Assembly (NCBI GenBank): GCA_012520995.1
Contig: JAAYNI010000046.1
Span: 42,650-106,649, forward strand
DNA length: 64,000 bases
Source: Candidatus Rifleibacteriota bacterium
GTDB taxonomy: Bacteria > Muiribacteriota > Ozemobacteria > Ozemobacterales > Ozemobacteraceae
Direction of reading: 5' to 3'
The notes below the pieces were generated by a model. That model did not search any database. It saw only the letters and a list, made by a program, of their open reading frames with translations, and was not told the DNA's origin. How positions within the stretch are numbered: the first letter of the stretch is position 1; every line of letters begins with the position of its first letter. Shown here one piece after another: positions 1 to 64,000 of this stretch. The position numbers and the translations under genes are program-made.

Positions 1-1297
1 TGTAGAGGGTCTACTGGCTGAAAACATAAAAATTCTTGATTCTAATGCGAACGATCTGACAAGCCTAATAGAAGACGATGAAATCAAGCTGTTCAATGAA
101 ACTCAGGCACGTCACTTAAAAATTACCACTAACCGCGAAAAATCTCTTAAAGATCGCCTAACTAAAATTCTGCAAAGAGTCTTTGGCGTAGGCAATGTAG
201 AAGTTACTGTTTTTTTAGACATGGACTTCGACAAAAAAGAAGCTCTTAGAGATCTTGTAATTCCGCTTGAAGGAACAAACAGTGGTATAGTTCTTTCCGA
301 AAAGCTTGAGAATGAGGAATACAAAGGCAAAGATCTTGTAGAAGACGGCGAACCCGGAGTAAATTCGAACTTGCCTCCCGGCATGCCAGCCTATCCTTCC
401 ACAGATGAAGGCACCTACAATGAATACAAACGAGCAGGCACTACCAGAAACTATAAGATCAGCCAATCCAAAGAAAAATATATTAAAGAACAGGGCTCGA
501 TACGTCGAATGACCGCATCTGTTGTCATAAGCGGAGATCCTGAGCAGCTTAAAGCGATAGAAGACAAGATTACGGCAATAGCTCAAACAGCTATAGGTTT
601 TGACAAAGAAAGAGGCGACAAAATCACCGTAATGATCACGCCTTTTGAAAGCGAATCTGCCAAAAAAGCTCAGCGAGCTCTTGAATTAAAGAGGCTTCAG
701 GAGAAAAAAATGTTTAAAATATCCATAGCTGTCCTCCTCTCTATACCCATTCTGCTAGGATTAATTTATATTTTAAGCAGGCTTTCCAGAGCGAGGGCAA
801 TAGCCAAAGAGCAAAGACGTCTGCAAGACGCGGAACTCAGAGATGCAGAACTCAATCGTCTTAATGGGCAGCAAAACGAATACAGCCAAAGCCAACGGGA
901 ATTCGTTGATAGCGGATTTCAAAACATTCCCAACCTTTTTCCTGGAATAACCGACCCCGAAGAAAAGAACAACAAACTTCAGGAATTACGTATTCAAGCA
1001 TATCGATATGCTATGGCTAACGATGCTTTGCCCCCTAATTTCGAAAATATGACCCCCGAAGAGAAATATATTTTTAAAGAAGCTTTCACCAAGAAAGCAG
1101 AGGGCTCACTTGCTGCAGGGCTTGAAAATCTGGAAGCTATTTACGACAATCGCGAAAAGCTTAGAGAAGAAGAGCTTGCACGTCTGGACAGCGAAGCTCA
1201 TTCCCGTGAAGAACTTGAGCAACGCATTAGGGAATTAGTCTCCAGCAAACCTGAAGACGCTATAAAAGTTATGCGTCTCTGGCTTGCCAACAGTTAA
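1..1297 (+). CDS. fliF: Flagellar M-ring protein FliF, C-terminal part (5' end lies outside the window)
   Basis: The frame stays open from base 2 with no upstream stop, so the ORF continues leftward out of the window. It has the ...GVGNVEVTVFLDMDFD... block, a second TM helix (MFKISIAVLLSIPILLGLIYIL) and a charged C-terminal tail, as expected for the FliG-binding end of FliF. fliG follows directly. Confidence 0.8.
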   Translation, partial: VEGLLAENIKILDSNANDLTSLIEDDEIKLFNETQARHLKITTNREKSLKDRLTKILQRVFGVGNVEVTVFLDMDFDKKEALRDLVIPLEGTNSGIVLSEKLENEEYKGKDLVEDGEPGVNSNLPPGMPAYPSTDEGTYNEYKRAGTTRNYKISQSKEKYIKEQGSIRRMTASVVISGDPEQLKAIEDKITAIAQTAIGFDKERGDKITVMITPFESESAKKAQRALELKRLQEKKMFKISIAVLLSIPILLGLIYILSRLSRARAIAKEQRRLQDAELRDAELNRLNGQQNEYSQSQREFVDSGFQNIPNLFPGITDPEEKNNKLQELRIQAYRYAMANDALPPNFENMTPEEKYIFKEAFTKKAEGSLAAGLENLEAIYDNREKLREEELARLDSEAHSREELEQRIRELVSSKPEDAIKVMRLWLANS

Positions 1298-1314
1298 TAA
1301 ATACAGGATTCAAA

Positions 1315-2361
1315 ATGGCTGAAGCAGCAGATAAAAAACAAGCAAAAACGAGCGAAGACGCTTCTGAGTTGTCAGGAAGAGCAAAAGCGGCTATTCTAAC
1401 TATTATACTAGATCCCGCCGCCTCAGGTTTGTTAATGCAGGGACTTACTGAAGAAGAGCTGGAAATTCTCACAGCTGAAATGCGAAATCATAAAAAAGTC
1501 TCTACCGAACAAAAAATAGATGTCTTTTTGGAATTCGAACAGCTCATGATGGGCAGAGAGTTTTATGCTGAAGGCGGCTTGGAATACGCCAAAAAGCTTT
1601 TGGAAAAAACATTAGGACCCAAAAAAGCGGCTGAGATAATAAACAAAATCCAAACTCCCAAAAAAATTCAACCTTTCGAAGCGGCGAGACAAGCTGATCC
1701 TCTGGTTGTAGCTTCACTGATACAAAACGAGCATCCTCAAACCATAGCCTTAATTCTTGCTTATCTGCAACCCGCCAACGCAGCCCTTATCCTCCAATCC
1801 ATGCCGCAAGAAACACAGGTAAGAATTGCCAAAAGACTCGCTTTGATGGAGAGAACCAGTCCTGAAATAATAAGTGAAGTAGAAAGGTATTTAAAAGATC
1901 GCCTCACTGCCTCAGCTCAAGAACACACAGACTCTCCAGGCGGGATAGATTCACTGATCAATATTCTGAATGCTGTTGAACGTCCTACTGAGAAAAATAT
2001 AATAGAAACGATGGAAGTTCAAGAGCCTGGCTTAGCAGAAGAAATCAAAAAGAGAATCTTTGTATTTGAAGACGTTATACTTATTGATGACAGAGGCATT
2101 CAAAACATCTTCAAACACATTGATCTTAAAGACTTGGCTTTGGCTCTTAAGGGTGTCAATGATGATGTTCAAGATAAATTCTTCAGAAATATGTCTGAGC
2201 GTGCACGCGAAATGCTAAAAGAAGACATGACATACATGGGTCCAGTCAGAATTGCAGACGTAGACAAAGCTCAGCAGCGAATTGTTGGCGTAATTAAAAA
2301 CCTTGACTCTAAAGGCGAAATAATTATTTCCAGACCAGGCGAGGAGGATTTCGTTGAGTAA
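1315..2361 (+). CDS. fliG: Flagellar motor switch protein FliG
   Basis: 348 aa. Contains EHPQTIALILAYLQPANAALILQSMPQETQVRIAKRLALMER and a C-terminal FEDVILIDDRGIQ...DLALALKG...MSERAREMLKEDM...GEIIISRPGEEDFVE block, the typical FliG middle and C-terminal domains. Confidence 0.9.
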   Translation: MAEAADKKQAKTSEDASELSGRAKAAILTIILDPAASGLLMQGLTEEELEILTAEMRNHKKVSTEQKIDVFLEFEQLMMGREFYAEGGLEYAKKLLEKTLGPKKAAEIINKIQTPKKIQPFEAARQADPLVVASLIQNEHPQTIALILAYLQPANAALILQSMPQETQVRIAKRLALMERTSPEIISEVERYLKDRLTASAQEHTDSPGGIDSLINILNAVERPTEKNIIETMEVQEPGLAEEIKKRIFVFEDVILIDDRGIQNIFKHIDLKDLALALKGVNDDVQDKFFRNMSERAREMLKEDMTYMGPVRIADVDKAQQRIVGVIKNLDSKGEIIISRPGEEDFVE

Positions 2362-2797
2362 TATTTATCCAAGCGAAGAAAGAATTTCAGGTTTGAAAAT
2401 TCTCGCATCAATCATGGAACATTGTGACGCAAGAACCAACAACAATATTATTTCAGGTCTTGCAACTGAACTGCCTCAAATAGCCTCAAAGTTAAAAAGC
2501 ATGCTCTTAAGCTTTGATGATTTGCGTTACGCAAATCCGCAAGGCATAAAACTTTTGTTAAAACAAATCAGCTTCAGAGATCTGGCAGCAGCTCTGCGCG
2601 GTTCCGATGAACGCCTTTTGCCAGTTCTTGCAAAGCATATGTCCAGAAATAACTTACAAGATTTAAGAGAAAAAATAACCTTATCGAACAACATTTCTTT
2701 GGCTGACGTGCAAGAAGCCAGAGAGAAAATTCTTTGCGAAATGTCAGCTTTGATAAAAGAAAACAGGATGTATATAGATAAAAAATGGGCAGAATAA
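2354..2797 (+). CDS. Small FliG C-terminal-domain-like protein (FliG/MgtE_N fold paralogue)
   Basis: TTG start at 2354 with a GAGGAGGA ribosome-binding site 5 nt upstream; overlaps the fliG stop by 8 nt. FDDLRYANPQGIKLLLKQISFRDLAAALRGSDERLLPVLAKHMSRNNLQDLREKI lines up with the FliG_C motif (F-D-L..D..IQ.LL...D.DLA.ALKG...MS.R...LRED). Confidence 0.6.
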   Translation: MSNIYPSEERISGLKILASIMEHCDARTNNNIISGLATELPQIASKLKSMLLSFDDLRYANPQGIKLLLKQISFRDLAAALRGSDERLLPVLAKHMSRNNLQDLREKITLSNNISLADVQEAREKILCEMSALIKENRMYIDKKWAE

Positions 2798-3912
2798 TCA
2801 AAGCTGGACAGCTGGAAATAAACCGAAACAAACCCTATAAAATAGAAAGCAAGCAAGCCTTTCCTGATCTAAAGCCTAAAAAGGCAACCTCAGGCTCAAG
2901 AGTATTTCAAGCTCTCTCACCCGAACTTTTGGCAGGTTTAGGAGAGCAAATAAAAACCTTTGAAACTCCCGAAGCCCCTCCTTCTCTAGAAGATGAAAAG
3001 CTTCATGAAACCATGCTTAATGAAGCTGAATCACTGAAAAAAACGAATGAAACCGCCTCCGAGGAAGATCTCCCTTCCGAGCAAGAAGCAAAAAAGCAAG
3101 AAACTTTATCACAAAATTATGAGCGTAAAAAACTAGAGCTTATAAAAAAAGAAGAAAACCTAAAACTACGAGAAGCCACTATTCAAAAACATGAGCGCGC
3201 ATATTACGAGCTTGAAAAAAAATTTCATGAAGAAACAGCCGAAATACGCAAAAACGCTGAAGCTGAAGCGGCAAACACGCTTAAAATAGCTAAAGAAGCT
3301 GCCGCTTCTATAATGGAATCCGCCAAAGCGGAAGCCGAAGCAATCAAAAAAACCATAAAAATCGAAGAAGAATCCGTAAAAGAAAAAGCCTATAAAGAAG
3401 GTTATTTTCTCGGTGAAGAAAAAGGAATTGAAGCAGGGGAAGAGCAAGGCAGACATGAAGCCGAACTGGATTTCAAAAGCTTGATGCAAGAGGCCGACAT
3501 GCTCATAAAGGAAATACAAAGTTCCAGGACCAGAATTCTAAAATCCGCAGAGGAAGATATGATAAAGCTGGTTTCCGCTTTTGCGAAAGCTGTATTGAAA
3601 ACCGAGCCGCAATTTGACAGGAAAATAGTTTTGAACAACTTGGATGCCGCCTTGGCAAAACTCTCACAAACAGAGAAGTTGACAGTCAGAATAAATATCA
3701 AAGACAAGGCAATGTGCAAAGATCATAAAGATAAGTTCATGACAAAACTCACAGGCAAGCCCGAACTTGAAATAGTAGAAGATCCTGGTTTATTGCCAGG
3801 CGGCATAAGGCTTGAAACTTCATCGGGCGCTATAGACGCGACAATAGAAACACAGACCGCAAAACTGGAAGAAGCTCTCTTTGAAGCTTACAGACTAAGC
3901 ATGGAACAATGA
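2785..3912 (+). CDS. fliH: Flagellar assembly protein FliH with a long K/E-rich N-terminus
   Basis: Sits between fliG and fliI. The C-terminal region (...LPGGIRLETSSGAIDATIETQTAKLEEALFEAYR) matches the FliH/ATP-synthase-b-like stalk. The first ~200 aa are low-complexity and charged. Confidence 0.7.
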   Translation: MGRIIKAGQLEINRNKPYKIESKQAFPDLKPKKATSGSRVFQALSPELLAGLGEQIKTFETPEAPPSLEDEKLHETMLNEAESLKKTNETASEEDLPSEQEAKKQETLSQNYERKKLELIKKEENLKLREATIQKHERAYYELEKKFHEETAEIRKNAEAEAANTLKIAKEAAASIMESAKAEAEAIKKTIKIEEESVKEKAYKEGYFLGEEKGIEAGEEQGRHEAELDFKSLMQEADMLIKEIQSSRTRILKSAEEDMIKLVSAFAKAVLKTEPQFDRKIVLNNLDAALAKLSQTEKLTVRINIKDKAMCKDHKDKFMTKLTGKPELEIVEDPGLLPGGIRLETSSGAIDATIETQTAKLEEALFEAYRLSMEQ

Positions 3913-3913
3913 A

Positions 3914-5221
3914 GTGAAAATCAACTTCGAAGCTTATCAAGAAACTATACTAAAAACAGAGCCTGTCTCCGCAAGCGGGCGAGTAACTCAAGTTGTAGGT
4001 CTTTTAATAGAGGCTACAGGCCCGCAAAATCCCGTAGGCGACCTTTGCAACATTATAACTGAAGAAGGTGCTCTTCCATGCGAAATAGTCGGCTTCAGGA
4101 GAGGCTCTATTCTTTTGATGCCCCTCAAGCACACAGAAGGCATCAGACAGGGAAATGAAGTAGTTCCGGTAGGCACTCCGCTCACAGTGCCAGCTGGTCA
4201 CGAGCTTCTTGGACGTTTGCTCGACGGACTTGGCGAACCATTGGACGATCTCGGTTCATTGCCCTCAGGAATAACAAGAGTTCCAATAAACAGAGAACCT
4301 CCCAACCCATTTTCCAGAAAACGTATAAAAAATGTTCTTTCTACAGGAGTTCGAGTTCTAGACGGTCTTTTGACTATGGGCAACGGTCAGAGGATAGGCA
4401 TTTTTGCTGGTTCCGGAGTAGGCAAAAGCACATTAATGGGCATGATCAGCCGCTCCTCTTCTGCAGACGTAAACGTCATAGGACTTATAGGGGAAAGAGG
4501 CAGAGAAGTCAGAGAGTTTATAGAAAAAGACTTGGGAAAAGAAGGCCTTGCCCGTTCAGTTATAGTAGCAGCCACATCCGATCAGCCTGCTCTGGTAAGA
4601 ATCAAAGCAGCTTTTACGGCAACTGCCATAGCTGAGTATTTCAGAGATCAAGGCAAAAACGTTCTTTTGCTTATGGACTCAGTCACCAGATTTGCTCTGG
4701 CACAAAGAGAGGTCGGACTTGCAACTGGTGAACCCCCATCCACCAGAGGCTATACACCTTCCGTATTTGCCATGCTTCCAAAGCTCCTTGAAAGAGCCGG
4801 CACCTCCCAAAGAGGCACAATAACAGCAATTTACACAGTACTTGTTGAAGGCGGAGATATGGATGAGCCTGTAGCTGACGCTGTCAGAGGTATCTTAGAC
4901 GGGCACCTTGTTTTGAGCAGAACTTTAGCCCAACAAAACATATATCCTGCAGTAGATATTTTAGCAAGCATTTCAAGACTTATGCCTGATATAGCGGAAA
5001 AAGAACATTATAATCTGGCAAACAAAACCAGAAACTATTATGCTACCTATATGAAAAATGCCGACGTTATCAGCCTTGGAGCCTATAAATCTGGTTCGGA
5101 TCCACGTATAGACGAAGCTATAAAAAAACATCCGCTTATAGAAGACTATATCAAGCAGGGGATAAATGAAACCATCACTTTTGATGAAGCTGTCAAAGCT
5201 CTTCAAAAAATAGTATCGTAG
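3914..5221 (+). CDS. fliI: Flagellum-specific ATPase FliI
   Basis: GTG start directly after the fliH stop. Walker A GSGVGKST and Walker B LLLMDSVTRFA are present, with the F1-ATPase beta-like fold typical of type III export ATPases. Confidence 0.92.
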   Translation: MKINFEAYQETILKTEPVSASGRVTQVVGLLIEATGPQNPVGDLCNIITEEGALPCEIVGFRRGSILLMPLKHTEGIRQGNEVVPVGTPLTVPAGHELLGRLLDGLGEPLDDLGSLPSGITRVPINREPPNPFSRKRIKNVLSTGVRVLDGLLTMGNGQRIGIFAGSGVGKSTLMGMISRSSSADVNVIGLIGERGREVREFIEKDLGKEGLARSVIVAATSDQPALVRIKAAFTATAIAEYFRDQGKNVLLLMDSVTRFALAQREVGLATGEPPSTRGYTPSVFAMLPKLLERAGTSQRGTITAIYTVLVEGGDMDEPVADAVRGILDGHLVLSRTLAQQNIYPAVDILASISRLMPDIAEKEHYNLANKTRNYYATYMKNADVISLGAYKSGSDPRIDEAIKKHPLIEDYIKQGINETITFDEAVKALQKIVS

Positions 5222-5231
5222 GAGCTTCAAG

Positions 5232-5687
5232 ATGGCCTTTGTTTTCAAATTGCAAAAGCTCTTGGAGTTAGCCGAACATGAAGAAGAGCAAGTAAAGTTA
5301 GAGCTGGCGGCAAAGGATGCGGAAATAAAAGCCTTGGAAAAAAAAGATCGCGAAGCAGAACAAAAATACAATGCCACAATTGACAGCAGATACGAACATT
5401 TAAAGAATGGCGACATAATTCAGTTAAATATGTGCACAGCATACCTTGATATTATTACTAAAATTAGGTTACAATATAAAGAGGACTTGGCCGATCTCCA
5501 AGCGCAAAGACAGGAGATTGTCCAACGTCTCACAGAAAAGAGAAAAACAACCAAGACCTACGAAAAGATAAAAGAGAATGAAGAAGACAAATATAAAAAA
5601 CACATGCTCAAAATTGAGCAAAAGCAGTTGGACGAATTTGGAAGCAGGTTACGGACATCAGATCCGGAAGGAGAATACAATGCTTGA
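5232..5687 (+). CDS. fliJ: Flagellar export chaperone FliJ
   Basis: 151-aa coiled-coil protein immediately after fliI with a TAGGAG ribosome-binding site. The N-terminus FKLQKLLELAEHEEEQVKLELA is FliJ-like. Confidence 0.65.
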   Translation: MAFVFKLQKLLELAEHEEEQVKLELAAKDAEIKALEKKDREAEQKYNATIDSRYEHLKNGDIIQLNMCTAYLDIITKIRLQYKEDLADLQAQRQEIVQRLTEKRKTTKTYEKIKENEEDKYKKHMLKIEQKQLDEFGSRLRTSDPEGEYNA

Positions 5688-6051
5688 CAACATACAAAAT
5701 GTCACAAACCGCATCGACGTCATCAAAACAAATCTATCAAATCGTCTTCCTGTTATGAATCGTATGGTCTCTTCTGACTTCTCTCAAGAAAATAAAAATT
5801 CAAAAACTATATTTGATAATCAACTTTTAGGTGCAATTGAAATGGGCAGCAAACATATCCGCAACCTAAGGGCAGCTCTTAATAACTTGGTAGCTGAAAC
5901 TTGCATAAAAACAGGTCTTGAGCCTGATGAAGTAAGACAGCTTATTCATCAATTCACAGCAATAGACAAAGCTGATCCATTTTTAATCAATCTAAAGAAA
6001 AGTGCCCCTCGCCAGTTGCGCAATGCTATAAAGCTGGTAAAAATAGAATAG
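5680..6051 (+). CDS. Hypothetical flagellar-operon protein (123 aa)
   Basis: Start moved from the ORF-track position to the ATG at 5680, which has a GGAAGGAGAA ribosome-binding site 6-8 nt upstream. It overlaps the fliJ 3' end by 8 nt. I recognise no family. Confidence 0.4.
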   Translation: MLDNIQNVTNRIDVIKTNLSNRLPVMNRMVSSDFSQENKNSKTIFDNQLLGAIEMGSKHIRNLRAALNNLVAETCIKTGLEPDEVRQLIHQFTAIDKADPFLINLKKSAPRQLRNAIKLVKIE

Positions 6052-6064
6052 GAAAAAATACCCG

Positions 6065-6982
6065 ATGCCCAATCCGGAAGATCTTCTGCCGACTCCGGAA
6101 ACAATCAATGGGGAATCTGGAGCCCCTGCCACTCTAAAAACGAGGATTGCCAAACCTGTGAGTCCTCCTGAAAAACCCTCAATGTTTTTCTCACTCATAA
6201 AAAAAATGGCTTTCCTTGTTTTGCTTTTTGTTTTTATACTTTCTATCCTACTATCCTTGCTGACTTTGGATTTCTTGGATATTTTAGTCTTCAGACACAG
6301 CATTCCTGAAAAGTATGCAGAAAAGCCACTTATAAAAAAATATTTAGACTTTGTCAAACTCCACCAACTCCCGGAAGAAGAAAAATATTACCAACTAATA
6401 TATGAGCAAAGAATGAAATATAATCAGCTCATAACTGAAGGCAGCAGAGATCTCAAAAAAAGAGCCGATCTTCTGGAAAGCTCTTACAGAGATTTGATTA
6501 GAGTTCAAAAAAACAAATATTCCAATGAAATGGAAAATTTACGAAAAGCCAGAGAAGAAGCCGAGCTTGAAAAAAGCAAAACTGCCGCTTTGCAAGCTGA
6601 ACTGGACACGCAAAAAGCCAAACTAGAAAGCGCCAAAGCAGCTCTGGCATCAGAAGCCATCAAAATAGAAGCTGCTCTGATTAAATTCATGGAAAAAGAC
6701 AACCGCTTGGATCAAATTTGCAGCATAGCTGCTCAAATGGAGCCGTTGCCATTGGCCAAAATTTTTGACGAGATCTCAGACGATCAGCTTATATATGACA
6801 TATTAGGCGGTTTGGAGCCAGCTCACTCAGCTAAAGTTTTAGCAGGCATGGATAGAGAAAAAGCTGGCAAAATAATGAGAATAGGCGCAATACCTCAAAC
6901 TGTGCCAGGATATGAAGGAGTTGCTCAAGGACAGCTTCCACAAGAACTGCGACAAGCTCTTCAAAATGCGAAAGACATCTAG
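6065..6982 (+). CDS. Membrane-anchored coiled-coil flagellar protein with MgtE_N-like C-terminal domain (YlxF-like)
   Basis: One TM helix (FLVLLFVFILSILLSLL), a long coiled coil, and a C-terminus (QMEPLPLAKIFDEISDDQLIYDILGGLEPAHSAKVLAGMDREKAGKIM) resembling the MgtE N-terminal/FliG-like fold. Its position after fliJ mirrors ylxF in Bacillus-type fla operons. Confidence 0.55.
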   Translation: MPNPEDLLPTPETINGESGAPATLKTRIAKPVSPPEKPSMFFSLIKKMAFLVLLFVFILSILLSLLTLDFLDILVFRHSIPEKYAEKPLIKKYLDFVKLHQLPEEEKYYQLIYEQRMKYNQLITEGSRDLKKRADLLESSYRDLIRVQKNKYSNEMENLRKAREEAELEKSKTAALQAELDTQKAKLESAKAALASEAIKIEAALIKFMEKDNRLDQICSIAAQMEPLPLAKIFDEISDDQLIYDILGGLEPAHSAKVLAGMDREKAGKIMRIGAIPQTVPGYEGVAQGQLPQELRQALQNAKDI

Positions 6983-8100
6983 TGCTGTTCGAGAGTGATA
7001 TCGGCAATAAAAAGACTCAGAGTTCTTTCAGGATCGTCAGCTGCCCCCTTCATTTTAAGGTCGGTTTCAACCATCATTTCGGAAAAACGCAAAGCTTCAC
7101 TCAAACTGAAATTAACAGCTTGAGAAAGGTTTCTAATCTGCAAACTGTTTGTCAAACCCAAAGAGTCAGAAATTTTTTGCGGTAAATGCGCTGATATTTC
7201 TTGTATCTCTTTGACTATTTCTCTTTTTTGATTATTAGAAGCCCAATCCTCTTTGTCAGCTATTCTGGAATATCGTTTCAAAAGCTGGCTTACAGGAGCC
7301 AGCAAATCAGGTCTGTCAGCTTCAAGGGAAAGAAAAAGCCTTATCAGCCTTAGACGTTTTACCAGCATGAACCAAACCATTTGCGGTGCTTCACCGCTTT
7401 GCAAAAGTTTTTGCAATATTCTGAGCGACTTGCCCGTATCCCTGTCACCAACTGTGTTTAAAAAATCAAAAACATTGTCTTCTTTAGAATAGGAAACCTG
7501 TTTTTTTACATCCTCAAGCGAAATCTGAGCTTTTTTCTTCCCTGCCGAAAGCTTCACCAATTCAGAATAAATAACTGGCAAGCTAGTGCCTGTAAGCTCT
7601 AAAAGCAGCTCTGCCGCCTCAGTGCTTATAGCAGTGCCCAATCTACTTGCTTGCTCTTTAACCCATGCAGGCAATTTATTTGCGAAGGGCTTCCAGAAAT
7701 CTACCTGGTCAGATTGTCGTTTCAGAGCCGACTCAATTTCCTTAGCATGGCGAGAATTTGAAACTTCAAAAAGTATACAGGTATTAGATGGAATCTGAGA
7801 GTCCGAAAGACTTTTCAGAAGGTTTTTACGATCTGCGGCTTTTGCTTCAGAAAAATCCGAAAGATAGAGAAACCGCATATCGGAATTAAAGGAAAAAACA
7901 TTCAGCTCTCCAAAAAGAGCACTCAAATTATCGCTGCTTATTCTTATGTGATTTGCCGCTCTGTTCTCAGGAGCAACATAATTAGAGAGCAAAGACTGTA
8001 GTGCCTGCTCTTTTAAAAAAGGCTCGTTGCCCGCAAAAACATACGCGGGCAACAGAGCCTGTTTTTTTTTAATTATCTGTTCAAATTCTTCAGATTTCAA
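6979..8100 (-). CDS. holA: DNA polymerase III delta subunit
   Basis: N-terminal LLPAYVFAGNEPFLKEQAL... and a clamp-loader delta-like helical domain. It is convergent with the flagellar operon and overlaps its last gene by 4 nt. Confidence 0.7.
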   Translation of the reverse strand: MKSEEFEQIIKKKQALLPAYVFAGNEPFLKEQALQSLLSNYVAPENRAANHIRISSDNLSALFGELNVFSFNSDMRFLYLSDFSEAKAADRKNLLKSLSDSQIPSNTCILFEVSNSRHAKEIESALKRQSDQVDFWKPFANKLPAWVKEQASRLGTAISTEAAELLLELTGTSLPVIYSELVKLSAGKKKAQISLEDVKKQVSYSKEDNVFDFLNTVGDRDTGKSLRILQKLLQSGEAPQMVWFMLVKRLRLIRLFLSLEADRPDLLAPVSQLLKRYSRIADKEDWASNNQKREIVKEIQEISAHLPQKISDSLGLTNSLQIRNLSQAVNFSLSEALRFSEMMVETDLKMKGAADDPERTLSLFIADITLEQH

Positions 8101-8101
8101 A

Positions 8102-9526
8102 TCAGTAAGAATTTTCCATGAAGACCTTATAAGCGCTTACAGAATAATGGTAGTCAACTTTTGAAACAAGTTCAAATGGCGAGTGCAAGCAAAGAGTCGG
8201 CATACAGAGATCCACAACTTCCATGTTGTTGTTGGCAAGCATATAAGCAACAGTTCCGCCGCCGCCTTCCTCAACTTTTCCCATTTCACCGAACTGATAA
8301 GGAATATTTTCCTTATTGAACATTCTGCGGAGGTAACCTAGGAACTCCATGTCCACTTCACTGCTTCCCGACTTGCCATTCTTGCCGGAAAATTTGGCAA
8401 CCCAAGGACCTTTGCCGATTTTGCCTGAGTTCAATGGGTCATAGGCGCTTTCCCACGATGGGTCTATGGCAGCATTGGTATCGATCGAGAGAACCTTTGT
8501 GTTTACAATTGCATTTCTGATTGAAGCAAAATCCGTTTTGCCGGAAGTAGCTTCACAAAGCATAGCCATAAAATCTGCAACCAAATCGGACTGAGCTCCG
8601 TTAGGGCCTGTTGAACCTACTTCTTCTTTGTCGAGCATTAGAGCTGCTGCTGTATGCTCGGGAACATCTATCGAAGCAATAGCTTGAAAACCAGCATAAA
8701 CACAAACTCTGTCATCATGCCCATAAGCACCAATCATAGAGCGATCGAAACCAACTTCTCTGGGTTTATATGCTGGTACCACGCGAATTTCTGCCCACGA
8801 CAAATCTTCTTCTGTGATTTTGTATTCTTTTTTCAAAATCTCCAGAACCATTTTTTTGACTCTGTCCTGTTTTTCTTCTTCCGTACCTGGAGCAGTTCTG
8901 TGCCCCACAAGCAGGTTGAGTTCTTCGCCATGGATCAGTTCTTCGCTGGTTCTCGGCTTTTGAAGTTTGGCGGCAACGTGAGGCGCCAAGTCTGTTATTG
9001 TGAAAACGGGATCATCAGGTTTCTCCCCTATAACAAAGGATATTTCCTTGCCTTCAAGGCTCATAACGTTTACATGCAATGAAAGAGGAACTGTAACCCA
9101 TTGGTATTTTCTTATTCCGCCATAATAGTGGGTTTTGAAAAGAGCCATATTGTGTTTTTCATAAAGCGGATTCGATTTGACATCAATCCTGGGAACATCT
9201 AAATGGGCAGCTACCATGCGAATCCCTTCGCTGATTGGTCTCTTGCCAATAACAGCGAAACCTATCGCTTTGTTCTTATTTATAAAATAAACTTTTGAAC
9301 CAGGCTTTAAAGCTTTTCCAGCTCCAAGCGGCGGCAATTCTTTGAAACCGAGCTTTGCAGCTTCTGCTTTCAGATATTTGAGAGTGGCTCGCTCAGTTTT
9401 ACAAGCGCCCACAAACTTCATATAGTTTGCGACACGTTCATTCATCAATTTTTCTTCAGAGGGCGACAAAAGCTCCCAAGCTGAAGCATTTGAATAAAGC
9501 ACATTTTTATCTTTGGATTCTTGCAT
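8102..9526 (-). CDS. M18-family aminopeptidase (aspartyl aminopeptidase-like)
   Basis: 474 aa. Blocks AAHLDVPRIDVK, GAYGHDDRVCVYAGFQAI, EMGKVEEGGGGTVAY and LHSPFELVSKVDYHYSVSAYKVF resemble M18 (ApeA-type) zinc aminopeptidases. Confidence 0.65.
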   Translation of the reverse strand: MQESKDKNVLYSNASAWELLSPSEEKLMNERVANYMKFVGACKTERATLKYLKAEAAKLGFKELPPLGAGKALKPGSKVYFINKNKAIGFAVIGKRPISEGIRMVAAHLDVPRIDVKSNPLYEKHNMALFKTHYYGGIRKYQWVTVPLSLHVNVMSLEGKEISFVIGEKPDDPVFTITDLAPHVAAKLQKPRTSEELIHGEELNLLVGHRTAPGTEEEKQDRVKKMVLEILKKEYKITEEDLSWAEIRVVPAYKPREVGFDRSMIGAYGHDDRVCVYAGFQAIASIDVPEHTAAALMLDKEEVGSTGPNGAQSDLVADFMAMLCEATSGKTDFASIRNAIVNTKVLSIDTNAAIDPSWESAYDPLNSGKIGKGPWVAKFSGKNGKSGSSEVDMEFLGYLRRMFNKENIPYQFGEMGKVEEGGGGTVAYMLANNNMEVVDLCMPTLCLHSPFELVSKVDYHYSVSAYKVFMENSY

Positions 9527-9775
9527 GTTGTTTCCTTTCCAAATCTAGAATGATTCAGATCAATATATTAATTTAATAGCGTTTGGCTGATATGATATCA
9601 CAGTTGCCTATTTCGTCAACAAAGGCATTATTTTTAACCTGTTATTGAAAATCTGGGATTAACGCCTAGCAACATTGATGCAAAGCCAGATAACAAAGAA
9701 AGCATTGCAGAGTTGTATTGTAAATAATGCAAATTTTAGATGTTAAACAGAACTAGCTTATGTTAATCTTCTGCT

Positions 9776-11413
9776 ATGACAAACATTGAAGCCGAACAAT
9801 TAAACAAAATAAACGAAGCTGCAAGCGAAACTTCCGCTTCTGAAACCACAATAAATCTCAGCAGAATTGCCTTGGCCACTTCAGCAATGATTGCTTTGGC
9901 AGTCAGCCTGTTCGTTATTTTTTACAAAAAACCTGTATTAAATTTTGTTATTTTAGGAATGGGCAGGGGCAATGTTTATCCGACAAAAGGGAAATTTGAG
10001 CCGCATAAAGGCCGTACAGTAGGCGGCTATGAGACAATAGCAACTATGATTCAAAAACGCCTGGAAACATATCAAAAGAAAAAACAGCCTTCCTTTACAA
10101 TATCTCTTGGCACAGAACTCGTCGGGAGCGCTGAGGCTTTAATGACTGAAGGCGAAATAATTGTAGAAGCTTTCAATACTTTGGGAGTTGAAGCTATGCT
10201 TTTGAGCAATATAGACTTCACTTACGGAGTTTCTCGTCTTAAAGAACTAAAAAGAAAAGCAAAGTTCCCCTTTATTGCAACTAACGTTTCAGACGAAAAC
10301 CTGACTTCTCCGCCTTTCTACTCTTCCTATGCTGTAGTCAAACCCTCCGGAATCTTATTCCCAAGTTCTTCTATTAAAGTAGCATTTTTGGGCATCACCC
10401 CAGTAGACACCCCGAATCTGACTCCTGCGGAAAACATAGAAGGGCTAACCTTTCACAACCCAGCCAACATTTTATCCGAAGCAGTTCAAAAACAACGCAG
10501 CAATGGAGCAAACCTGGTAGTTTTAATGACGCAATACAGCCGTGAATATATTACAAATGCCGAATGGCAAGCCATAGCCAAAGCAGCCCCAGACATTTGT
10601 TTCATGCTAGATCACGCCATTGAAGCTCCAAGACCGTATATGCGCGACGGAATTCTTGTTTCTACTATAAGCGCCTATAACCGTACATACGAGACAGACT
10701 TCTTGGCAGTTGAAATAGAACCTTTCACAGGCAAGATTTCCAATGTCTCATATGAACGTCTTCCAAATGACTCCGCTATTTACGAAAAAAATCCAAAAAT
10801 GACGGCAATGCTAGCCTCTTCAACAGTCAAAATTGCATCAACCAGAGATGAAATTATAGGTTATTTTGCAAACTCTGCTGAAAAAGCTTACAAAAGCGAA
10901 TGCCCCATAGGAAACTTTATAACAGATATAATGAGAGAAACAACAAGCACCGACATTGCTTTCCAAAACAGCGGATCAATTCGTTCCTCTGTGAACGCTG
11001 GCGCCTTTACTTACGGAGATCTATGCTTGCTGCTGCCATTTGATAACAATATTGTTGAAATGGAGCTGACAGGCGAACAAATTATGACACTCTTAAGAAA
11101 GTCTCTCCATATGAAACGTGGGCTTTTACAGGTTTCAGGATTAAGATATAAAAAAGTTCCTTCTGAAAAACCACATAACTTTGAAATAGAAGTCACCCTG
11201 GACAACGAGACTCCTTTTGAACTGCAAACCACTTACAAAGTTGTAACCAACTCCTTTTTGGCTGGAGGCGGAGACCTTTTCCAAGAACTCGCTGAAGGCA
11301 AAAATATAAAACACTTCGGTTCTTTACGCGAAGCCCTAAAAAAAGCCATAGAAACCTCTTCTCCTGAAGCTCCCATAACCCTGAAGACCGAGGGCAGAAT
11401 TTTTGCCGAATGA
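9776..11413 (+). CDS. 5'-nucleotidase/UshA-family protein, membrane-anchored, with degenerate metallophosphatase motifs
   Basis: N-terminal TM helix. The C-terminal domain has the 5'-nucleotidase substrate-binding signature (GNFITDIMRE..., NSFLAGGGDLFQEL). The N-terminal phosphoesterase motifs are replaced: GMGRGNV for DHH, ISLGTELVGS for GGD, SNIDFTYG for GNHEFD. Confidence 0.55.
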   Translation: MTNIEAEQLNKINEAASETSASETTINLSRIALATSAMIALAVSLFVIFYKKPVLNFVILGMGRGNVYPTKGKFEPHKGRTVGGYETIATMIQKRLETYQKKKQPSFTISLGTELVGSAEALMTEGEIIVEAFNTLGVEAMLLSNIDFTYGVSRLKELKRKAKFPFIATNVSDENLTSPPFYSSYAVVKPSGILFPSSSIKVAFLGITPVDTPNLTPAENIEGLTFHNPANILSEAVQKQRSNGANLVVLMTQYSREYITNAEWQAIAKAAPDICFMLDHAIEAPRPYMRDGILVSTISAYNRTYETDFLAVEIEPFTGKISNVSYERLPNDSAIYEKNPKMTAMLASSTVKIASTRDEIIGYFANSAEKAYKSECPIGNFITDIMRETTSTDIAFQNSGSIRSSVNAGAFTYGDLCLLLPFDNNIVEMELTGEQIMTLLRKSLHMKRGLLQVSGLRYKKVPSEKPHNFEIEVTLDNETPFELQTTYKVVTNSFLAGGGDLFQELAEGKNIKHFGSLREALKKAIETSSPEAPITLKTEGRIFAE

Positions 11414-11453
11414 ACATATTGTTTAACTGGCAATTTATGGTAGAATATCTCAT

Positions 11454-13031
11454 ATGATAAGAACTCCATGGTTTGACAACAAACAAGTCTCAGCACGTGA
11501 AGCTGAACTTGCTAAAGAAAATGAGCTTCTAAAAAAGCAGATCAGGGACTTGCTCACTCTTGAGGAGACGGGTTTCTTTGTTGAGCTCGATTCTCTCTTA
11601 AGAGCCACTTTGAATAAAACTCTCATGCTCTGCAAAGCAGAAGCCTCTTTCCTTGCGTTGACCGGCGACAAACCATACGACCTTGATGTAAGAATCAGCA
11701 ACAGTGTTCCCGAAGAAAAACTTCAAGAAATAAAAGACGCATTCAAAGATATGTATGATGAATGGCAAGAACATGAAAGTAATATCATATCCATTAAGGA
11801 ATTTACTCTTCTTCCATTAATGCGCCGTCATAAACTGCTGGGAATGATCGGTCTGAAGCTCAATTCTTCAGCTCCTGACAATCTAATGGATATACTTCCT
11901 ATTTTGGCAAGCAGAGCGGCATCTTCATTAGAGAGTGCCATACTTTACGAAAAGATGTTCAAACGTCTGCTAGTTTTGAGCAATGTTTTTGTTCTTGGCA
12001 AGGAAATTGTCTCCAACATAGACATTAATTCACTTTTAGAAAAATTCAGTTCTATATCATGTGATGGAACTGAAAGCCAAGTCGCTTGCGTTTATCGTTT
12101 CCAAAACACAGATATAGCCTCACAATATGCTCGCTGCTCCATAGGAGGAGAAACAGTCATAGTATCAAACGTAAGGCTTTATACTCCTATTCTTGAAGAA
12201 GTCAGGAATAAAGGCAAAATGATACTGGAAAACGACTTAGAAAATTCAAAATATAAAGACACTGAGCCTGACAAGATCCCAGGAGTTAAATTAAAAGACA
12301 CTTTAATTATACCTTTGAGCCAACAAGACAAAAGCCTAGGCGCCATACAGGTAGCCAATAAGCAAAGCCCTGGCGGTTATACTGTTGATGACATAGATCT
12401 TTTGCAGATACTTGCCAATCAGCTGGCTTCCGTTTTGCAAAATGCAGATTTGTTTTACAATCTGCAAAAAGCTTACATGGACACGCTTTCTGCTCTAACA
12501 AGCGCAATAGATGCAAAAGACAGCTATACCAAAGGTCATTCAGACAGAGTCACAGAAATCAGCGTGACTTTGGGAGCAGCACTTAATCTGCCGCAAAGCG
12601 AGATAGAAAAACTCAGACTCGGCGGAATGTTGCATGATATCGGAAAAATAGGCATTCCGGAACTCGTTCTCAACAAGCCCGGGCACCTTAGCGATGACGA
12701 ATACAATATAATGAAGTCCCATCCCACACAAGGCGTAGCCATTCTCGAAAACGTTCAGTTTCTAGAAAATGTTATTCCGATAGTTCGCTCCCATCACGAG
12801 CGCTATGACGGACGAGGCTATCCAGATTCCCTCAAAGGAGATGAGATACCTTTTTTGGCAAGAATAGTCAGTATAGCTGATACCTATGACGCAATGACGA
12901 CAGATCGCCCATACAGAAAAGCTTTGTCAGCACAGGAAGCTGTTAAAGAAATTAAGAGATGTGCTGGCACCCAATTCGACCCGCATATTGCAAAAACTTT
13001 TATAGAATTAGTTGAGAAAACAAAGATTTAA
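11454..13031 (+). CDS. GAF-domain HD-GYP c-di-GMP phosphodiesterase
   Basis: The C-terminal HD-GYP block is HSDRVTEISVTLG...LGGMLHDIGKIGIPE...VRSHHERYDGRGYPD...IADTYDAMTTDRPYRKA. The N-terminal ~330 aa are GAF-like. Confidence 0.8.
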   Translation: MIRTPWFDNKQVSAREAELAKENELLKKQIRDLLTLEETGFFVELDSLLRATLNKTLMLCKAEASFLALTGDKPYDLDVRISNSVPEEKLQEIKDAFKDMYDEWQEHESNIISIKEFTLLPLMRRHKLLGMIGLKLNSSAPDNLMDILPILASRAASSLESAILYEKMFKRLLVLSNVFVLGKEIVSNIDINSLLEKFSSISCDGTESQVACVYRFQNTDIASQYARCSIGGETVIVSNVRLYTPILEEVRNKGKMILENDLENSKYKDTEPDKIPGVKLKDTLIIPLSQQDKSLGAIQVANKQSPGGYTVDDIDLLQILANQLASVLQNADLFYNLQKAYMDTLSALTSAIDAKDSYTKGHSDRVTEISVTLGAALNLPQSEIEKLRLGGMLHDIGKIGIPELVLNKPGHLSDDEYNIMKSHPTQGVAILENVQFLENVIPIVRSHHERYDGRGYPDSLKGDEIPFLARIVSIADTYDAMTTDRPYRKALSAQEAVKEIKRCAGTQFDPHIAKTFIELVEKTKI

Positions 13032-13112
13032 TTTAGAGCCGTTCTGCCTAAAACTTGCAGACGTTTGCTCGCATAGATATAGAGTTGCTCTTAAAGAAGG
13101 AGACTTTCTGAA

Positions 13113-14399
13113 ATGACTTTTGAAACAGAATATGCTGCCGGTAAGCAGGCTCATAAAGAGAAAAACTTCAAAAAAGCTAAGGAGCATCTGGAAAAAGCCT
13201 TAGCAATAAAGCCTAACGATGTTTACGCAATGAACAAACTGGCAGTGGTTCTCAGAGAAATGGGGGATTTAAAAGGAGCCGAAGATATCTTAGGCTATTC
13301 TTTGCAAGTTAAAAATGATGACCTTTACTCCAATTATCTTCTCGGAAATACTCTTATAGAAAAGGGCGATTTTAAGAGTGCTATAAAAAACCTTAAGCAC
13401 ACTTTAAAACTCAAACCCAACGACAAGTACACCCTAAACTCCTTGGCTTTGGCAAACAAAATGATGGGCGACTATGATGAATGTATCGTCATTCTAAAAA
13501 AAATCTTAGAAATAGACCCTGACGATCTCTATAACAAGGTCAGCCTTGCCACCACCTACATGGAAATGGGCGAGTTTGATTTGGCTCGTGACCTTCTTGA
13601 GGAAATACTGAAAAAAGATGAAACAAACGTTGACGCTAACGTTCTTGAAGGCAGGCTTTTTCTTGAAAACAAAGACTACCAGAGAGCCCAAAACAGTTTC
13701 AACAAAGCACTGAACACTAATCCCGAACATAGCGCTGCACATTATTATTTAGGCAGAGTATGCCTCGAAATAAACTACTCCGATGAAGCCAGATTGCATT
13801 TCAACGAAGCTTTGCGTTTTACAAGAAATCAAATTCCAATACTGCTGAATTTAGGCATTATTTTCACTAGTAAGCGCATGTACGATGATGCAGAAGAAAA
13901 CCTTTCAATGGCTTTGGATTTGGAAAGTGAAAATGCCGATGCTCTTACTAATATGGGAAAACTCCTTATACTGCAAGGCAAGCCCAATGAAGCAATATTG
14001 CACCTGAATAAGGCATTAGGACTTGATCCTAACTCTGCCTTCGCATATTACAACTTGGCAAAAGCCTATCAAGCTTTGAACAAGCCGGATAACGTTATAA
14101 AGAACCTCTATCTAGCCCTTAAATACGAACCGGAAGACTTCTATGCCGCTAACGAACTTGGCAAGCTTTTACTGGAACGAAAAGAATATGAAGAAGCCAT
14201 AAAAGTTTTCGATACTGGCGCAAAGGGAGCCTACCCTGACAAATATTCTCTTTTAGGCAAGGCTCAAGCTTTAAAAGCCTTAGGCAAAAACAGAGCAGCA
14301 CTCAAAATTGTAAAACAAATTGAAAAAGATTTTGATAACTTCACTGATTCTTTCACTGACGAACTCACTTATATGAAAACTATTCTCAAGGGTTCCTAA
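13113..14399 (+). CDS. TPR-repeat protein
   Basis: About 11 tandem 34-aa TPR-like units (A/Y/L periodicity); AAGGAGA ribosome-binding site. Confidence 0.7.
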   Translation: MTFETEYAAGKQAHKEKNFKKAKEHLEKALAIKPNDVYAMNKLAVVLREMGDLKGAEDILGYSLQVKNDDLYSNYLLGNTLIEKGDFKSAIKNLKHTLKLKPNDKYTLNSLALANKMMGDYDECIVILKKILEIDPDDLYNKVSLATTYMEMGEFDLARDLLEEILKKDETNVDANVLEGRLFLENKDYQRAQNSFNKALNTNPEHSAAHYYLGRVCLEINYSDEARLHFNEALRFTRNQIPILLNLGIIFTSKRMYDDAEENLSMALDLESENADALTNMGKLLILQGKPNEAILHLNKALGLDPNSAFAYYNLAKAYQALNKPDNVIKNLYLALKYEPEDFYAANELGKLLLERKEYEEAIKVFDTGAKGAYPDKYSLLGKAQALKALGKNRAALKIVKQIEKDFDNFTDSFTDELTYMKTILKGS

Positions 14400-15316
14400 T
14401 GCAAACGCAATTTACCATTGTTGTTCCGGATAACCTTGAAGAATCTCTGTTTTTATTAGGTGAAATAAATTATTTCCCGGTTTTCTCAGCTCCAGTCATC
14501 CTTGAAGAGGGAAAAACCGAAATGGGATACTCACTCACGGGGAAAACCTCTGTCACTTTGACTGCTTCCGGAGATGATGAAGCAAACAAGCTGAAAGAGC
14601 TATTGCTAATTTGGCTAAAAGAGAACGATATCCCTTTTTCTGCCATGACTTCTGAAAAATATGCAGAAAACAAAAACTGGATGGAAAACTTCAAAGAGTT
14701 TTTCAAGCCAATAGAAATAGCTGACAAAATTGTTGTAAGACCGACTTGGGAACCCCCGCTCCCTGCAGAAAATAAACCAGGAGCCACAATAATTCTCATT
14801 GAGCCTGGAATGGCTTTTGGCACAGGAACTCACGAAACCACGAAACTTTGCTTAGAATTGATGTCAGAAACAGACTTTTCTGGAAAAACTCTTTATGACT
14901 TAGGCGCAGGTTCAGGCATATTATCTTTTTATGCTTTAAAAAATGGAGCCAAGGAAGCTATCGCCATAGAAATTGAAGAAGAAGCCGTAGAAAACCTCAA
15001 AGAAAATGCGGCTTTAAATAAAATTCCTGAAGATAAGTTTCTTCCTGTTTGTGCAGATCTTGCAAACTTTAAGCCAGAAAAACCCGCCGATGTGCTTCTT
15101 GCCAATATCGACTCTCCCACAATACTGAAAAATTTAAATTTCTTCCCCAGTTACCTAAAAAAAGGAGGATTGGCCTTCTTTTCAGGTATAGGCATGAGAC
15201 TGGCTGAAGAAGTAAAACAGGGTCTCCAAAACAACGGCTGGGAACTTCTTGAAGAAAGACTAATGAATGACTGGCGAGCCCTTCTGGCACGTCTTAAGAA
15301 AACCAGTGATAAGTGA
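14399..15316 (+). CDS. prmA: Ribosomal protein L11 methyltransferase
   Basis: IEPGMAFGTGTHETTKLCLE and DLGAGSGILS (SAM motif I). The start overlaps the upstream stop (TAATG). Confidence 0.8.
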   Translation: MQTQFTIVVPDNLEESLFLLGEINYFPVFSAPVILEEGKTEMGYSLTGKTSVTLTASGDDEANKLKELLLIWLKENDIPFSAMTSEKYAENKNWMENFKEFFKPIEIADKIVVRPTWEPPLPAENKPGATIILIEPGMAFGTGTHETTKLCLELMSETDFSGKTLYDLGAGSGILSFYALKNGAKEAIAIEIEEEAVENLKENAALNKIPEDKFLPVCADLANFKPEKPADVLLANIDSPTILKNLNFFPSYLKKGGLAFFSGIGMRLAEEVKQGLQNNGWELLEERLMNDWRALLARLKKTSDK

Positions 15317-15428
15317 TAAATAGCGAGCAGGGAGTTTTAATAATGTAAAGTGTAGAATGTAGAGTGCAAAAACAAATGTTCGGTTTTCTGTTCTTTCTAC
15401 TCCCTACGCTCTAATCCCTACTCCCTGA

Positions 15429-15550
15429 GGCTGTCCGAAAACTCCATTTTTCTCCGATTTTCGAGATTTTTTTCAAACTCACTATTTAAGCCTATTTCAG
15501 AGACTGAGTTTTTTTTGAATTTTAAGTTTTTAGGTAGTTTTCGGACAGTC
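15429..15550. repeat. Inverted repeat (ctgtccgaaaact / agttttcggacag) in the convergent prmA/HD-gene gap
   Basis: 13-bp perfect inverted arms at 15431-15443 and 15536-15548, extendable to about 17 bp with one mismatch (gaggctgtccgaaaact vs agttttcggacagtctc). The arms are about 92 bp apart. Confidence 0.5.
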
Positions 15551-15626
15551 TCCCCTAATTTTAAGCTGTGCTTAAAATCCCGTCTTCGTAATCTGTGAAT
15601 AGAAAAGTTCTAGAGAAAAAGCAGCA

Positions 15627-16091
15627 TCAGGATGCGTCGTCGAACCTCTGGAATATAGCCAGAAGTTCTGTAGGCGGCACTTTGGAATTATGCATTAGCG
15701 CCTCTCTTGCGTAAACTTCAAACCCATCATATTTTTTAAGCAAATTATATCCTGTTATGCAATGAAGACTTTTAGAACGTCTCAACAAAATATCTGCAAC
15801 TTTTTTCAGAAGGCTTCTATGATTATTATACTTGCCTATATCATGAAGCAAAGCAGTCTTCTGCAAGTGAGCTCGTTCCTCATCCGACAAAAACTTTGCA
15901 GCTGTTATTTTTTTGTGTAGCCTGCAAAGATGTTTTTTATCTGCTTTGCTCATCAAACTTAACTTATCACGCAAATCTGCCGGCAATCCTTTGGAAGCCT
16001 CCATCAAGTAAACTTCGTCCAGCGGCTCTAAAATAGCTAGCGAAAACTGCCTGAAACGTATAGCAAAGGCTGACAAAATTTTAAAAATCAC
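15627..16091 (-). CDS. Small HD-domain-like protein (hypothetical)
   Basis: LLHDIGK motif with His residues spaced like an HD hydrolase. Overlaps the rarA stop by 4 nt, so it is probably co-transcribed. Confidence 0.4.
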   Translation of the reverse strand: MIFKILSAFAIRFRQFSLAILEPLDEVYLMEASKGLPADLRDKLSLMSKADKKHLCRLHKKITAAKFLSDEERAHLQKTALLHDIGKYNNHRSLLKKVADILLRRSKSLHCITGYNLLKKYDGFEVYAREALMHNSKVPPTELLAIFQRFDDAS

Positions 16092-17422
16092 TTTTTATAT
16101 CTCTCTGGCCAACGTTCTTTAAGTTGCTTGATAGCATTATTTTCCTTGCCTCTCGCATTAGGCTCATAAAATTGTTCAAAAGGCATTTCATCAGGAAAAT
16201 AATTTTCTTTTACAAAGGCATCTGGAAAATCATGAGGATATCTGTAATCTTTAGCATAGCCAAGATTTTTCATCAACTTGGTAGGCGCATTTCTTAGATG
16301 CTGAGGAACAGGATAATCCGGATTTTGTCTTATAAATGCCTTTGCTTTTTTCTCTGCCACATAAAGGCTGTTACTCTTTGGAGCCGCCGCCAGATAAACA
16401 GCCAGTTGAGCCAAAAAGAGATGACCTTCGGGAGGACCTGTATAATCAAAAGCTTGAGCAGCAGACATTGCTAATGTCAAGGCGAAGGGATCTGCCATGC
16501 CGACATCCTCCGCAGCAAACCTTATCATGCGCCTTAAAACAAACTTGGAGTTTTCTCCCGATTCTATAATTCTATAAAGCCAATAAAGAGCCGCGTCAGG
16601 ATCGGAGCCTCTTAATGATTTATGCAGAGCGGAAATAAGGTTATAGTGCTCTTCACCTGTTTTGTCATATTTAAAGACTCTGCTCTTGAATGTTTCAGCT
16701 AACAAATCCTGAGTTACGACCGGCTTTTCAGGGTTTACATTTCTAGCCAGATTCACAGCCGTTTCCAACATATTCAAAGCAATCCTTGCATCTCCTTGGG
16801 CATATTCGGCGATGCTTTCCAAGGATTCATCCGATATTTCTGGAACAACAGGAAAATTTATTTTTTCATCTTGAGCCAGAGCTCTTACAAGAGCCTGAAT
16901 AAGAGCAGATTTTGAGAGAGCTCTCAATACCACCACCCTGCATCTGGAGAGAAGTGCCGCAACCACTTCAAAACTTGGATTTTCCGTAGTAGCACCAATA
17001 AGCGTAATTAAACCTGATTCAACATGAGGTAAAAGAGCATCTTGCTGTGCCTTATTGAATCTGTGAATCTCGTCTACAAATAGAACAGTTTTCTTGCCGA
17101 CTTTCCGATTGTTTTTAGCTGCCTCAAAAGCATCTTTCAGATCTTTGACTCCTGAGGTCACCGCAGACAACTGTAAAAATATTGCATCAGCATAACGTGA
17201 CATGACTTGAGCCAAAGTAGTTTTACCGCAGCCAGGCGGTCCCCAAAATATCACTGAGCCAGCTTGGCCCGACTCAGCCAAAATACGGAAAGGCCTTCCC
17301 TCGCCTGTAATTTCCTCTTGGCCTACTATTTCATCAAATGTCACAGGTCTCATACGATCCGGGAGAGGGCTGTGGACTTCCGTAAATTGTGCCGAACCTT
17401 CGGAAAAATTGAATAAATCCAT
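16088..17422 (-). CDS. rarA: Replication-associated recombination protein A (AAA+ ATPase)
   Basis: GPPGCGKTTLA Walker A, VLFVDEIHRFNKAQQDALLPHVE, and a MgsA C-terminal domain. Confidence 0.9.
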   Translation of the reverse strand: MDLFNFSEGSAQFTEVHSPLPDRMRPVTFDEIVGQEEITGEGRPFRILAESGQAGSVIFWGPPGCGKTTLAQVMSRYADAIFLQLSAVTSGVKDLKDAFEAAKNNRKVGKKTVLFVDEIHRFNKAQQDALLPHVESGLITLIGATTENPSFEVVAALLSRCRVVVLRALSKSALIQALVRALAQDEKINFPVVPEISDESLESIAEYAQGDARIALNMLETAVNLARNVNPEKPVVTQDLLAETFKSRVFKYDKTGEEHYNLISALHKSLRGSDPDAALYWLYRIIESGENSKFVLRRMIRFAAEDVGMADPFALTLAMSAAQAFDYTGPPEGHLFLAQLAVYLAAAPKSNSLYVAEKKAKAFIRQNPDYPVPQHLRNAPTKLMKNLGYAKDYRYPHDFPDAFVKENYFPDEMPFEQFYEPNARGKENNAIKQLKERWPERYKK

Positions 17423-17493
17423 AGTTAGAGTGAAAATTCTCGCAATTATTTAATTACATTTAACAAATAACCTGTTATCATGCGATTATAGCA

Positions 17494-17499
17494 TATAAT
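17494..17499 (+). promoter_or_regulatory. Candidate -10 hexamer TATAAT upstream of the HIT gene
   Basis: TATAAT at 17494-17499, about 20 nt before the ATG at 17518. I found no convincing -35, so this is weak. Confidence 0.25.
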
Positions 17500-17517
17500 T
17501 TTTAGAGAGTTGCAACT

Positions 17518-18021
17518 ATGGTATATGACAAACAACTTTTTATTCCAAATAAGAGAGATTATATTAAGGGGGATAAACGACCCGATGTTGAATGCATAAT
17601 CTGCTCGATCTTGGATGAGGATCCTGAAGTAACAAATCTGCTCATTTGGAAAAACGATCAGCTCGGCATCTCAGTAAATCTCTATCCCTACAATGCCGGG
17701 CATGTTATGATTTTTCCTACCAGGCATGTCACAGATGTGCGTGAACTGACAGAGGAAGAAATGCTCAATATAGAGCGCTTAACTGCTAAAACCATGGACA
17801 TTCTGGATAAGCAATATCAGCCTGCCGGCTACAACATTGGCTACAACATTGGCTATGCCTCCGGAGCCAGTGTCAAACACCTTCACAAACACATTGTACC
17901 GCGATATATAAGAGAACTTGGCTTCATGGACGTAATAGGTGGTTCTAAGATCATCATAGAAGATCCCAAAGTCACTGTCAAAAACCTGACAGAGGCCTTT
18001 AAAAATGTTAAGCTGCCTTGA
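17518..18021 (+). CDS. HIT-family (histidine triad) nucleotide hydrolase
   Basis: HxHxHxx motif KHLHKHIVPR and the HIT fold pattern. Contains an internal GYNIGYNIGY tandem duplication. Confidence 0.75.
   Translation: MVYDKQLFIPNKRDYIKGDKRPDVECIICSILDEDPEVTNLLIWKNDQLGISVNLYPYNAGHVMIFPTRHVTDVRELTEEEMLNIERLTAKTMDILDKQYQPAGYNIGYNIGYASGASVKHLHKHIVPRYIRELGFMDVIGGSKIIIEDPKVTVKNLTEAFKNVKLP
17827..17856 (+). repeat. In-frame 12-nt tandem duplication (ggctacaacatt x2 + ggctat) inside the HIT gene
   Basis: Two perfect 12-nt copies at 17827-17838 and 17839-17850, then a partial third. They encode GYNI-GYNI-GY. Confidence 0.8.
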
Positions 18022-18116
18022 AAATATAAGCATATTTTTCTCTATAAAAAACTAAGAGAATATACCTAAGATGTGTTATACTTCCCCTGTTAATGTTTTG
18101 AAAGGAAAAGGTACAA

Positions 18117-18904
18117 TGAAAAAACTCCTTGCCTGTCTTCTAATTTTCGGTCTTTTAGCTTCTGCCAACACTCTTTTAGCTTTCTCAGAAGGCGATTGCG
18201 AATATTTTGGCTACTCTGATGACATGCGTGATTTCATAGCTGAAAACACTGGTCTTTTTCAAACAAAAGCTCAAAAAAAAGCAGAGGAAAGAGCAGCAAA
18301 AAAAGCCGCACAAGAAGCTGCCGCACTTGCAGCAAGACAAGGCAAGAATTCTTGTATTAACTGCCCCGAGCACTGTGGAGGGGTACATTCTTCTTTGCCG
18401 GCAGCAAAGGAACAAATAATTTCTGAAGCCTTAACAGAAGAAGCTGACTACACAACTGAACAGCTCAAAGAATTGGCTGTCACACGTTCAATTGATCCCA
18501 ATCAGCCTTCTAACGCTCTGGGGATTCACAGTAAAGTATACAGCTATTGGGACTACATGTCTCCTGCAGAAGGTCCTCAGCCTCTAAGCGAAGACATTAA
18601 ACAAGCTATCAAAGAAAACATGGCCTATGCCCTTCAGCAAAAAGGCTACCAGATTGTACAGTTAGAACTTTTACCTCTGCCGGAAAACAATCCTCAAGAA
18701 GCTCTCAGAGCACTTGTAAGAGTCACAAAACCTCTCAAGTCCAGACGTTCTTATAAAGAAATTCAGGGAAACTTGTCAGAAATAAAAAAGGTTTGTGCAA
18801 CTGCTGCAACCCTAGACGGTAAAAATTATCTTTCCGAGATGACCACCTTCATTGCTGAAAATCCGAGCAACCAGTATTATTACGAAAAGACAATACTTCA
18901 CTGA
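18117..18904 (+). CDS. Secreted hypothetical protein
   Basis: Start chosen at the ATG at 18117, which has an AAAGGAAAAGG ribosome-binding site. Signal peptide MKKLLACLLIFGLLASANTLLA. No recognisable domain. Confidence 0.5.
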
Positions 18905-18912
18905 GCTTCTCG

Positions 18913-19347
18913 ATGAAACTACCCAAGAGCAAAAACTTTGCAATTTTACAGTATGCTATGGGCTTGCTGCTAATAATAGCATTCTCTGCCATAGCATCTG
19001 TAATTTTGTATTCTTTTAAGCCGCAATTCGCTTTAATGGGAGTATTAGCAGGCGGTACCTTAGGAGCTGTGTTAGCTGTTCATGAATACACTGTTTATGG
19101 CTGTGTTGCAGGAATGCTTTTAGGCTTTCTGATAGCTCCGATCTTTTTCTTTGCTGTTGACTTGGAAACAGCAGGTTTAGCTCTCTTTATTTGCTCTCTC
19201 ATGGGCGCTATCTTGGGTGAACCTGCTAGAGCTTTTTTTATGCCGGAGACTTATGAAGAGCATAACTCCAAGTATTCTAATAAAACTCCCAAGAAATTAA
19301 AAGATGCCACAGAAGCAACGGCTTCCTCGCAAACTCTTGAGCGTTAA
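18913..19347 (+). CDS. Small integral membrane protein (hypothetical)
   Basis: 3-4 predicted hydrophobic helices (glycine-rich TM segments). Confidence 0.45.
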   Translation: MKLPKSKNFAILQYAMGLLLIIAFSAIASVILYSFKPQFALMGVLAGGTLGAVLAVHEYTVYGCVAGMLLGFLIAPIFFFAVDLETAGLALFICSLMGAILGEPARAFFMPETYEEHNSKYSNKTPKKLKDATEATASSQTLER

Positions 19348-19349
19348 CT

Positions 19350-19754
19350 ATGAGCCGTTTGCGTCTTCTTTTGCTATCCGAGAAAGAAAAAGTCTCAGGA
19401 CTGATTCCCTCATATGGGGTTTTGCCAGTTCTATACGCCGTTTCCACTGACCCTTCAGACTTAACAAACTTTTGGAACAATGTAAAAATAGCAGATAAGT
19501 CTTTAGAGAAGCTTTTTACTGCCGCAATAGACCCTTCCCCTACAATGAAACCTAACTCAGAAGGCCTGCTCGTAGTAAACTTTGCAGAAAAAATTATTTC
19601 ATCATTTCAAAGATATCTGCCTATAAGAAGAGCTGGCACCTTGTCTCATCACAACGGCTTATTTTCAGAGCAGGAACTCCCAGACTCACAGCCCCTTTTC
19701 TACAAGCTGCCAACCTCATGGCAAATAAAAAATTATCCCTTTGGAAAAAAGTAG
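19350..19754 (+). CDS. Hypothetical protein
   Basis: ORF co-directional with and abutting its neighbours. No recognisable motif. Confidence 0.35.
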   Translation: MSRLRLLLLSEKEKVSGLIPSYGVLPVLYAVSTDPSDLTNFWNNVKIADKSLEKLFTAAIDPSPTMKPNSEGLLVVNFAEKIISSFQRYLPIRRAGTLSHHNGLFSEQELPDSQPLFYKLPTSWQIKNYPFGKK

Positions 19755-19758
19755 ACCG

Positions 19759-22065
19759 ATGCAATGTCCAGACTGTAAAACTGTTAATCCCGACTCAGCC
19801 CTTTTTTGGTCTTTGTGCGGCAAATCTCTTAAGAGACCTTGCCCTGGTTGCGGTGTTCTTAATAAAATCACCGCAAACTTTTGCTCCAATTGTTTCCAAA
19901 GTTTTTTAGAACAGCCTACTTATCGACCCTACCAACCTCAAGAGCACAGCAAACAGAAGCTGCCAAAACGCCCTTTCTTTATGATATTGATAGGCACTGT
20001 CTCGTTTATGCTAGTAAACTTCACTAGTCTCTTCAGAGGAAATAACGCTATTTTTGCTTCAGCACTGCTTATAACTGCTGGAATAGCTCTGTGGGGCATA
20101 GGCGAATTAGTATTCCATCTTCTCTCTCAGGATCCCTACACCTCTGAACAGTTAAAAATCGCAAAAGATTTTCCCGCAGTCTATATTGAAGAGCTCTCTC
20201 AATCCTATCCCTCTTTTTCAGCCGCAGAAAAGGAACTTGAAGAAACTCAAACAGCAGTTCCCCACACTTCTCCGATCGCAACTTTAGATCATCTCCCTGA
20301 AACTTCCAGTCTCCTGACAGCACAGATAGAAGAAACTGTTAATCGTCTTGAATCAGAAACAAACACACAAGACACTCAATCTTCTTATTCTACAGTTGCA
20401 GAATTTCTGACTAAAAGTCTTGACTCAGAAATAGTAGAACTTCAAGAAAAATTTGATAAATCTCCCTCAAATACAACCATTGCAATGGATCTTGCTCGTC
20501 TATATGAAGAAAAAGGCGATCTAAGATCTGCTGAAAAAACCTTGAGGAACTTGGCAAAACGCAAGACACATAAAGCCGATCTCCCTCTTTACTATGCAAC
20601 TCTTTTACATAGACTTGGAAAAATTGAAGATGCAAAAAAATCCCTTGAAAAAGCTGAAAGCATAAACCCCTCAATGAGCAAAATCTTCTACAGAAAAGGC
20701 TTGTTAGCAGCTTCTGAAAAAAACTATGCCGAAGCGAAAACAGCTTTCCAACGCTGTATACAGCTTGCACCAGATGATCCTTACGCTCATTACCACTTAG
20801 GAATGATTTACAGAGCTTCCGGCGATCATGACCTTGCCATGCAAGCTATAAAACGAGCTACAATACTGCATCCTGATGACTCTTATGGGCACAGCAAGCT
20901 CGGTATCCTATGTCGTGAATCAGGAAACTACGCCGAAGCTCTCAAGGCCTTTTCTAAAGCTTTAAGCCTTAAGCCTGATGACATTTTTCTTTATAAACAG
21001 CTTGCCGAGATAACCTCTTTAAGCGGAGAATACGAAAAATCTTCGGAGCTTTACAAAGAAATTATAGTGAGAGAAAGCCCGCCGAAATCAGAAACCCTCA
21101 TAGATTTTTGCAAAGTTCTGCGAAAACTAAACGCATATGGAGATATAGAAGAAATTATAAATGAGGTTTTAACAGCTGAGCCAGAAAACAAAGAAGCTCT
21201 ACTCATAAAAGCTATAGCCTGTACTCGTTTAGAAAAATACAACGAAGCCAAGCCGATTTTTAAATACTTAGTAGCAGATCCTGATGTCTCTTATGAAGCT
21301 TGGTTAGAATTAGGAAAAATTTACCAAATAGAAAATCAATCTGAGAAAGCCTTGGTAGCTCTTGTAAAGGCTGCATCCACAGCTCCAGATCAAGCTGGCA
21401 TATGGAACCGTATCGGCATTCTGCTCTCAAAACAACAAGCTTATAAAGAAGCTCTTGCAGCCTTCAGAAAGGCCGCAAGCTTTGATTATACCGACAAAAA
21501 TATAAGCGGAAATCTAGCCGCTTTAACAGAAAAAGTAGAAGAAGACCTCAACCGAATAATAGAGCAATCCGCCCAAAGCATTTCTAGAAATCCTGATGAC
21601 GCTATATCCTACATGCAGATGGGCAATGCCTATGAAGACCTGAACCGCTTGGAAGAAGCTATGCTGGCATACCAAAAATGTATTTCCCTGCAGCCTGATA
21701 ATATAAACGCGCTCTCGCGTTATGCTGACATTCTCAGAAAAAGAGGCAATCTGCCACTTGCAATACGTTGCTGTAAAGAAATATTAAAAAGCAATCCTAA
21801 CCACATGGAAACTCATCTATTTTTAATTCAAGCATATCTAAACCGAGGCTTTGTGGATAAAGCTTTGAGATATGCAACTCAAGCAAAACAAATAGAAGAA
21901 AAAGATCCTAAGCTCCACTTCCTACTTGGCAAGATTTACTTTGCAAAAGGTCTGTTTAAGCGAGCCTTGGATGAATTCACAATTGTTTCTCAACTCCCTG
22001 TCGAGCCCGACATGATAGCATGGGCTGAACTCATGCGCAGACGACTCTTAAAAGCAAAAACGTGA
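19759..22065 (+). CDS. Double zinc-ribbon / transmembrane / TPR-repeat protein
   Basis: N-terminal CPDC...CPGC...CSNC zinc-ribbon pair, two TM helices, then more than 12 TPR-like repeats. The ATG at 19759 is preferred over the upstream TTG at 19741. Confidence 0.6.
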   Translation: MQCPDCKTVNPDSALFWSLCGKSLKRPCPGCGVLNKITANFCSNCFQSFLEQPTYRPYQPQEHSKQKLPKRPFFMILIGTVSFMLVNFTSLFRGNNAIFASALLITAGIALWGIGELVFHLLSQDPYTSEQLKIAKDFPAVYIEELSQSYPSFSAAEKELEETQTAVPHTSPIATLDHLPETSSLLTAQIEETVNRLESETNTQDTQSSYSTVAEFLTKSLDSEIVELQEKFDKSPSNTTIAMDLARLYEEKGDLRSAEKTLRNLAKRKTHKADLPLYYATLLHRLGKIEDAKKSLEKAESINPSMSKIFYRKGLLAASEKNYAEAKTAFQRCIQLAPDDPYAHYHLGMIYRASGDHDLAMQAIKRATILHPDDSYGHSKLGILCRESGNYAEALKAFSKALSLKPDDIFLYKQLAEITSLSGEYEKSSELYKEIIVRESPPKSETLIDFCKVLRKLNAYGDIEEIINEVLTAEPENKEALLIKAIACTRLEKYNEAKPIFKYLVADPDVSYEAWLELGKIYQIENQSEKALVALVKAASTAPDQAGIWNRIGILLSKQQAYKEALAAFRKAASFDYTDKNISGNLAALTEKVEEDLNRIIEQSAQSISRNPDDAISYMQMGNAYEDLNRLEEAMLAYQKCISLQPDNINALSRYADILRKRGNLPLAIRCCKEILKSNPNHMETHLFLIQAYLNRGFVDKALRYATQAKQIEEKDPKLHFLLGKIYFAKGLFKRALDEFTIVSQLPVEPDMIAWAELMRRRLLKAKT

Positions 22066-23210
22066 AACTTCTCGCAAGCTCTTTATTAATACTCTTACTT
22101 TTCTCTCACACTCCTGCAGCCATGGCAGCTTCAGGCTATTCACCCTTGAGAGATTACAACACAGCGGGAGATATTTTACTTCACTCTGAAAAACAGTCCA
22201 AATCTGACTCATATTACCTGCTGGCTCTCCAAGAGATCAAGAAAAACAACCCTCTCAGAGCTTTTAACTCAATTAATGCCGGGCTTAGAGAAAATAAATA
22301 TGATATAAGACTTTTGCGTCTGCGAGGATTTCTTTTTGCAAGGAGCGGCAAACTCAAAGAAGCTTATGCGGATTTTTCTCGAATTTTGCTTCTCTCTCCG
22401 GAAGATGAATACTCCACCTTAGCCCTTAGAGAAGTAAAAACGGCCATTGATAATGCCCAAAGCTCCATTGAACTTCTTTACACCCCGCCAGAAGAACAAA
22501 AAAATAGAAGTGCGAAAGACAAAGCTCCAAAAGTTGACGAAACTTCGGAAAAAACACCTGAAAAAATCCTAACTTCCTCATATTTCGACAATATGCGAGA
22601 TAAGCAACAATGTCTCCATAACATGGACACACTTCAAAGAGCTTACGAAAACTATAAAAAAACAAATTCAAACAAACCTTTCTCCATAAAAGATATGATG
22701 CTTTCATTAGCTCTTAAATTTGAGCCCTTATGTCCTAACAGAGGAAACTATACTTGGACTAATAATCAAATAGAATGTTCCGTGCATGGTAAAGAAAAAC
22801 CCTTAAGAGGTGAAGTAACAAAAATATTCGGCGACTTTAACAATGCTTTGCAGCAAAAACAAAGAAAAAATTACTTAGAAGCTGAAAAACTCTTCAAACA
22901 AGCTCTAATCTTTTATCCAAAATGGCCTGAACTCTATTATCAGCTTGGAGATACCTATTTTAAGATGGGGAGACTTCAAGAGGCCATAACCCATCTTGAG
23001 AAAGCTCTTTCCATGGCTCCTGACAATCTAGACATACAAATGCTTCTGGCTCATGCTCATTTTAAGCAAGGTAGCCGTGCTGCAGCTCTCGCCCATCTTG
23101 ACAAAATAATTAAAGAAAACAAAAGTGTTATTCACAGCATGTCAGCCAAAAGTATCGCAAGAAAAATTCGTGAAGGAAAATCTTATGAAGCCGTCTTCCC
23201 AACCTACTAA
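22062..23210 (+). CDS. Secreted TPR-repeat protein
   Basis: GTG start overlapping the upstream stop, signal peptide MKLLASSLLILLLFSHTPAAMA, TPR-like repeats. Confidence 0.6.
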   Translation: MKLLASSLLILLLFSHTPAAMAASGYSPLRDYNTAGDILLHSEKQSKSDSYYLLALQEIKKNNPLRAFNSINAGLRENKYDIRLLRLRGFLFARSGKLKEAYADFSRILLLSPEDEYSTLALREVKTAIDNAQSSIELLYTPPEEQKNRSAKDKAPKVDETSEKTPEKILTSSYFDNMRDKQQCLHNMDTLQRAYENYKKTNSNKPFSIKDMMLSLALKFEPLCPNRGNYTWTNNQIECSVHGKEKPLRGEVTKIFGDFNNALQQKQRKNYLEAEKLFKQALIFYPKWPELYYQLGDTYFKMGRLQEAITHLEKALSMAPDNLDIQMLLAHAHFKQGSRAAALAHLDKIIKENKSVIHSMSAKSIARKIREGKSYEAVFPTY

Positions 23211-24087
23211 TCAGGAAACTGCCAAAAAAATTTCCAGTTTTTTCTGTACATCTCACATTCTTAGAGCTCCTGATAAAACAACATTACAGCTGATTTTGGA
23301 TTGGGGAAAAAAAAACAATGTAGTCCTGAAGTTTTCCAAGGAACTCGCTTCTTTTTCTAATATGCCTGAAGCTGCTCCGGAAGATGAAGCAATCTTTCTG
23401 CGAGAATCAGCGGAAATGATTCTTGTTTTTGGAGGAGACGGTACAATCATATCTGCTGTTCGTAACTATGCGGACTATAACCTTCCGTTTGCTGGCATTA
23501 ACTTTGGAAACCTAGGTTTTTTGACCACCGCTGACCCTAAAAACATGCTTTCTGTTTTTGAGCATCTGAAAAATGGCATATATTGCCTTGAAAATCGCAT
23601 GATGCTCAATGTTTCTGTTAAGCGAGAAGGAGAAGAAGTTTTTTCCTGTGATGTGCTCAATGAAGTAGCCATGCAAAGACTTTTATTAAAAAAAGCCGCT
23701 AAAATTGATGTATATATTAGCGGCACTCATGTCAGCTCTTACGAAGGCGACGGAGTAATATTTGCAACTCCGACAGGCTCTACGGCCTATGCCCTTTCTG
23801 CTGGAGGTCCAATAGTCCCTCCTTGGGTAAACCTGATACTTATCTCCCCTCTCAACTGTCACACATTGGCAGTCCGCAGTGTTTTAACATCTGAAGATGA
23901 AATAATCACAGCTACCCTTGAAAATCCATACTCGGAACTCATATTAGTATTAGACGGACAAAAAGGCTATGAGCTTAAAACCGGCGACCAGGTAGAAGTC
24001 AAGAAAAGCAAAAAAAATTGCCGCACTGTTATAACAGATAACGGCAACTTCTTTGATATTTTACGCAGAAAGATGGGCTGGGGCTGA
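23185..24087 (+). CDS. nadK: NAD kinase
   Basis: GGDGTIISAVRNYADYNLPFAGINFGNLGFLT and DGVIFATPTGSTAYALSAGGPIV motifs. Start chosen at the ATG at 23185, which has an AAGGAAAA ribosome-binding site. Confidence 0.85.
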   Translation: MKPSSQPTNQETAKKISSFFCTSHILRAPDKTTLQLILDWGKKNNVVLKFSKELASFSNMPEAAPEDEAIFLRESAEMILVFGGDGTIISAVRNYADYNLPFAGINFGNLGFLTTADPKNMLSVFEHLKNGIYCLENRMMLNVSVKREGEEVFSCDVLNEVAMQRLLLKKAAKIDVYISGTHVSSYEGDGVIFATPTGSTAYALSAGGPIVPPWVNLILISPLNCHTLAVRSVLTSEDEIITATLENPYSELILVLDGQKGYELKTGDQVEVKKSKKNCRTVITDNGNFFDILRRKMGWG

Positions 24088-24125
24088 CTGGTGCTTTGCT
24101 TATACCCTAACCCCTAGTCCCTGAT

Positions 24126-24899
24126 TTAAAGTCCTGTGGGCAGATCTATAAATTCGTATTCAAGCTTGAATTTCTCTGCCACATGTTGAGTTAGAGCCTT
24201 CACTCCAAATATTTCAGTAGCATAATGACCAAGAGAAAGCATATTCACTTCTCTTTCTCTGCACATAGCCACCTGTTGATGTATAATCTCGCCTGTCAAA
24301 AGCAAATCTGCTTTTCCGTCATAGATAGCCGGATCTTTGACATAACTGCCTCCGCCGCCTGAAACTATGGCTATATTGCTGACAGTATCTTTGCCAAAGT
24401 CCAATTCAGTTATGATTTTTCCTATTTTAGATTCAGCAAGAGCTTTAAATTCTGCAAGTTTAATAGGCTTAGCTGTTTTAGCTATATAACCAATAGGATA
24501 ACCTTTTGTGACAGCAAAAGGACCTGTTATTGTCAAACCTAATTCTTTTGCTATACAAGCGTTATTGCCGAACTCTTTGTGAGCATCCAGCGGCAAATGG
24601 CTAGCATAAAGATTCAAGTCTATTTCATCCAAAGCTTTGAAAATTCTTTTATTCAGCCTGTCAAGCCTACTCCATTCCCCGCCCTTCCAAAAGAGACCAT
24701 GGTGAACTATAGCAAAATCCGCATTGCTTTTTTTAGCGGCATCAAAAAATTCCAAAGTGGCATCGACTCCAGCTACAATCTTCTTAACCTTAGGTTTGCC
24801 CTCAAACTGCAAACCGTTGTATGAATAATCCTCCATTTGATAATCTTGGAAGACTTCATTTAGATAATTCAGTATGTCAATTGTTTTTACACTTTTCAT
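24126..24899 (-). CDS. Nif3-family dinuclear metal-centre protein (YqfO/YbgI-like)
   Basis: FDAAKKSNADFAIVHHGLFW..., LYASHLPLDAH and LSLGHYATE motifs. Start at 24899 (AAGGA ribosome-binding site) preferred over the longer ORF-track start. Confidence 0.8.
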   Translation of the reverse strand: MKSVKTIDILNYLNEVFQDYQMEDYSYNGLQFEGKPKVKKIVAGVDATLEFFDAAKKSNADFAIVHHGLFWKGGEWSRLDRLNKRIFKALDEIDLNLYASHLPLDAHKEFGNNACIAKELGLTITGPFAVTKGYPIGYIAKTAKPIKLAEFKALAESKIGKIITELDFGKDTVSNIAIVSGGGGSYVKDPAIYDGKADLLLTGEIIHQQVAMCREREVNMLSLGHYATEIFGVKALTQHVAEKFKLEYEFIDLPTGL

Positions 24900-24924
24900 A
24901 AGTTTGTATCCTTCAATTTCAATT

Positions 24925-26649
24925 TCAATTTTGCAACAACACAAATTTGTAAGAGTGGGAAACGGTAAAGTCGAATTTATCTGAACGAGCTAAGCTGGAA
25001 AGTTCAAAAGCGTTTTGTTCCGCTTCAAGGTCAACACTGAAAATTATCTGGGTTGAAAGCATATTTTTGTGATAAGCCAAGTGCATAGTCGAATAAAGAG
25101 TAGGATCTATAGAAACCCAACCTCTGTTGTTCTCATAAACTTCCAGCCATTGATGGCCTACCGTGTCATCGGTGCCCAGCATCTCCTCTTTGATTAAGTA
25201 GCCGTTTACAAGCCTTGCGGGCATACCCTTTTTTAAAGCCAGAGCCAAGAAAAGTAAAGCATATTCTGTACAGTCACATTTTCCCGGATTATCAAATATC
25301 CAATCTAGACCGTATCTGGTTCTATTTTCATAGTAAGAGAGCCCTTGATTTACAACCCTGTTTGCATTGATTAAGAAATCGCCTTCAAGGCTGTTTACAT
25401 ATCTATAAAGCATTTCAAGACGTCTGTTTGTCAAATCCACACCGCTTTTCCGGATAATCTCGTTTATGTCAGGAACAGGTGCTTGTTGAGGTTTAAAGAA
25501 AGGTTTTACGCTGATTTTTCTGAGAACTTCTATAGAAAGCTTGGTTCCCCAAGCTGAACGCGGAATATCGACATAAAGGCTTCCGTCCTCTCTGGCTATA
25601 GGTTTCAAAATTGTTTTGCGGTTTCTGGAAATTACCGCAACTTCCATCAACGAGATGCTTTGTCTCTCAGACTCGTTTATTTGAGGCAAAGAACAAGTCA
25701 GCTTCTCCAACTCCGAAGCCATATTTAAAGAAGCATTTAAGGTAGACGTAAATAGATATGTCTTAGGTGTGAGGCTATTAATTATAAGTTCTGTAGACTT
25801 GGCATTGTCACTTTCCGGAAATTTTCTTAGCGCTTTCTGTGCTATCTCTAGCAAACCTTCATGCTTTCCAAGAGAAAATCTGGCTCTGACATAGGCATGA
25901 GCAAGAAAAGGGTCATTTTCTCTAGTCGGGGAAGTTTTTAAAAAAGCCTCAGCCTCATAAAATTTGTTTTTCTCAAAAAGAGCCGAGACAAGAAAAACTG
26001 CCGTCTGAGTATCTTGTGGCATTTTTCTCATATGCCCAAATGCCTGCTCTATGAGAGTTTTTCTGTATTTGCCTGTAGCATAAAGCGAAGCAACAAGGCT
26101 TTGAGTTATTTGTGTGTTATTAGGTTCAAACTTTGCCGCATAATGCAAATATTCCGCTGCACGCTTATAGTTATTAAAACTGTTAAAATAAATTGTAGCT
26201 GCCAACAAAGCCGCCTTGATATTGCGCGGATTAATTGCCAAAAGCCTGAGAGCTATCTCGTCCAAACGCTTTTCAAAGGCGATGTCTTTTACATTTTGAG
26301 TCATTTGGGCCTTCTGAGCCATAACCATCAGATAGTTATTCAAAATTTTTGCATCAAAAGGGTTATAAGCCAAAGCTTCATCAAAAAGCTCAATTGCACT
26401 GTCGAAGTCTTTCGACAGCGACTTGTTTATAGCCTCGTCATTCAAAGTGGCCGCATAGTATTTATTGTCATAGGAAACCTCTTCAAAACCTTCCTGAACT
26501 TCTAAAAAGTTCAAGCCGGAAGATTCAAAAACATCATCACGTGTTGTTTCAGGAGGCAATAAAAAGCTCTTTATATACGAAGTCTCTGCTGACAGCAGTG
26601 AGCAAAATATGAGACCAAGAGCCGTTAGAATGACAATTTTTACTCTCAT
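24925..26649 (-). CDS. Secreted TPR protein with C-terminal transglutaminase-like cysteine-protease core
   Basis: Signal peptide; TPR-like helical repeats; C-terminal GKCDCTEYALLFLALALKKGMPARLVNGY...GHQWLEVY resembles the transglutaminase-like Cys-His-Asp core. Confidence 0.6.
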   Translation of the reverse strand: MRVKIVILTALGLIFCSLLSAETSYIKSFLLPPETTRDDVFESSGLNFLEVQEGFEEVSYDNKYYAATLNDEAINKSLSKDFDSAIELFDEALAYNPFDAKILNNYLMVMAQKAQMTQNVKDIAFEKRLDEIALRLLAINPRNIKAALLAATIYFNSFNNYKRAAEYLHYAAKFEPNNTQITQSLVASLYATGKYRKTLIEQAFGHMRKMPQDTQTAVFLVSALFEKNKFYEAEAFLKTSPTRENDPFLAHAYVRARFSLGKHEGLLEIAQKALRKFPESDNAKSTELIINSLTPKTYLFTSTLNASLNMASELEKLTCSLPQINESERQSISLMEVAVISRNRKTILKPIAREDGSLYVDIPRSAWGTKLSIEVLRKISVKPFFKPQQAPVPDINEIIRKSGVDLTNRRLEMLYRYVNSLEGDFLINANRVVNQGLSYYENRTRYGLDWIFDNPGKCDCTEYALLFLALALKKGMPARLVNGYLIKEEMLGTDDTVGHQWLEVYENNRGWVSIDPTLYSTMHLAYHKNMLSTQIIFSVDLEAEQNAFELSSLARSDKFDFTVSHSYKFVLLQN

Positions 26650-26721
26650 GCAGCCTATTGTATCATTATCTTTTTTTCACGTAAACCAAAAGTAAGAATT
26701 ATCAGCAGACAAAAAACAGCA

Positions 26722-26793
26722 AGCAGTGCTCAGCGAGCAATGAAGCCGAAGCAATGTAAAGTATAGAGGGCTTCAATAAATTAGAAAGCACTG
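26722..26793. repeat. Short inverted-repeat element (gcagtgct ... agcactg) related to the ctagtgct/agcactag family
   Basis: 7-bp inverted arms about 57 bp apart in the gap between the transglutaminase-like gene start and the pilin-like gene end. It shares the agtgct/agcact core with the elements at 44.9, 49.1 and 61.0 kb. Confidence 0.35.
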
Positions 26794-26980
26794 TAAAGTA
26801 CAGAATTCAGAGTGTCAAAATCAAAAGAAAAAGACGTACACAATCGATTAGCAATATGCCGTCACACATAAAAAGAAGAAGAGAAACGTATAAAGTTATA
26901 AAGATATTAATAAAATCCGTCAATTAGCTTTATTGCCACACATCACTCACAAGTGTCTTTTAAGAGCAAATAGGATGCTT

Positions 26981-27478
26981 TCAGTGTTTTAGCAAATTCG
27001 GAGTAAAGAAAACAGCTCTATCCCAGAAAGTCTCAGAAGATTCGGTAGGGTCATAATAATAGGAAGACAAAAAAACAGTCGTCTTAGCTCCTGAGTTTTT
27101 GATACTGAAGTCCTTAATATTGTTTAATTTTAATGTAGAGTTTCCTTCTGGAATTGTCTTCCTCTCCAAGGTTTTATCATATTCTTTAAATTCATATGAG
27201 TATCCTTTGTCAGGGGAAAGCTTAGAGTAAATCTCCCAAGTTTTTATTGAGGGAACAGTAGAGTATATTATCTTTACAGCTCTGTTCAGATCCTGTTCCA
27301 CCGTAGTCATGACAGTTTTTGAATAGTTCATGCTGTAAAGCTGCTTATGTCCGTCTTGCCAAACGTTCCCCATCAAAGATACCAAGGACAGCAAAGACAA
27401 AAGTATCATGGACAAAACTATAGTAGCAGTCAGAACTTCTGCAAGACTAAAACCTCGGCGAACAAAGCAAATTGTCAT
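26981..27478 (-). CDS. Type IV pilin-like (prepilin N-terminal) protein
   Basis: N-terminus MTICFVRRGFSLAEVLTATIVLSMILLSLL: Gly plus FSLAEVL fits the prepilin-peptidase cleavage and methylation motif. Start chosen at the internal Met. Confidence 0.55.
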   Translation of the reverse strand: MTICFVRRGFSLAEVLTATIVLSMILLSLLSLVSLMGNVWQDGHKQLYSMNYSKTVMTTVEQDLNRAVKIIYSTVPSIKTWEIYSKLSPDKGYSYEFKEYDKTLERKTIPEGNSTLKLNNIKDFSIKNSGAKTTVFLSSYYYDPTESSETFWDRAVFFTPNLLKH

Positions 27479-27527
27479 AGTAAAACTCTCCCTTTCAATT
27501 TTACTCCAAAACAACTCCTTTCCGCAA

Positions 27528-27640
27528 TCTAGTGCTGTATTTTGTCTAAAACTTTCTTTTGAAAGACATCTTGCTCAACAATAAATCATAGTTGGCAGCT
27601 ACTAAGATCGCACCGTGGTGAGTGGCAAGTAAGAATCAAC
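27528..27640. repeat. Copy A of a dispersed intergenic element (ctagtgctgt...tctaaaac ... aagatcgcaccgtggtgagtgg)
   Basis: It shares both the 5' block and the 3' block with the elements at 61006-61130 and 49109-49245, with similar spacing between them. Confidence 0.5.
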
Positions 27641-27734
27641 ATTCATAACAGCCCTTCTATCCGCAGATGAGGGCAAAAACTCTTAAAGCAAGCTTAAGAT
27701 AAAACAGACTGCCAGAGGCTTTAGAGCAACTTTC

Positions 27735-27763
27735 TTGGAGTATTTTCAACGATATGTTATAAT
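27735..27763 (+). promoter_or_regulatory. Candidate sigma70-type promoter for glmM (-35 TTGGAG, extended -10 TGTTATAAT)
   Basis: TTGGAG at 27735-27740, 17-nt spacer, TGTTATAAT at 27755-27763. The TAAGGAG ribosome-binding site and ATG at 27797 follow. Confidence 0.45.
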
Positions 27764-27796
27764 CTTAAGCAACACTATAAGGAGTTCATTAAATAA

Positions 27797-29146
27797 ATGG
27801 GCAGACTATTCGGCACAGACGGCATTCGCGGAGTAGCCAATAAATTTCCCTTAGACGGGATAACCGTTTACAGAGTGGCTCAGTTGGCCGCAAAAAGATT
27901 GCTTTCCAACTACAAAAAACGCAACAGACCTTTTTTCATAGGTAAAGATACTAGAATTTCCGGCGGAATATTGGAACATGCTGTAGCAGCCGGAGTAGCC
28001 TCTACGGGGGCTGATGTTCGCTTGCTTGGAGTAGTTCCGACACCGGCAGTGGCATATCTTGTAAAAGAGCTTCAAGGGCTTGGCGGAATAATGATAAGCG
28101 CATCCCACAATCCCTTCCAAGACAACGGCATAAAAATATTCGGTTCTGACGGCTACAAGCTAAACGACGCTATTGAAGAGGCCATCGAAGATGACCTCTT
28201 TTCTAACACGCGGCACGAAACACCAATAGGCGAAAAGGTCGGCACAATCTCTTCAGACGAAAATTCAGCCCAGTTTTGGCTTTCACACGTGCAAAGAGCA
28301 TACGGCGACATACAGCCGTCAAAAAAGCTAAAGATAGCCATAGACTGTGCTAACGGTTCTTTATCTCGCTGGGCTCCAAAGTTTTTTGCTGATTTGGGTT
28401 TCAGCGTTGATGCAATAGGCGTAAACCCCAACGGAACAAACATAAACAAAAATGTCGGCTCAACATCTCTTGAAGCCATACTGAATGTTATGAGCAAAGA
28501 ACACTTCCATATAGGCTTTGCTTTTGACGGTGATGCGGACAGGGTTATAGCTATTTCGAGCGAAGGCGACATTATAGACGGCGATTATATACTGGCCATT
28601 ACAGCCAAATATCTCAAAGACAAAGAGAAATTGCCAGGCAACACAATGGTAACAACAGTTATGGCTAACCTAGGCTTAGATATAGCCATGAAGAACAACA
28701 ATATTAAAGTATTTAAAACCCAAGTAGGCGACAGGTATGTGCTGGAAGAAATGCAAAAGACCCAGTCTATACTAGGCGGCGAACAAAGCGGACACATAAT
28801 ATTGTCAGAACATGCGACCACTGGCGACGGACTTTTGACAGCCTGCATGCTTCTAAGAATAATGCATGAAACAGGTGCCAGCCTTAGAGAATTGAGCGGC
28901 GTTATGAGCAAACTGCCTCAACTTCTTGTAAACATTAAGGTTAAAGACAAGAACTACAAAAACTGTCCCGAAATACTTGAAGTTATCCGAAATACCGAAG
29001 AAAAGCTTGAGGGCAAAGGCAGATTGCTTATAAGACCTTCAGGCACAGAAGATCTTCTGAGGGTTATGGCTGAAGGCCCAGACGAAACGGAAATAAAAGT
29101 TCTGGTTAACGGTATAGCTAAAACCATATCCAAGTATCTTTGCTGA
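27797..29146 (+). CDS. glmM: Phosphoglucosamine mutase
   Basis: GRLFGTDGIRG..., active-site SASHNPFQDNGIKIF, GDGDADR metal-binding loop. Confidence 0.9.
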   Translation: MGRLFGTDGIRGVANKFPLDGITVYRVAQLAAKRLLSNYKKRNRPFFIGKDTRISGGILEHAVAAGVASTGADVRLLGVVPTPAVAYLVKELQGLGGIMISASHNPFQDNGIKIFGSDGYKLNDAIEEAIEDDLFSNTRHETPIGEKVGTISSDENSAQFWLSHVQRAYGDIQPSKKLKIAIDCANGSLSRWAPKFFADLGFSVDAIGVNPNGTNINKNVGSTSLEAILNVMSKEHFHIGFAFDGDADRVIAISSEGDIIDGDYILAITAKYLKDKEKLPGNTMVTTVMANLGLDIAMKNNNIKVFKTQVGDRYVLEEMQKTQSILGGEQSGHIILSEHATTGDGLLTACMLLRIMHETGASLRELSGVMSKLPQLLVNIKVKDKNYKNCPEILEVIRNTEEKLEGKGRLLIRPSGTEDLLRVMAEGPDETEIKVLVNGIAKTISKYLC

Positions 29147-29158
29147 GTTTAATGATCC

Positions 29159-29812
29159 ATGGATAAAAAAAGCCTAATTATAACAGGATTTGTAACAGCT
29201 TTTCTTACACTTCTCTTTTTAATTGGGCTTTTTATCATAGTTCCTGGTCTAGACCAACCTTCGAAAGAAGAAATAGAACATATAGAATCAGTTCTTCAAA
29301 GATACGATGGCATCGCAAAGGCTTTCATAGAAGAAAATCCTAACAGCAGAGAAGCAATCGAATTAAAAGCAACAATTAAAACCTATGAAAGATACGAAAA
29401 GCTCATAAAAGAAGCTGGAATACCTTTGCAGTCGTTGCCTTCAAATTCAAATACTGTCTCTGCAAATACAAATAAAACTTTGTTCGATGAGCCTTTTATC
29501 CCTAGCTCTTCCCATCCCGACTATCTGAAAGCTTTATCTCTCTTCAAGGAACAGAAATATGCGGGAGCCTTGGAGCTCTTCAGCCAAATAATGAAAGAAG
29601 CTCCTGACAGCAAAGAAGCTCTCTATTCTGAATATGCAATAGCTTACATATATTTTCGCACCAAAGACTTCAAAACAGCTCAAAAACTCTTCAAAACCTT
29701 GGCTGAAAAAGATCCATACGGCCACGTAGGTCAAAGCTCTTCGAATGCGGTCAAATATTTGGCAAATCTCGACAAACACGAAGACAACCTGCATTTTCCT
29801 ATAGAAAGATAA
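29159..29812 (+). CDS. Membrane-anchored TPR-like protein (hypothetical)
   Basis: N-terminal TM helix and C-terminal TPR-like helices (ALSLFKEQKYAGALELFSQI...). Confidence 0.45.
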   Translation: MDKKSLIITGFVTAFLTLLFLIGLFIIVPGLDQPSKEEIEHIESVLQRYDGIAKAFIEENPNSREAIELKATIKTYERYEKLIKEAGIPLQSLPSNSNTVSANTNKTLFDEPFIPSSSHPDYLKALSLFKEQKYAGALELFSQIMKEAPDSKEALYSEYAIAYIYFRTKDFKTAQKLFKTLAEKDPYGHVGQSSSNAVKYLANLDKHEDNLHFPIER

Positions 29813-29840
29813 TAAAAGGCGAAATTAAGGAGACTAAACT

Positions 29841-30311
29841 GTGAAGAGACAAGTAAACGCTTTTACACTCCTTGAAGTAATGATAGCCGCCTTCATTTTG
29901 GCAGCAACGCTCATCCCCGTTCTTTCTGTCTTTTCTGCAAGCAACAAGCAAACTGAAAGAAGCGCAATAACTTTAGAAGTAGCCGTAACCGCACAAGACT
30001 TGCTGGATGAAATTCGTCGTTCTAATATTTTGCGAAGTTCCTCTTTACCGATGAAAATAGAACTTCCTTCTGATATGTATCCGCAATTCCCAATATCAGA
30101 AAGAATTGCAAAGAAATATCAAGGCAAAGTTGTGATAACAATTTCAAATCCTGCAGGGCATACAGATCTGAGAGGAAAAAAAGAAGAGGACCTAATAGAG
30201 ATCATGGTTAAAGTAGACTGGACAGAAGGAGAAATGACGCCTTCATACACAGCAAGAGCCTATGTGACCCTGCTGGGTCAGCATTTAATAACCACAACGA
30301 GCGTGCCATAA
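29841..30311 (+). CDS. Prepilin-type pseudopilin/minor pilin
   Basis: GTG start with an AAGGAGA ribosome-binding site. N-terminus MKRQVNAFTLLEVMIAAFILAATLIP has the class III signal FTLLEV. Confidence 0.65.
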   Translation: MKRQVNAFTLLEVMIAAFILAATLIPVLSVFSASNKQTERSAITLEVAVTAQDLLDEIRRSNILRSSSLPMKIELPSDMYPQFPISERIAKKYQGKVVITISNPAGHTDLRGKKEEDLIEIMVKVDWTEGEMTPSYTARAYVTLLGQHLITTTSVP

Positions 30312-30949
30312 TGAAATCAACCCGCATTAAATCAGTAAGTTCCAAACAGTCGGCTTACACTCTTATGGAAGCTTTAATTGCAGTAGCCATCGCTTCCATA
30401 ATAAGCCTTACGATATTTGCCGCACTGCGAACCAGTCTTGCGAATGTCGCTTTAGGACAAAAAAAACTTAGAACAACTGAAAAGATACAGGCTATAACTA
30501 AATCGATTTTTTTCGATCTGAAGCGCACAGGCCTCTTAGCTCACGGATTTAACATTTCAGGAGAGACAAGAGGCAAATTCACTCCTCATAATGTCCTATT
30601 GCTCAAGTTCCCCGAAGAACCCTCAGACAATCTCCAAATGATTAACACATCCCCAGGACAAGGCAAAGGCACAACGACAGTCTACCTTCTCATAGACGAA
30701 CCGAATTCTCAATTGTCTTCATTGGTACGTATAAGCAAATCCGGTCCCATTATTCGCAGAATTACCAAGGTTGCAAACGCAATTAAAGACTTCAGGGTCC
30801 ATGCTGATCCTTACAACAAAAACAAAGTAAGAATCACCATGACAGTTTATGATAGCCTAGAACCAACTAGAAGCGAAAAATTAGATTTCAGCGTTCATCT
30901 GGATTCCGACCTTGTGCGTGCAAAACAGTATATTCTCGTAAAAGGATAA
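30311..30949 (+). CDS. Prepilin-type minor pilin-like protein
   Basis: N-terminus ...SAYTLMEALIAVAIASIISLTIFAAL, with a pilin-like hydrophobic helix after a T-L-M-E-A motif. Start codon abuts the upstream stop. Confidence 0.55.
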   Translation: MKSTRIKSVSSKQSAYTLMEALIAVAIASIISLTIFAALRTSLANVALGQKKLRTTEKIQAITKSIFFDLKRTGLLAHGFNISGETRGKFTPHNVLLLKFPEEPSDNLQMINTSPGQGKGTTTVYLLIDEPNSQLSSLVRISKSGPIIRRITKVANAIKDFRVHADPYNKNKVRITMTVYDSLEPTRSEKLDFSVHLDSDLVRAKQYILVKG

Positions 30950-30951
30950 AC

Positions 30952-31479
30952 ATGCAATATTTCAACAAAAACAAAGGCTATATAATGTTTACAGTGATAA
31001 TGTGCATAGTTTGTCTTGCAATATTTGCAGCCGGTTACTTTTATTATTCTGGAAGCATAAACACCAGAGTCTTTTCTGAAGCCCATAAAATCAAGGCTGT
31101 CAATTACGCCAAAGCAGGTTTGGAGAAAGCAAAGCTTGACATATACAACAGCTACTCCATGGGAATATATGATGTCTCCACAGAAAGCGGCAAGCTGATC
31201 AAGAATCGGGCTGGCTCAAACGAATACAAATTCGAGTTTCCTGACGGCGGATACGAAATAATATCTATTAAGGCACAAACTATGATGGTTCCCGAAAAGC
31301 CTGGCAGCTCCAAAATGGTGGAAGCTCCCGTAGCAGATATTGAGCGCACCTCAAAAGGAGAACCATCTGGCACATACGATATATGGATTATAGAAACTCG
31401 AGGTTATACTAAAAGGCCTTCTGCAAAAATAAAGCTGAGAACTTTATTGAAAATTTACAGGGATAAAAACTTTTTTTAA
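30952..31479 (+). CDS. Small membrane-anchored protein in the pilin operon (PilX-like position)
   Basis: Single N-terminal TM (MFTVIMCIVCLAIFAAGYFYY); co-directional and tightly packed with the pilins. Confidence 0.4.
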   Translation: MQYFNKNKGYIMFTVIMCIVCLAIFAAGYFYYSGSINTRVFSEAHKIKAVNYAKAGLEKAKLDIYNSYSMGIYDVSTESGKLIKNRAGSNEYKFEFPDGGYEIISIKAQTMMVPEKPGSSKMVEAPVADIERTSKGEPSGTYDIWIIETRGYTKRPSAKIKLRTLLKIYRDKNFF

Positions 31480-31505
31480 TTAAAAATATCAGGAGATATC
31501 TCACA

Positions 31506-32801
31506 ATGACATGCTGTACATGGCTGAATAAAAAATACAGCCAACTTTGTCTCTGCGTTGCCTTTTTTTTCATGAGCTCCCCTATGATACTCAATGCCCA
31601 AGCCGTACCTTCTGAACCTCCTTCAAACATAGTGCCCCTGGAAAGTGCCATTTTCACTACTCTTAGACCTTTAAGTGACCTAAACGAGGACGGATACACG
31701 GAACTTTTAGCCGGCGGCGTTGACGGCAACCTGAAATTGATTTCCGTAAATCCCAAGGAAACAGGTGAATACCTAGACTTTCCAAAGTGGCCACAATTTT
31801 TGGATGCTCCCTTAACAGGAGGTATTAAAACTATAGGAAAAGGTCACAAAACAGTCATAGTTGCTACCACATCGGGAGAATCGCAATATTTTTTCAACCG
31901 GAATGGCAGAAACATTTGCAATATGCAATTTCAGAAAACTCCTGGTTCTGAATGGCAAGTATATGAAACCGGAGAAGGCTCAGTCAATATGACCATTCCT
32001 GGTAAAGACCATATACATGTAGTCTCAGTATCCGATGGAAACGTTGCCTGTTTTGAACCGATAAAAGCCAAAGAACCTCCTATCGGAGACTCCATACTGA
32101 TACCCGGAGGACTTTTAGGTTACAAAACAAAAAATGGAAGAGTCTACGTAACCGACATGGAGGGAAATCCTCTAAAAGGCTGGCCAAAGACCACAAGTTC
32201 CAGCAACGACAGTTGGGGTTACAATATGGGCTCAGCAGACGTAGCCGGCGATGGCGGCTCGGTAATTTATACCACTACTGCCAGCAACCAATTTATAATG
32301 TGGGATCTTGAAGGCAATGAACTAAAAAAATTCAACATAAGTTCGCCCGCTTTTCCGGCACCCACTTTTGAAGACGTTGACGGTAATGGAATTACCGATG
32401 TAATAATTGCCCAAAAAAGTGGAGAAGTCATGGTTTGCAACTTAGACGGAAAACCTCTAAAAGGCTGGCCTTACAGGGGTTCCGGTTCAATACTTCACCA
32501 GCCCAAATTCATAGACATAGACGGAGACGGCCACAAAGACTTGGTGTTTGTGACCTCCCGACAAGGAGGACAAGGACGTTTGGTAGCTCTGGATCGTAAC
32601 GGCAAAACTCTATCCGGCTACCCTAAAGATCTTGGACAAACCTATAGCAATCCAGTATTTTCAGATATAAACAATGATGGATATATGGAGATTATCTTGG
32701 CCTCCATCAAGAACGAAGAGCCCCATATACATGTTTTCCCCACAAAGGCAAAAAGCAGAATCAGGATGGTAACTCTAGGACATGAGCTCGTGCTTGAATA
32801 A
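31506..32801 (+). CDS. Secreted FG-GAP-repeat beta-propeller protein
   Basis: Signal peptide. Repeated Ca-binding-like loops DLNEDGYTELLAGG, DVDGNGITDVIIA, DIDGDGHKDLVFV, DINNDGYMEIILA and a recurring PLKGWP motif. AGGAGA ribosome-binding site. Confidence 0.6.
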   Translation: MTCCTWLNKKYSQLCLCVAFFFMSSPMILNAQAVPSEPPSNIVPLESAIFTTLRPLSDLNEDGYTELLAGGVDGNLKLISVNPKETGEYLDFPKWPQFLDAPLTGGIKTIGKGHKTVIVATTSGESQYFFNRNGRNICNMQFQKTPGSEWQVYETGEGSVNMTIPGKDHIHVVSVSDGNVACFEPIKAKEPPIGDSILIPGGLLGYKTKNGRVYVTDMEGNPLKGWPKTTSSSNDSWGYNMGSADVAGDGGSVIYTTTASNQFIMWDLEGNELKKFNISSPAFPAPTFEDVDGNGITDVIIAQKSGEVMVCNLDGKPLKGWPYRGSGSILHQPKFIDIDGDGHKDLVFVTSRQGGQGRLVALDRNGKTLSGYPKDLGQTYSNPVFSDINNDGYMEIILASIKNEEPHIHVFPTKAKSRIRMVTLGHELVLE

Positions 32802-34200
32802 AAAACTTTTAACAATCTGTTTTTTTTTCCTGCTGATATGTTCAGTTCTCTTGGCAAGAGTTGAAGAAACCGCATCATTTCTGAAAGCAGGCCAATTGGC
32901 TTTTCTTCGTGGCGATTATAATGCAGCCGAAATAGAATTTTCAAACATACTTTTAATTGATCCTGAAAATTTTGAAGGCCGTATTTGGCTTGCTAAAGTA
33001 TACTTGGCTCAAAAAAATCTCACAGGTGCTTCAAAACTCCTATCTGAAGCCTCAAAACAAGCTCCGGCTCACTTCATGATTGTAAAGCTTCAAGATGAGC
33101 TCAGAGCTGAAGAAACAGATGAAAGCCTTTCCGGTATTGACCCGATGATGGAAGAGCGGCTCAGCCTTTTAAAAAATGACATTCCTGTCCGCAGATACGG
33201 TTTGGTAATACCCGAACAAAACATTCATATTCCAAGAGAAGAAACAAAAGACGTTCAATCACTTTTAGCAATTTTAAACGACACATACGAAGAGACATCT
33301 CCAATTGAATCTATAGACAATGAAGTTCTCCTAGATAAGCCAAGTGACTTTCAGAACCATTTTTCAATAAGCAAAAGAGAAAGCGGCAATCCATTAGAAA
33401 AAGTATTCGCAACTCTTGAGAGCAAAGGTATGAATGCGGCTCTGGATCTCTATGTCGAAATGGCTATAAACGACCCGAAAACGGGCACTTACTCCGACAG
33501 AGGCTTTTTACAAAGAGCCTCAGCTCTCTATCAGCAAAGAATGCGAGCCAACCCCTACGACTTGGAAGCCCAGTATTATTGCGCAGCCGCTAAATATTTT
33601 GACGGGCTCCATGACGATGCAGGAAAAATCATAAAAATGTTGAATCAGAGACCCTACGAGCCCAGAAAAAAAGAAATAGACTACATATCGAACAAGCTGG
33701 AGAGTTATTTTCGAAGCATAGCATCCTACAACAGACAGCAAGAACAAAGCAGAAGCGCGGCTGAAGCAAAAAAAGCATCTGAGGCAAAAGCAGCTGCAAA
33801 ACCAGATGGACAAGAGAAGTTTTGGAAAAAGCTGGAAGAAAAAAGAAGACTTGAAATCAACGAGCAGACAACAAAAGAGTCTCAATTTCTGCACGATGAC
33901 GGCTTTAAGCTTTATAAACAAGGCAGACTGGATGAAGCTATAAAAAAATACCGGCAAGCCTTGGAAATCAGCCCAAATAATCCGGAATTTAACTATCACT
34001 TGGGATTAGCGCTTTCTGACAAAGCCTTATCAGGAGAGTCCGTTTACTTCACACAAGCTCTGGAAGCTTTTAATAGAGCAGCTTTAGCCGATCCTTCTTC
34101 AAAGTATGCAAAAGATGCAAAGAAAATGGTCAATAATATAGAAGAAATGCAAGCCATATTAGAAGATCCTCATGGAGAAAAATACGATTCAGATTTTTAA
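32782..34200 (+). CDS. Secreted TPR-repeat protein
   Basis: Signal peptide MSSCLNKKLLTICFFFLLICSVLLA; TPR-like repeats at both ends. Confidence 0.55.
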   Translation: MSSCLNKKLLTICFFFLLICSVLLARVEETASFLKAGQLAFLRGDYNAAEIEFSNILLIDPENFEGRIWLAKVYLAQKNLTGASKLLSEASKQAPAHFMIVKLQDELRAEETDESLSGIDPMMEERLSLLKNDIPVRRYGLVIPEQNIHIPREETKDVQSLLAILNDTYEETSPIESIDNEVLLDKPSDFQNHFSISKRESGNPLEKVFATLESKGMNAALDLYVEMAINDPKTGTYSDRGFLQRASALYQQRMRANPYDLEAQYYCAAAKYFDGLHDDAGKIIKMLNQRPYEPRKKEIDYISNKLESYFRSIASYNRQQEQSRSAAEAKKASEAKAAAKPDGQEKFWKKLEEKRRLEINEQTTKESQFLHDDGFKLYKQGRLDEAIKKYRQALEISPNNPEFNYHLGLALSDKALSGESVYFTQALEAFNRAALADPSSKYAKDAKKMVNNIEEMQAILEDPHGEKYDSDF

Positions 34201-34248
34201 TACTAAATGTGATATTTTAAGACTGAAAAGAAGAACGGAGACAAAAAT

Positions 34249-34983
34249 ATGGAAAACATCAATCAATCCGGCATTGAGCTTGCTAATGACTCCTCACTGC
34301 TCCATGGAACCGTAACTGAACTTTTGCCAACGCTTCCATTTGATTTTTTTTCATATTTAAAAAAAGAGTACATAGATGAAGAAGAAGGAATAGATGAAGT
34401 AACTATCAGTTGCGCCTTCAGCCGAATAAATGAACCCGTTGACTGGAACAATATAAAAAGCTTTATAATGATGCCAGAATGGGGAACAACTCCTCTTAGG
34501 CGTTCTTGGATTGTACGAGTGCCCACTTATTACAAAGGCTCAGACAAATTTCTTTTCCACTACTATTTTCAAATCAAATATGCAGACGGCAAAGAAATAT
34601 TAAGTGAAAACTATACTCAGCTGATAACAGCCAAAGAATTCGAATATATAGACCACACATCCAGCCTCACAAATATTACTCTTCACTGGAGCCTGAATGA
34701 CTGGTCTTATCCCCAAGATACTCCGATGGAAGCTGAAGGCATAGATTGGGAAAATGAATGTTCTATCAGCCGTTCACCTTATAAAGCAGGTGACAAACTC
34801 TATCGAGAAGCCAGGCGTTTAAAAATTGAAAAGTTACCTCATCCCAGGCGCTTCAAAACAATCATAGCCGTTCCCTCAAAAGAAACAGTGAACTATTGTT
34901 TCAAGCTGGAAGGTTACAAAGAAGGAGAGCCATTTACCAAATGGGACAACAATGAAGGCAAAAACTTTCTTGTTCGCCTCTGA
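34249..34983 (+). CDS. Hypothetical protein
   Basis: 244 aa with no clear family. The C-terminal ...EPFTKWDNNEGKNFLV is loosely like the end of starch/glycogen-binding modules; that is speculative. Confidence 0.35.
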   Translation: MENINQSGIELANDSSLLHGTVTELLPTLPFDFFSYLKKEYIDEEEGIDEVTISCAFSRINEPVDWNNIKSFIMMPEWGTTPLRRSWIVRVPTYYKGSDKFLFHYYFQIKYADGKEILSENYTQLITAKEFEYIDHTSSLTNITLHWSLNDWSYPQDTPMEAEGIDWENECSISRSPYKAGDKLYREARRLKIEKLPHPRRFKTIIAVPSKETVNYCFKLEGYKEGEPFTKWDNNEGKNFLVRL

Positions 34984-35072
34984 TTTGCCACTAAACATTG
35001 AAAAATATACTCTGACGTTGTATTTTGGTATATTCTTGGACTTTCAACACTATCCACTTAAGGAGCTTTAAC

Positions 35073-36152
35073 ATGACCAAGGTTCTAATGAAAGGCAACG
35101 AAGCCATAGGAGAAGCAGCCATACTTGCGGGTTGCAGGCATTATTTCGGTCACCCGATGCCCCCCCAATCCGAGCTTCTTGCTTATCTAGCCAAGCGACT
35201 CCCCGAAGTAAACGGAGTATTTTTGCAAGCAGAAAACGAAACTGCGGCGATCCATATGACATATGGCGCAGGCAGTGCAGGTGCCAGAGTCATGACATCA
35301 AGTTCCAGCCCAGGAATGAGCCTTTTTCAAGAAGGTATTTCTCATATGGCAGGTGCTGAAATTCCCTGCGTTATAGCAGATATCATGAGAGGCGGTCCAG
35401 GTCTTGGCAATGTCTCCGCTGCACAAGCCGACTACTGGCAAGCAGTCAAATGCGGAGGTCACGGCGACTACAGAACTATAGTTTTTGCGCCGGCATCTGT
35501 TCAAGAAATGATAGATATGACTATAAGTGCTTTTGACTATGCTGACCGTTACAGAAATCCAGTGGTTATTCTTGCGGACGGCGTATTGGCACAGATGATG
35601 GAACCGGTTACTCTGCCGGCTCCGACAGATCATACTCCTGACAGCAAAAAATGGGCCTTAGGCAACAACTTCAAAGAAAAAAAGTCAGGAAACTATTCAA
35701 CTTCCATTTTCAAAGCTAAAGAAGAGCTGGAAGAACACAACTGGGGACTCTACCAAAAATATCAGGTTATTTCCGATCACTTCCGAAAAGACAAACCGGA
35801 ACTGACTTACGAAGAATATCTCTGCGAAGATGCGGACATCATACTGACAGGATATGGAATAATAGCCAGAGTCCTACAGACAGTTGTTGAAAAATGCCGC
35901 AAGAGAGGTATTAAAGCAGGTTTACTCAGACCAAAAACTCTCTGGCCATTCCCAGTTGAAGCTTTCCAGCAATATGCTGAAACAGCTTCAATGTTTTTAG
36001 CAGTAGAAATGTCTTGCGGACAAATGGTGGAAGACGTAAAACTGGCTCTTAACGGAAAAAAACCGGTATACTTCTTCGGCCGTGCAGGCGGTTCTGTCCC
36101 GTCAGACTTCGAAATCTTCAACGAAGTCGACAAATTGGCAGGAAGAAATTGA
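35073..36152 (+). CDS. korA: 2-oxoacid:ferredoxin oxidoreductase alpha subunit
   Basis: Start at the ATG at 35073 (AAGGAG ribosome-binding site). MTSSSSPGMSLFQEGISHMAGAEIPCVIADIMRGGPGLGN is the KorA/PorA signature. Confidence 0.8.
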   Translation: MTKVLMKGNEAIGEAAILAGCRHYFGHPMPPQSELLAYLAKRLPEVNGVFLQAENETAAIHMTYGAGSAGARVMTSSSSPGMSLFQEGISHMAGAEIPCVIADIMRGGPGLGNVSAAQADYWQAVKCGGHGDYRTIVFAPASVQEMIDMTISAFDYADRYRNPVVILADGVLAQMMEPVTLPAPTDHTPDSKKWALGNNFKEKKSGNYSTSIFKAKEELEEHNWGLYQKYQVISDHFRKDKPELTYEEYLCEDADIILTGYGIIARVLQTVVEKCRKRGIKAGLLRPKTLWPFPVEAFQQYAETASMFLAVEMSCGQMVEDVKLALNGKKPVYFFGRAGGSVPSDFEIFNEVDKLAGRN

Positions 36153-36162
36153 GGATATAACA

Positions 36163-36915
36163 ATGGCATACGAAAAAGACAACTCCAAAATTCTCTCAGA
36201 AACGGCTTTACACTGCCAAAACAACGATTATAAAATAATCCACGGAATAATAGTGGATACAATTGAAAAACTTAAACTTGAATCCTCTACTATAGGAGTG
36301 GTTTCAGCTGGTTTTTCTGTTTTCATAAAAGAACCCTATCTACCTGACCTGAGCGTAGCTCCCCAAGGCAGAGCTCCTGCGGTCGCAACAGGCATCAAAC
36401 GCGTCAGACCCAACTGCGTGGTTTTCACATGCCAAGAGGATGGCGACTTGGCCTCCAGCGGTCTCTCTGAAATAATTCATGCCGCCAACAGAGGCGAAAA
36501 TATAACAGCAATATTTATCAATCATGCTACTTATTCAACGGCAGATGATCAAATTCCTCTAGGTGAATCACCAGACGAAAAGCCAAGGCTTCTCACCTGC
36601 TCTTTCGGAGCAGCTGATGCCGCCAATCCTCCGAAAATTCCAGAAATCCTCGCAACCTTGGACAAGCCTGTTTACATCACAAGAGTTGCCCTTAACATCG
36701 AAGATAACGTTGAACAAGCCAAAAAAGCTATTTACAATGCTTTTAAACTGCAAAGCGAAAACAAGGGTTTTTCATTTGTCGAAGTTATTTCTCCCAGAGC
36801 TGCAAATGATAATGATGCCATTATAGAAGAGCAGCTTCAGGAATATCACAAAAAAGTTTTGGAGAAATTCCCCGTCAAAACATTCAAAGACACTTACAAC
36901 GTCGATAAACCTTGA
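36163..36915 (+). CDS. korB: 2-oxoacid:ferredoxin oxidoreductase beta-subunit homologue with divergent TPP-binding motif
   Basis: The backbone aligns to KorB/OorB (GRAPAVATGIKRV...HAANRGENITAIFIN). CPGCG is replaced by HCQNND, GGDGD by CQEDGD, and NNQIYGMTGGQ by NHATYSTADDQ. GAGGA ribosome-binding site. Confidence 0.6.
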   Translation: MAYEKDNSKILSETALHCQNNDYKIIHGIIVDTIEKLKLESSTIGVVSAGFSVFIKEPYLPDLSVAPQGRAPAVATGIKRVRPNCVVFTCQEDGDLASSGLSEIIHAANRGENITAIFINHATYSTADDQIPLGESPDEKPRLLTCSFGAADAANPPKIPEILATLDKPVYITRVALNIEDNVEQAKKAIYNAFKLQSENKGFSFVEVISPRAANDNDAIIEEQLQEYHKKVLEKFPVKTFKDTYNVDKP

Positions 36916-36941
36916 ACCGAGGATAAGGAGAAAGAAAAAGA

Positions 36942-37544
36942 ATGTCAGCAAAAGTAGAAAGAATAATTTTGGCGGGCTTCGGCGGACAAGGCGTACTTTT
37001 CTTAGGAAGGCTATTGGCAGAAGCTGCTTTAAAAGCGGATAAAAATGTCTCTTGGGTACCTTCATACGGTTATGAAATTCATACTCCGACAGCAAATTGT
37101 TCCTTAATTATAGCCGAAAATCAGATTGCCTCTCCTATGATTACGGTTCCGGACAGTGTTATTGCTATGAACACTCCATCCCTGAACAAATTCAGTCAAA
37201 AAATAAAAGGCGGCGGCATGCTGATGTACAACTCATCACTTATAGACAGACAAGAGTTCCGAGACGATATACGCTTAGTTGAAATCCCCGCTACCGATAT
37301 GGCTAACGATTTGGGCGATCCTTCTTTGGCCAGCCTAGTTATGGCAGGAGCCTATGCCAAGTTCAGCAATTTGGTTACCTATGAAGGCGTTGAAGAAGCT
37401 TTAAGAAAACTTTTAGAAAAGCAGCGCATAAAAGAAGATGAAATAAATCTCAACATTGAGGCTTTAAAGCAAGGTTTCAAATATGTTGAAGAAACAAGAT
37501 ACATGAGCGGCAGATATGCTCATGCGGTTTTCAGAGGAATATAA
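36942..37544 (+). CDS. korC: 2-oxoacid:ferredoxin oxidoreductase gamma subunit
   Basis: RIILAGFGGQGVLFLGRLLAEAAL...VSWVPSYGYEIHT matches the gamma-subunit (Pyr-flavodoxin/ferredoxin oxidoreductase domain III) fold. Confidence 0.75.
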   Translation: MSAKVERIILAGFGGQGVLFLGRLLAEAALKADKNVSWVPSYGYEIHTPTANCSLIIAENQIASPMITVPDSVIAMNTPSLNKFSQKIKGGGMLMYNSSLIDRQEFRDDIRLVEIPATDMANDLGDPSLASLVMAGAYAKFSNLVTYEGVEEALRKLLEKQRIKEDEINLNIEALKQGFKYVEETRYMSGRYAHAVFRGI

Positions 37545-37550
37545 CAACAA

Positions 37551-37913
37551 ATGCAAAATAACAGCTCTGTGAATAAAGAATTGCCAAAAGCTCTAAGTGA
37601 CATACTAGATATACTGCAAGATAAAAAGGTTGAGGACTTACAGGTTTTGGACGTTTCCAAACTTGTGTCCTACACAGATTATTTCATAATCGGTACCGCG
37701 AATAACACTCCTCACGCTCAAACTCTGATAAACTCAGTTGAAAGATATGTAAAGGTGCCAGGTGTTGGCGGCTTTGACTTGGAAAACGATCCAACAGCAA
37801 GCTGGCTGCTTTTTGACGGCGGCGACTTCATATTGCATATTTTCCAAGCTGAAACAAGAAAGTATTACAATTTGGAAGAGCTTTGGGAAGACGCGAAGCC
37901 AGTTGCAATATGA
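37551..37913 (+). CDS. rsfS: Ribosomal silencing factor RsfS (Iojap)
   Basis: LQVLDVSKLVSYTDYFIIGTANNTPHAQTL...DLENDPTASWLLFDGGDFILHIFQAETRKYYNLEELW. Confidence 0.85.
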   Translation: MQNNSSVNKELPKALSDILDILQDKKVEDLQVLDVSKLVSYTDYFIIGTANNTPHAQTLINSVERYVKVPGVGGFDLENDPTASWLLFDGGDFILHIFQAETRKYYNLEELWEDAKPVAI

Positions 37914-38623
37914 CCAAGCCCGTTTCACACGGCAGGGTTCTTGAAAAAGCGCCTGAAGGCCTTCTGAGTGAAGAAAACAGACACAGACTTATAAATGTTC
38001 TCAGAATGAAACCAGGAGACAGCTTTATTATTACAGACGGTTCGGGTCATGAAGCTGAAGCAGTTCTCCAAGAAAATGCCACTTACACGTCTAACGGCTG
38101 GGAAGAACCTATGCGCGAGCCAGCACTCAAAGCTATTCTTTATGCAGCCGTGACAAAAGGCGACAGGTTTGAGACCCTTATCGAAAAAGCGGTTGAAATG
38201 GGTACAGCCAAAATAGTTCCTGTCATTTCCGAAAGATGCTTGGTAAAACAACCAAATGAAAACAAACTTGACAGATGGCGAAAAATCGCTATATCCGCTA
38301 TGATACAATGTGGCGGCTGCATATTGCCAGAAATAGCCGACCCGGTTTTTTTCGATGAAATACCCGCGCCAGAAAAAGGAGCCAAAGCCTTTCTTTTTCA
38401 CGAGAAACCTCTAGAGCAAAGTATAAATTCTCTCCAAAAAGCAGATACCGAAAGCAAGAAAGTTTACTTGGCAACAGGTCCTGAAGGTGGTTTTACCCAA
38501 GAAGAAGCCGAAAAACTCATAAAGCTTTCGTGGCAACCAATATGGCTTGGCAAAAGACTTTTCAGAGCTGACACAGCACCTATCATCGCTCTGGCTAATC
38601 TTCTTTCTCCATACTGGATTTAA
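37910..38623 (+). CDS. rsmE: 16S rRNA (uracil1498-N3)-methyltransferase
   Basis: ATG at 37910 overlapping the rsfS stop. A PUA-like N-terminus and a C-terminal LATGPEGGFTQEEAEKL...WLGKRLFRADTAPIIALANL knot-type methyltransferase signature. Confidence 0.8.
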   Translation: MTKPVSHGRVLEKAPEGLLSEENRHRLINVLRMKPGDSFIITDGSGHEAEAVLQENATYTSNGWEEPMREPALKAILYAAVTKGDRFETLIEKAVEMGTAKIVPVISERCLVKQPNENKLDRWRKIAISAMIQCGGCILPEIADPVFFDEIPAPEKGAKAFLFHEKPLEQSINSLQKADTESKKVYLATGPEGGFTQEEAEKLIKLSWQPIWLGKRLFRADTAPIIALANLLSPYWI

Positions 38624-38631
38624 AACTGAAT

Positions 38632-39867
38632 ATGTACACATTTTCCATAAAAACTCTTGGCTGCAAAGTGAGTCAATGCGACGCTGACAACTTGGCAAAA
38701 CACCTTACTGATTTGGGCTTGCAAATGTCAGAAAACTCTCCTGAACTTTGCATAGTCCACGGCTGCTCTGTAACTGGGCGAGCTTCCCAAAAAACAGCGC
38801 AAACTATCAGATCCTTGAAAAAACGTTTTCCCTCCAGCACAGTAATTCTTTCTGGATGTGAAGCTTTGCTTGCCGAAAAATCAGGCAAGAGTTTACAGAA
38901 TGCCGATTATATTTTAACAGAAACAACAAAAGAAGCTGTCAAAAAAATGCTGGATGTATTCGGAATAGAAGCAACGCAGAATAATACTGCTCACTATCAT
39001 AACGGCCATACAAGAGCTTTTTTAAAAATTCAAGACGGCTGCTCACAGTTCTGTTCCTATTGCATAGTTTGCAGAATTAGAGGCAAAGAACGTTCAAAAG
39101 CTATATCCGAAGTTTACAATGAAGCTCAGGAATTAGTTAAGCAAGGTTTTAAAGAAATAGTATTAACAGGAATTCACTTAGGACACTATGAGCCCTCGCT
39201 TCCAGAACTTTTAAGAAAACTGGAAAAAATAGAAGGTATTGCAAGGATAAGGCTAGGTTCAGTTGAATCTCTGGAAACCACTGATGAGCTTATAGAACTG
39301 GCACAAAGCTCAAAAAAGATCTGCCACCACTTCCATATGCCACTGCAATCTGGCTGTGACCGTATTCTCAAAGCAATGAATCGCCCATACAAAGCCGTTG
39401 ACTATCTTGATACGGTCAACAAAATAAGAAACACAATGCCGAACGCTTCTATAGGAACAGACCTTATAACAGGCTTTCCAGGCGAAACAGATGAAGAACA
39501 TCAAGAAACCTTGGCTTTCTTGGAAAAAATAGGGTTCGCAAGAATTCATATTTTCAGATATTCCAAAAGATCAGGAACTCCAGCAGCTGAAATGCCAGAC
39601 CAGGTTCCAGAAGATATTAAAATCAGACGTTCAGGCGAAATAGAAAAATTACGCGACAAGCTTGTATTAGAAGCCTATAAGGGCTATGAAAACAAACAGC
39701 TCAGAGTAATCTGGGAAACACTTGAAGATGGCTACTATTGTGGTCTCTCTGACGAATATATTCCCTGCAAGGTTTTAGCTCCTCAAAAGAACTTAAGCGG
39801 TTCAATAACTCTTGTTAAAGCTTTACAAGCTGAGCCAGATGGACTTATTGTCGAATTACAGTCTTAA
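38632..39867 (+). CDS. MiaB-family radical-SAM methylthiotransferase (MtaB/RimO-like)
   Basis: N-terminal MTTase domain (IKTLGCKVSQCDAD...), radical-SAM CSQFCSYC and a C-terminal TRAM-like domain. 411 aa. Confidence 0.75.
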   Translation: MYTFSIKTLGCKVSQCDADNLAKHLTDLGLQMSENSPELCIVHGCSVTGRASQKTAQTIRSLKKRFPSSTVILSGCEALLAEKSGKSLQNADYILTETTKEAVKKMLDVFGIEATQNNTAHYHNGHTRAFLKIQDGCSQFCSYCIVCRIRGKERSKAISEVYNEAQELVKQGFKEIVLTGIHLGHYEPSLPELLRKLEKIEGIARIRLGSVESLETTDELIELAQSSKKICHHFHMPLQSGCDRILKAMNRPYKAVDYLDTVNKIRNTMPNASIGTDLITGFPGETDEEHQETLAFLEKIGFARIHIFRYSKRSGTPAAEMPDQVPEDIKIRRSGEIEKLRDKLVLEAYKGYENKQLRVIWETLEDGYYCGLSDEYIPCKVLAPQKNLSGSITLVKALQAEPDGLIVELQS

Positions 39868-39934
39868 AGCAGCGAATATTTTCAGAAGAAATTTTATGTT
39901 TTTATGTGGCTTTTCAGAAGTTTGTTAGGTATTA

Positions 39935-40330
39935 TTGTTGAAACAAGGCGATTGGATACTATCTATGAAAGATTTCATGTGGAAATGGCTGTTTCAATTC
40001 TCTTCGGTTTTTTGCGTTCTTTTAGCAGCCAGTTTAGTTTTAGCTTACACACTTTATAACACAGCCCCATCCAACGCCTATACCCCTGTTTTTGCTTCCG
40101 CATTCGGTTTTGCTTTGGGCTTTATAGGCCTCGGCGCATTTATTATTAATTGCTTTGATAAACTTCAACATGCAGAACCTATTTTTGAAGAAACTAAACA
40201 CGAAATAATGAACAGGGTTATAAGAGAAATGCCATTTTTCTTTTTTGCCCTCCTCTACTTTTTTTCCTTAGCACTCTACATGGGTCTTTTCATACTTTTC
40301 TTAACCTACATCAGAAACACATTTATATGA
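39935..40330 (+). CDS. Small integral membrane protein (hypothetical)
   Basis: Three hydrophobic helices. Confidence 0.4.
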   Translation: MLKQGDWILSMKDFMWKWLFQFSSVFCVLLAASLVLAYTLYNTAPSNAYTPVFASAFGFALGFIGLGAFIINCFDKLQHAEPIFEETKHEIMNRVIREMPFFFFALLYFFSLALYMGLFILFLTYIRNTFI

Positions 40331-41514
40331 AAAAACGCGACAACTTTATCATTGCTTTTATCAAGAACTTGACTAAAACACTTAAAGGATTCGACATATA
40401 TCAATTGTCTGCTATTCCTCTTCTAATGCTTGTTTTATTTCTTCTATTGGATTTCCAAAACAACACAATTAAAATCGGAGTAATTTTTCCCTTCACAGGT
40501 GAACATTCTGAACGTTCGAAACAGGCTTTAAACGGATTGATACTAGCAAGAGATAATATTAACGAAGCTGGAGGCATTCAGGGAAAAACCATTGAACTGC
40601 TAATCAAGGACACTGAAAATAATCTTGAAAAAACGGCTCAAACTGCAAGAGACCTGATATATAAAAACCATGTCACAGCTATCATAGGCGGTTTTTTGCC
40701 CAAAGATGCAAGAATTATTCAATTACTTGCGGAGCGTTCAAAAACTCCTTTTTTAACTCCAATTTGCACTCATTTCGATATTGCGAAAAGTTCGCAGTAC
40801 ACATTCAGAACTATAAGTGACGACATAGCACAATTTGAAGCCCTTGTTAATTACACTAACGATATCCTCAAAGCTAAAAGTTTTATAATAATTTATGACA
40901 ACGAACTATACGGATATGAGAGTGCAAAACGCTATATTGACTTGGCACAAAAAGCAGGGCAAAGTCTGTCGGTCACTCTTCCTGTATCTAATAAGGAACT
41001 CAACTTCAAAGAAACTTTGGATGTGTTGAAGGTTTATAACCCTGATTACACTCTGATACTAGCTCCCGAAAAAACTTCAGCTCTTCTCGTCCTCCAACTG
41101 CGTGAAATAAAGTACGAAAACACTATCTTAGGAGCCAACCGTATGAGCTCCCAATCCTTTATAAGGCTCGCAGGAATGGACTCCGAGTCAGTAGTAGTGA
41201 CCTTGCCATTCAACCCACGCTCCGGCGGACAAAGAGCCGACTATTTTCTCTCAGCCTACAATGAAAAGTTTGAAAAAATCGCAAATGCTGACGCAGCTAT
41301 ATCTTATGAAGCAATGATGATTTTAGCTATTGCACTCAGACAAGAAACAGCAGACAGAAAAATCATCAGAGAGATACTGGGCTCTCTGCACGGATGGGAC
41401 AGCATAATAGGCGCAGGCGGCTTTGACAAATACGGCAACCAAGTGCGCCCATCGGAAATTGCCATAATAAAAGGCAAGCAAGCTGTACCGCTCACAATGG
41501 AGGAAATGTTCTGA
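40327..41514 (+). CDS. ABC-type periplasmic substrate-binding protein, branched-chain amino-acid (LivK/Peripla_BP_6) family, orphan
   Basis: TM anchor followed by IKIGVIFPFTGEHSERSKQALNGLILARDNINEAGGIQGKTIELLIKDTEN...AIIGGF. No permease or ATPase genes are adjacent. Confidence 0.7.
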   Translation: MKKRDNFIIAFIKNLTKTLKGFDIYQLSAIPLLMLVLFLLLDFQNNTIKIGVIFPFTGEHSERSKQALNGLILARDNINEAGGIQGKTIELLIKDTENNLEKTAQTARDLIYKNHVTAIIGGFLPKDARIIQLLAERSKTPFLTPICTHFDIAKSSQYTFRTISDDIAQFEALVNYTNDILKAKSFIIIYDNELYGYESAKRYIDLAQKAGQSLSVTLPVSNKELNFKETLDVLKVYNPDYTLILAPEKTSALLVLQLREIKYENTILGANRMSSQSFIRLAGMDSESVVVTLPFNPRSGGQRADYFLSAYNEKFEKIANADAAISYEAMMILAIALRQETADRKIIREILGSLHGWDSIIGAGGFDKYGNQVRPSEIAIIKGKQAVPLTMEEMF

Positions 41515-41515
41515 T

Positions 41516-42634
41516 ATGACAAACCGCAAACCTTCTTCATCCATACCTGGCTGGATTCATCTGCTATTCATTTTAGCGGTTTTTTTTATTCTCCGACAAG
41601 TTTCAACCACCAGCCGTGAAAAACCTCCTAGAAAAGAAACAGCTTATGTCACAATTGACACTTCCGCTTTGCTAAAAGAAACCACCCAGCTGATTACTCC
41701 AGTCAAAAGTTCATCTGTCATACCGACACCTTTCAGCAACTTGATAACCACTGCTCCTGTCAACGACATTTTAATAGAGCCCGACGGAAGCGTCTGGGCA
41801 GCGACAGAAGAAGGTGCAGCAACATATATAAACGGCCATATAACCGAGTATACTTCAGCAGACGGCACCTTCCCTTTTGAACAGGCAACCTCACTCTTGC
41901 TTTCAAAAGATACTCTGTTTGTCTCAGGATTTTACGGGGTAGCTAAAAGAACTAAAAACAAATTTATCACATCAAATATAGACATATCTCTCATTTGGGA
42001 TTCTCTGCAAGATGGGGCTTCCACTTGGTTTTCCACACAAACTGGTCTTTATTTAGTAACAGAAAAAGACGAAAACCCAGTAAAAATAGACAAAGACTCC
42101 ACAAATAACGGGCTGCGATATAATTGGTGCAGAAACCTTCTCAGAACCGGTTCAAAACTTTTTATTATACAAGACTCTTGCCTCAGTATTTGGGAACTTT
42201 CTCTACCCGCTTCCAACCCTAACTCTTGGAAAAGAATCGAATATTCAGACTTAAACATCAACTCCCCTGTCAACTCTGTCGGCTTTGACGGAACGCATCT
42301 ATGGCTAGCAACAAACAGCGGTCTCTTCCGCATTTTACCTCCATTGAATGAGTTCGGCATGCCAATAAAACATTCCGCTGAACTATTTACCACACTTAAC
42401 AACCTGCCCTCCAACAAAATAAATACTGTTCTTGGACACAAAGGCAATCTCTGGGTAGGCACAGAGCAAGGCTTGGCAGTTGTAACCCAAGGCGGCTCTA
42501 TCAAACAAATAGTGCCAGACAAACCCTATAGACCTTTGCCCATCAGAGCGCTAAGCTTTTATGGCGAGATTCTTTGGATAGGCACGGACAGCGGTTTGCA
42601 GTTTATTAACACAGCTATGTTTCAACTCACATGA
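41516..42634 (+). CDS. Membrane-anchored beta-propeller protein with two-component-regulator-propeller-like repeats
   Basis: Recurring LWLATNSGLFRI, LWVGTEQGLAVV, ILWIGTDSGLQFI blades after an N-terminal TM helix. Confidence 0.55.
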   Translation: MTNRKPSSSIPGWIHLLFILAVFFILRQVSTTSREKPPRKETAYVTIDTSALLKETTQLITPVKSSSVIPTPFSNLITTAPVNDILIEPDGSVWAATEEGAATYINGHITEYTSADGTFPFEQATSLLLSKDTLFVSGFYGVAKRTKNKFITSNIDISLIWDSLQDGASTWFSTQTGLYLVTEKDENPVKIDKDSTNNGLRYNWCRNLLRTGSKLFIIQDSCLSIWELSLPASNPNSWKRIEYSDLNINSPVNSVGFDGTHLWLATNSGLFRILPPLNEFGMPIKHSAELFTTLNNLPSNKINTVLGHKGNLWVGTEQGLAVVTQGGSIKQIVPDKPYRPLPIRALSFYGEILWIGTDSGLQFINTAMFQLT

Positions 42635-44868
42635 CAAAAACTCCTGAAATTCAAATAAACTCTCTAAGAGAACAAATAAGACACCACGAATATCTATATT
42701 ATGTAAAATCGGAACCTGTCATATCTGATCAGGACTTCGATTACATGATGAAAGAACTCGAAAAGCTTGAAAGTGAAAATCCGAATCTAATCACTCCAGA
42801 CTCCCCGACTCAAAGAGTCGGAGAAGACAGCACTTCATTTGAGAAAGAAACACACAGAGTTCCAATGCTCAGCATAGACAACTCCTACAACGAGGCTGAA
42901 ATAGCAAACTGGCTGGAAAGATGTGAGAAAACTTTAGGTAAAAACCCTTTTCCGGTTGTAGCCGAATTAAAAATAGATGGTGTCTCAGGCTCTTTCAAAT
43001 ATCAAGAAGGATTACTGCAAACAGCTGTAACAAGAGGAGACGGTCAAACTGGCGATATTATAACAGAAAATGCCAGAACAATACGCAACCTGCCTCTCAA
43101 AATTGCTTCCGACTTTGACATGGATATAAGAGGCGAAATTTATACGCCTTTATCCACCTTCAATCAATGCAATGAAGAAATTATACAAGAAGCGGACAAA
43201 AAACTTGAAGAAAAAGAAATGGAGCTTTCTCAGATCGAAAAACAATTGCAAAGTTCTCTAACTCTTAGCGGTGCTCCTGATCCGCAACTTCAAGAAAAGC
43301 TTGAAAAATATCAAGAAGCATTTGAAAAGCTTAGTCACCAAAAGCCAAAACTTTTCAAAAACAGCAGAAACTTCACCTCAGGCACAATTAAATCATTAAA
43401 GCCAACGACAGTGAGCAAGCGAGGCCTGAGAGTCATGGTATATGGCATAGCTCAAGCTTTTGAACTTGGTTTTGAAACTCACACTCAGGTGATGAACTTC
43501 CTCCACAAAGAGGGCTTCAACATAAATGTGCGATGGAAAACCTGCTCAACATTTGAAGAAATTACGGCTTTTATAAACAACATAAAAAATGAAAAGGCTG
43601 ATTTCGACTTCGACATAGACGGCATTGTCTTGAAAATAGACAATCTGGCCGCTCAACAAGAACTTGGAACCACAGCTAAATCGCCGAGATGGGCATTAGC
43701 CTACAAATATCCTCAGGAAGCTGTAAAAACAAAAATTATAAACGTCAGATGGCAACCTGGCAGAACCAGACTGACCCCCGTAGCAGATCTCGAGCCTGTT
43801 CAAATTGCTGGTACAACTGTTTCAAAAGCCACTCTTCATAATGCGGATTTTATCAAAGAAAAAGACATAAGGCTCGGTGACGTTGTTTTCCTTGAAAAAG
43901 CCGGCTATATAATTCCGCAAATAATAGAACCAATCGTAGAAGAACGCGACGGAACCGAAAAAATAATTGAGCTGCCTACTATTTGCCCACTTTGTTCTAT
44001 GCCTACTGAAATAACTTCTCAACTTAGAAAAGTCTCTTCTTCAGACAAAAATGAAGATGCAGATCCAGACGAAGAAAATTCAGAGCAAGATTCAGATGAA
44101 AACATACTTCCAAGCATGCGTTCATTCACTCTAGTAACCTGCTCAAACCCTGAATGTTTCGGTTTTCTGCTGAACAGAACTCTAAACTTTGTTAAATGTG
44201 CTGAAATAGAGCATTTCGGCATAAAAAGAGTTGAAGGCGCAATAGAAAGTGGATTAATCAACAAGCTTGAAGACATTTTTACTCTGAATGAAACAGATTT
44301 AGCTGCCGTTGACTCTATCAAAGAAAAATCCGCTCAAAAAATAATTGCCAGCATAGCAGAAGCAGCAAAACAGCCTCTTGCCAATATAATTTGTGCCCTT
44401 GGCATACCCAATGTAGGCAAAGTTAGAAGTGCTGAGCTCGCCGATTTGGCAAATAATTCATTAGAAAACTTTTTAAGTTTTACTGAGAAAGATCTTCTTG
44501 AGGAAGAAAAAGAAGAAGCTGTAATAGGAAACAGTGTTCTAGAATTTATCAGAACTCCTTGCAACAAACCCCTGTTTGAGGCAATAGCCAAGTGGTGGAA
44601 AGGCCCGGACAAACAACAAAGTACAGAAGAAAGCAAACTCAAAGGTTTGGAATTTGTTTTTACAGGCTCTGCCACAATGCCTCGCAACAAACTATCAGAA
44701 CTAGCTGTTGCAAACGGCGCAAAAGTGAAATCTTCAACCACCAAACAAACAGACTATTTGGTAATAGGCTCCAATGAACCGCTGGATTATAACTCTTCTA
44801 AAAAGCAAAAAGCCGAAAAGTTCGGAGTGAAAATAATCAATGAATTTGATTTTTTAGCAATGCTCTAA
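42631..44868 (+). CDS. ligA: NAD-dependent DNA ligase
   Basis: Adenylation motif KIDGVSGSF, OB fold, Zn-finger CPLC...CSNPEC, HhH repeats and a C-terminal BRCT domain. At 745 aa it is long because of two insertions. Confidence 0.9.
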   Translation: MTKTPEIQINSLREQIRHHEYLYYVKSEPVISDQDFDYMMKELEKLESENPNLITPDSPTQRVGEDSTSFEKETHRVPMLSIDNSYNEAEIANWLERCEKTLGKNPFPVVAELKIDGVSGSFKYQEGLLQTAVTRGDGQTGDIITENARTIRNLPLKIASDFDMDIRGEIYTPLSTFNQCNEEIIQEADKKLEEKEMELSQIEKQLQSSLTLSGAPDPQLQEKLEKYQEAFEKLSHQKPKLFKNSRNFTSGTIKSLKPTTVSKRGLRVMVYGIAQAFELGFETHTQVMNFLHKEGFNINVRWKTCSTFEEITAFINNIKNEKADFDFDIDGIVLKIDNLAAQQELGTTAKSPRWALAYKYPQEAVKTKIINVRWQPGRTRLTPVADLEPVQIAGTTVSKATLHNADFIKEKDIRLGDVVFLEKAGYIIPQIIEPIVEERDGTEKIIELPTICPLCSMPTEITSQLRKVSSSDKNEDADPDEENSEQDSDENILPSMRSFTLVTCSNPECFGFLLNRTLNFVKCAEIEHFGIKRVEGAIESGLINKLEDIFTLNETDLAAVDSIKEKSAQKIIASIAEAAKQPLANIICALGIPNVGKVRSAELADLANNSLENFLSFTEKDLLEEEKEEAVIGNSVLEFIRTPCNKPLFEAIAKWWKGPDKQQSTEESKLKGLEFVFTGSATMPRNKLSELAVANGAKVKSSTTKQTDYLVIGSNEPLDYNSSKKQKAEKFGVKIINEFDFLAML

Positions 44869-44876
44869 AAGACATT

Positions 44877-44935
44877 GGCGAGTGCTGAGTGACGTGCAAG
44901 AAAGTTTTAGACAAAAACAAAGCACTAGAGTTTTT
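44877..44935. repeat. Partial copy D of the agtgct/agcactag element, terminator-like, just after ligA
   Basis: ggcgagtgctgagtgacgtgc ... caaagcactagag followed by TTTTTC. 6-bp inverted arms agtgct/agcact. Confidence 0.4.
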
Positions 44936-45028
44936 CATTGGCATATCTTGCATTTAAAAGGCTTTTCTTGTATGCTGTATTTGTTTGCAAAAGACAATTG
45001 TTAACTGGTTAAACAAAGGATAGACAGA

Positions 45029-45724
45029 ATGAAAAAACTTCTTAGCTTAACAAATCTGACCGCGTTGTTTGTGTCAGCTTGTTTGTTTGTGTCCGTTTTC
45101 GCCATACCTTCCATGCTTTCAGCACAGGAACCCGAGTATTTTTCTCCCGCTTTATTGCAAAACGCCTATCAGTATTATGCTGAACAACGCTTCGAAGAGG
45201 CTCACAACGAAATACAAAACCTTTTCAACAGAATACCTCCCGCAGGATACAATTACGAAAACGACAACCCTGACGAAGATGAACTAATCTCTGCAGAAGA
45301 ACTCAGGCTCTTTGACATATCAGTTTGCATTTCAGCAGCCTATGACAGCTTCTTCAATATGACGCCTGAAGCTCTTTGGATAACCAGAGCTGTTGAAGAA
45401 ACAGCCAAGCTCCAAGATGAAGCAACAACCGAAGAAATCATGGCTCTCCTTGACACAGCTAATGCGGTTTCCATGATTTGCAGCATGTATCAAAATGAAG
45501 ACTATGGCGATGTCCTAGACGCTATTCTTGAAACAGAAAAAGAAGCCGCACCCACGGATCACGAGTTTTTCATGTTTGAAATTAAAGCTCTAATCTCATG
45601 CGGTGAAAAACTGCTCAACCGAGACCTGATCAATCAAGCTCATTCTCTCTACAAGTTTGCCGTTGATGAAATGAAGCTTGAAGATTATAAAATGGCTCGT
45701 CTCAAAAAGATTCTCGGATATTGA
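45029..45724 (+). CDS. Secreted hypothetical protein
   Basis: Signal peptide MKKLLSLTNLTALFVSACLFVSVFAIPSMLSA. Confidence 0.45.
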   Translation: MKKLLSLTNLTALFVSACLFVSVFAIPSMLSAQEPEYFSPALLQNAYQYYAEQRFEEAHNEIQNLFNRIPPAGYNYENDNPDEDELISAEELRLFDISVCISAAYDSFFNMTPEALWITRAVEETAKLQDEATTEEIMALLDTANAVSMICSMYQNEDYGDVLDAILETEKEAAPTDHEFFMFEIKALISCGEKLLNRDLINQAHSLYKFAVDEMKLEDYKMARLKKILGY

Positions 45725-46491
45725 GCCTCAGATATAATCCTCAATCTTACGAGAAACAGCTCTCAAAATCAGGACTTCTCTCTGACAATAGTGCAGAGAC
45801 CCTTTCCGAAGACCTCAACATCAGAGTACAACAGCTGCTCGGAAAACCTGGGTTCAAGATTCCTAACCCTATAAAAAACTTCACAAATCTTGAACCTCAG
45901 GTTTTTAAAGAGTACGGCAGCGATGCCGTAAGACTCGCGTTGCTTACAGACCATGATAATCCCGAGAGCCTCTATGACTCCGCATATAACAGGCTCAGCC
46001 ATTGGTTTTCTCTTCTCAATATCGAGCAAAAAGCAGCTGAACAAGAGACAGATCTTGAAACAAGCTTCTTGCTCACCGCCCTCATGAGACTTGAAGAACA
46101 AATACTAGAAAGAAACAAACCCCACGCTGTGATTTCAATGGCTGCGAACTTCTTTAACCGACATAAAACCTTGAGCCTCTCTTACAGAACCAGAAAACTT
46201 CTGGGAACCTTGCTTTATCCTTTTGTGCCTGTTTTCGCAATTTCAGAGCTTCTTGATTCTTCCGCTGTGCCTGTTATTAACGAAATATATGATTTTTTTC
46301 CTGAATATCTCTTCACAGAATATAAAATAGAGAAAAGCTCTTGGCAAAAAATAGCTATAAAAAACGACCCGGCCGCTGGTAAAAGCTTTGAAAAAAGTTT
46401 ACTGGACTTGCCAAGACTTCAACCCTTGAGGAAAAATGGCGAGATATTATTTAAAACTACCCAAAGAGGTATCTTGATATGCCTCGCCTGA
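45721..46491 (+). CDS. Hypothetical protein
   Basis: ORF overlaps its neighbours by 4 nt and 13 nt. No recognisable motif. Confidence 0.4.
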   Translation: MSLRYNPQSYEKQLSKSGLLSDNSAETLSEDLNIRVQQLLGKPGFKIPNPIKNFTNLEPQVFKEYGSDAVRLALLTDHDNPESLYDSAYNRLSHWFSLLNIEQKAAEQETDLETSFLLTALMRLEEQILERNKPHAVISMAANFFNRHKTLSLSYRTRKLLGTLLYPFVPVFAISELLDSSAVPVINEIYDFFPEYLFTEYKIEKSSWQKIAIKNDPAAGKSFEKSLLDLPRLQPLRKNGEILFKTTQRGILICLA

Positions 46492-46916
46492 ATTCACAAA
46501 ACTGCAAGCATTTGCGTATTCTTATTTCCTTAGTATTAGCCTTAGGAGCTTTACATCTTTTTATGAAGCCTCCAGTTACACAAGCAAAAGATATTTTCAA
46601 AGAGAGTCTGCAAAAGCTTGATGTAACAATATACAAACAAGGAAAAAAAATTGCGGTACAATCTGTAACTCAGTCTTACCAAACAGCCTCGCCCGAACTA
46701 ATCACTTTTAATGACGCAACCTATTCGGAATTAACAGCCTGTAAATATATTTCTCCTGCAATAGCCGATCAGATCATAAAAGAACGAAAGAAACGTCCTT
46801 TTGATGATTGGGATGATTTTTCAAAAAGAATCAAAGGCATGGGAAAAGAAAAAATCTCATACTATAAAACAATAGGTCTAAAAATAAACAGAGAGCAAAA
46901 ACTTGAGACCCCCTAA
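46479..46916 (+). CDS. comEA: ComEA-like helix-hairpin-helix DNA-binding protein
   Basis: Signal/TM segment plus C-terminal ...ITFNDATYSELTACKYISPAIADQIIKERKKRPFDDWDDFSKRIKGMGKEKI, which resembles the ComEA HhH domain. It directly precedes comEC. Confidence 0.5.
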   Translation: MPRLNSQNCKHLRILISLVLALGALHLFMKPPVTQAKDIFKESLQKLDVTIYKQGKKIAVQSVTQSYQTASPELITFNDATYSELTACKYISPAIADQIIKERKKRPFDDWDDFSKRIKGMGKEKISYYKTIGLKINREQKLETP

Positions 46917-49077
46917 GAATGTTGTCAAAACCCTGAAACTCGACACTGTGACTCTCTTCACAGCTCTTTTTATTTCAGGCCTCCTTGTATCTTCAATTTT
47001 CCCTACTGAGTATGCCCTCCTCTGGCTTGCAGCTTCAATTCTTTGCTTTGCGGCATCTTTCAAAGCAAAGAATAAAAAAGCTTTAATATCTTTGCTTGCT
47101 GCAGCTGCCATTTTAGCCTCCATGTTTTATGCTGCAGTCAAATTTACTCCAAGCTTAGCCACAAAAGATCTTCAAACCCTTGAGGGAACAAAAGGGGAAA
47201 TCACAGGCATATTTTCAGGTTCCATAAAAAAGCTGAAGGACGGCTCATGCTCATTTCTTTTACGTGAATCCTATTACAGAACAGGTGAAAGGCTCTTAAG
47301 TCTTCCTATGCCAATAAGATGTAAAGCTCCAGCATCTGCCTGCCACATAGTTTCAGACAGTAAAGTCACCTTAACAGGCTATATGGAGGCATTGCCAAAG
47401 AGCAACCGAGTCCGTTTTGAAGCTGAAAATTGCAAGCTGGGAGAAAAAATTATAAAGTCCCATGTTTTCGCCTATTTTGATACACTTAGAAACAAAATAA
47501 TCACAAAGCTTCAGAGCATTTTAAAACCCGAACATGCTTCTTTCATATCTGCCATAATATTTGGCGAAACTTCATTTTTGGAAAACAACGAACTCTATCG
47601 CAAAACGGGAATCACTCATTTAATGGCTGTCTCTGGTCAACATTTAATGATCTTGGCTTTATTTTTGACTGCGATTCTCTACAAAACAGGAGTTCCCCCT
47701 CTTTCCAGAATCATATTCGTATCTGTATGCCTCTTGTTTTATGCGTTATTAACGGCAGGTTCACCATCGGTTTGGAGAGCCTTGCTCATGTATGTTTTCG
47801 TAGCCTTGACAGCCTATTTGGATGCGGAACACGTGCCAACCAGAGCAATTTCAATAGCCGCCCTGCTTATTTTGCTTTATAACCCTGCAAATCTGTACAG
47901 CCCTGCCTTTGTGCTCAGCTTCATAGCAGTGTTGTCTATAATATTTTTAAGAAAGCCTCTTGAAAAACTATTTTCCAAGCTCCGCCTGCCCCAATCAGTC
48001 AACCGATACTTGGCTGCGAGTACTGCCGCAAACATAGGCACTTTACCAGCTTCAGCCTGTTTATTTGGCTCGCTGCCCATTTCAGGTCTCATTGTAAACC
48101 CGCTTATTCTCTGGATATTTGCATATATATTCCCAATGTCTTTTACAATAGCCATTCTAGCTCTTATATCGCCAGAATTCGCCTTAAAATTCGTTCCCTT
48201 TCTCTCACTTGTCTTAGATGGAGTGACAATATTTTTGGAGTTTTTTGAAAAAAACTTGGGTCTATATTTTGAGTTCAACAAAATCTCTCCCTTCATAGCC
48301 TCCTTGCTGTATGCGATATTATTTGCCGCTGCAGCTTATTTCAACAGAAAAGAAGCAGAAACAGCAAAAGAAACTGCCAACTCTCTTGAAACAATCCGAA
48401 AAAAACGTTCTCAGCGACAAAGACAAAATCGTATTGAACAAGAGACTCAAAGTGAAAAAGAAGAACCAAAAGCTATAAAAGTCCCTCCTAAAAGGAAAGC
48501 CTTGGAAAACAGAAATTTATTGCGCGAAATAGATAATAGACTGATGCAACTTCCAAGACTTCCTGTTAAAGGCTCAGAATTGAAAATACATCCTAAGCTT
48601 GATCCAAAGCTCCTTCAAATAAACGCACAAAACCTTTACCATCGTGTCATGGAAGCTGACTCAAAACTATACATGGAAAGTCCTGACAGACTTTTAGAAT
48701 CTTGCACATCTCTTTTAGGAATAGTTTCCATGGAACTTCTTTCAAGAGTTTCGAGACTTTCCTCCAAGCCCAATTTTTCTCCATCTGATATAAAAATTAA
48801 GTTTCGCGTGGAACACAGAGAATTAGCTATGGCAGCAATTACTGACAGCATATTGGCTCCAGCCTTCATAATAGAAGTTCCTGACGAAAAATTTAAAATA
48901 ATGCTCTCAGAACTCCAAGGATTGTTCAATAAAGCAAGCGACCTTCTTGAAGGCCTTCTCTCGCCAACAGATTTATCAAAACTCCAAAAAGATTATGAAC
49001 TGCTGCGCAGCGAGCTTTTTTCTTGGTGCAGCGACTTTATAACTCTAGATCTGAATCAAAAACACAAAAAACCTTAA
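46903..49077 (+). CDS. comEC: ComEC/Rec2-family DNA-uptake channel protein lacking the metallo-beta-lactamase domain
   Basis: Competence-domain signature TGITHLMAVSGQHLMILALFL and a multi-TM core. The C-terminal ~240 aa are charged and helical, with no HxHxDH motif. The only start codon I see is the TTG at 46903, which is uncertain. Confidence 0.7.
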   Translation: MRPPKNVVKTLKLDTVTLFTALFISGLLVSSIFPTEYALLWLAASILCFAASFKAKNKKALISLLAAAAILASMFYAAVKFTPSLATKDLQTLEGTKGEITGIFSGSIKKLKDGSCSFLLRESYYRTGERLLSLPMPIRCKAPASACHIVSDSKVTLTGYMEALPKSNRVRFEAENCKLGEKIIKSHVFAYFDTLRNKIITKLQSILKPEHASFISAIIFGETSFLENNELYRKTGITHLMAVSGQHLMILALFLTAILYKTGVPPLSRIIFVSVCLLFYALLTAGSPSVWRALLMYVFVALTAYLDAEHVPTRAISIAALLILLYNPANLYSPAFVLSFIAVLSIIFLRKPLEKLFSKLRLPQSVNRYLAASTAANIGTLPASACLFGSLPISGLIVNPLILWIFAYIFPMSFTIAILALISPEFALKFVPFLSLVLDGVTIFLEFFEKNLGLYFEFNKISPFIASLLYAILFAAAAYFNRKEAETAKETANSLETIRKKRSQRQRQNRIEQETQSEKEEPKAIKVPPKRKALENRNLLREIDNRLMQLPRLPVKGSELKIHPKLDPKLLQINAQNLYHRVMEADSKLYMESPDRLLESCTSLLGIVSMELLSRVSRLSSKPNFSPSDIKIKFRVEHRELAMAAITDSILAPAFIIEVPDEKFKIMLSELQGLFNKASDLLEGLLSPTDLSKLQKDYELLRSELFSWCSDFITLDLNQKHKKP

Positions 49078-49108
49078 TAATAAAATCTCCATGTTTCACA
49101 TGAAACCA

Positions 49109-49245
49109 CTAGTGCTGTGTAGCATCTAAATGTTTATTGTCGGACAGATTTTTTTCTATCCACAGATGGACACAGATAGGATTTTTAAGCTAGCTTAAAA
49201 ATCAGTGCTGGGTGGTGAGTGACGAGTTGAATTATTTAGATTCAA
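49109..49245. repeat. Copy C of the dispersed intergenic element (ctagtgctgtgtagcatctaaa ... gtgagtgacgagttgaatt)
   Basis: Matches element B (61006-61130) at both blocks with similar spacing, and shares the 5' block with element A. Confidence 0.5.
49180..49203. promoter_or_regulatory. Perfect 24-bp palindrome gatttttaagctagcttaaaaatc upstream of the second pilin operon
   Basis: Self-complementary over all 24 nt. It lies about 230 nt upstream of the 49431 start codon. Confidence 0.5.
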
Positions 49246-49430
49246 ACACTAAAACTGACAACTGCTTTAAGATGCTAATAAATAGTCGAAACTTTAAGAT
49301 TTGAAAAATAGAGAACAACCTTGATGCAACTTTAATATACCAGACAGCAACAGAAAAGGCGGTTCACTTGCCCCCATTTTCCTTCTCATGTTAAAGTCTA
49401 TAGGCGACTTAATACATTTGGAAATTTAAC

Positions 49431-49889
49431 ATGATATCTCGTATAAAAAATGCCTATACTCTTCCAGAGCTTCTGATTACTGTTTTGCTGCTGGCAATAC
49501 TGCTATCCTTGGGCATTGTTTTTTCCTCAATAATGGCAAAAGGGCAAAAAAACAAGAGTTATGCAGTCGCTCTAGCTTTTGCTCAGCAAGCCATAGAGTT
49601 GGCAAGAGGCGCTCCCTTTGAAATCTTAAGTTCATCTGATGCTGGTGAAGCCAGTGTTGAATATGATCTGAATAACAAATCCAGCGACAATGATTTGCTT
49701 ATTCCTACTTTAGAAAACGGTGAAGCTGTTTATACCAGAACAGTGAAAATAAGAGACATAAAAACAAAAGATGACCCTGACAGTAACGCTGGCTTGAAAC
49801 ATATCAGCGTAAAAGTTGAATGGATCTCCCCTGAAAATAACAAGCCTGATACTCTTGAAATTAACTCGCTGATAGCCAATATCAACTAA
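49431..49889 (+). CDS. Prepilin-type pseudopilin/minor pilin
   Basis: N-terminus MISRIKNAYTLPELLITVLLLAILLSLGIV. Confidence 0.65.
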   Translation: MISRIKNAYTLPELLITVLLLAILLSLGIVFSSIMAKGQKNKSYAVALAFAQQAIELARGAPFEILSSSDAGEASVEYDLNNKSSDNDLLIPTLENGEAVYTRTVKIRDIKTKDDPDSNAGLKHISVKVEWISPENNKPDTLEINSLIANIN

Positions 49890-49890
49890 T

Positions 49891-50640
49891 ATGTACAAAA
49901 GTTTCAACAAAAACCTATCGGAAAAAAGAGCCTTCACTCTAACAGAGATGTTATTGGCCTTAGCTCTCACCGCAATGGTTTTAGCAGCCGCTTACAAAGT
50001 TTTTATTGAACAACAAAAACTGGTGAAATTTTCGGTTGAAACCGTTCATGCAAATGAATCTTTCAGAAAAGTGACCTTCTTTATGGGAGAAGACATAAAG
50101 AAAGCCACCCGCATAGTCAGACCTACGCCAGTTCCATTGGCCTCCGCTTCCGAGCTGATAACAAAAGTCGGCACTATTATGACCGTACAGACTTCCGAGA
50201 TAGATCCAAGAATCAAATTTGACAGTTCTCTTGGCACGCAGATTGCCAAGAGAACTCACATTGACTACGAGCTGGAACTTATGCCAAACTTCAATGAAGA
50301 TTCCGAAGAAGTGCCCGTTTACAGACTAATACGAAATGCCGTTCTCGACGAGGAAGACGGAACCCATTCAGGACAAAGACAAGTGATAGCGGAAAACATA
50401 CAAGATCTTATAATCTACAGAACTGTTCGCGAGCCATTCAAAATTCATTCACTCTCAGAACCTTCAGATCGCATGATTGAGCCTAGAAGTCTAAGCGAAA
50501 CAGGAACAGGCAATAATATAATACACGTAAAAATGGCTATCGAGCGTGACAGATATAAAAAAGAAAAGGGCTCGGTTTACTCGGTTACTATGGAAACCTC
50601 CTTTTACAAACGCGGAAAAGAGATATTCCTGAACCCATGA
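49891..50640 (+). CDS. Prepilin-type minor pilin (PilW/GspJ-like)
   Basis: N-terminus ...KRAFTLTEMLLALALTAMVLAAAYKVF. Confidence 0.6.
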   Translation: MYKSFNKNLSEKRAFTLTEMLLALALTAMVLAAAYKVFIEQQKLVKFSVETVHANESFRKVTFFMGEDIKKATRIVRPTPVPLASASELITKVGTIMTVQTSEIDPRIKFDSSLGTQIAKRTHIDYELELMPNFNEDSEEVPVYRLIRNAVLDEEDGTHSGQRQVIAENIQDLIIYRTVREPFKIHSLSEPSDRMIEPRSLSETGTGNNIIHVKMAIERDRYKKEKGSVYSVTMETSFYKRGKEIFLNP

Positions 50641-52886
50641 AAAATTTGCTGAATTCAAAAAGAGGATACGGAATTATCATTGTCATTCTTTTCATGACAG
50701 TGATGTTTGTATTGTTCGCCGTTTATTTTAAGATGCAAAGCGCTCATTCCTTTTTATATTCCAAGCATGTCAGACGCTCAGTCGCTTCAAACCTTGCGGA
50801 AGGCGTTTTAAACTGCATTATTGCCGAACTGGATGCTAACAGAACATTCGCCACTCACTGGAACTACGACGCAAAAGACACATACACTTTCAAAAGCCCT
50901 GTAAAAAGCCGTGAAACATCCTTGGGGCCTATACCAAACTTTAAAATTGGAGGAGTAAAAAACGGAATTTACTATGGAAGCAGCGACTATGGCACTTTTA
51001 AAGCAAAGTTCGCCCCTTGCTTCGGAGGCTTCGAAAACCCAAAAACCAAAACTCTTTCTGAAAGCAGCATGTACACAAAAGCCGAGATAGCAGTTAAAAC
51101 TGAGGCTGGAAAAACCTCAAAAGATGAGCCTGTCTGCATCAAACTTTCAGCTATTCTCGAAAGACGATTCCCTTCGGCAGAACATGCTCTATATGACGGA
51201 GAAGTATTAGACATAGGCGCTTTGGGTCCATATAACAGCAGCCCCAACGAAATTCGCAGAGCAAGACTTTACGGACATCACTCCATTTTCTTCACTTCAA
51301 AAGGCGCAGGCGATCATGGAACAGAGCTTTTCGAAATTGAAAAAATCGAAACTCCAGGAATGATAAGAGTTACATCAGATACAGATGTCAAATTTTCTGA
51401 CAACACCTCTACTGTGCTGTGCCCTGAAAACGACTCTTTGAACATAACCGCCTTCAACTCTTTTGAAGGCTATCTGATAGACGGCACACATGGAGCTCAC
51501 TCTATAAAACTGAATCGCATTCCTAAAGAGAGATTGCTGAATTACGTGCAAACATATAAGAAAAGCTCTGGAGTTTACATAGACAGTTCGACTTTGCCAG
51601 AATCTGAATATAGAAATCCTTATGATCCTCAAACAAAGTATTACGATCTTGACTTCGGCGAATACAGATTAACAAGCGAGGGCGAAAAACTCGGAAGCGA
51701 CGATCCAAAATGTATAAAAGAAAAAAACGGAGAAAAAATTGTTGTTTATTCAAAAGTTCCCTTAAGAATATGGGGCTCTCCCGACAAAAGCATAACCATC
51801 TACAGCGAAAAAGATATTGTTATAGCCGGTGATTACAACCAAAAGCATTCGACAAGACAAGTATATAAGGACAACCGATATTTAGACTATGCTACAAGAA
51901 TTTACAACGGGAAATACAACCATAAAGTAGGCTCTCTGATAATGACCGAAGGAAGAATAATCATAGACTATTCTGATCCTTCTCTATTTGCAAAAAACGA
52001 AATAAAGCCATATTTTCTTTGGAAACTTGCTGAAAGCATGAATCCCTATTCCCAGAAAATAGCCGGCGAAATCAAAACCGCCCTAGCTCCTCCAGATCCC
52101 TCTGAGAGAACAGCTATTTTCGGAGTTGAAGAAAACATAGACGCTACAGGCAAACTTATACCCAGACTTGGCACCATAGCGTTTCTCTACAACTTTCCTG
52201 AAGTTGATGAAGGCGGCAGCTATAATGCAAACATGGAAGACCTCATAGCATTTTTCACTCCAGGAACTCCAAAATCCATATTCCCTATAAAAAATACACA
52301 GGGTCGCGAAGAGCTTATAGAAATAATTAAGGATGCTTGCAGAACAAACGGCGATTTGACGCTAGCAGAGCAAGATGAAATATTCAACTTTGCTTGGCAA
52401 AAAGCTCTAGAAGACCGTAAAGAAGCTCCTGACGAAAAATGTGCAATAATGGAGATAATTCCCCATCTCTTTAAGGATGCCGCCAAAGACCACAGGGACG
52501 GTCTATTTATACCGGAAATGACAATAAACTCTTTCCTGATCAGTTCAGAAAAACGTTCCTCAATCTGGAGACAAGGCAATAATTCCAACAAGGCCATGGA
52601 TGAAATAGGCAACGTCGGAGATAAGAAATATATTAAACCGCCAGGATTTATAATACTTAGAATTTACGGCGGATATGCTCGTATAGGACGAAAAGAACCT
52701 TCATATTTTATTTCAGGAGAACATACCACAAAAACAGGAGTTCTCAGACGCATAGTCTGGGACAATACTAACCTGACAAATCAAGACTATCGCCCATTAG
52801 AGCAGCCTGTTACCCACAACGTGCTGACAATAAGCGAAACTTTAATAACAGAAAAAGAATATGAAGAGTTTAGCGGCAAAGAATAA
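50637..52886 (+). CDS. Large pilus-associated protein (PilX/PilY1-like position), N-terminally membrane-anchored
   Basis: 749 aa. N-terminal TM GIIIVILFMTVMFVLFAVYF; overlaps the upstream pilin stop. No recognisable catalytic motif. Confidence 0.45.
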   Translation: MKNLLNSKRGYGIIIVILFMTVMFVLFAVYFKMQSAHSFLYSKHVRRSVASNLAEGVLNCIIAELDANRTFATHWNYDAKDTYTFKSPVKSRETSLGPIPNFKIGGVKNGIYYGSSDYGTFKAKFAPCFGGFENPKTKTLSESSMYTKAEIAVKTEAGKTSKDEPVCIKLSAILERRFPSAEHALYDGEVLDIGALGPYNSSPNEIRRARLYGHHSIFFTSKGAGDHGTELFEIEKIETPGMIRVTSDTDVKFSDNTSTVLCPENDSLNITAFNSFEGYLIDGTHGAHSIKLNRIPKERLLNYVQTYKKSSGVYIDSSTLPESEYRNPYDPQTKYYDLDFGEYRLTSEGEKLGSDDPKCIKEKNGEKIVVYSKVPLRIWGSPDKSITIYSEKDIVIAGDYNQKHSTRQVYKDNRYLDYATRIYNGKYNHKVGSLIMTEGRIIIDYSDPSLFAKNEIKPYFLWKLAESMNPYSQKIAGEIKTALAPPDPSERTAIFGVEENIDATGKLIPRLGTIAFLYNFPEVDEGGSYNANMEDLIAFFTPGTPKSIFPIKNTQGREELIEIIKDACRTNGDLTLAEQDEIFNFAWQKALEDRKEAPDEKCAIMEIIPHLFKDAAKDHRDGLFIPEMTINSFLISSEKRSSIWRQGNNSNKAMDEIGNVGDKKYIKPPGFIILRIYGGYARIGRKEPSYFISGEHTTKTGVLRRIVWDNTNLTNQDYRPLEQPVTHNVLTISETLITEKEYEEFSGKE

Positions 52887-52892
52887 AAGCCT

Positions 52893-53261
52893 TCAAAATA
52901 TAACTGGTTTAGGCGAAGCATTTATAGCGACAACAAGATCAAAGTGATTGGCTAATCTGCCTGCCCTGAGAGAGTTTTTAATTTTAAATTTTGTGACAGC
53001 CTGTTCCGAAACAAGGATTCTGACTCCAGCTTTTTCCAGCTCAAGAACTGCCGGCAAGAGCTTATGACCTTCCGAACAAACCTCAGCCGCTTCATTCCAG
53101 AAAACCACTGTTTCAGGCACATTGTAATTTTCAGCCAAAGCTTCTAAAAAGGATTCAAAAGAGCTGACTCCCAAGTCGTTATTTTCGCCTATATAAGGTT
53201 TGGTAAACATTATAAGATAGGGAAGCAATCTCTCAGGAGGTTCCCAGATATTCTGTCGCAT
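52893..53261 (-). CDS. DsrE/DsrF (YchN)-like small protein
   Basis: 122 aa with a layout reminiscent of the DsrE fold (hydrophobic N-terminal strand, ...VVFWNEAAEVCSEGHKLL..., C-terminal ...DLVVAINASPKPVIF). Weak. Confidence 0.35.
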   Translation of the reverse strand: MRQNIWEPPERLLPYLIMFTKPYIGENNDLGVSSFESFLEALAENYNVPETVVFWNEAAEVCSEGHKLLPAVLELEKAGVRILVSEQAVTKFKIKNSLRAGRLANHFDLVVAINASPKPVIF

Positions 53262-53373
53262 TGATAGATACTCGAAAAATATATCCTGTTTAATATTATT
53301 GCTCCTTAGTGTGATCCCTAAGAAATTGTACTATAACAAAAAGAAAAATTGAAGATTAATTATTTCTATATTC

Positions 53374-53402
53374 TTGACAGAGATAAGGCAGTGTGCTAAT
53401 TT
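53374..53402 (+). promoter_or_regulatory. Candidate promoter (-35 TTGACA, TG-extended -10 TGCTAATTT)
   Basis: TTGACA at 53374-53379, 17-nt spacer, TAATTT at 53397-53402 preceded by TG. It lies 95 nt upstream of the ATG at 53497. Confidence 0.4.
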
Positions 53403-53496
53403 TGTTATGTTATTAAGCCCGGAAAAGCTGACGGGTATATTATCTTTTAAACAGCCTCTAAATACTTAGGAGGACTTGAAAGGAGACTTGTTTTAC

Positions 53497-54270
53497 ATGA
53501 TGAAACGCATCTCAATTATAGCGACGGCAATACTTTTTATCTCTGCCGCATTTACCGCTACCGCTGCAGACAGTGTGCTGTTGCAATATAATCCCGCAGC
53601 AGGAACCACAACCAAGTATCAGATGAATCTGAAGGGCAATACAACTGTTGCCGCTTATGGGCGCTCCCAGACCACCAACCTTGAAACCAATATGCTGATC
53701 CAGCAAAAGGTTACAGGCGTTGATAGAGTCGGCAATGTCACCATGGAAACCCTTATTATGGATGGCAAAATCCTGATTAACGGTCAAGCCACACAGCTCC
53801 CTGAACTCGGCAACCTCACAACCGTCAAAATGGCAAAAGACGGCGAAATTCTTGAGCAATCTGAAGGCATGGGCGATGCTACACAGCAAAACGCTCAAAT
53901 GCAAATCAGATTCCCCAAAACTCCCGTAAGCGTAGGTCATACTTGGAAAAGCAGAATTGAACCCAATCCTCAGCTTCCCATTCCTATGGAAACAACCTAT
54001 GAAATCGTTTCCCTCACCGAAATGGTTAATGGTGAAAAATGTGCTGTTATCAAATCTACAGTCACAACCGACAAAGCAGCTGGCGGCAGCATCAACCTTG
54101 ATGTCAGAGCTGACGGCACAATCTGGTTTGCCTATGAAAAAGGCATAATGCTCAGAAACGAAGTCAGATCCAGAATGCTCATGCTCATGCAAAACGATAT
54201 GGGCGACGGCAACAAAGAAAACATTCAGACCAGAATGAATCTCATTCTCAGAATGGATGTAGTAAAATAA
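53497..54270 (+). CDS. Secreted hypothetical protein (beta-rich)
   Basis: Start at the ATG at 53497 after AGGAGG / AAAGGAGA. Signal peptide MMKRISIIATAILFISAAFTATAA. Confidence 0.5.
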   Translation: MMKRISIIATAILFISAAFTATAADSVLLQYNPAAGTTTKYQMNLKGNTTVAAYGRSQTTNLETNMLIQQKVTGVDRVGNVTMETLIMDGKILINGQATQLPELGNLTTVKMAKDGEILEQSEGMGDATQQNAQMQIRFPKTPVSVGHTWKSRIEPNPQLPIPMETTYEIVSLTEMVNGEKCAVIKSTVTTDKAAGGSINLDVRADGTIWFAYEKGIMLRNEVRSRMLMLMQNDMGDGNKENIQTRMNLILRMDVVK

Positions 54271-54282
54271 TTTGTCGACCTC

Positions 54283-54311
54283 TTGACGTTTCCCGTACAT
54301 AACCGTATAAT
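54283..54311 (+). promoter_or_regulatory. Strong sigma70-type promoter (TTGACG-17-TATAAT)
   Basis: TTGACG at 54283-54288, exactly 17 nt, TATAAT at 54306-54311. It lies about 80 nt upstream of an intrinsic terminator. Confidence 0.55.
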
Positions 54312-54394
54312 TGTTGTAAAGCATCAAGCTAGGCTCATTGACAACAATATATGGAGTTGGAAACCAGCTTAACGGCTATTAACTTTGTGTTCTT

Positions 54395-54430
54395 GGCTCC
54401 GCTTTTACCCGAGGCGGAGCCTTTTTATAT
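54395..54430 (+). terminator. Rho-independent terminator (ggctccgc-loop-gcggagcc + T-run)
   Basis: 8-bp GC-rich stem at 54395-54402 and 54414-54421, then TTTTTATAT. Confidence 0.7.
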
Positions 54431-54513
54431 ATCCCGATACTACCCGGTATCACGTTCTTTTTTTTACCTACCCAATCAATATCACTACACTTCTTTATGA
54501 AGGAGGACAATCT

Positions 54514-55422
54514 ATGAGATTGACTAAGAGGCTTATGCGACTGACAGCAGCTACTCTCGTAGTAACCGTGCTGTTCATGACAATGCTCACAGCTCCCGCA
54601 GAAGCCGCCGGACTCTTCTCCAGGCTCAAAAAGACAGCAACTGAGAAGAAGTCTCCTGTCAAGACAGCTCTTGTAGGTGTAGCTGCGGTTGGCGGCGCTA
54701 TTCTGGCAGCCCCACTTCTGTCCACTGCTCTCGGATTCGCATCCGGTTCAGTTGCAGGTTTGGCTGGCGGAGCGACGACAGCGTTGGCTGCAGCAGGTAC
54801 TGGCTTGGCTGGAATCGGAGGCGCAATTTGGGGTGGACTATCAGCTGCAGGCGGTTTCGTAACAGGCGCTATTGGCGCACTGGGCGGAGCATTAGGCAGT
54901 ATGTTCGCAGGGATTGCAGGCTTCATTGGTTCAATTATCTCAAGTCCGTTGCTTGTCCCGGCTCTTTTGATAGCAGGAGCAGCAGTTGCAGGTTATTATC
55001 TGTATAAGAAATACAAGAGACAACCCCAGACCATAACCAACAGCAACAATATTCCCGCAAAGAAAGCAGACGCCATCAAGCAACAACCGGTCACAACCGT
55101 AACAGCTCATAAGGCTGAGATACCAATAGCAGCTTCACAAGCGCAAACACAAGCACAAGAAGAAACGGCTATGCCCGTTACACAAGGAAATGCGCCGCTG
55201 CCAGCAGTATCAGGCTCTGATGAACTCACTCAGGCTCACGCCGCTTACGTAAAAGCATATAACGACTATATGAGTAAGGTAACAAGAATCGGCGGCTCTG
55301 AAAATCCTGATGAGGAAATGAGATCCAATATGCTCCGCGATGACACTCAGCAAGCTCTGAACGAATATCGCAAGGCATATAACAAGTATGTGACTCTCTT
55401 GAGAGCGAACAAAAGCAAGTAG
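54514..55422 (+). CDS. Secreted/membrane Gly-Ala-rich glycine-zipper protein with conserved C-terminal YRKAYNxY motif
   Basis: Start at the ATG at 54514 (AAGGAGG ribosome-binding site). Signal peptide, about 130 aa of GxxxG/A-rich hydrophobic sequence, a basic KKYKRQP stop-transfer segment, and C-terminal ...QALNEYRKAYNKYVTLLRA. Confidence 0.6.
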   Translation: MRLTKRLMRLTAATLVVTVLFMTMLTAPAEAAGLFSRLKKTATEKKSPVKTALVGVAAVGGAILAAPLLSTALGFASGSVAGLAGGATTALAAAGTGLAGIGGAIWGGLSAAGGFVTGAIGALGGALGSMFAGIAGFIGSIISSPLLVPALLIAGAAVAGYYLYKKYKRQPQTITNSNNIPAKKADAIKQQPVTTVTAHKAEIPIAASQAQTQAQEETAMPVTQGNAPLPAVSGSDELTQAHAAYVKAYNDYMSKVTRIGGSENPDEEMRSNMLRDDTQQALNEYRKAYNKYVTLLRANKSK

Positions 55423-55433
55423 CCCTGAATAAA

Positions 55434-55467
55434 ATACCCGGGAGTTCTTCCCGGGTATTTTTATTTT
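55434..55467 (+). terminator. Rho-independent terminator (atacccggg-loop-ccgggtat + T-run)
   Basis: Stem at 55434-55442 and 55451-55458, followed by TTTTATTTT. Confidence 0.7.
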
Positions 55468-55743
55468 AGCCAAAATGAAAAATACAAGAACTTTTGAAAG
55501 CACAAAAACAAAAAAAAGTTTTTTACTACGAAAAATCATATAAACCATAGAAACCAGAATGTCGTTTTTTTTTCTGATGTAGAGTTTTGCCGGTTTTCAG
55601 ACCATCTCCACTCTTTATCAGCAAAATTTTAGAAGCACATATACCTATAAACTGTAAATAAATTTGTCCTTCTTCTACTGGTTTTTTAGCTCTAGAGCCT
55701 TTATACTGCTTATAGATAATATTTAATACAGAAAGAGGATTAA

Positions 55744-58365
55744 ATGAAAAGAAAAATTTTTATTCTGCTTCTTTTGCTTTTGATATTGCCCCCCTTTTTT
55801 ACACCTTATAAAGCTCATGCAACATCAGAGCAAAATCCCGTAGAGATTATTGGCACATGGAATCTGATCAACAAAAAAGAATATCATGACACTGAAATTC
55901 TTCAGGTATTGCCTACTCGCGACGGAAAGATAAACACTCTTTCAATTGATCAAAATGGAACCTTTGTAAATACTCGTTACGAAGAAAGTCGCCTTAACTT
56001 TAACAAACAAGGGCAAAAACTCCCTCAATACGAAATGAAAGATGGGGGCACAACTAGAACAGTAAATTCTTGGACTTGCAGCGGCAACCTTTTGAAATTG
56101 AAAAACCGAGGCGACTGGTATTATGAACTAAAAGACAATAATCTCTGGCTGAAAGATCGTGCTGAAAATGCAAGAGTAATACGTGTGTTCAGCAAAACAA
56201 AACAACCTTCGCCATTGCCTGGCGATCTTCTTCTGGGAACATGGCATATGACTCAGCTGAAAGAGTATCATGATTCTGAACCTCTTCAGGTATGGCCTAA
56301 CCAAGCAGGAGAAACAAACACTCTGCAAATAAATAAAGACGGAACTCATACTACCATAAACTATCAAAAAGAGCGTCTTAATTTTGAGCGACATGGTTAT
56401 AACTTGCCACAATATGAAATAAAAACTGGAGATACAGTAACCCAAAAAGAAGGTCACTGCAAAGCTTACAATAACTCTGTCTTGTGGCTGGAAGGACAAG
56501 ATGCTTGGGCATACAAACTTAAAAACGACAATCAGGAATTGTGGCTCCAAGATCGTGCCGACAAACCAAATACAATATATGTTTACTCTAAAACTCCGCC
56601 GAAAAGCACCTTACCCTCTACGGAGCTTATAGGCACTTGGCATATAATCAAACAAAAAGAGTATCATGATTCTGAACCTCTTCAGGTATGGCCTAACCAA
56701 TCAGAAAAAACTCATACTCTGGTAATCAATAAAGACGGAACCCACTCAAGAACTGATTATGAACAATATCGTCTCAATTTCAACAACTATGGTCATGAGT
56801 TGTCACAATATCAAATAAAGGATGGAGGCACAGCAGTCCAAAAAGAAGGCTACGCTAAATCCTATTATGACAATGTTTTATGGCTGGAAGGCAAAGACAA
56901 CTGCACATACGAATTAAAAAACGACAATCAGGAGTTGTGGCTGAAAAACCGTGTCAAAGATGCCAATACAATATATATTTACAGCAAGAAGTCGCCACAA
57001 AACACCTTGCCGACTGCTGATTTGACAGGCACTTGGCACATGATTCAGCTTAAAGAGTATCATGATTCTGAACCCTTCAAGATATGGCCTACCGAAGACG
57101 GAAAAAACAACACTCTAATTATTAATAAAGACGGAACTCATACTACCATAAACTATCAAAAAGAGCGTCTTAATCTCAGCCGCTACGGTTATGAGCAATT
57201 ACAATACCAAATAAAGAATGAAGTCTCAGAAAAGAAGGAAGGATACGCTAAATCTTATTACGGCGATGTTTTGCGATTAGAGAATCAGGAAGACTGGTAT
57301 TACGAACTTAAAGGCAACGAATTATACCTTAAGAATCGCCTTAAAGATGCCAATACAATACGTATTTACAGCAAAACTCCTCCACAAAGCCCTTTACCGC
57401 AAGCATCTCTCATTGGCACATGGAATATCTATAAGATAAAATGGCATGACAGCGATCTGCATAGGGTAACACCACACGAAGATGGAAATAGAGACAGCAT
57501 AACTATTGATGCAAAAGGAACCCACTCAAGCGCTACTTATAACCACAGCCGCCGCCAATTTGCAAACGAAGAAAAAACATATACAACACACGGCGATCCG
57601 AAAAAACGCTCAGGTTTCTGCAGATCATATTTTGGAAATGTTCTAATACTTGAAAATATGGGAACCTTCAGTTATGAAGTTAATGACAATGAACTGAGCC
57701 TTAAGGATCTCCCAACAGACCCTCGAAGCATTGACCTTTACAAAAAAGTTTCTTCACCGAAAACCCCAGCAGAGGGCACAGCCGTTGCAACAAAACCTGT
57801 CACCTCTGACACAAAAGTTTCAGGAGCAACTCAAGAAGCAAAGACTGGAGCTACCAGCACAAAAACTTCAGGAACAACCCAAGGAACAAAGACTGAAACT
57901 GCTGGCACAAAAACTTCAGGAACAACTCAAGAAGCAAAGACCGGAGCTACTGGCAAAAAAACTACAGATTCAGCTCAAGAAGCAAAAACTGGAGCTGCCG
58001 GCACAAAAACTACAGGTTCAACCCAAGAAACAAAGACTGGAACTACTGGCACAAAAGCTTCGGGAACAACCCAAGGAACAAAGACGACCTCGCCCACACA
58101 AAAGACGCAAACATACGATGAAGCATATGACACAGATATACCGCCTTTTCCTGCAAATCTGCCTGTTCCAACAGAAGAAGATGACTATGAATTTATGCAG
58201 GTTTATCTAGATTACGTAACAACGCATAAAGAATACACAATTCTTAAAGCTTCAGCTAAAGAACTCGGCGTCCGCATACCTCCAGGCAAACTTGAACAAG
58301 CGCTGGACGCTTATCGGAAGGCATATAACAGATATAAAAATATGGCTCTCACCAGGAAGAAGTGA
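55744..58365 (+). CDS. Large secreted protein: 5 tandem ~130-aa GTW-motif domains + Thr/Gly/Lys-rich 13-aa repeats + conserved C-terminal YRKAYNxY motif
   Basis: AGAGGA ribosome-binding site; signal peptide. Five repeats each begin L(I/L/T)GTW(N/H)...KEYHDSEPLQVWP, then TSGTTQEAKTGAT-type repeats, then a C-terminal ...QALDAYRKAYNRYKNMAL. Confidence 0.7.
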   Translation: MKRKIFILLLLLLILPPFFTPYKAHATSEQNPVEIIGTWNLINKKEYHDTEILQVLPTRDGKINTLSIDQNGTFVNTRYEESRLNFNKQGQKLPQYEMKDGGTTRTVNSWTCSGNLLKLKNRGDWYYELKDNNLWLKDRAENARVIRVFSKTKQPSPLPGDLLLGTWHMTQLKEYHDSEPLQVWPNQAGETNTLQINKDGTHTTINYQKERLNFERHGYNLPQYEIKTGDTVTQKEGHCKAYNNSVLWLEGQDAWAYKLKNDNQELWLQDRADKPNTIYVYSKTPPKSTLPSTELIGTWHIIKQKEYHDSEPLQVWPNQSEKTHTLVINKDGTHSRTDYEQYRLNFNNYGHELSQYQIKDGGTAVQKEGYAKSYYDNVLWLEGKDNCTYELKNDNQELWLKNRVKDANTIYIYSKKSPQNTLPTADLTGTWHMIQLKEYHDSEPFKIWPTEDGKNNTLIINKDGTHTTINYQKERLNLSRYGYEQLQYQIKNEVSEKKEGYAKSYYGDVLRLENQEDWYYELKGNELYLKNRLKDANTIRIYSKTPPQSPLPQASLIGTWNIYKIKWHDSDLHRVTPHEDGNRDSITIDAKGTHSSATYNHSRRQFANEEKTYTTHGDPKKRSGFCRSYFGNVLILENMGTFSYEVNDNELSLKDLPTDPRSIDLYKKVSSPKTPAEGTAVATKPVTSDTKVSGATQEAKTGATSTKTSGTTQGTKTETAGTKTSGTTQEAKTGATGKKTTDSAQEAKTGAAGTKTTGSTQETKTGTTGTKASGTTQGTKTTSPTQKTQTYDEAYDTDIPPFPANLPVPTEEDDYEFMQVYLDYVTTHKEYTILKASAKELGVRIPPGKLEQALDAYRKAYNRYKNMALTRKK
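55846..57790 (+). repeat. Five in-frame tandem coding repeats, period about 384-396 nt
   Basis: The GTW codon triplets recur at 55852, 56236, 56632, 57028 and 57415. Repeats 2-4 share long near-identical DNA stretches, for example aaagagtatcatgattctgaacctcttcaggtatggcctaaccaa. Confidence 0.8.
57780..58110 (+). repeat. About 39-nt (13-aa) tandem repeats encoding a Thr/Gly/Lys-rich linker
   Basis: Repeating acaaaaacttcaggaacaac(c/t)caag(g/a)a(a/g)caaagac(t/c)gga... units, about 7-8 copies. Confidence 0.75.
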
Positions 58366-58409
58366 TGTATGCGGAAAACTGATGCAATATAGAATATAGA
58401 GTATAAAAA

Positions 58410-58445
58410 AACATCGCAGTTATTAAACTGCGATGTTTTTTTATT
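58410..58445. terminator. Bidirectional rho-independent terminator between convergent genes
   Basis: aaaaaaacatcgcagt-tattaa-actgcgatgttttttt: an 11-bp stem flanked by an A-run on one side and a T-run on the other. Confidence 0.65.
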
Positions 58446-58533
58446 CTGTTATTTGATTATCAAAAGAATTCAAGGCGATTTTTCTATCCAAGCAAGGGAG
58501 TTAGGCCTTATGCACTAATCCATACGCCCTAAA

Positions 58534-60516
58534 TTAGTATGTATTTAAATGAACTTTTGAAGGATCATATTTCTCTTTGGGTTTTTCGCCGCCTAGAGGA
58601 TAACCAATGGGAATCACGCATAGAGGAACAACATTCTCAGGCAGATTCAAGATCTTTTGCAAGTTAGCAGTGCGTTCATCTGAAGGATAAACTGAATTCC
58701 AGACAGCTCCGAGTGAATAACTCTCAGCCGTAAGCAAGATATTCTGAGCTGCTATAGCACAGTCCAGCATCCAGAAAGGAAGAGTATTTCCTTCTTCGGC
58801 TATTTTCAAGTCTCCGCAGACTACTATGGCTCCGCCTGCCGTATTCATAGTTATAGGTCTTATAATACCTTCAAGAGAGTGCAAATGCGAATGTTCTATA
58901 ATAACAAAACGCCAAGGCTTTACATTCATAGCAGTAGGAGCCGCCGATCCTGCTTTTACCAATGCGTAAAGCACATCAGTAGAGACAGGCAGGCCTTTAA
59001 ACTCTCTAACGCTCTTTCTGGCAAAAATATTTTTAGTAACTTCGTTTGATAGGGTTATTTTTTCAGTAACAGTTTGTGATTGATTCAAAATCGGCTGATT
59101 CAATGGCTGACTAGGTTCAATCGTCTTTGCAGCGCCTTTAGTCTCAATTAGAGGCATTGTTTGTTGCACCCCGGTTTCGTAATCTTTAGGCAAATATAAA
59201 ATCACAACGACAATCGCTATGACAAAAATAATGTTGAAAATATCAGAAACACTCATTCGTTTCTCTCCAGAATCCCCTTCCTGTTTTTTATATCTGCACT
59301 TCTCTAGAGCCTCGCCCAATGGACAAATATAATTGCACCAAGGCCGTGGCACAAACAAAGCAAGCAAGAGCACCACAAGTACTATTACCTTGACCGATCG
59401 AGCTGTAGTTCCTATATAAAATATGGAAAATGGCTCAACTTCACTTAAGTTTAACCTAAATCCTAATAAAAAGTAACATAATAGTAATATAAAAATCGAA
59501 ATACGCAAGTGTTTAAAGTATTTTAAGTATTTATGTTTAATTTTGTATTCTTTTGATACACATTTGTTAGATAATTCTTGCAAGGCTCCAAAAGGGCAAT
59601 ACCAAACACAATAGAAGTTTCTATTGAAAACAAGAGGAATAAAAAAAGCACAGAAGGCTAAGATTATCAAAAAAAGATCTTTCTTTAAGCTTATGCCATT
59701 TACAAGTGCAGAATAAAGCATATCTGCCGACAAAAGACTTGGAAATATAACACCTGGTATAAGCACAGCTAAAAACAGCCAAAACTTACGATATTTAGCC
59801 AAAGAGCCCACATTGAAACAAGCTGCAAGGGCTAAAAGCAAAAATATGGAAAGCGCCGAGTATTTGCGACGGTTTTGTTTGCTTTGCTGTATTTCTTTTG
59901 CAACAATATTTTCATAATTTGAAATTGTCCTATTCAGACTCTGTATCATACAAGAGCTGCTTCTTGTAGCCCTTGTTATTGTGTCAGGAGCAAAAGTAGC
60001 CGCTTCTTTTGTATGTTTGCCTCTATAGGCCTTTAAAAGGCCAGCGTCTTCTATTCTTTTCATAAAGCTGGGAGTTTCTGAGTTTTTATGAACAAGAATA
60101 TCCAAAATCATGTTGTCCATATCCAGAATCACCGACATGGGAATATTAGAGGAAAATCCTATTAGATCTTGGCAAAGAGGCATAGTCTGCAAAACTCTGC
60201 CGATCTGATTGCCATTGGCATCCAAGATTGCCGCTTGAGCCTTGCCTTTTTCTTGTTCTATTATTTCGGCTAAGTTCAGTTTTGCAATTTGCTTTATATC
60301 ATTTATCTTGGGCAATTCAGGTATATAAGGTTTGACTATTGCCTTTTCTTTGAAGTCATGACCGAAAAAGCGTTTATCCTGATAAGAAATTATAGCCGCA
60401 AATAAAATAAATATTAATATAATGGGTAATTTAGCTTTGGTTTGTTCAATAAATTTATTCTTTGTCTTCACTGAGTTTTCTCCAAGATTTTCAAGGTTTT
60501 TCTTGATTAATTTCAT
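58534..60516 (-). CDS. Tripartite membrane redox protein: FMN-bind-like periplasmic domain + NapH/NosR-like 2x(CX3CP) polyferredoxin membrane domain + C-terminal nitroreductase domain
   Basis: N-terminal TM, then GFSSNIPMSVILDMDNMILDILVHKNSETPSFMKRI (FMN_bind-like). TM region with CVWYCPFGALQE and CNYICPLGEALE. C-terminal FARKSVREFKGLPV...APTAMNVKPWRFVIIE...LDCAIAAQNILLTAESYSLGAVW (nitroreductase fold). Confidence 0.6.
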   Translation of the reverse strand: MKLIKKNLENLGENSVKTKNKFIEQTKAKLPIILIFILFAAIISYQDKRFFGHDFKEKAIVKPYIPELPKINDIKQIAKLNLAEIIEQEKGKAQAAILDANGNQIGRVLQTMPLCQDLIGFSSNIPMSVILDMDNMILDILVHKNSETPSFMKRIEDAGLLKAYRGKHTKEAATFAPDTITRATRSSSCMIQSLNRTISNYENIVAKEIQQSKQNRRKYSALSIFLLLALAACFNVGSLAKYRKFWLFLAVLIPGVIFPSLLSADMLYSALVNGISLKKDLFLIILAFCAFFIPLVFNRNFYCVWYCPFGALQELSNKCVSKEYKIKHKYLKYFKHLRISIFILLLCYFLLGFRLNLSEVEPFSIFYIGTTARSVKVIVLVVLLLALFVPRPWCNYICPLGEALEKCRYKKQEGDSGEKRMSVSDIFNIIFVIAIVVVILYLPKDYETGVQQTMPLIETKGAAKTIEPSQPLNQPILNQSQTVTEKITLSNEVTKNIFARKSVREFKGLPVSTDVLYALVKAGSAAPTAMNVKPWRFVIIEHSHLHSLEGIIRPITMNTAGGAIVVCGDLKIAEEGNTLPFWMLDCAIAAQNILLTAESYSLGAVWNSVYPSDERTANLQKILNLPENVVPLCVIPIGYPLGGEKPKEKYDPSKVHLNTY

Positions 60517-60535
60517 GCTATCATGAACTCTGCAT

Positions 60536-61009
60536 ATGATTGAAATAGAAAGAAAATTTTTAACAAAAAATTCTGATTGGAAAAATTTAATTTCCTATTC
60601 CCAAAGTTTAAAACAAGCTTATTTGCTTTCGTCGAAGGAAATAACACTGCGAGTTCGCACAATAAATCAAAGCGAAGCTTTTCTAACCATAAAAGGCAAA
60701 AACTTAAATTCAGGTTTAAGCAGAGAAGAATTTGAATATTCCATTCCTTTCGCCGAAGCCGAAGAAATGATTAAAAGTTTTTGCAGAGGTAAGACAATAG
60801 CAAAAACACGCTATATTTGCTTTTTTGAGGGAAAAAGGTGGGAAATAGACGAGTTTGAAGGGGAACTGGCTGGCTTGACCATAGCAGAAATAGAACTTGA
60901 AAACGAAAACGAAATCTTTGCCAAACCTAATTGGATAGGAAAAGAAGTCACAGGCGACCCAGCTTACTATAATGCTGTCCTCTGGAAAAAAATCAATAAC
61001 AATGCCTAG
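60536..61009 (+). CDS. CYTH-domain protein (triphosphate tunnel metalloenzyme / CyaB-like)
   Basis: N-terminal EIERKFL signature plus the characteristic alternating acidic/basic beta-strand residues (RVR, KGK, EFE, EIDEFEGE, EIELE). Confidence 0.75.
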   Translation: MIEIERKFLTKNSDWKNLISYSQSLKQAYLLSSKEITLRVRTINQSEAFLTIKGKNLNSGLSREEFEYSIPFAEAEEMIKSFCRGKTIAKTRYICFFEGKRWEIDEFEGELAGLTIAEIELENENEIFAKPNWIGKEVTGDPAYYNAVLWKKINNNA

Positions 61010-61166
61010 TGCTTTGTAACATCTAAAAATTTCCTGTTAGCCTTTCAAAATTCACAAGACAATATCCACTTATAAGATCGCACCGTGATGAGTGGTGCGT
61101 GGCGAGTGACGAGTTGAATTGTTTAAAACGGCTTAAAAGGAAGTTGAAGCTGAAACGAAGCACTAG
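61006..61166. repeat. Copy B of the dispersed intergenic element, with inverted termini ctagtgct / agcactag embedding both convergent stop codons
   Basis: 5' block cctagtgctttgtaacatctaaaaat, core aagatcgcaccgtgatgagtgg...ggcgagtgacgagttgaatt, 3' end gaagcactag. The CYTH stop TAG sits at 61007-61009 and the rsmG stop (reverse-complement TAG) at 61163-61165. Confidence 0.55.
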
Positions 61167-61897
61167 CAGAGAGGTTTTGCGGCAGCAATTCCTGGACGTC
61201 TTGGATATTTTTTAGGCACACTTTTCATTCGCCGAGCTATAAAAAAGTTTCGCTCATATGGCAACTGCTCTGAAGAAAATCGCTTTATAGACATATTTTC
61301 CGGTGTTATCCCAAATATTTTCATAGAATTAACAGCTTCAGAAACTTCTTCATCGAGCTTTGGCCCCTTATAAAAAATTGCTTGTCCGCCTTTTTTTAAA
61401 AGAGGCATTGAAAACTCCAACAAAACACTCAATGAAGATAAAGCTCTTGAAACAACGATATCAAATTGCTCACGATACAGAAAATCTTGTCCGAAATCTT
61501 CAATTCTGCATTGCAATACTTCCAAGTTGTTCAAATTAAGCTTTTCTGCAATTTTAGAAACAAAGTCAGCTGATTTTTTCCTGGAATCTACTGCCATTAT
61601 TTTCGAATCCGGCAACATAATTGCCAAAGGCAAAGCTGGAAAACCGCCTCCTGTACCCAGATCTACAACTCGCTTCCCTTTCAAGGCTTCTTTCGAAAAA
61701 ACAAGAGGCAAAAGCGAATCCAAAACATGCTTCAAAGCGTATTCTTCTGGTTCAAATATAGTAGAAAAAGTCTTGTACATAGAATCCGAAAGCATTTCAA
61801 AACGCATTTTTTCCAAGGAATTAAATTCTTCCTGCGTAATCTGTAAATGCAAGAATTCCAAATATGGCTTTAAGGTTTCATAAAGAGCTGTTGTCAT
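61163..61897 (-). CDS. rsmG: 16S rRNA (guanine527-N7)-methyltransferase
   Basis: VVDLGTGGGFPALPLAIMLPDSKIMAVDSRKKSADF... The gene order mnmG then rsmG is conserved. Confidence 0.9.
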   Translation of the reverse strand: MTTALYETLKPYLEFLHLQITQEEFNSLEKMRFEMLSDSMYKTFSTIFEPEEYALKHVLDSLLPLVFSKEALKGKRVVDLGTGGGFPALPLAIMLPDSKIMAVDSRKKSADFVSKIAEKLNLNNLEVLQCRIEDFGQDFLYREQFDIVVSRALSSLSVLLEFSMPLLKKGGQAIFYKGPKLDEEVSEAVNSMKIFGITPENMSIKRFSSEQLPYERNFFIARRMKSVPKKYPRRPGIAAAKPLC

Positions 61898-61900
61898 GAT

Positions 61901-63763
61901 TCAAGCCTTTTTAAGAGAAATTAAGATGGTAGCCAAGTCTCCAGCTCTGACAGCAGAAATTCTGGAAAGCTCTTCAACATTGGATGGTCTCACAGCTTTT
62001 ATTTTAAGCTTTGCCTCTGTACTGAGAGCTTTAGGCATATTTTCATAGAATGAATCATCCAACTTTACCTCTTTCATGGAATCAAGAAGCTTAAATTCCT
62101 TGAGCTGCTGCACAAAATAACCTTCATATTTTATTAAGGTTTCCACCTCATTTTTTGCCAATTGAGGCAGCGAGGAGAATTCCGGAATATATTCTGTTAT
62201 ATCTTCAAAAGTGTATTGAGAAGATTTAAGAAGATCGGAAACAGAAACTCGCTTTTTACTCCCTGGATTAAAATCAGGAAAATCTTCGGATAGTTTTTCT
62301 AAAGGAATCTCTGTATTTTGGCAGGCATTCAAAGCTTCATGAGAATACTCAATTAAGGAAAGAATCTTTCCGTATTCTTCTTCAGTAAGCAAACCATAGC
62401 GAAAAGCAATCTCAGAAAGCCTATTTTCCGCATTAGACATTCTCAAGTTGAGCCTAAACGGAGAGCGTGAAGTAAAAACTCTGTAAGGCTCAATTATTTC
62501 CCTGGTAGTAATATCATTGATCATAAGACCAGTATAAGATTGTTCCGGCGGCATGATCAGCATTTGTTTTCCAAGAACAATAGCAGCCGCATTAAGCCCT
62601 GCCAATAGACCTTGAGCAGCGGCTTCCTCATAGCCCGATGTTCCGTTCACTTGCCCTGCCAAGAAGAGATTTGGCAAAGTTTTAGACATAAGAGTCGGAA
62701 AAAGATCTGCAGGATTAAAAATATCATATTCTATAGCATAACCGGGCCTAACAATCTCCGCTTTTTCAAGACCTTTTACGCTTCTTATAACTTCAGCTTG
62801 AACTTCTTCTGGCAGGCTGGTTGAAAGACCCTGTAAGTAAATTTCTGAGCTTTCAGAGCCTTCTGGTTCCAAAAAAACTTTGTGAGCCTGCTTATCAGGG
62901 AACTTCTTGAGCTTATCCTCAATCGAAGGACAATATCTGGCTCCCATTCCTGTAATTTTGCCAGAATACATTGCAGAACGTTCGAAGTTTTTGCTTATAA
63001 TTTCATGGGTGAGATCGTTTGTGTATGTTATATAACAAGGCTTAGACTTAAAAGGAGAAGTAAAAGATCTGTAAGAAAATGGCGGCACTTCAGCTTCGTC
63101 TTCTTGAAGCTGCAAACCTTCAACATTTACTTGTGAAGCGTTTATACGCGGCGGAGTACCCGTTTTGAATCTCATGGGTTGTAAACCTGCATTCACAAGC
63201 GATTCTGTAAGCTTAAGCGAAGGAGGTTCCCCTGCCCTGCCCGCAGGATAAGAAACATCGCCTATATGAATCATGCCGTTTAAGAAAGTTCCAGCAGCAA
63301 CAATGATAGCTCCGGCATACCAAGTCTCACCAGAAACGGCTCTCACTCCTACAGCTTTACCGCTTTCTCTAATCACTTCTGTAACTTTCATCTGCAAAAG
63401 GCGAAGATTGGGTTGCTTCAAAATTGCCTGCAACATTGCCGAACTATATGCTTTTTTGTCCGACTGAAATCTATTGGCTCTTACAGCCATGCCTTTTCTG
63501 GTATTAAGAGAACGTCTCTGCAAACTTGTTTCGTCTGCAATAATACCCATGATGCCGCCCATAGCATCAACTTCTCTAACCAGCTGAGCTTTGCCTTGTC
63601 CTCCGATACTCGGATTACATGGGAGATCTGCTACAGTATCCAAGTTAATCGTACATAATAATGTTGAGGCACCAGCTCTTGCGGCTGCCATAGCCGCTTC
63701 ACAACCAGCATGCCCCGCTCCGACCACTATAACGTCATAAGTATGATTCTGTTCTGTTTTCAT
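61901..63763 (-). CDS. mnmG: tRNA uridine 5-carboxymethylaminomethyl modification enzyme MnmG (GidA)
   Basis: FAD-binding YDVIVVGAGHAGCEAAMAAARAGASTLL, full-length 620 aa, MnmG C-terminal domain. Confidence 0.95.
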   Translation of the reverse strand: MKTEQNHTYDVIVVGAGHAGCEAAMAAARAGASTLLCTINLDTVADLPCNPSIGGQGKAQLVREVDAMGGIMGIIADETSLQRRSLNTRKGMAVRANRFQSDKKAYSSAMLQAILKQPNLRLLQMKVTEVIRESGKAVGVRAVSGETWYAGAIIVAAGTFLNGMIHIGDVSYPAGRAGEPPSLKLTESLVNAGLQPMRFKTGTPPRINASQVNVEGLQLQEDEAEVPPFSYRSFTSPFKSKPCYITYTNDLTHEIISKNFERSAMYSGKITGMGARYCPSIEDKLKKFPDKQAHKVFLEPEGSESSEIYLQGLSTSLPEEVQAEVIRSVKGLEKAEIVRPGYAIEYDIFNPADLFPTLMSKTLPNLFLAGQVNGTSGYEEAAAQGLLAGLNAAAIVLGKQMLIMPPEQSYTGLMINDITTREIIEPYRVFTSRSPFRLNLRMSNAENRLSEIAFRYGLLTEEEYGKILSLIEYSHEALNACQNTEIPLEKLSEDFPDFNPGSKKRVSVSDLLKSSQYTFEDITEYIPEFSSLPQLAKNEVETLIKYEGYFVQQLKEFKLLDSMKEVKLDDSFYENMPKALSTEAKLKIKAVRPSNVEELSRISAVRAGDLATILISLKKA

Positions 63764-63803
63764 GCTGCATAATTGTTTCTAATTGTTATATATAGAGTAA
63801 AGT

Positions 63804-64000
63804 TTAAAGTTTCTTTTTTGAAATCATGGACTTAACTGTGTCATTGGGATCATTAAGCATTTTTTTCGCAAGCTCTGAAAATTCAGGAGTATTTCGTCTG
63901 ACCAAAATTTTTGCAGCTGAAATTCTAACCGCATCATTTTTATGTTTTACAGCAACTTCTAAGAGATGCAGCTGATCTTCCCCCATAACAAACATCATGT
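63804..64000 (-). CDS. C-terminal end of a HEAT/PBS-lyase-like repeat protein (5' part outside the window)
   Basis: The ORF runs to within 2 nt of the window edge. ...HKNDAVRISAAKIL...NDPNDTVKSM resembles HEAT-like repeats. Confidence 0.3.
   Translation of the reverse strand, partial: MMFVMGEDQLHLLEVAVKHKNDAVRISAAKILVRRNTPEFSELAKKMLNDPNDTVKSMISKKKL

Follow-up and report, generated by a model that had tools for sequence, protein, structure and literature searches.

A probable IS630-type MITE with the stops of two convergent genes in its junctions, from a Candidatus Riflebacteria genome

We analysed a 64,000-nucleotide stretch of DNA (referred to here as the window) from a Candidatus Riflebacteria MAG of biogas digesters. 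Near one end of it a CYTH-domain gene and rsmG (gidB) converge on a short repeat, element B, which on its own makes up the intergenic DNA between them (Table 1). An RsmG of identical sequence bears this organism name in NCBI. Digester assemblies in ENA, JGI and Logan contain the locus too, and B is 100% identical across seven metagenome contigs. Compared with their homologs, the proteins on either side of B have their full length, and an insertion of B would therefore have truncated neither. CYTH homologs have 150-158 residues (the closest are 56% identical and come from other phyla), so the CYTH gene is not truncated, and the C-terminus of RsmG reads KPLC* against KPL* in its relatives. The closest RsmG homologs, about 50% identical, come from Riflebacteria, and in these the gene after rsmG is plsX/rpmF or another gene, not CYTH. 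Upstream of rsmG lie two mnmG/gidA paralogs with a HEAT-repeat protein gene between them (window 61901-63763 onward; L001 3478-9997), an arrangement that is kept in the approximately 50%-identical Riflebacteria relatives. On the other side, the long ORFs at 55800-58150 carry large tandem repeats (a 396-bp unit present three times at 56230-57321, and a 48-bp period repeated six times at 57758-58133), which probably represent a gene for a repetitive surface or secreted protein.

Table 1. Element B, its flanking genes, related copies and an unoccupied site (window positions unless a locus is named)
Feature	Position	Strand	Basis or remark
Element B with its two CTAG junctions, 161 bp	61006-61166	.	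non-coding MITE; foldback over whole length
Inferred element proper, GTGCT...AGCAC, 155 bp	61009-61163	.	lies between two TA target duplications; from IS630-family TA duplication and the CTAG junctions of related ISs and MITEs
Left TA, inferred target-site duplication	61007-61008	.	reconstructed empty site; with G61009 forms the CYTH stop TAG
Right TA, inferred target-site duplication	61164-61165	.	reconstructed empty site; with C61163 forms the rsmG stop TAG (minus strand)
Left terminal inverted repeat, CTAGTGCTTTGTAACATCTAAAAATTTCCTGTTAGCC	61006-61042	+	first 23 nt as in both L018 IS ends; aligns with right end
Right terminal inverted repeat, reverse complement CTAGTGCTTCGTTTCAGCTTCAACTTCCTTTTAAGCC	61130-61166	-	PWM score 32.4; nhmmer E = 0.00097; alignment
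Central family core, TAAGATCGCACCGTGATGAGTGG then GTGATGA GTGGTGC GTGGCGA GTGACGA GTTGAAT	61073-61125	+	heptamer-like G-rich run; includes apical hairpin 61079-61099
CYTH-domain gene, 157 aa	60536-61009	+	Pfam CYTH; stop TAG in left junction
rsmG (gidB), 244 aa	61163-61897	-	Pfam GidB; stop CTA (TAG on minus strand) in right junction
Copy A, 187 bp	27529-27715	+	intact left end, shared core, decayed right end (CCAG)
Copy C, about 245 bp, right boundary uncertain	49109-49353	+	intact left end, shared GAGTGACGAGTTGAATT core
Solo or partial family end, CTAGTTCTGTTTAACATCTAAAATTTG	9727-9756	-	motif, PWM and nhmmer matches
Solo or partial family end, CTAGTGCTTTGTTTTTGTCTAAAACTTT	44899-44928	-	octamer and nhmmer match
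Paired family element	L032 3653-3932		nhmmer end pairs
Paired family elements	L034 3254-3506 and 5932-6345		nhmmer end pairs
Paired family element	L039 2877-3190		nhmmer end pairs
Paired family element	L040 2279-2537		nhmmer end pairs
Solo family end	L032 7998	-	nhmmer
Unoccupied CTAG with overlapping stops of two convergent genes	6979-6982	.	305-aa ORF 6065-6982 (+) and holA 6979-8100 (-, DNA_pol3_delta)

Element B begins with the octamer CTAGTGCT (61006-61013) and ends with its exact reverse complement AGCACTAG (61159-61166); as the initial annotation had stated, these termini are exact inverted repeats and contain the TAG stop codons of both the CYTH gene (61007-61009) and rsmG (61163-61165, on the minus strand). 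The inverted repeat is longer than had been claimed, extending imperfectly over some 37 nt: when the left end is compared with the reverse-complemented right end, about 28-30 of the 37 positions match, the outer 9 nt exactly. On either strand the whole 161 nt of B folds into one long imperfect hairpin (-48.5 kcal/mol for the plus strand and -44 for the minus strand), in whose MFE structure the termini pair with each other; the z-score of this fold is about -4.4, and none of 200 shuffled sequences was equally stable. Inside or overlapping B there are only spurious GTG-start ORFs of at most 46 aa, none of them credible, and a micro-ORF in the core was rejected because the short reading frames, read directly, are not conserved among copies A, B and C.

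Searches for other kinds of functional element at B gave little. A promoter scan returned one weak sigma-70-like match (TTCACA-16-TAAGAT, 9/12, at consensus level only) at 61051-61078 of the plus strand, in the left arm of B, with match counts not clearly greater than those of shuffled sequences; the match points into the element core and is antisense to rsmG, and the segment that contains it is conserved among the arms that we call type 1 (those of B, L033, L034, L037 and L039). Rfam gave no match in the whole window at the gathering threshold and, at an E-value threshold, only chance-level matches in 60900-61300 (E >= 0.19), and a scan for tRNA and tmRNA found none. We also considered two kinds of repeat that B might be taken for. 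Integron attC sites are characterised by GTTRRRY core sites, and REP elements by short GC-rich palindromes; B has no GTTRRRY core sites and, for the REP/BIME reading, no REP-like short GC-rich palindromes, and in both cases the reading was rejected on the further ground that its ends are of IS630 type, as described below.

An 8-nt inverted repeat within about 160 bp is not rare when taken alone, and the simplest account of B would be that this palindrome and its overlap with two stop codons are coincidental in an ordinary intergenic spacer. The rest of the window speaks against this. The octamer CTAGTGCT occurs six times where 1.97 occurrences are expected (0 of 100 shuffles reached six), and the extended end motif has four matches where 0.09 are expected. 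The interior strings that the initial annotation had put forward as a family core do recur, GATCGCACCGTGATGAGTGG at 27606 and GGCGAGTGACGAGTTGAATT at 49214, each with one mismatch and each with a chance expectation of 0.00. Taken with the z-score of the fold and with the match of the ends to those of insertion sequences over 23 nt (see below), these counts effectively refute the coincidental reading, to which we assign next to no probability.

Element B is not single-copy. Its family comprises approximately five or six diverged relatives in the window, which holds three paired elements and two or three solo ends, and at least six further loci elsewhere, with lengths of 161-414 bp. A metagenome scan with a 20-nt core string gave seven genuine matches in digester contigs with a G+C content of 0.38-0.42, one of which corresponds to copy A in a strain whose identity to the window is 98.9%; six have nothing but the repeat in common with the window, and so represent other loci. 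The remaining three of the ten matches (L031, L036 and L038), in contigs of 62-67% G+C, were set aside as chance. With an nhmmer profile of the family end, about 17 termini (E < 0.01) were found in about 120 kb of host DNA. Both B and C are points at which Logan unitig-style contigs break off, which is what repeats would be expected to cause. Copies are found upstream of genes and between divergent genes as well.

Alignment of the family revealed a heterogeneous, mosaic structure, with three types of arm behind a common end and, at the centre, a G-rich run with a period of about 7 nt, (GTGRNGA)n or, on the opposite strand, (CCCTANN)n, in a variable number of units. Such runs (for example GTGATGA GTGGTGC GTGGCGA GTGACGA, and CCCTACG CCCTAAC CCCTACT on the opposite strand) are located at 61085-61119 in the window and at the element centres in L032, L033, L034, L039 and L040, and their varying unit number suggests slippage. 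From copy to copy the arms show an identity of only about 80-88%, and decay has affected several right ends; on the strength of this divergence and decay the family looks old, and its present-day mobility is only putative. The motif GATCTGAATCA lies beside CTAGA near two of the copies, at 49047-49061 (upstream of C) and at 9545-9565 on the minus strand (at the far end of the copy at 9756); a further decayed end and a coincidental match are both conceivable here.

The origin of the ends was traced by scanning 185,579 species genomes for CTAGTGCTNTNTNNNNTCTAAAANTTT, which gave 14 loci. At L018 the motif occurs twice, in inverted orientation and 1239 bp apart (5453-6691), and both ends read CTAGTGCTTTGTAACATCTAAAAGTTTATAGTTT; the left end of B is identical to both over its first 23 nt (23/23). 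The interior of this insertion sequence (IS) carries two adjacent ORFs with HTH_32/HTH_23 and DDE_3 domains, which match the N- and C-terminal halves of NCBIfam NF033545 ('IS630 family transposase') and, when concatenated, align over 97-100% of their length to single proteins of 375-380 aa that bear the NCBI name IS630 family transposase. We then looked at the sequence surrounding five homologous transposases, including one that was sampled at four insertion sites, and found the same type of end, together with CTAG junctions, in four more IS630-family ISs: L046 (end CTAGTACCGTGTAACATCTAAAACTT), L042-45 (CTAGTAGTYTGTMAAGTCTAAAAGTT, each of the four loci being a different insertion site), L047 (both ends CTAGTGCTTTGTAACATCTAAATGTTTAT) and L048. 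CTAG stands at the junctions of all five full-length ISs examined. Because the full ISs that have these ends encode IS630-family transposases, we assign the termini of B, by sequence comparison, to the terminal inverted repeats of a subgroup of the IS630/Tc1-mariner family.

The ISs whose ends match those of B belong to organisms other than the host (from termite-gut and further metagenomes, as well as MAGs of Firmicutes type). No resident IS630-family transposase was found by tblastn with the L018 transposase in the approximately 120 kb of host DNA, the window included, and no transposase lies adjacent to the pattern-scan loci L011, L013, L015, L019 and L024. Members of this IS630 subgroup encode their transposase in two ORFs that lie in different frames, an HTH ORF of about 155 aa and a DDE_3 ORF of 226 aa (L018 5470-6620, L047 70-1223, L048 526-1664). 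Many metagenome relatives have kept this division (226-aa matches at 66-73% identity), and its conservation is suggestive of programmed frameshifting rather than of decay. A separate MITE family of about 165 bp is present in another digester MAG, labelled Syntrophomonas sp. SMAG_U13135 (L012, L016, L017, L020, L021 and L023). This family is homogeneous, with ends similar to those of B (CTAGTGCTCTGTTAAGTCTAAAAGTTTAT) and at least six paired copies; its ends mostly read CTAG, the exceptions including two decayed left ends. At L016 4719/4722, L011 6116/6119 and L024 5016/5019, IS630-type ends stand head to head with one CTAG in common (...CAGAGCACTAGTGCTCTG...), the pattern expected when a second element inserts into the TA duplication beside an existing one.

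The junctions of the host family are equally regular. C-TA precedes all 15 of the well-scoring family termini, and TA within CTAG flanks nearly all relatives as well as both ends of B, whose junctions read C-TA-G...C-TA-G. IS630-family elements insert at TA and duplicate it (PMC2170065), and IS630 itself is described there, with reference to Tenzen & Ohtsubo 1991, as preferring TA within 5'-CTAG-3'. The same junctions would also arise if B were a MITE of a transposase family that duplicates four base pairs, for example of the IS5 group, in which case the proper element would be TGCT...AGCA and the whole CTAG would be duplicated; IS5-related MITEs that duplicate CTAG or YTAA exist (for example MITEPsy1; PMC3189936), and such a model predicts an identical empty site with a single CTAG. 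The transposases argue otherwise, since every full-length element found with ends of the B type encodes an HTH plus DDE_3 transposase of the IS630 family and not the IS5-type DDE_Tnp_1, and the head-to-head neighbours at L016 4719/4722, with their one common CTAG, fit a shared TA better than a shared tetranucleotide. We therefore consider a 4-bp duplication very improbable and describe B as flanked by putative TA duplications, while noting that formally its outer C and G might count as element sequence instead of target.

The TAG at these junctions is often a stop codon. No fewer than seven of the 15 CTAG termini provide the stop for an ORF of 128-803 codons, and a further three do so for a shorter one, of 45-69 codons; in neither of the two remaining frames does an open stretch at a family terminus exceed 64 codons. 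CTAG itself is scarce, with 80 sites in the window against 125 expected from a Markov model or 227 from composition, and 66 of the 80 lie inside genes. Coding sequence, as delimited by a rough greedy ORF call, takes up about 94% of the window, and only eight of its 58 genes end in TAG. In a genome that is 94% coding and CTAG-poor, a C-TAG stop is consequently one of the few CTAG sites at which an insertion does no harm. The frequent siting of the family at TAG stops can thus be ascribed to CTAG targeting, the scarcity of CTAG in the genome and purifying selection against insertions within genes. The initial annotation had proposed an element that targets gene ends; most likely it is CTAG that is targeted, and not gene ends as such, and CTAG targeting coupled with selection against intragenic insertions is enough to produce an apparent preference for gene ends.

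These observations allow the pre-insertion site to be reconstructed. When B and one TA are removed in silico, the sequence becomes ...GCCTAGCAG..., with a single CTAG in which the stops of the two convergent genes overlap by the central TA and both ORFs remain intact. The predicted empty CYTH-rsmG junction is AACAATGCCTAGCAGAGAGG, from which the CYTH protein would still end in ...NNNA* and RsmG in ...KPLC*. An arrangement of this kind is real in the same genome: the unoccupied CTAG at 6979-6982 contains the overlapping stops of two convergent genes, one of them holA, and may serve as a model of the site into which B inserted. The 6 nt that follow this CTAG (TGCTGT) also agree with the way in which the MITE end begins, which may be coincidence. 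Among the relatives (approximately 50% identical, with synteny lost immediately after rsmG) no orthologous empty site was found, and at the level of strains, which were checked through contigs with an identical RsmG, a 99%-identical CYTH variant or the gene adjoining C, none was found either, all sampled contigs containing B and C or breaking inside them. The check for target duplication that the initial annotation had called for shows TA within CTAG on both flanks of B; no true orthologous pair of empty and filled sites was found.

We propose, with a probability of roughly 85%, that B is a non-autonomous MITE with ends recognised by a transposase of the IS630/Tc1-mariner family (DDE_3). With 161 bp, B falls within the size range of bacterial MITEs (about 50-500 bp), and like them it has terminal inverted repeats, occurs in several dispersed copies and encodes no credible protein; its junctions are TA/CTAG. 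In the history that we infer, the CYTH gene and rsmG were once convergent, with their stops overlapping in one palindromic CTAG (...AAT GCC TAG / CTA GCA G...); a transposase supplied in trans would have inserted the element at the central TA, and the duplication of TA would have given C-TA-[GTGCT...AGCAC]-TA-G. Since G is the first letter of the element and C its last, TAG would have been rebuilt at both junctions and neither protein changed, and the insertion, being effectively neutral, would have been retained. The claim of the initial annotation that the element supplies both stop codons then needs qualifying: the stops do lie within its termini, but under this model only the terminal G of each TAG would belong to the element, the TA being duplicated target. 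A neutral, fixed insertion of a non-autonomous transposon is the best-supported description of B, and it calls for no new mechanism; B is a textbook case of a known kind of element.

The initial annotation had left the choice open between a mobile miniature element and a conserved bidirectional terminator. The second possibility can be put more generally, as a 3'-end module (terminator or RNA-stability hairpin) of both convergent genes that the host has selected and conserved for its function and not for mobility. Several features of the locus invite this reading: the whole-length hairpin of B is significant on both strands, B lies exactly between two convergent genes with no other intergenic DNA, a T-rich tract follows the hairpin on the minus strand (inside the 3' end of the CYTH gene), and the hairpins of Correia MITEs are RNase III substrates (PMC2229807). 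A terminator consisting of a stem plus T-tract was, however, found neither in 60950-61230 nor, in a scan of 60400-61900, inside the element. The six other family members that we folded gave z-scores of -0.1 to -1.6, leaving B as the only one of seven with a significant fold, and the family has no conserved structure beyond the pairing of the terminal repeats, so that the folding proposed as a check bears out a structure for B but not one common to its relatives. The interiors are mosaic and variable between copies, some copies lie upstream of genes or between divergent genes, and the ends are of transposase type, common to IS630-family ISs across phyla. We judge a host-selected module improbable as the origin of B, and regard a 3'-end role as a possible secondary consequence of the insertion and not as an alternative origin. 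The mobile element, for its part, is borne out by the IS630-type ends, the multiple copies, the absence of coding capacity and the CTAG junctions.

With B understood as a MITE, transcripts that read through either gene would end in a hairpin of approximately -45 kcal/mol, and by analogy with Correia elements this could possibly stabilise or process their 3' ends. A more far-reaching scenario is exaptation. In this scenario a CTAG-targeting, IS630-type MITE family would have systematically colonised TAG stops, shared ones included, in the Riflebacteria lineage, and the near-perfect foldback B would have been retained as a separator of formerly overlapping convergent units, acting as a bidirectional 3'-end hairpin (terminator, RNase III site or insulator). 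We hold this to be unlikely, with perhaps a small chance of being correct; were it true, an exapted MITE would have created an intergenic region de novo.

Several points extend beyond this locus. A palindromic CTAG can hold the stops of two facing genes, and a TA-duplicating transposon with G...C ends rebuilds both; since both stops are rebuilt, overlapping-stop CTAGs are safe harbours for such elements in a densely coding, CTAG-poor genome. The end signature TA-GTGCTnTGTnAnnTCTAAAA is defined here and is common to an IS630-family subgroup across bacteria and archaea. The family to which B belongs is a previously undescribed and abundant MITE family in Riflebacteria, a candidate phylum known only from metagenomes, and it matters both for annotation and for assembly, contigs being prone to break at its repeats.

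The closest known analogue of B is RUP, the 107-bp MITE of Streptococcus pneumoniae that is derived from IS630-Spn1 (PMC2229807). Like B, RUP is a small, non-coding intergenic repeat with IS630-family-like terminal inverted repeats; as is proposed for B, its target is TA and its mobilisation is presumed to occur in trans (PMC2229807). The two differ in that RUP is unrelated in sequence, belongs to another phylum and is homogeneous, with a known resident partner IS, whereas the Riflebacteria family is heterogeneous (161-414 bp, with mosaic arms), has no resident partner found in about 120 kb of host DNA, and has junctions that are consistently CTAG and often at TAG stops. IS630 of Shigella sonnei and ISY100, insertion sequences of the IS630/Tc1/mariner family, have ends of this kind, which are recognised by their transposases, and they insert at TA, which is duplicated (PMC2170065); B, in contrast, has no transposase gene and measures 161 bp against approximately 1.15-1.25 kb, as would befit a non-autonomous derivative or a hitch-hiker. 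Intrinsic (Rho-independent) bidirectional terminators resemble B in lying between convergent genes and forming a hairpin on both strands, but they have a compact GC-rich stem followed by a T-tract. In place of these B has an imperfect foldback of 161 nt, and its sequence is that of a dispersed family whose ends are of transposon type. For the RNA hairpin, the closest analogues are the Correia elements (NEMIS/CREE) of Neisseria, which, as is proposed for B, are small MITEs (about 100-155 bp) with terminal inverted repeats and TA duplication, and which are often co-transcribed with neighbouring genes, their hairpins being cleaved by RNase III (PMC2229807). Correia elements have no sequence similarity to B and no established partner transposase, and RNase III processing, known for their hairpins, is putative for that of B.
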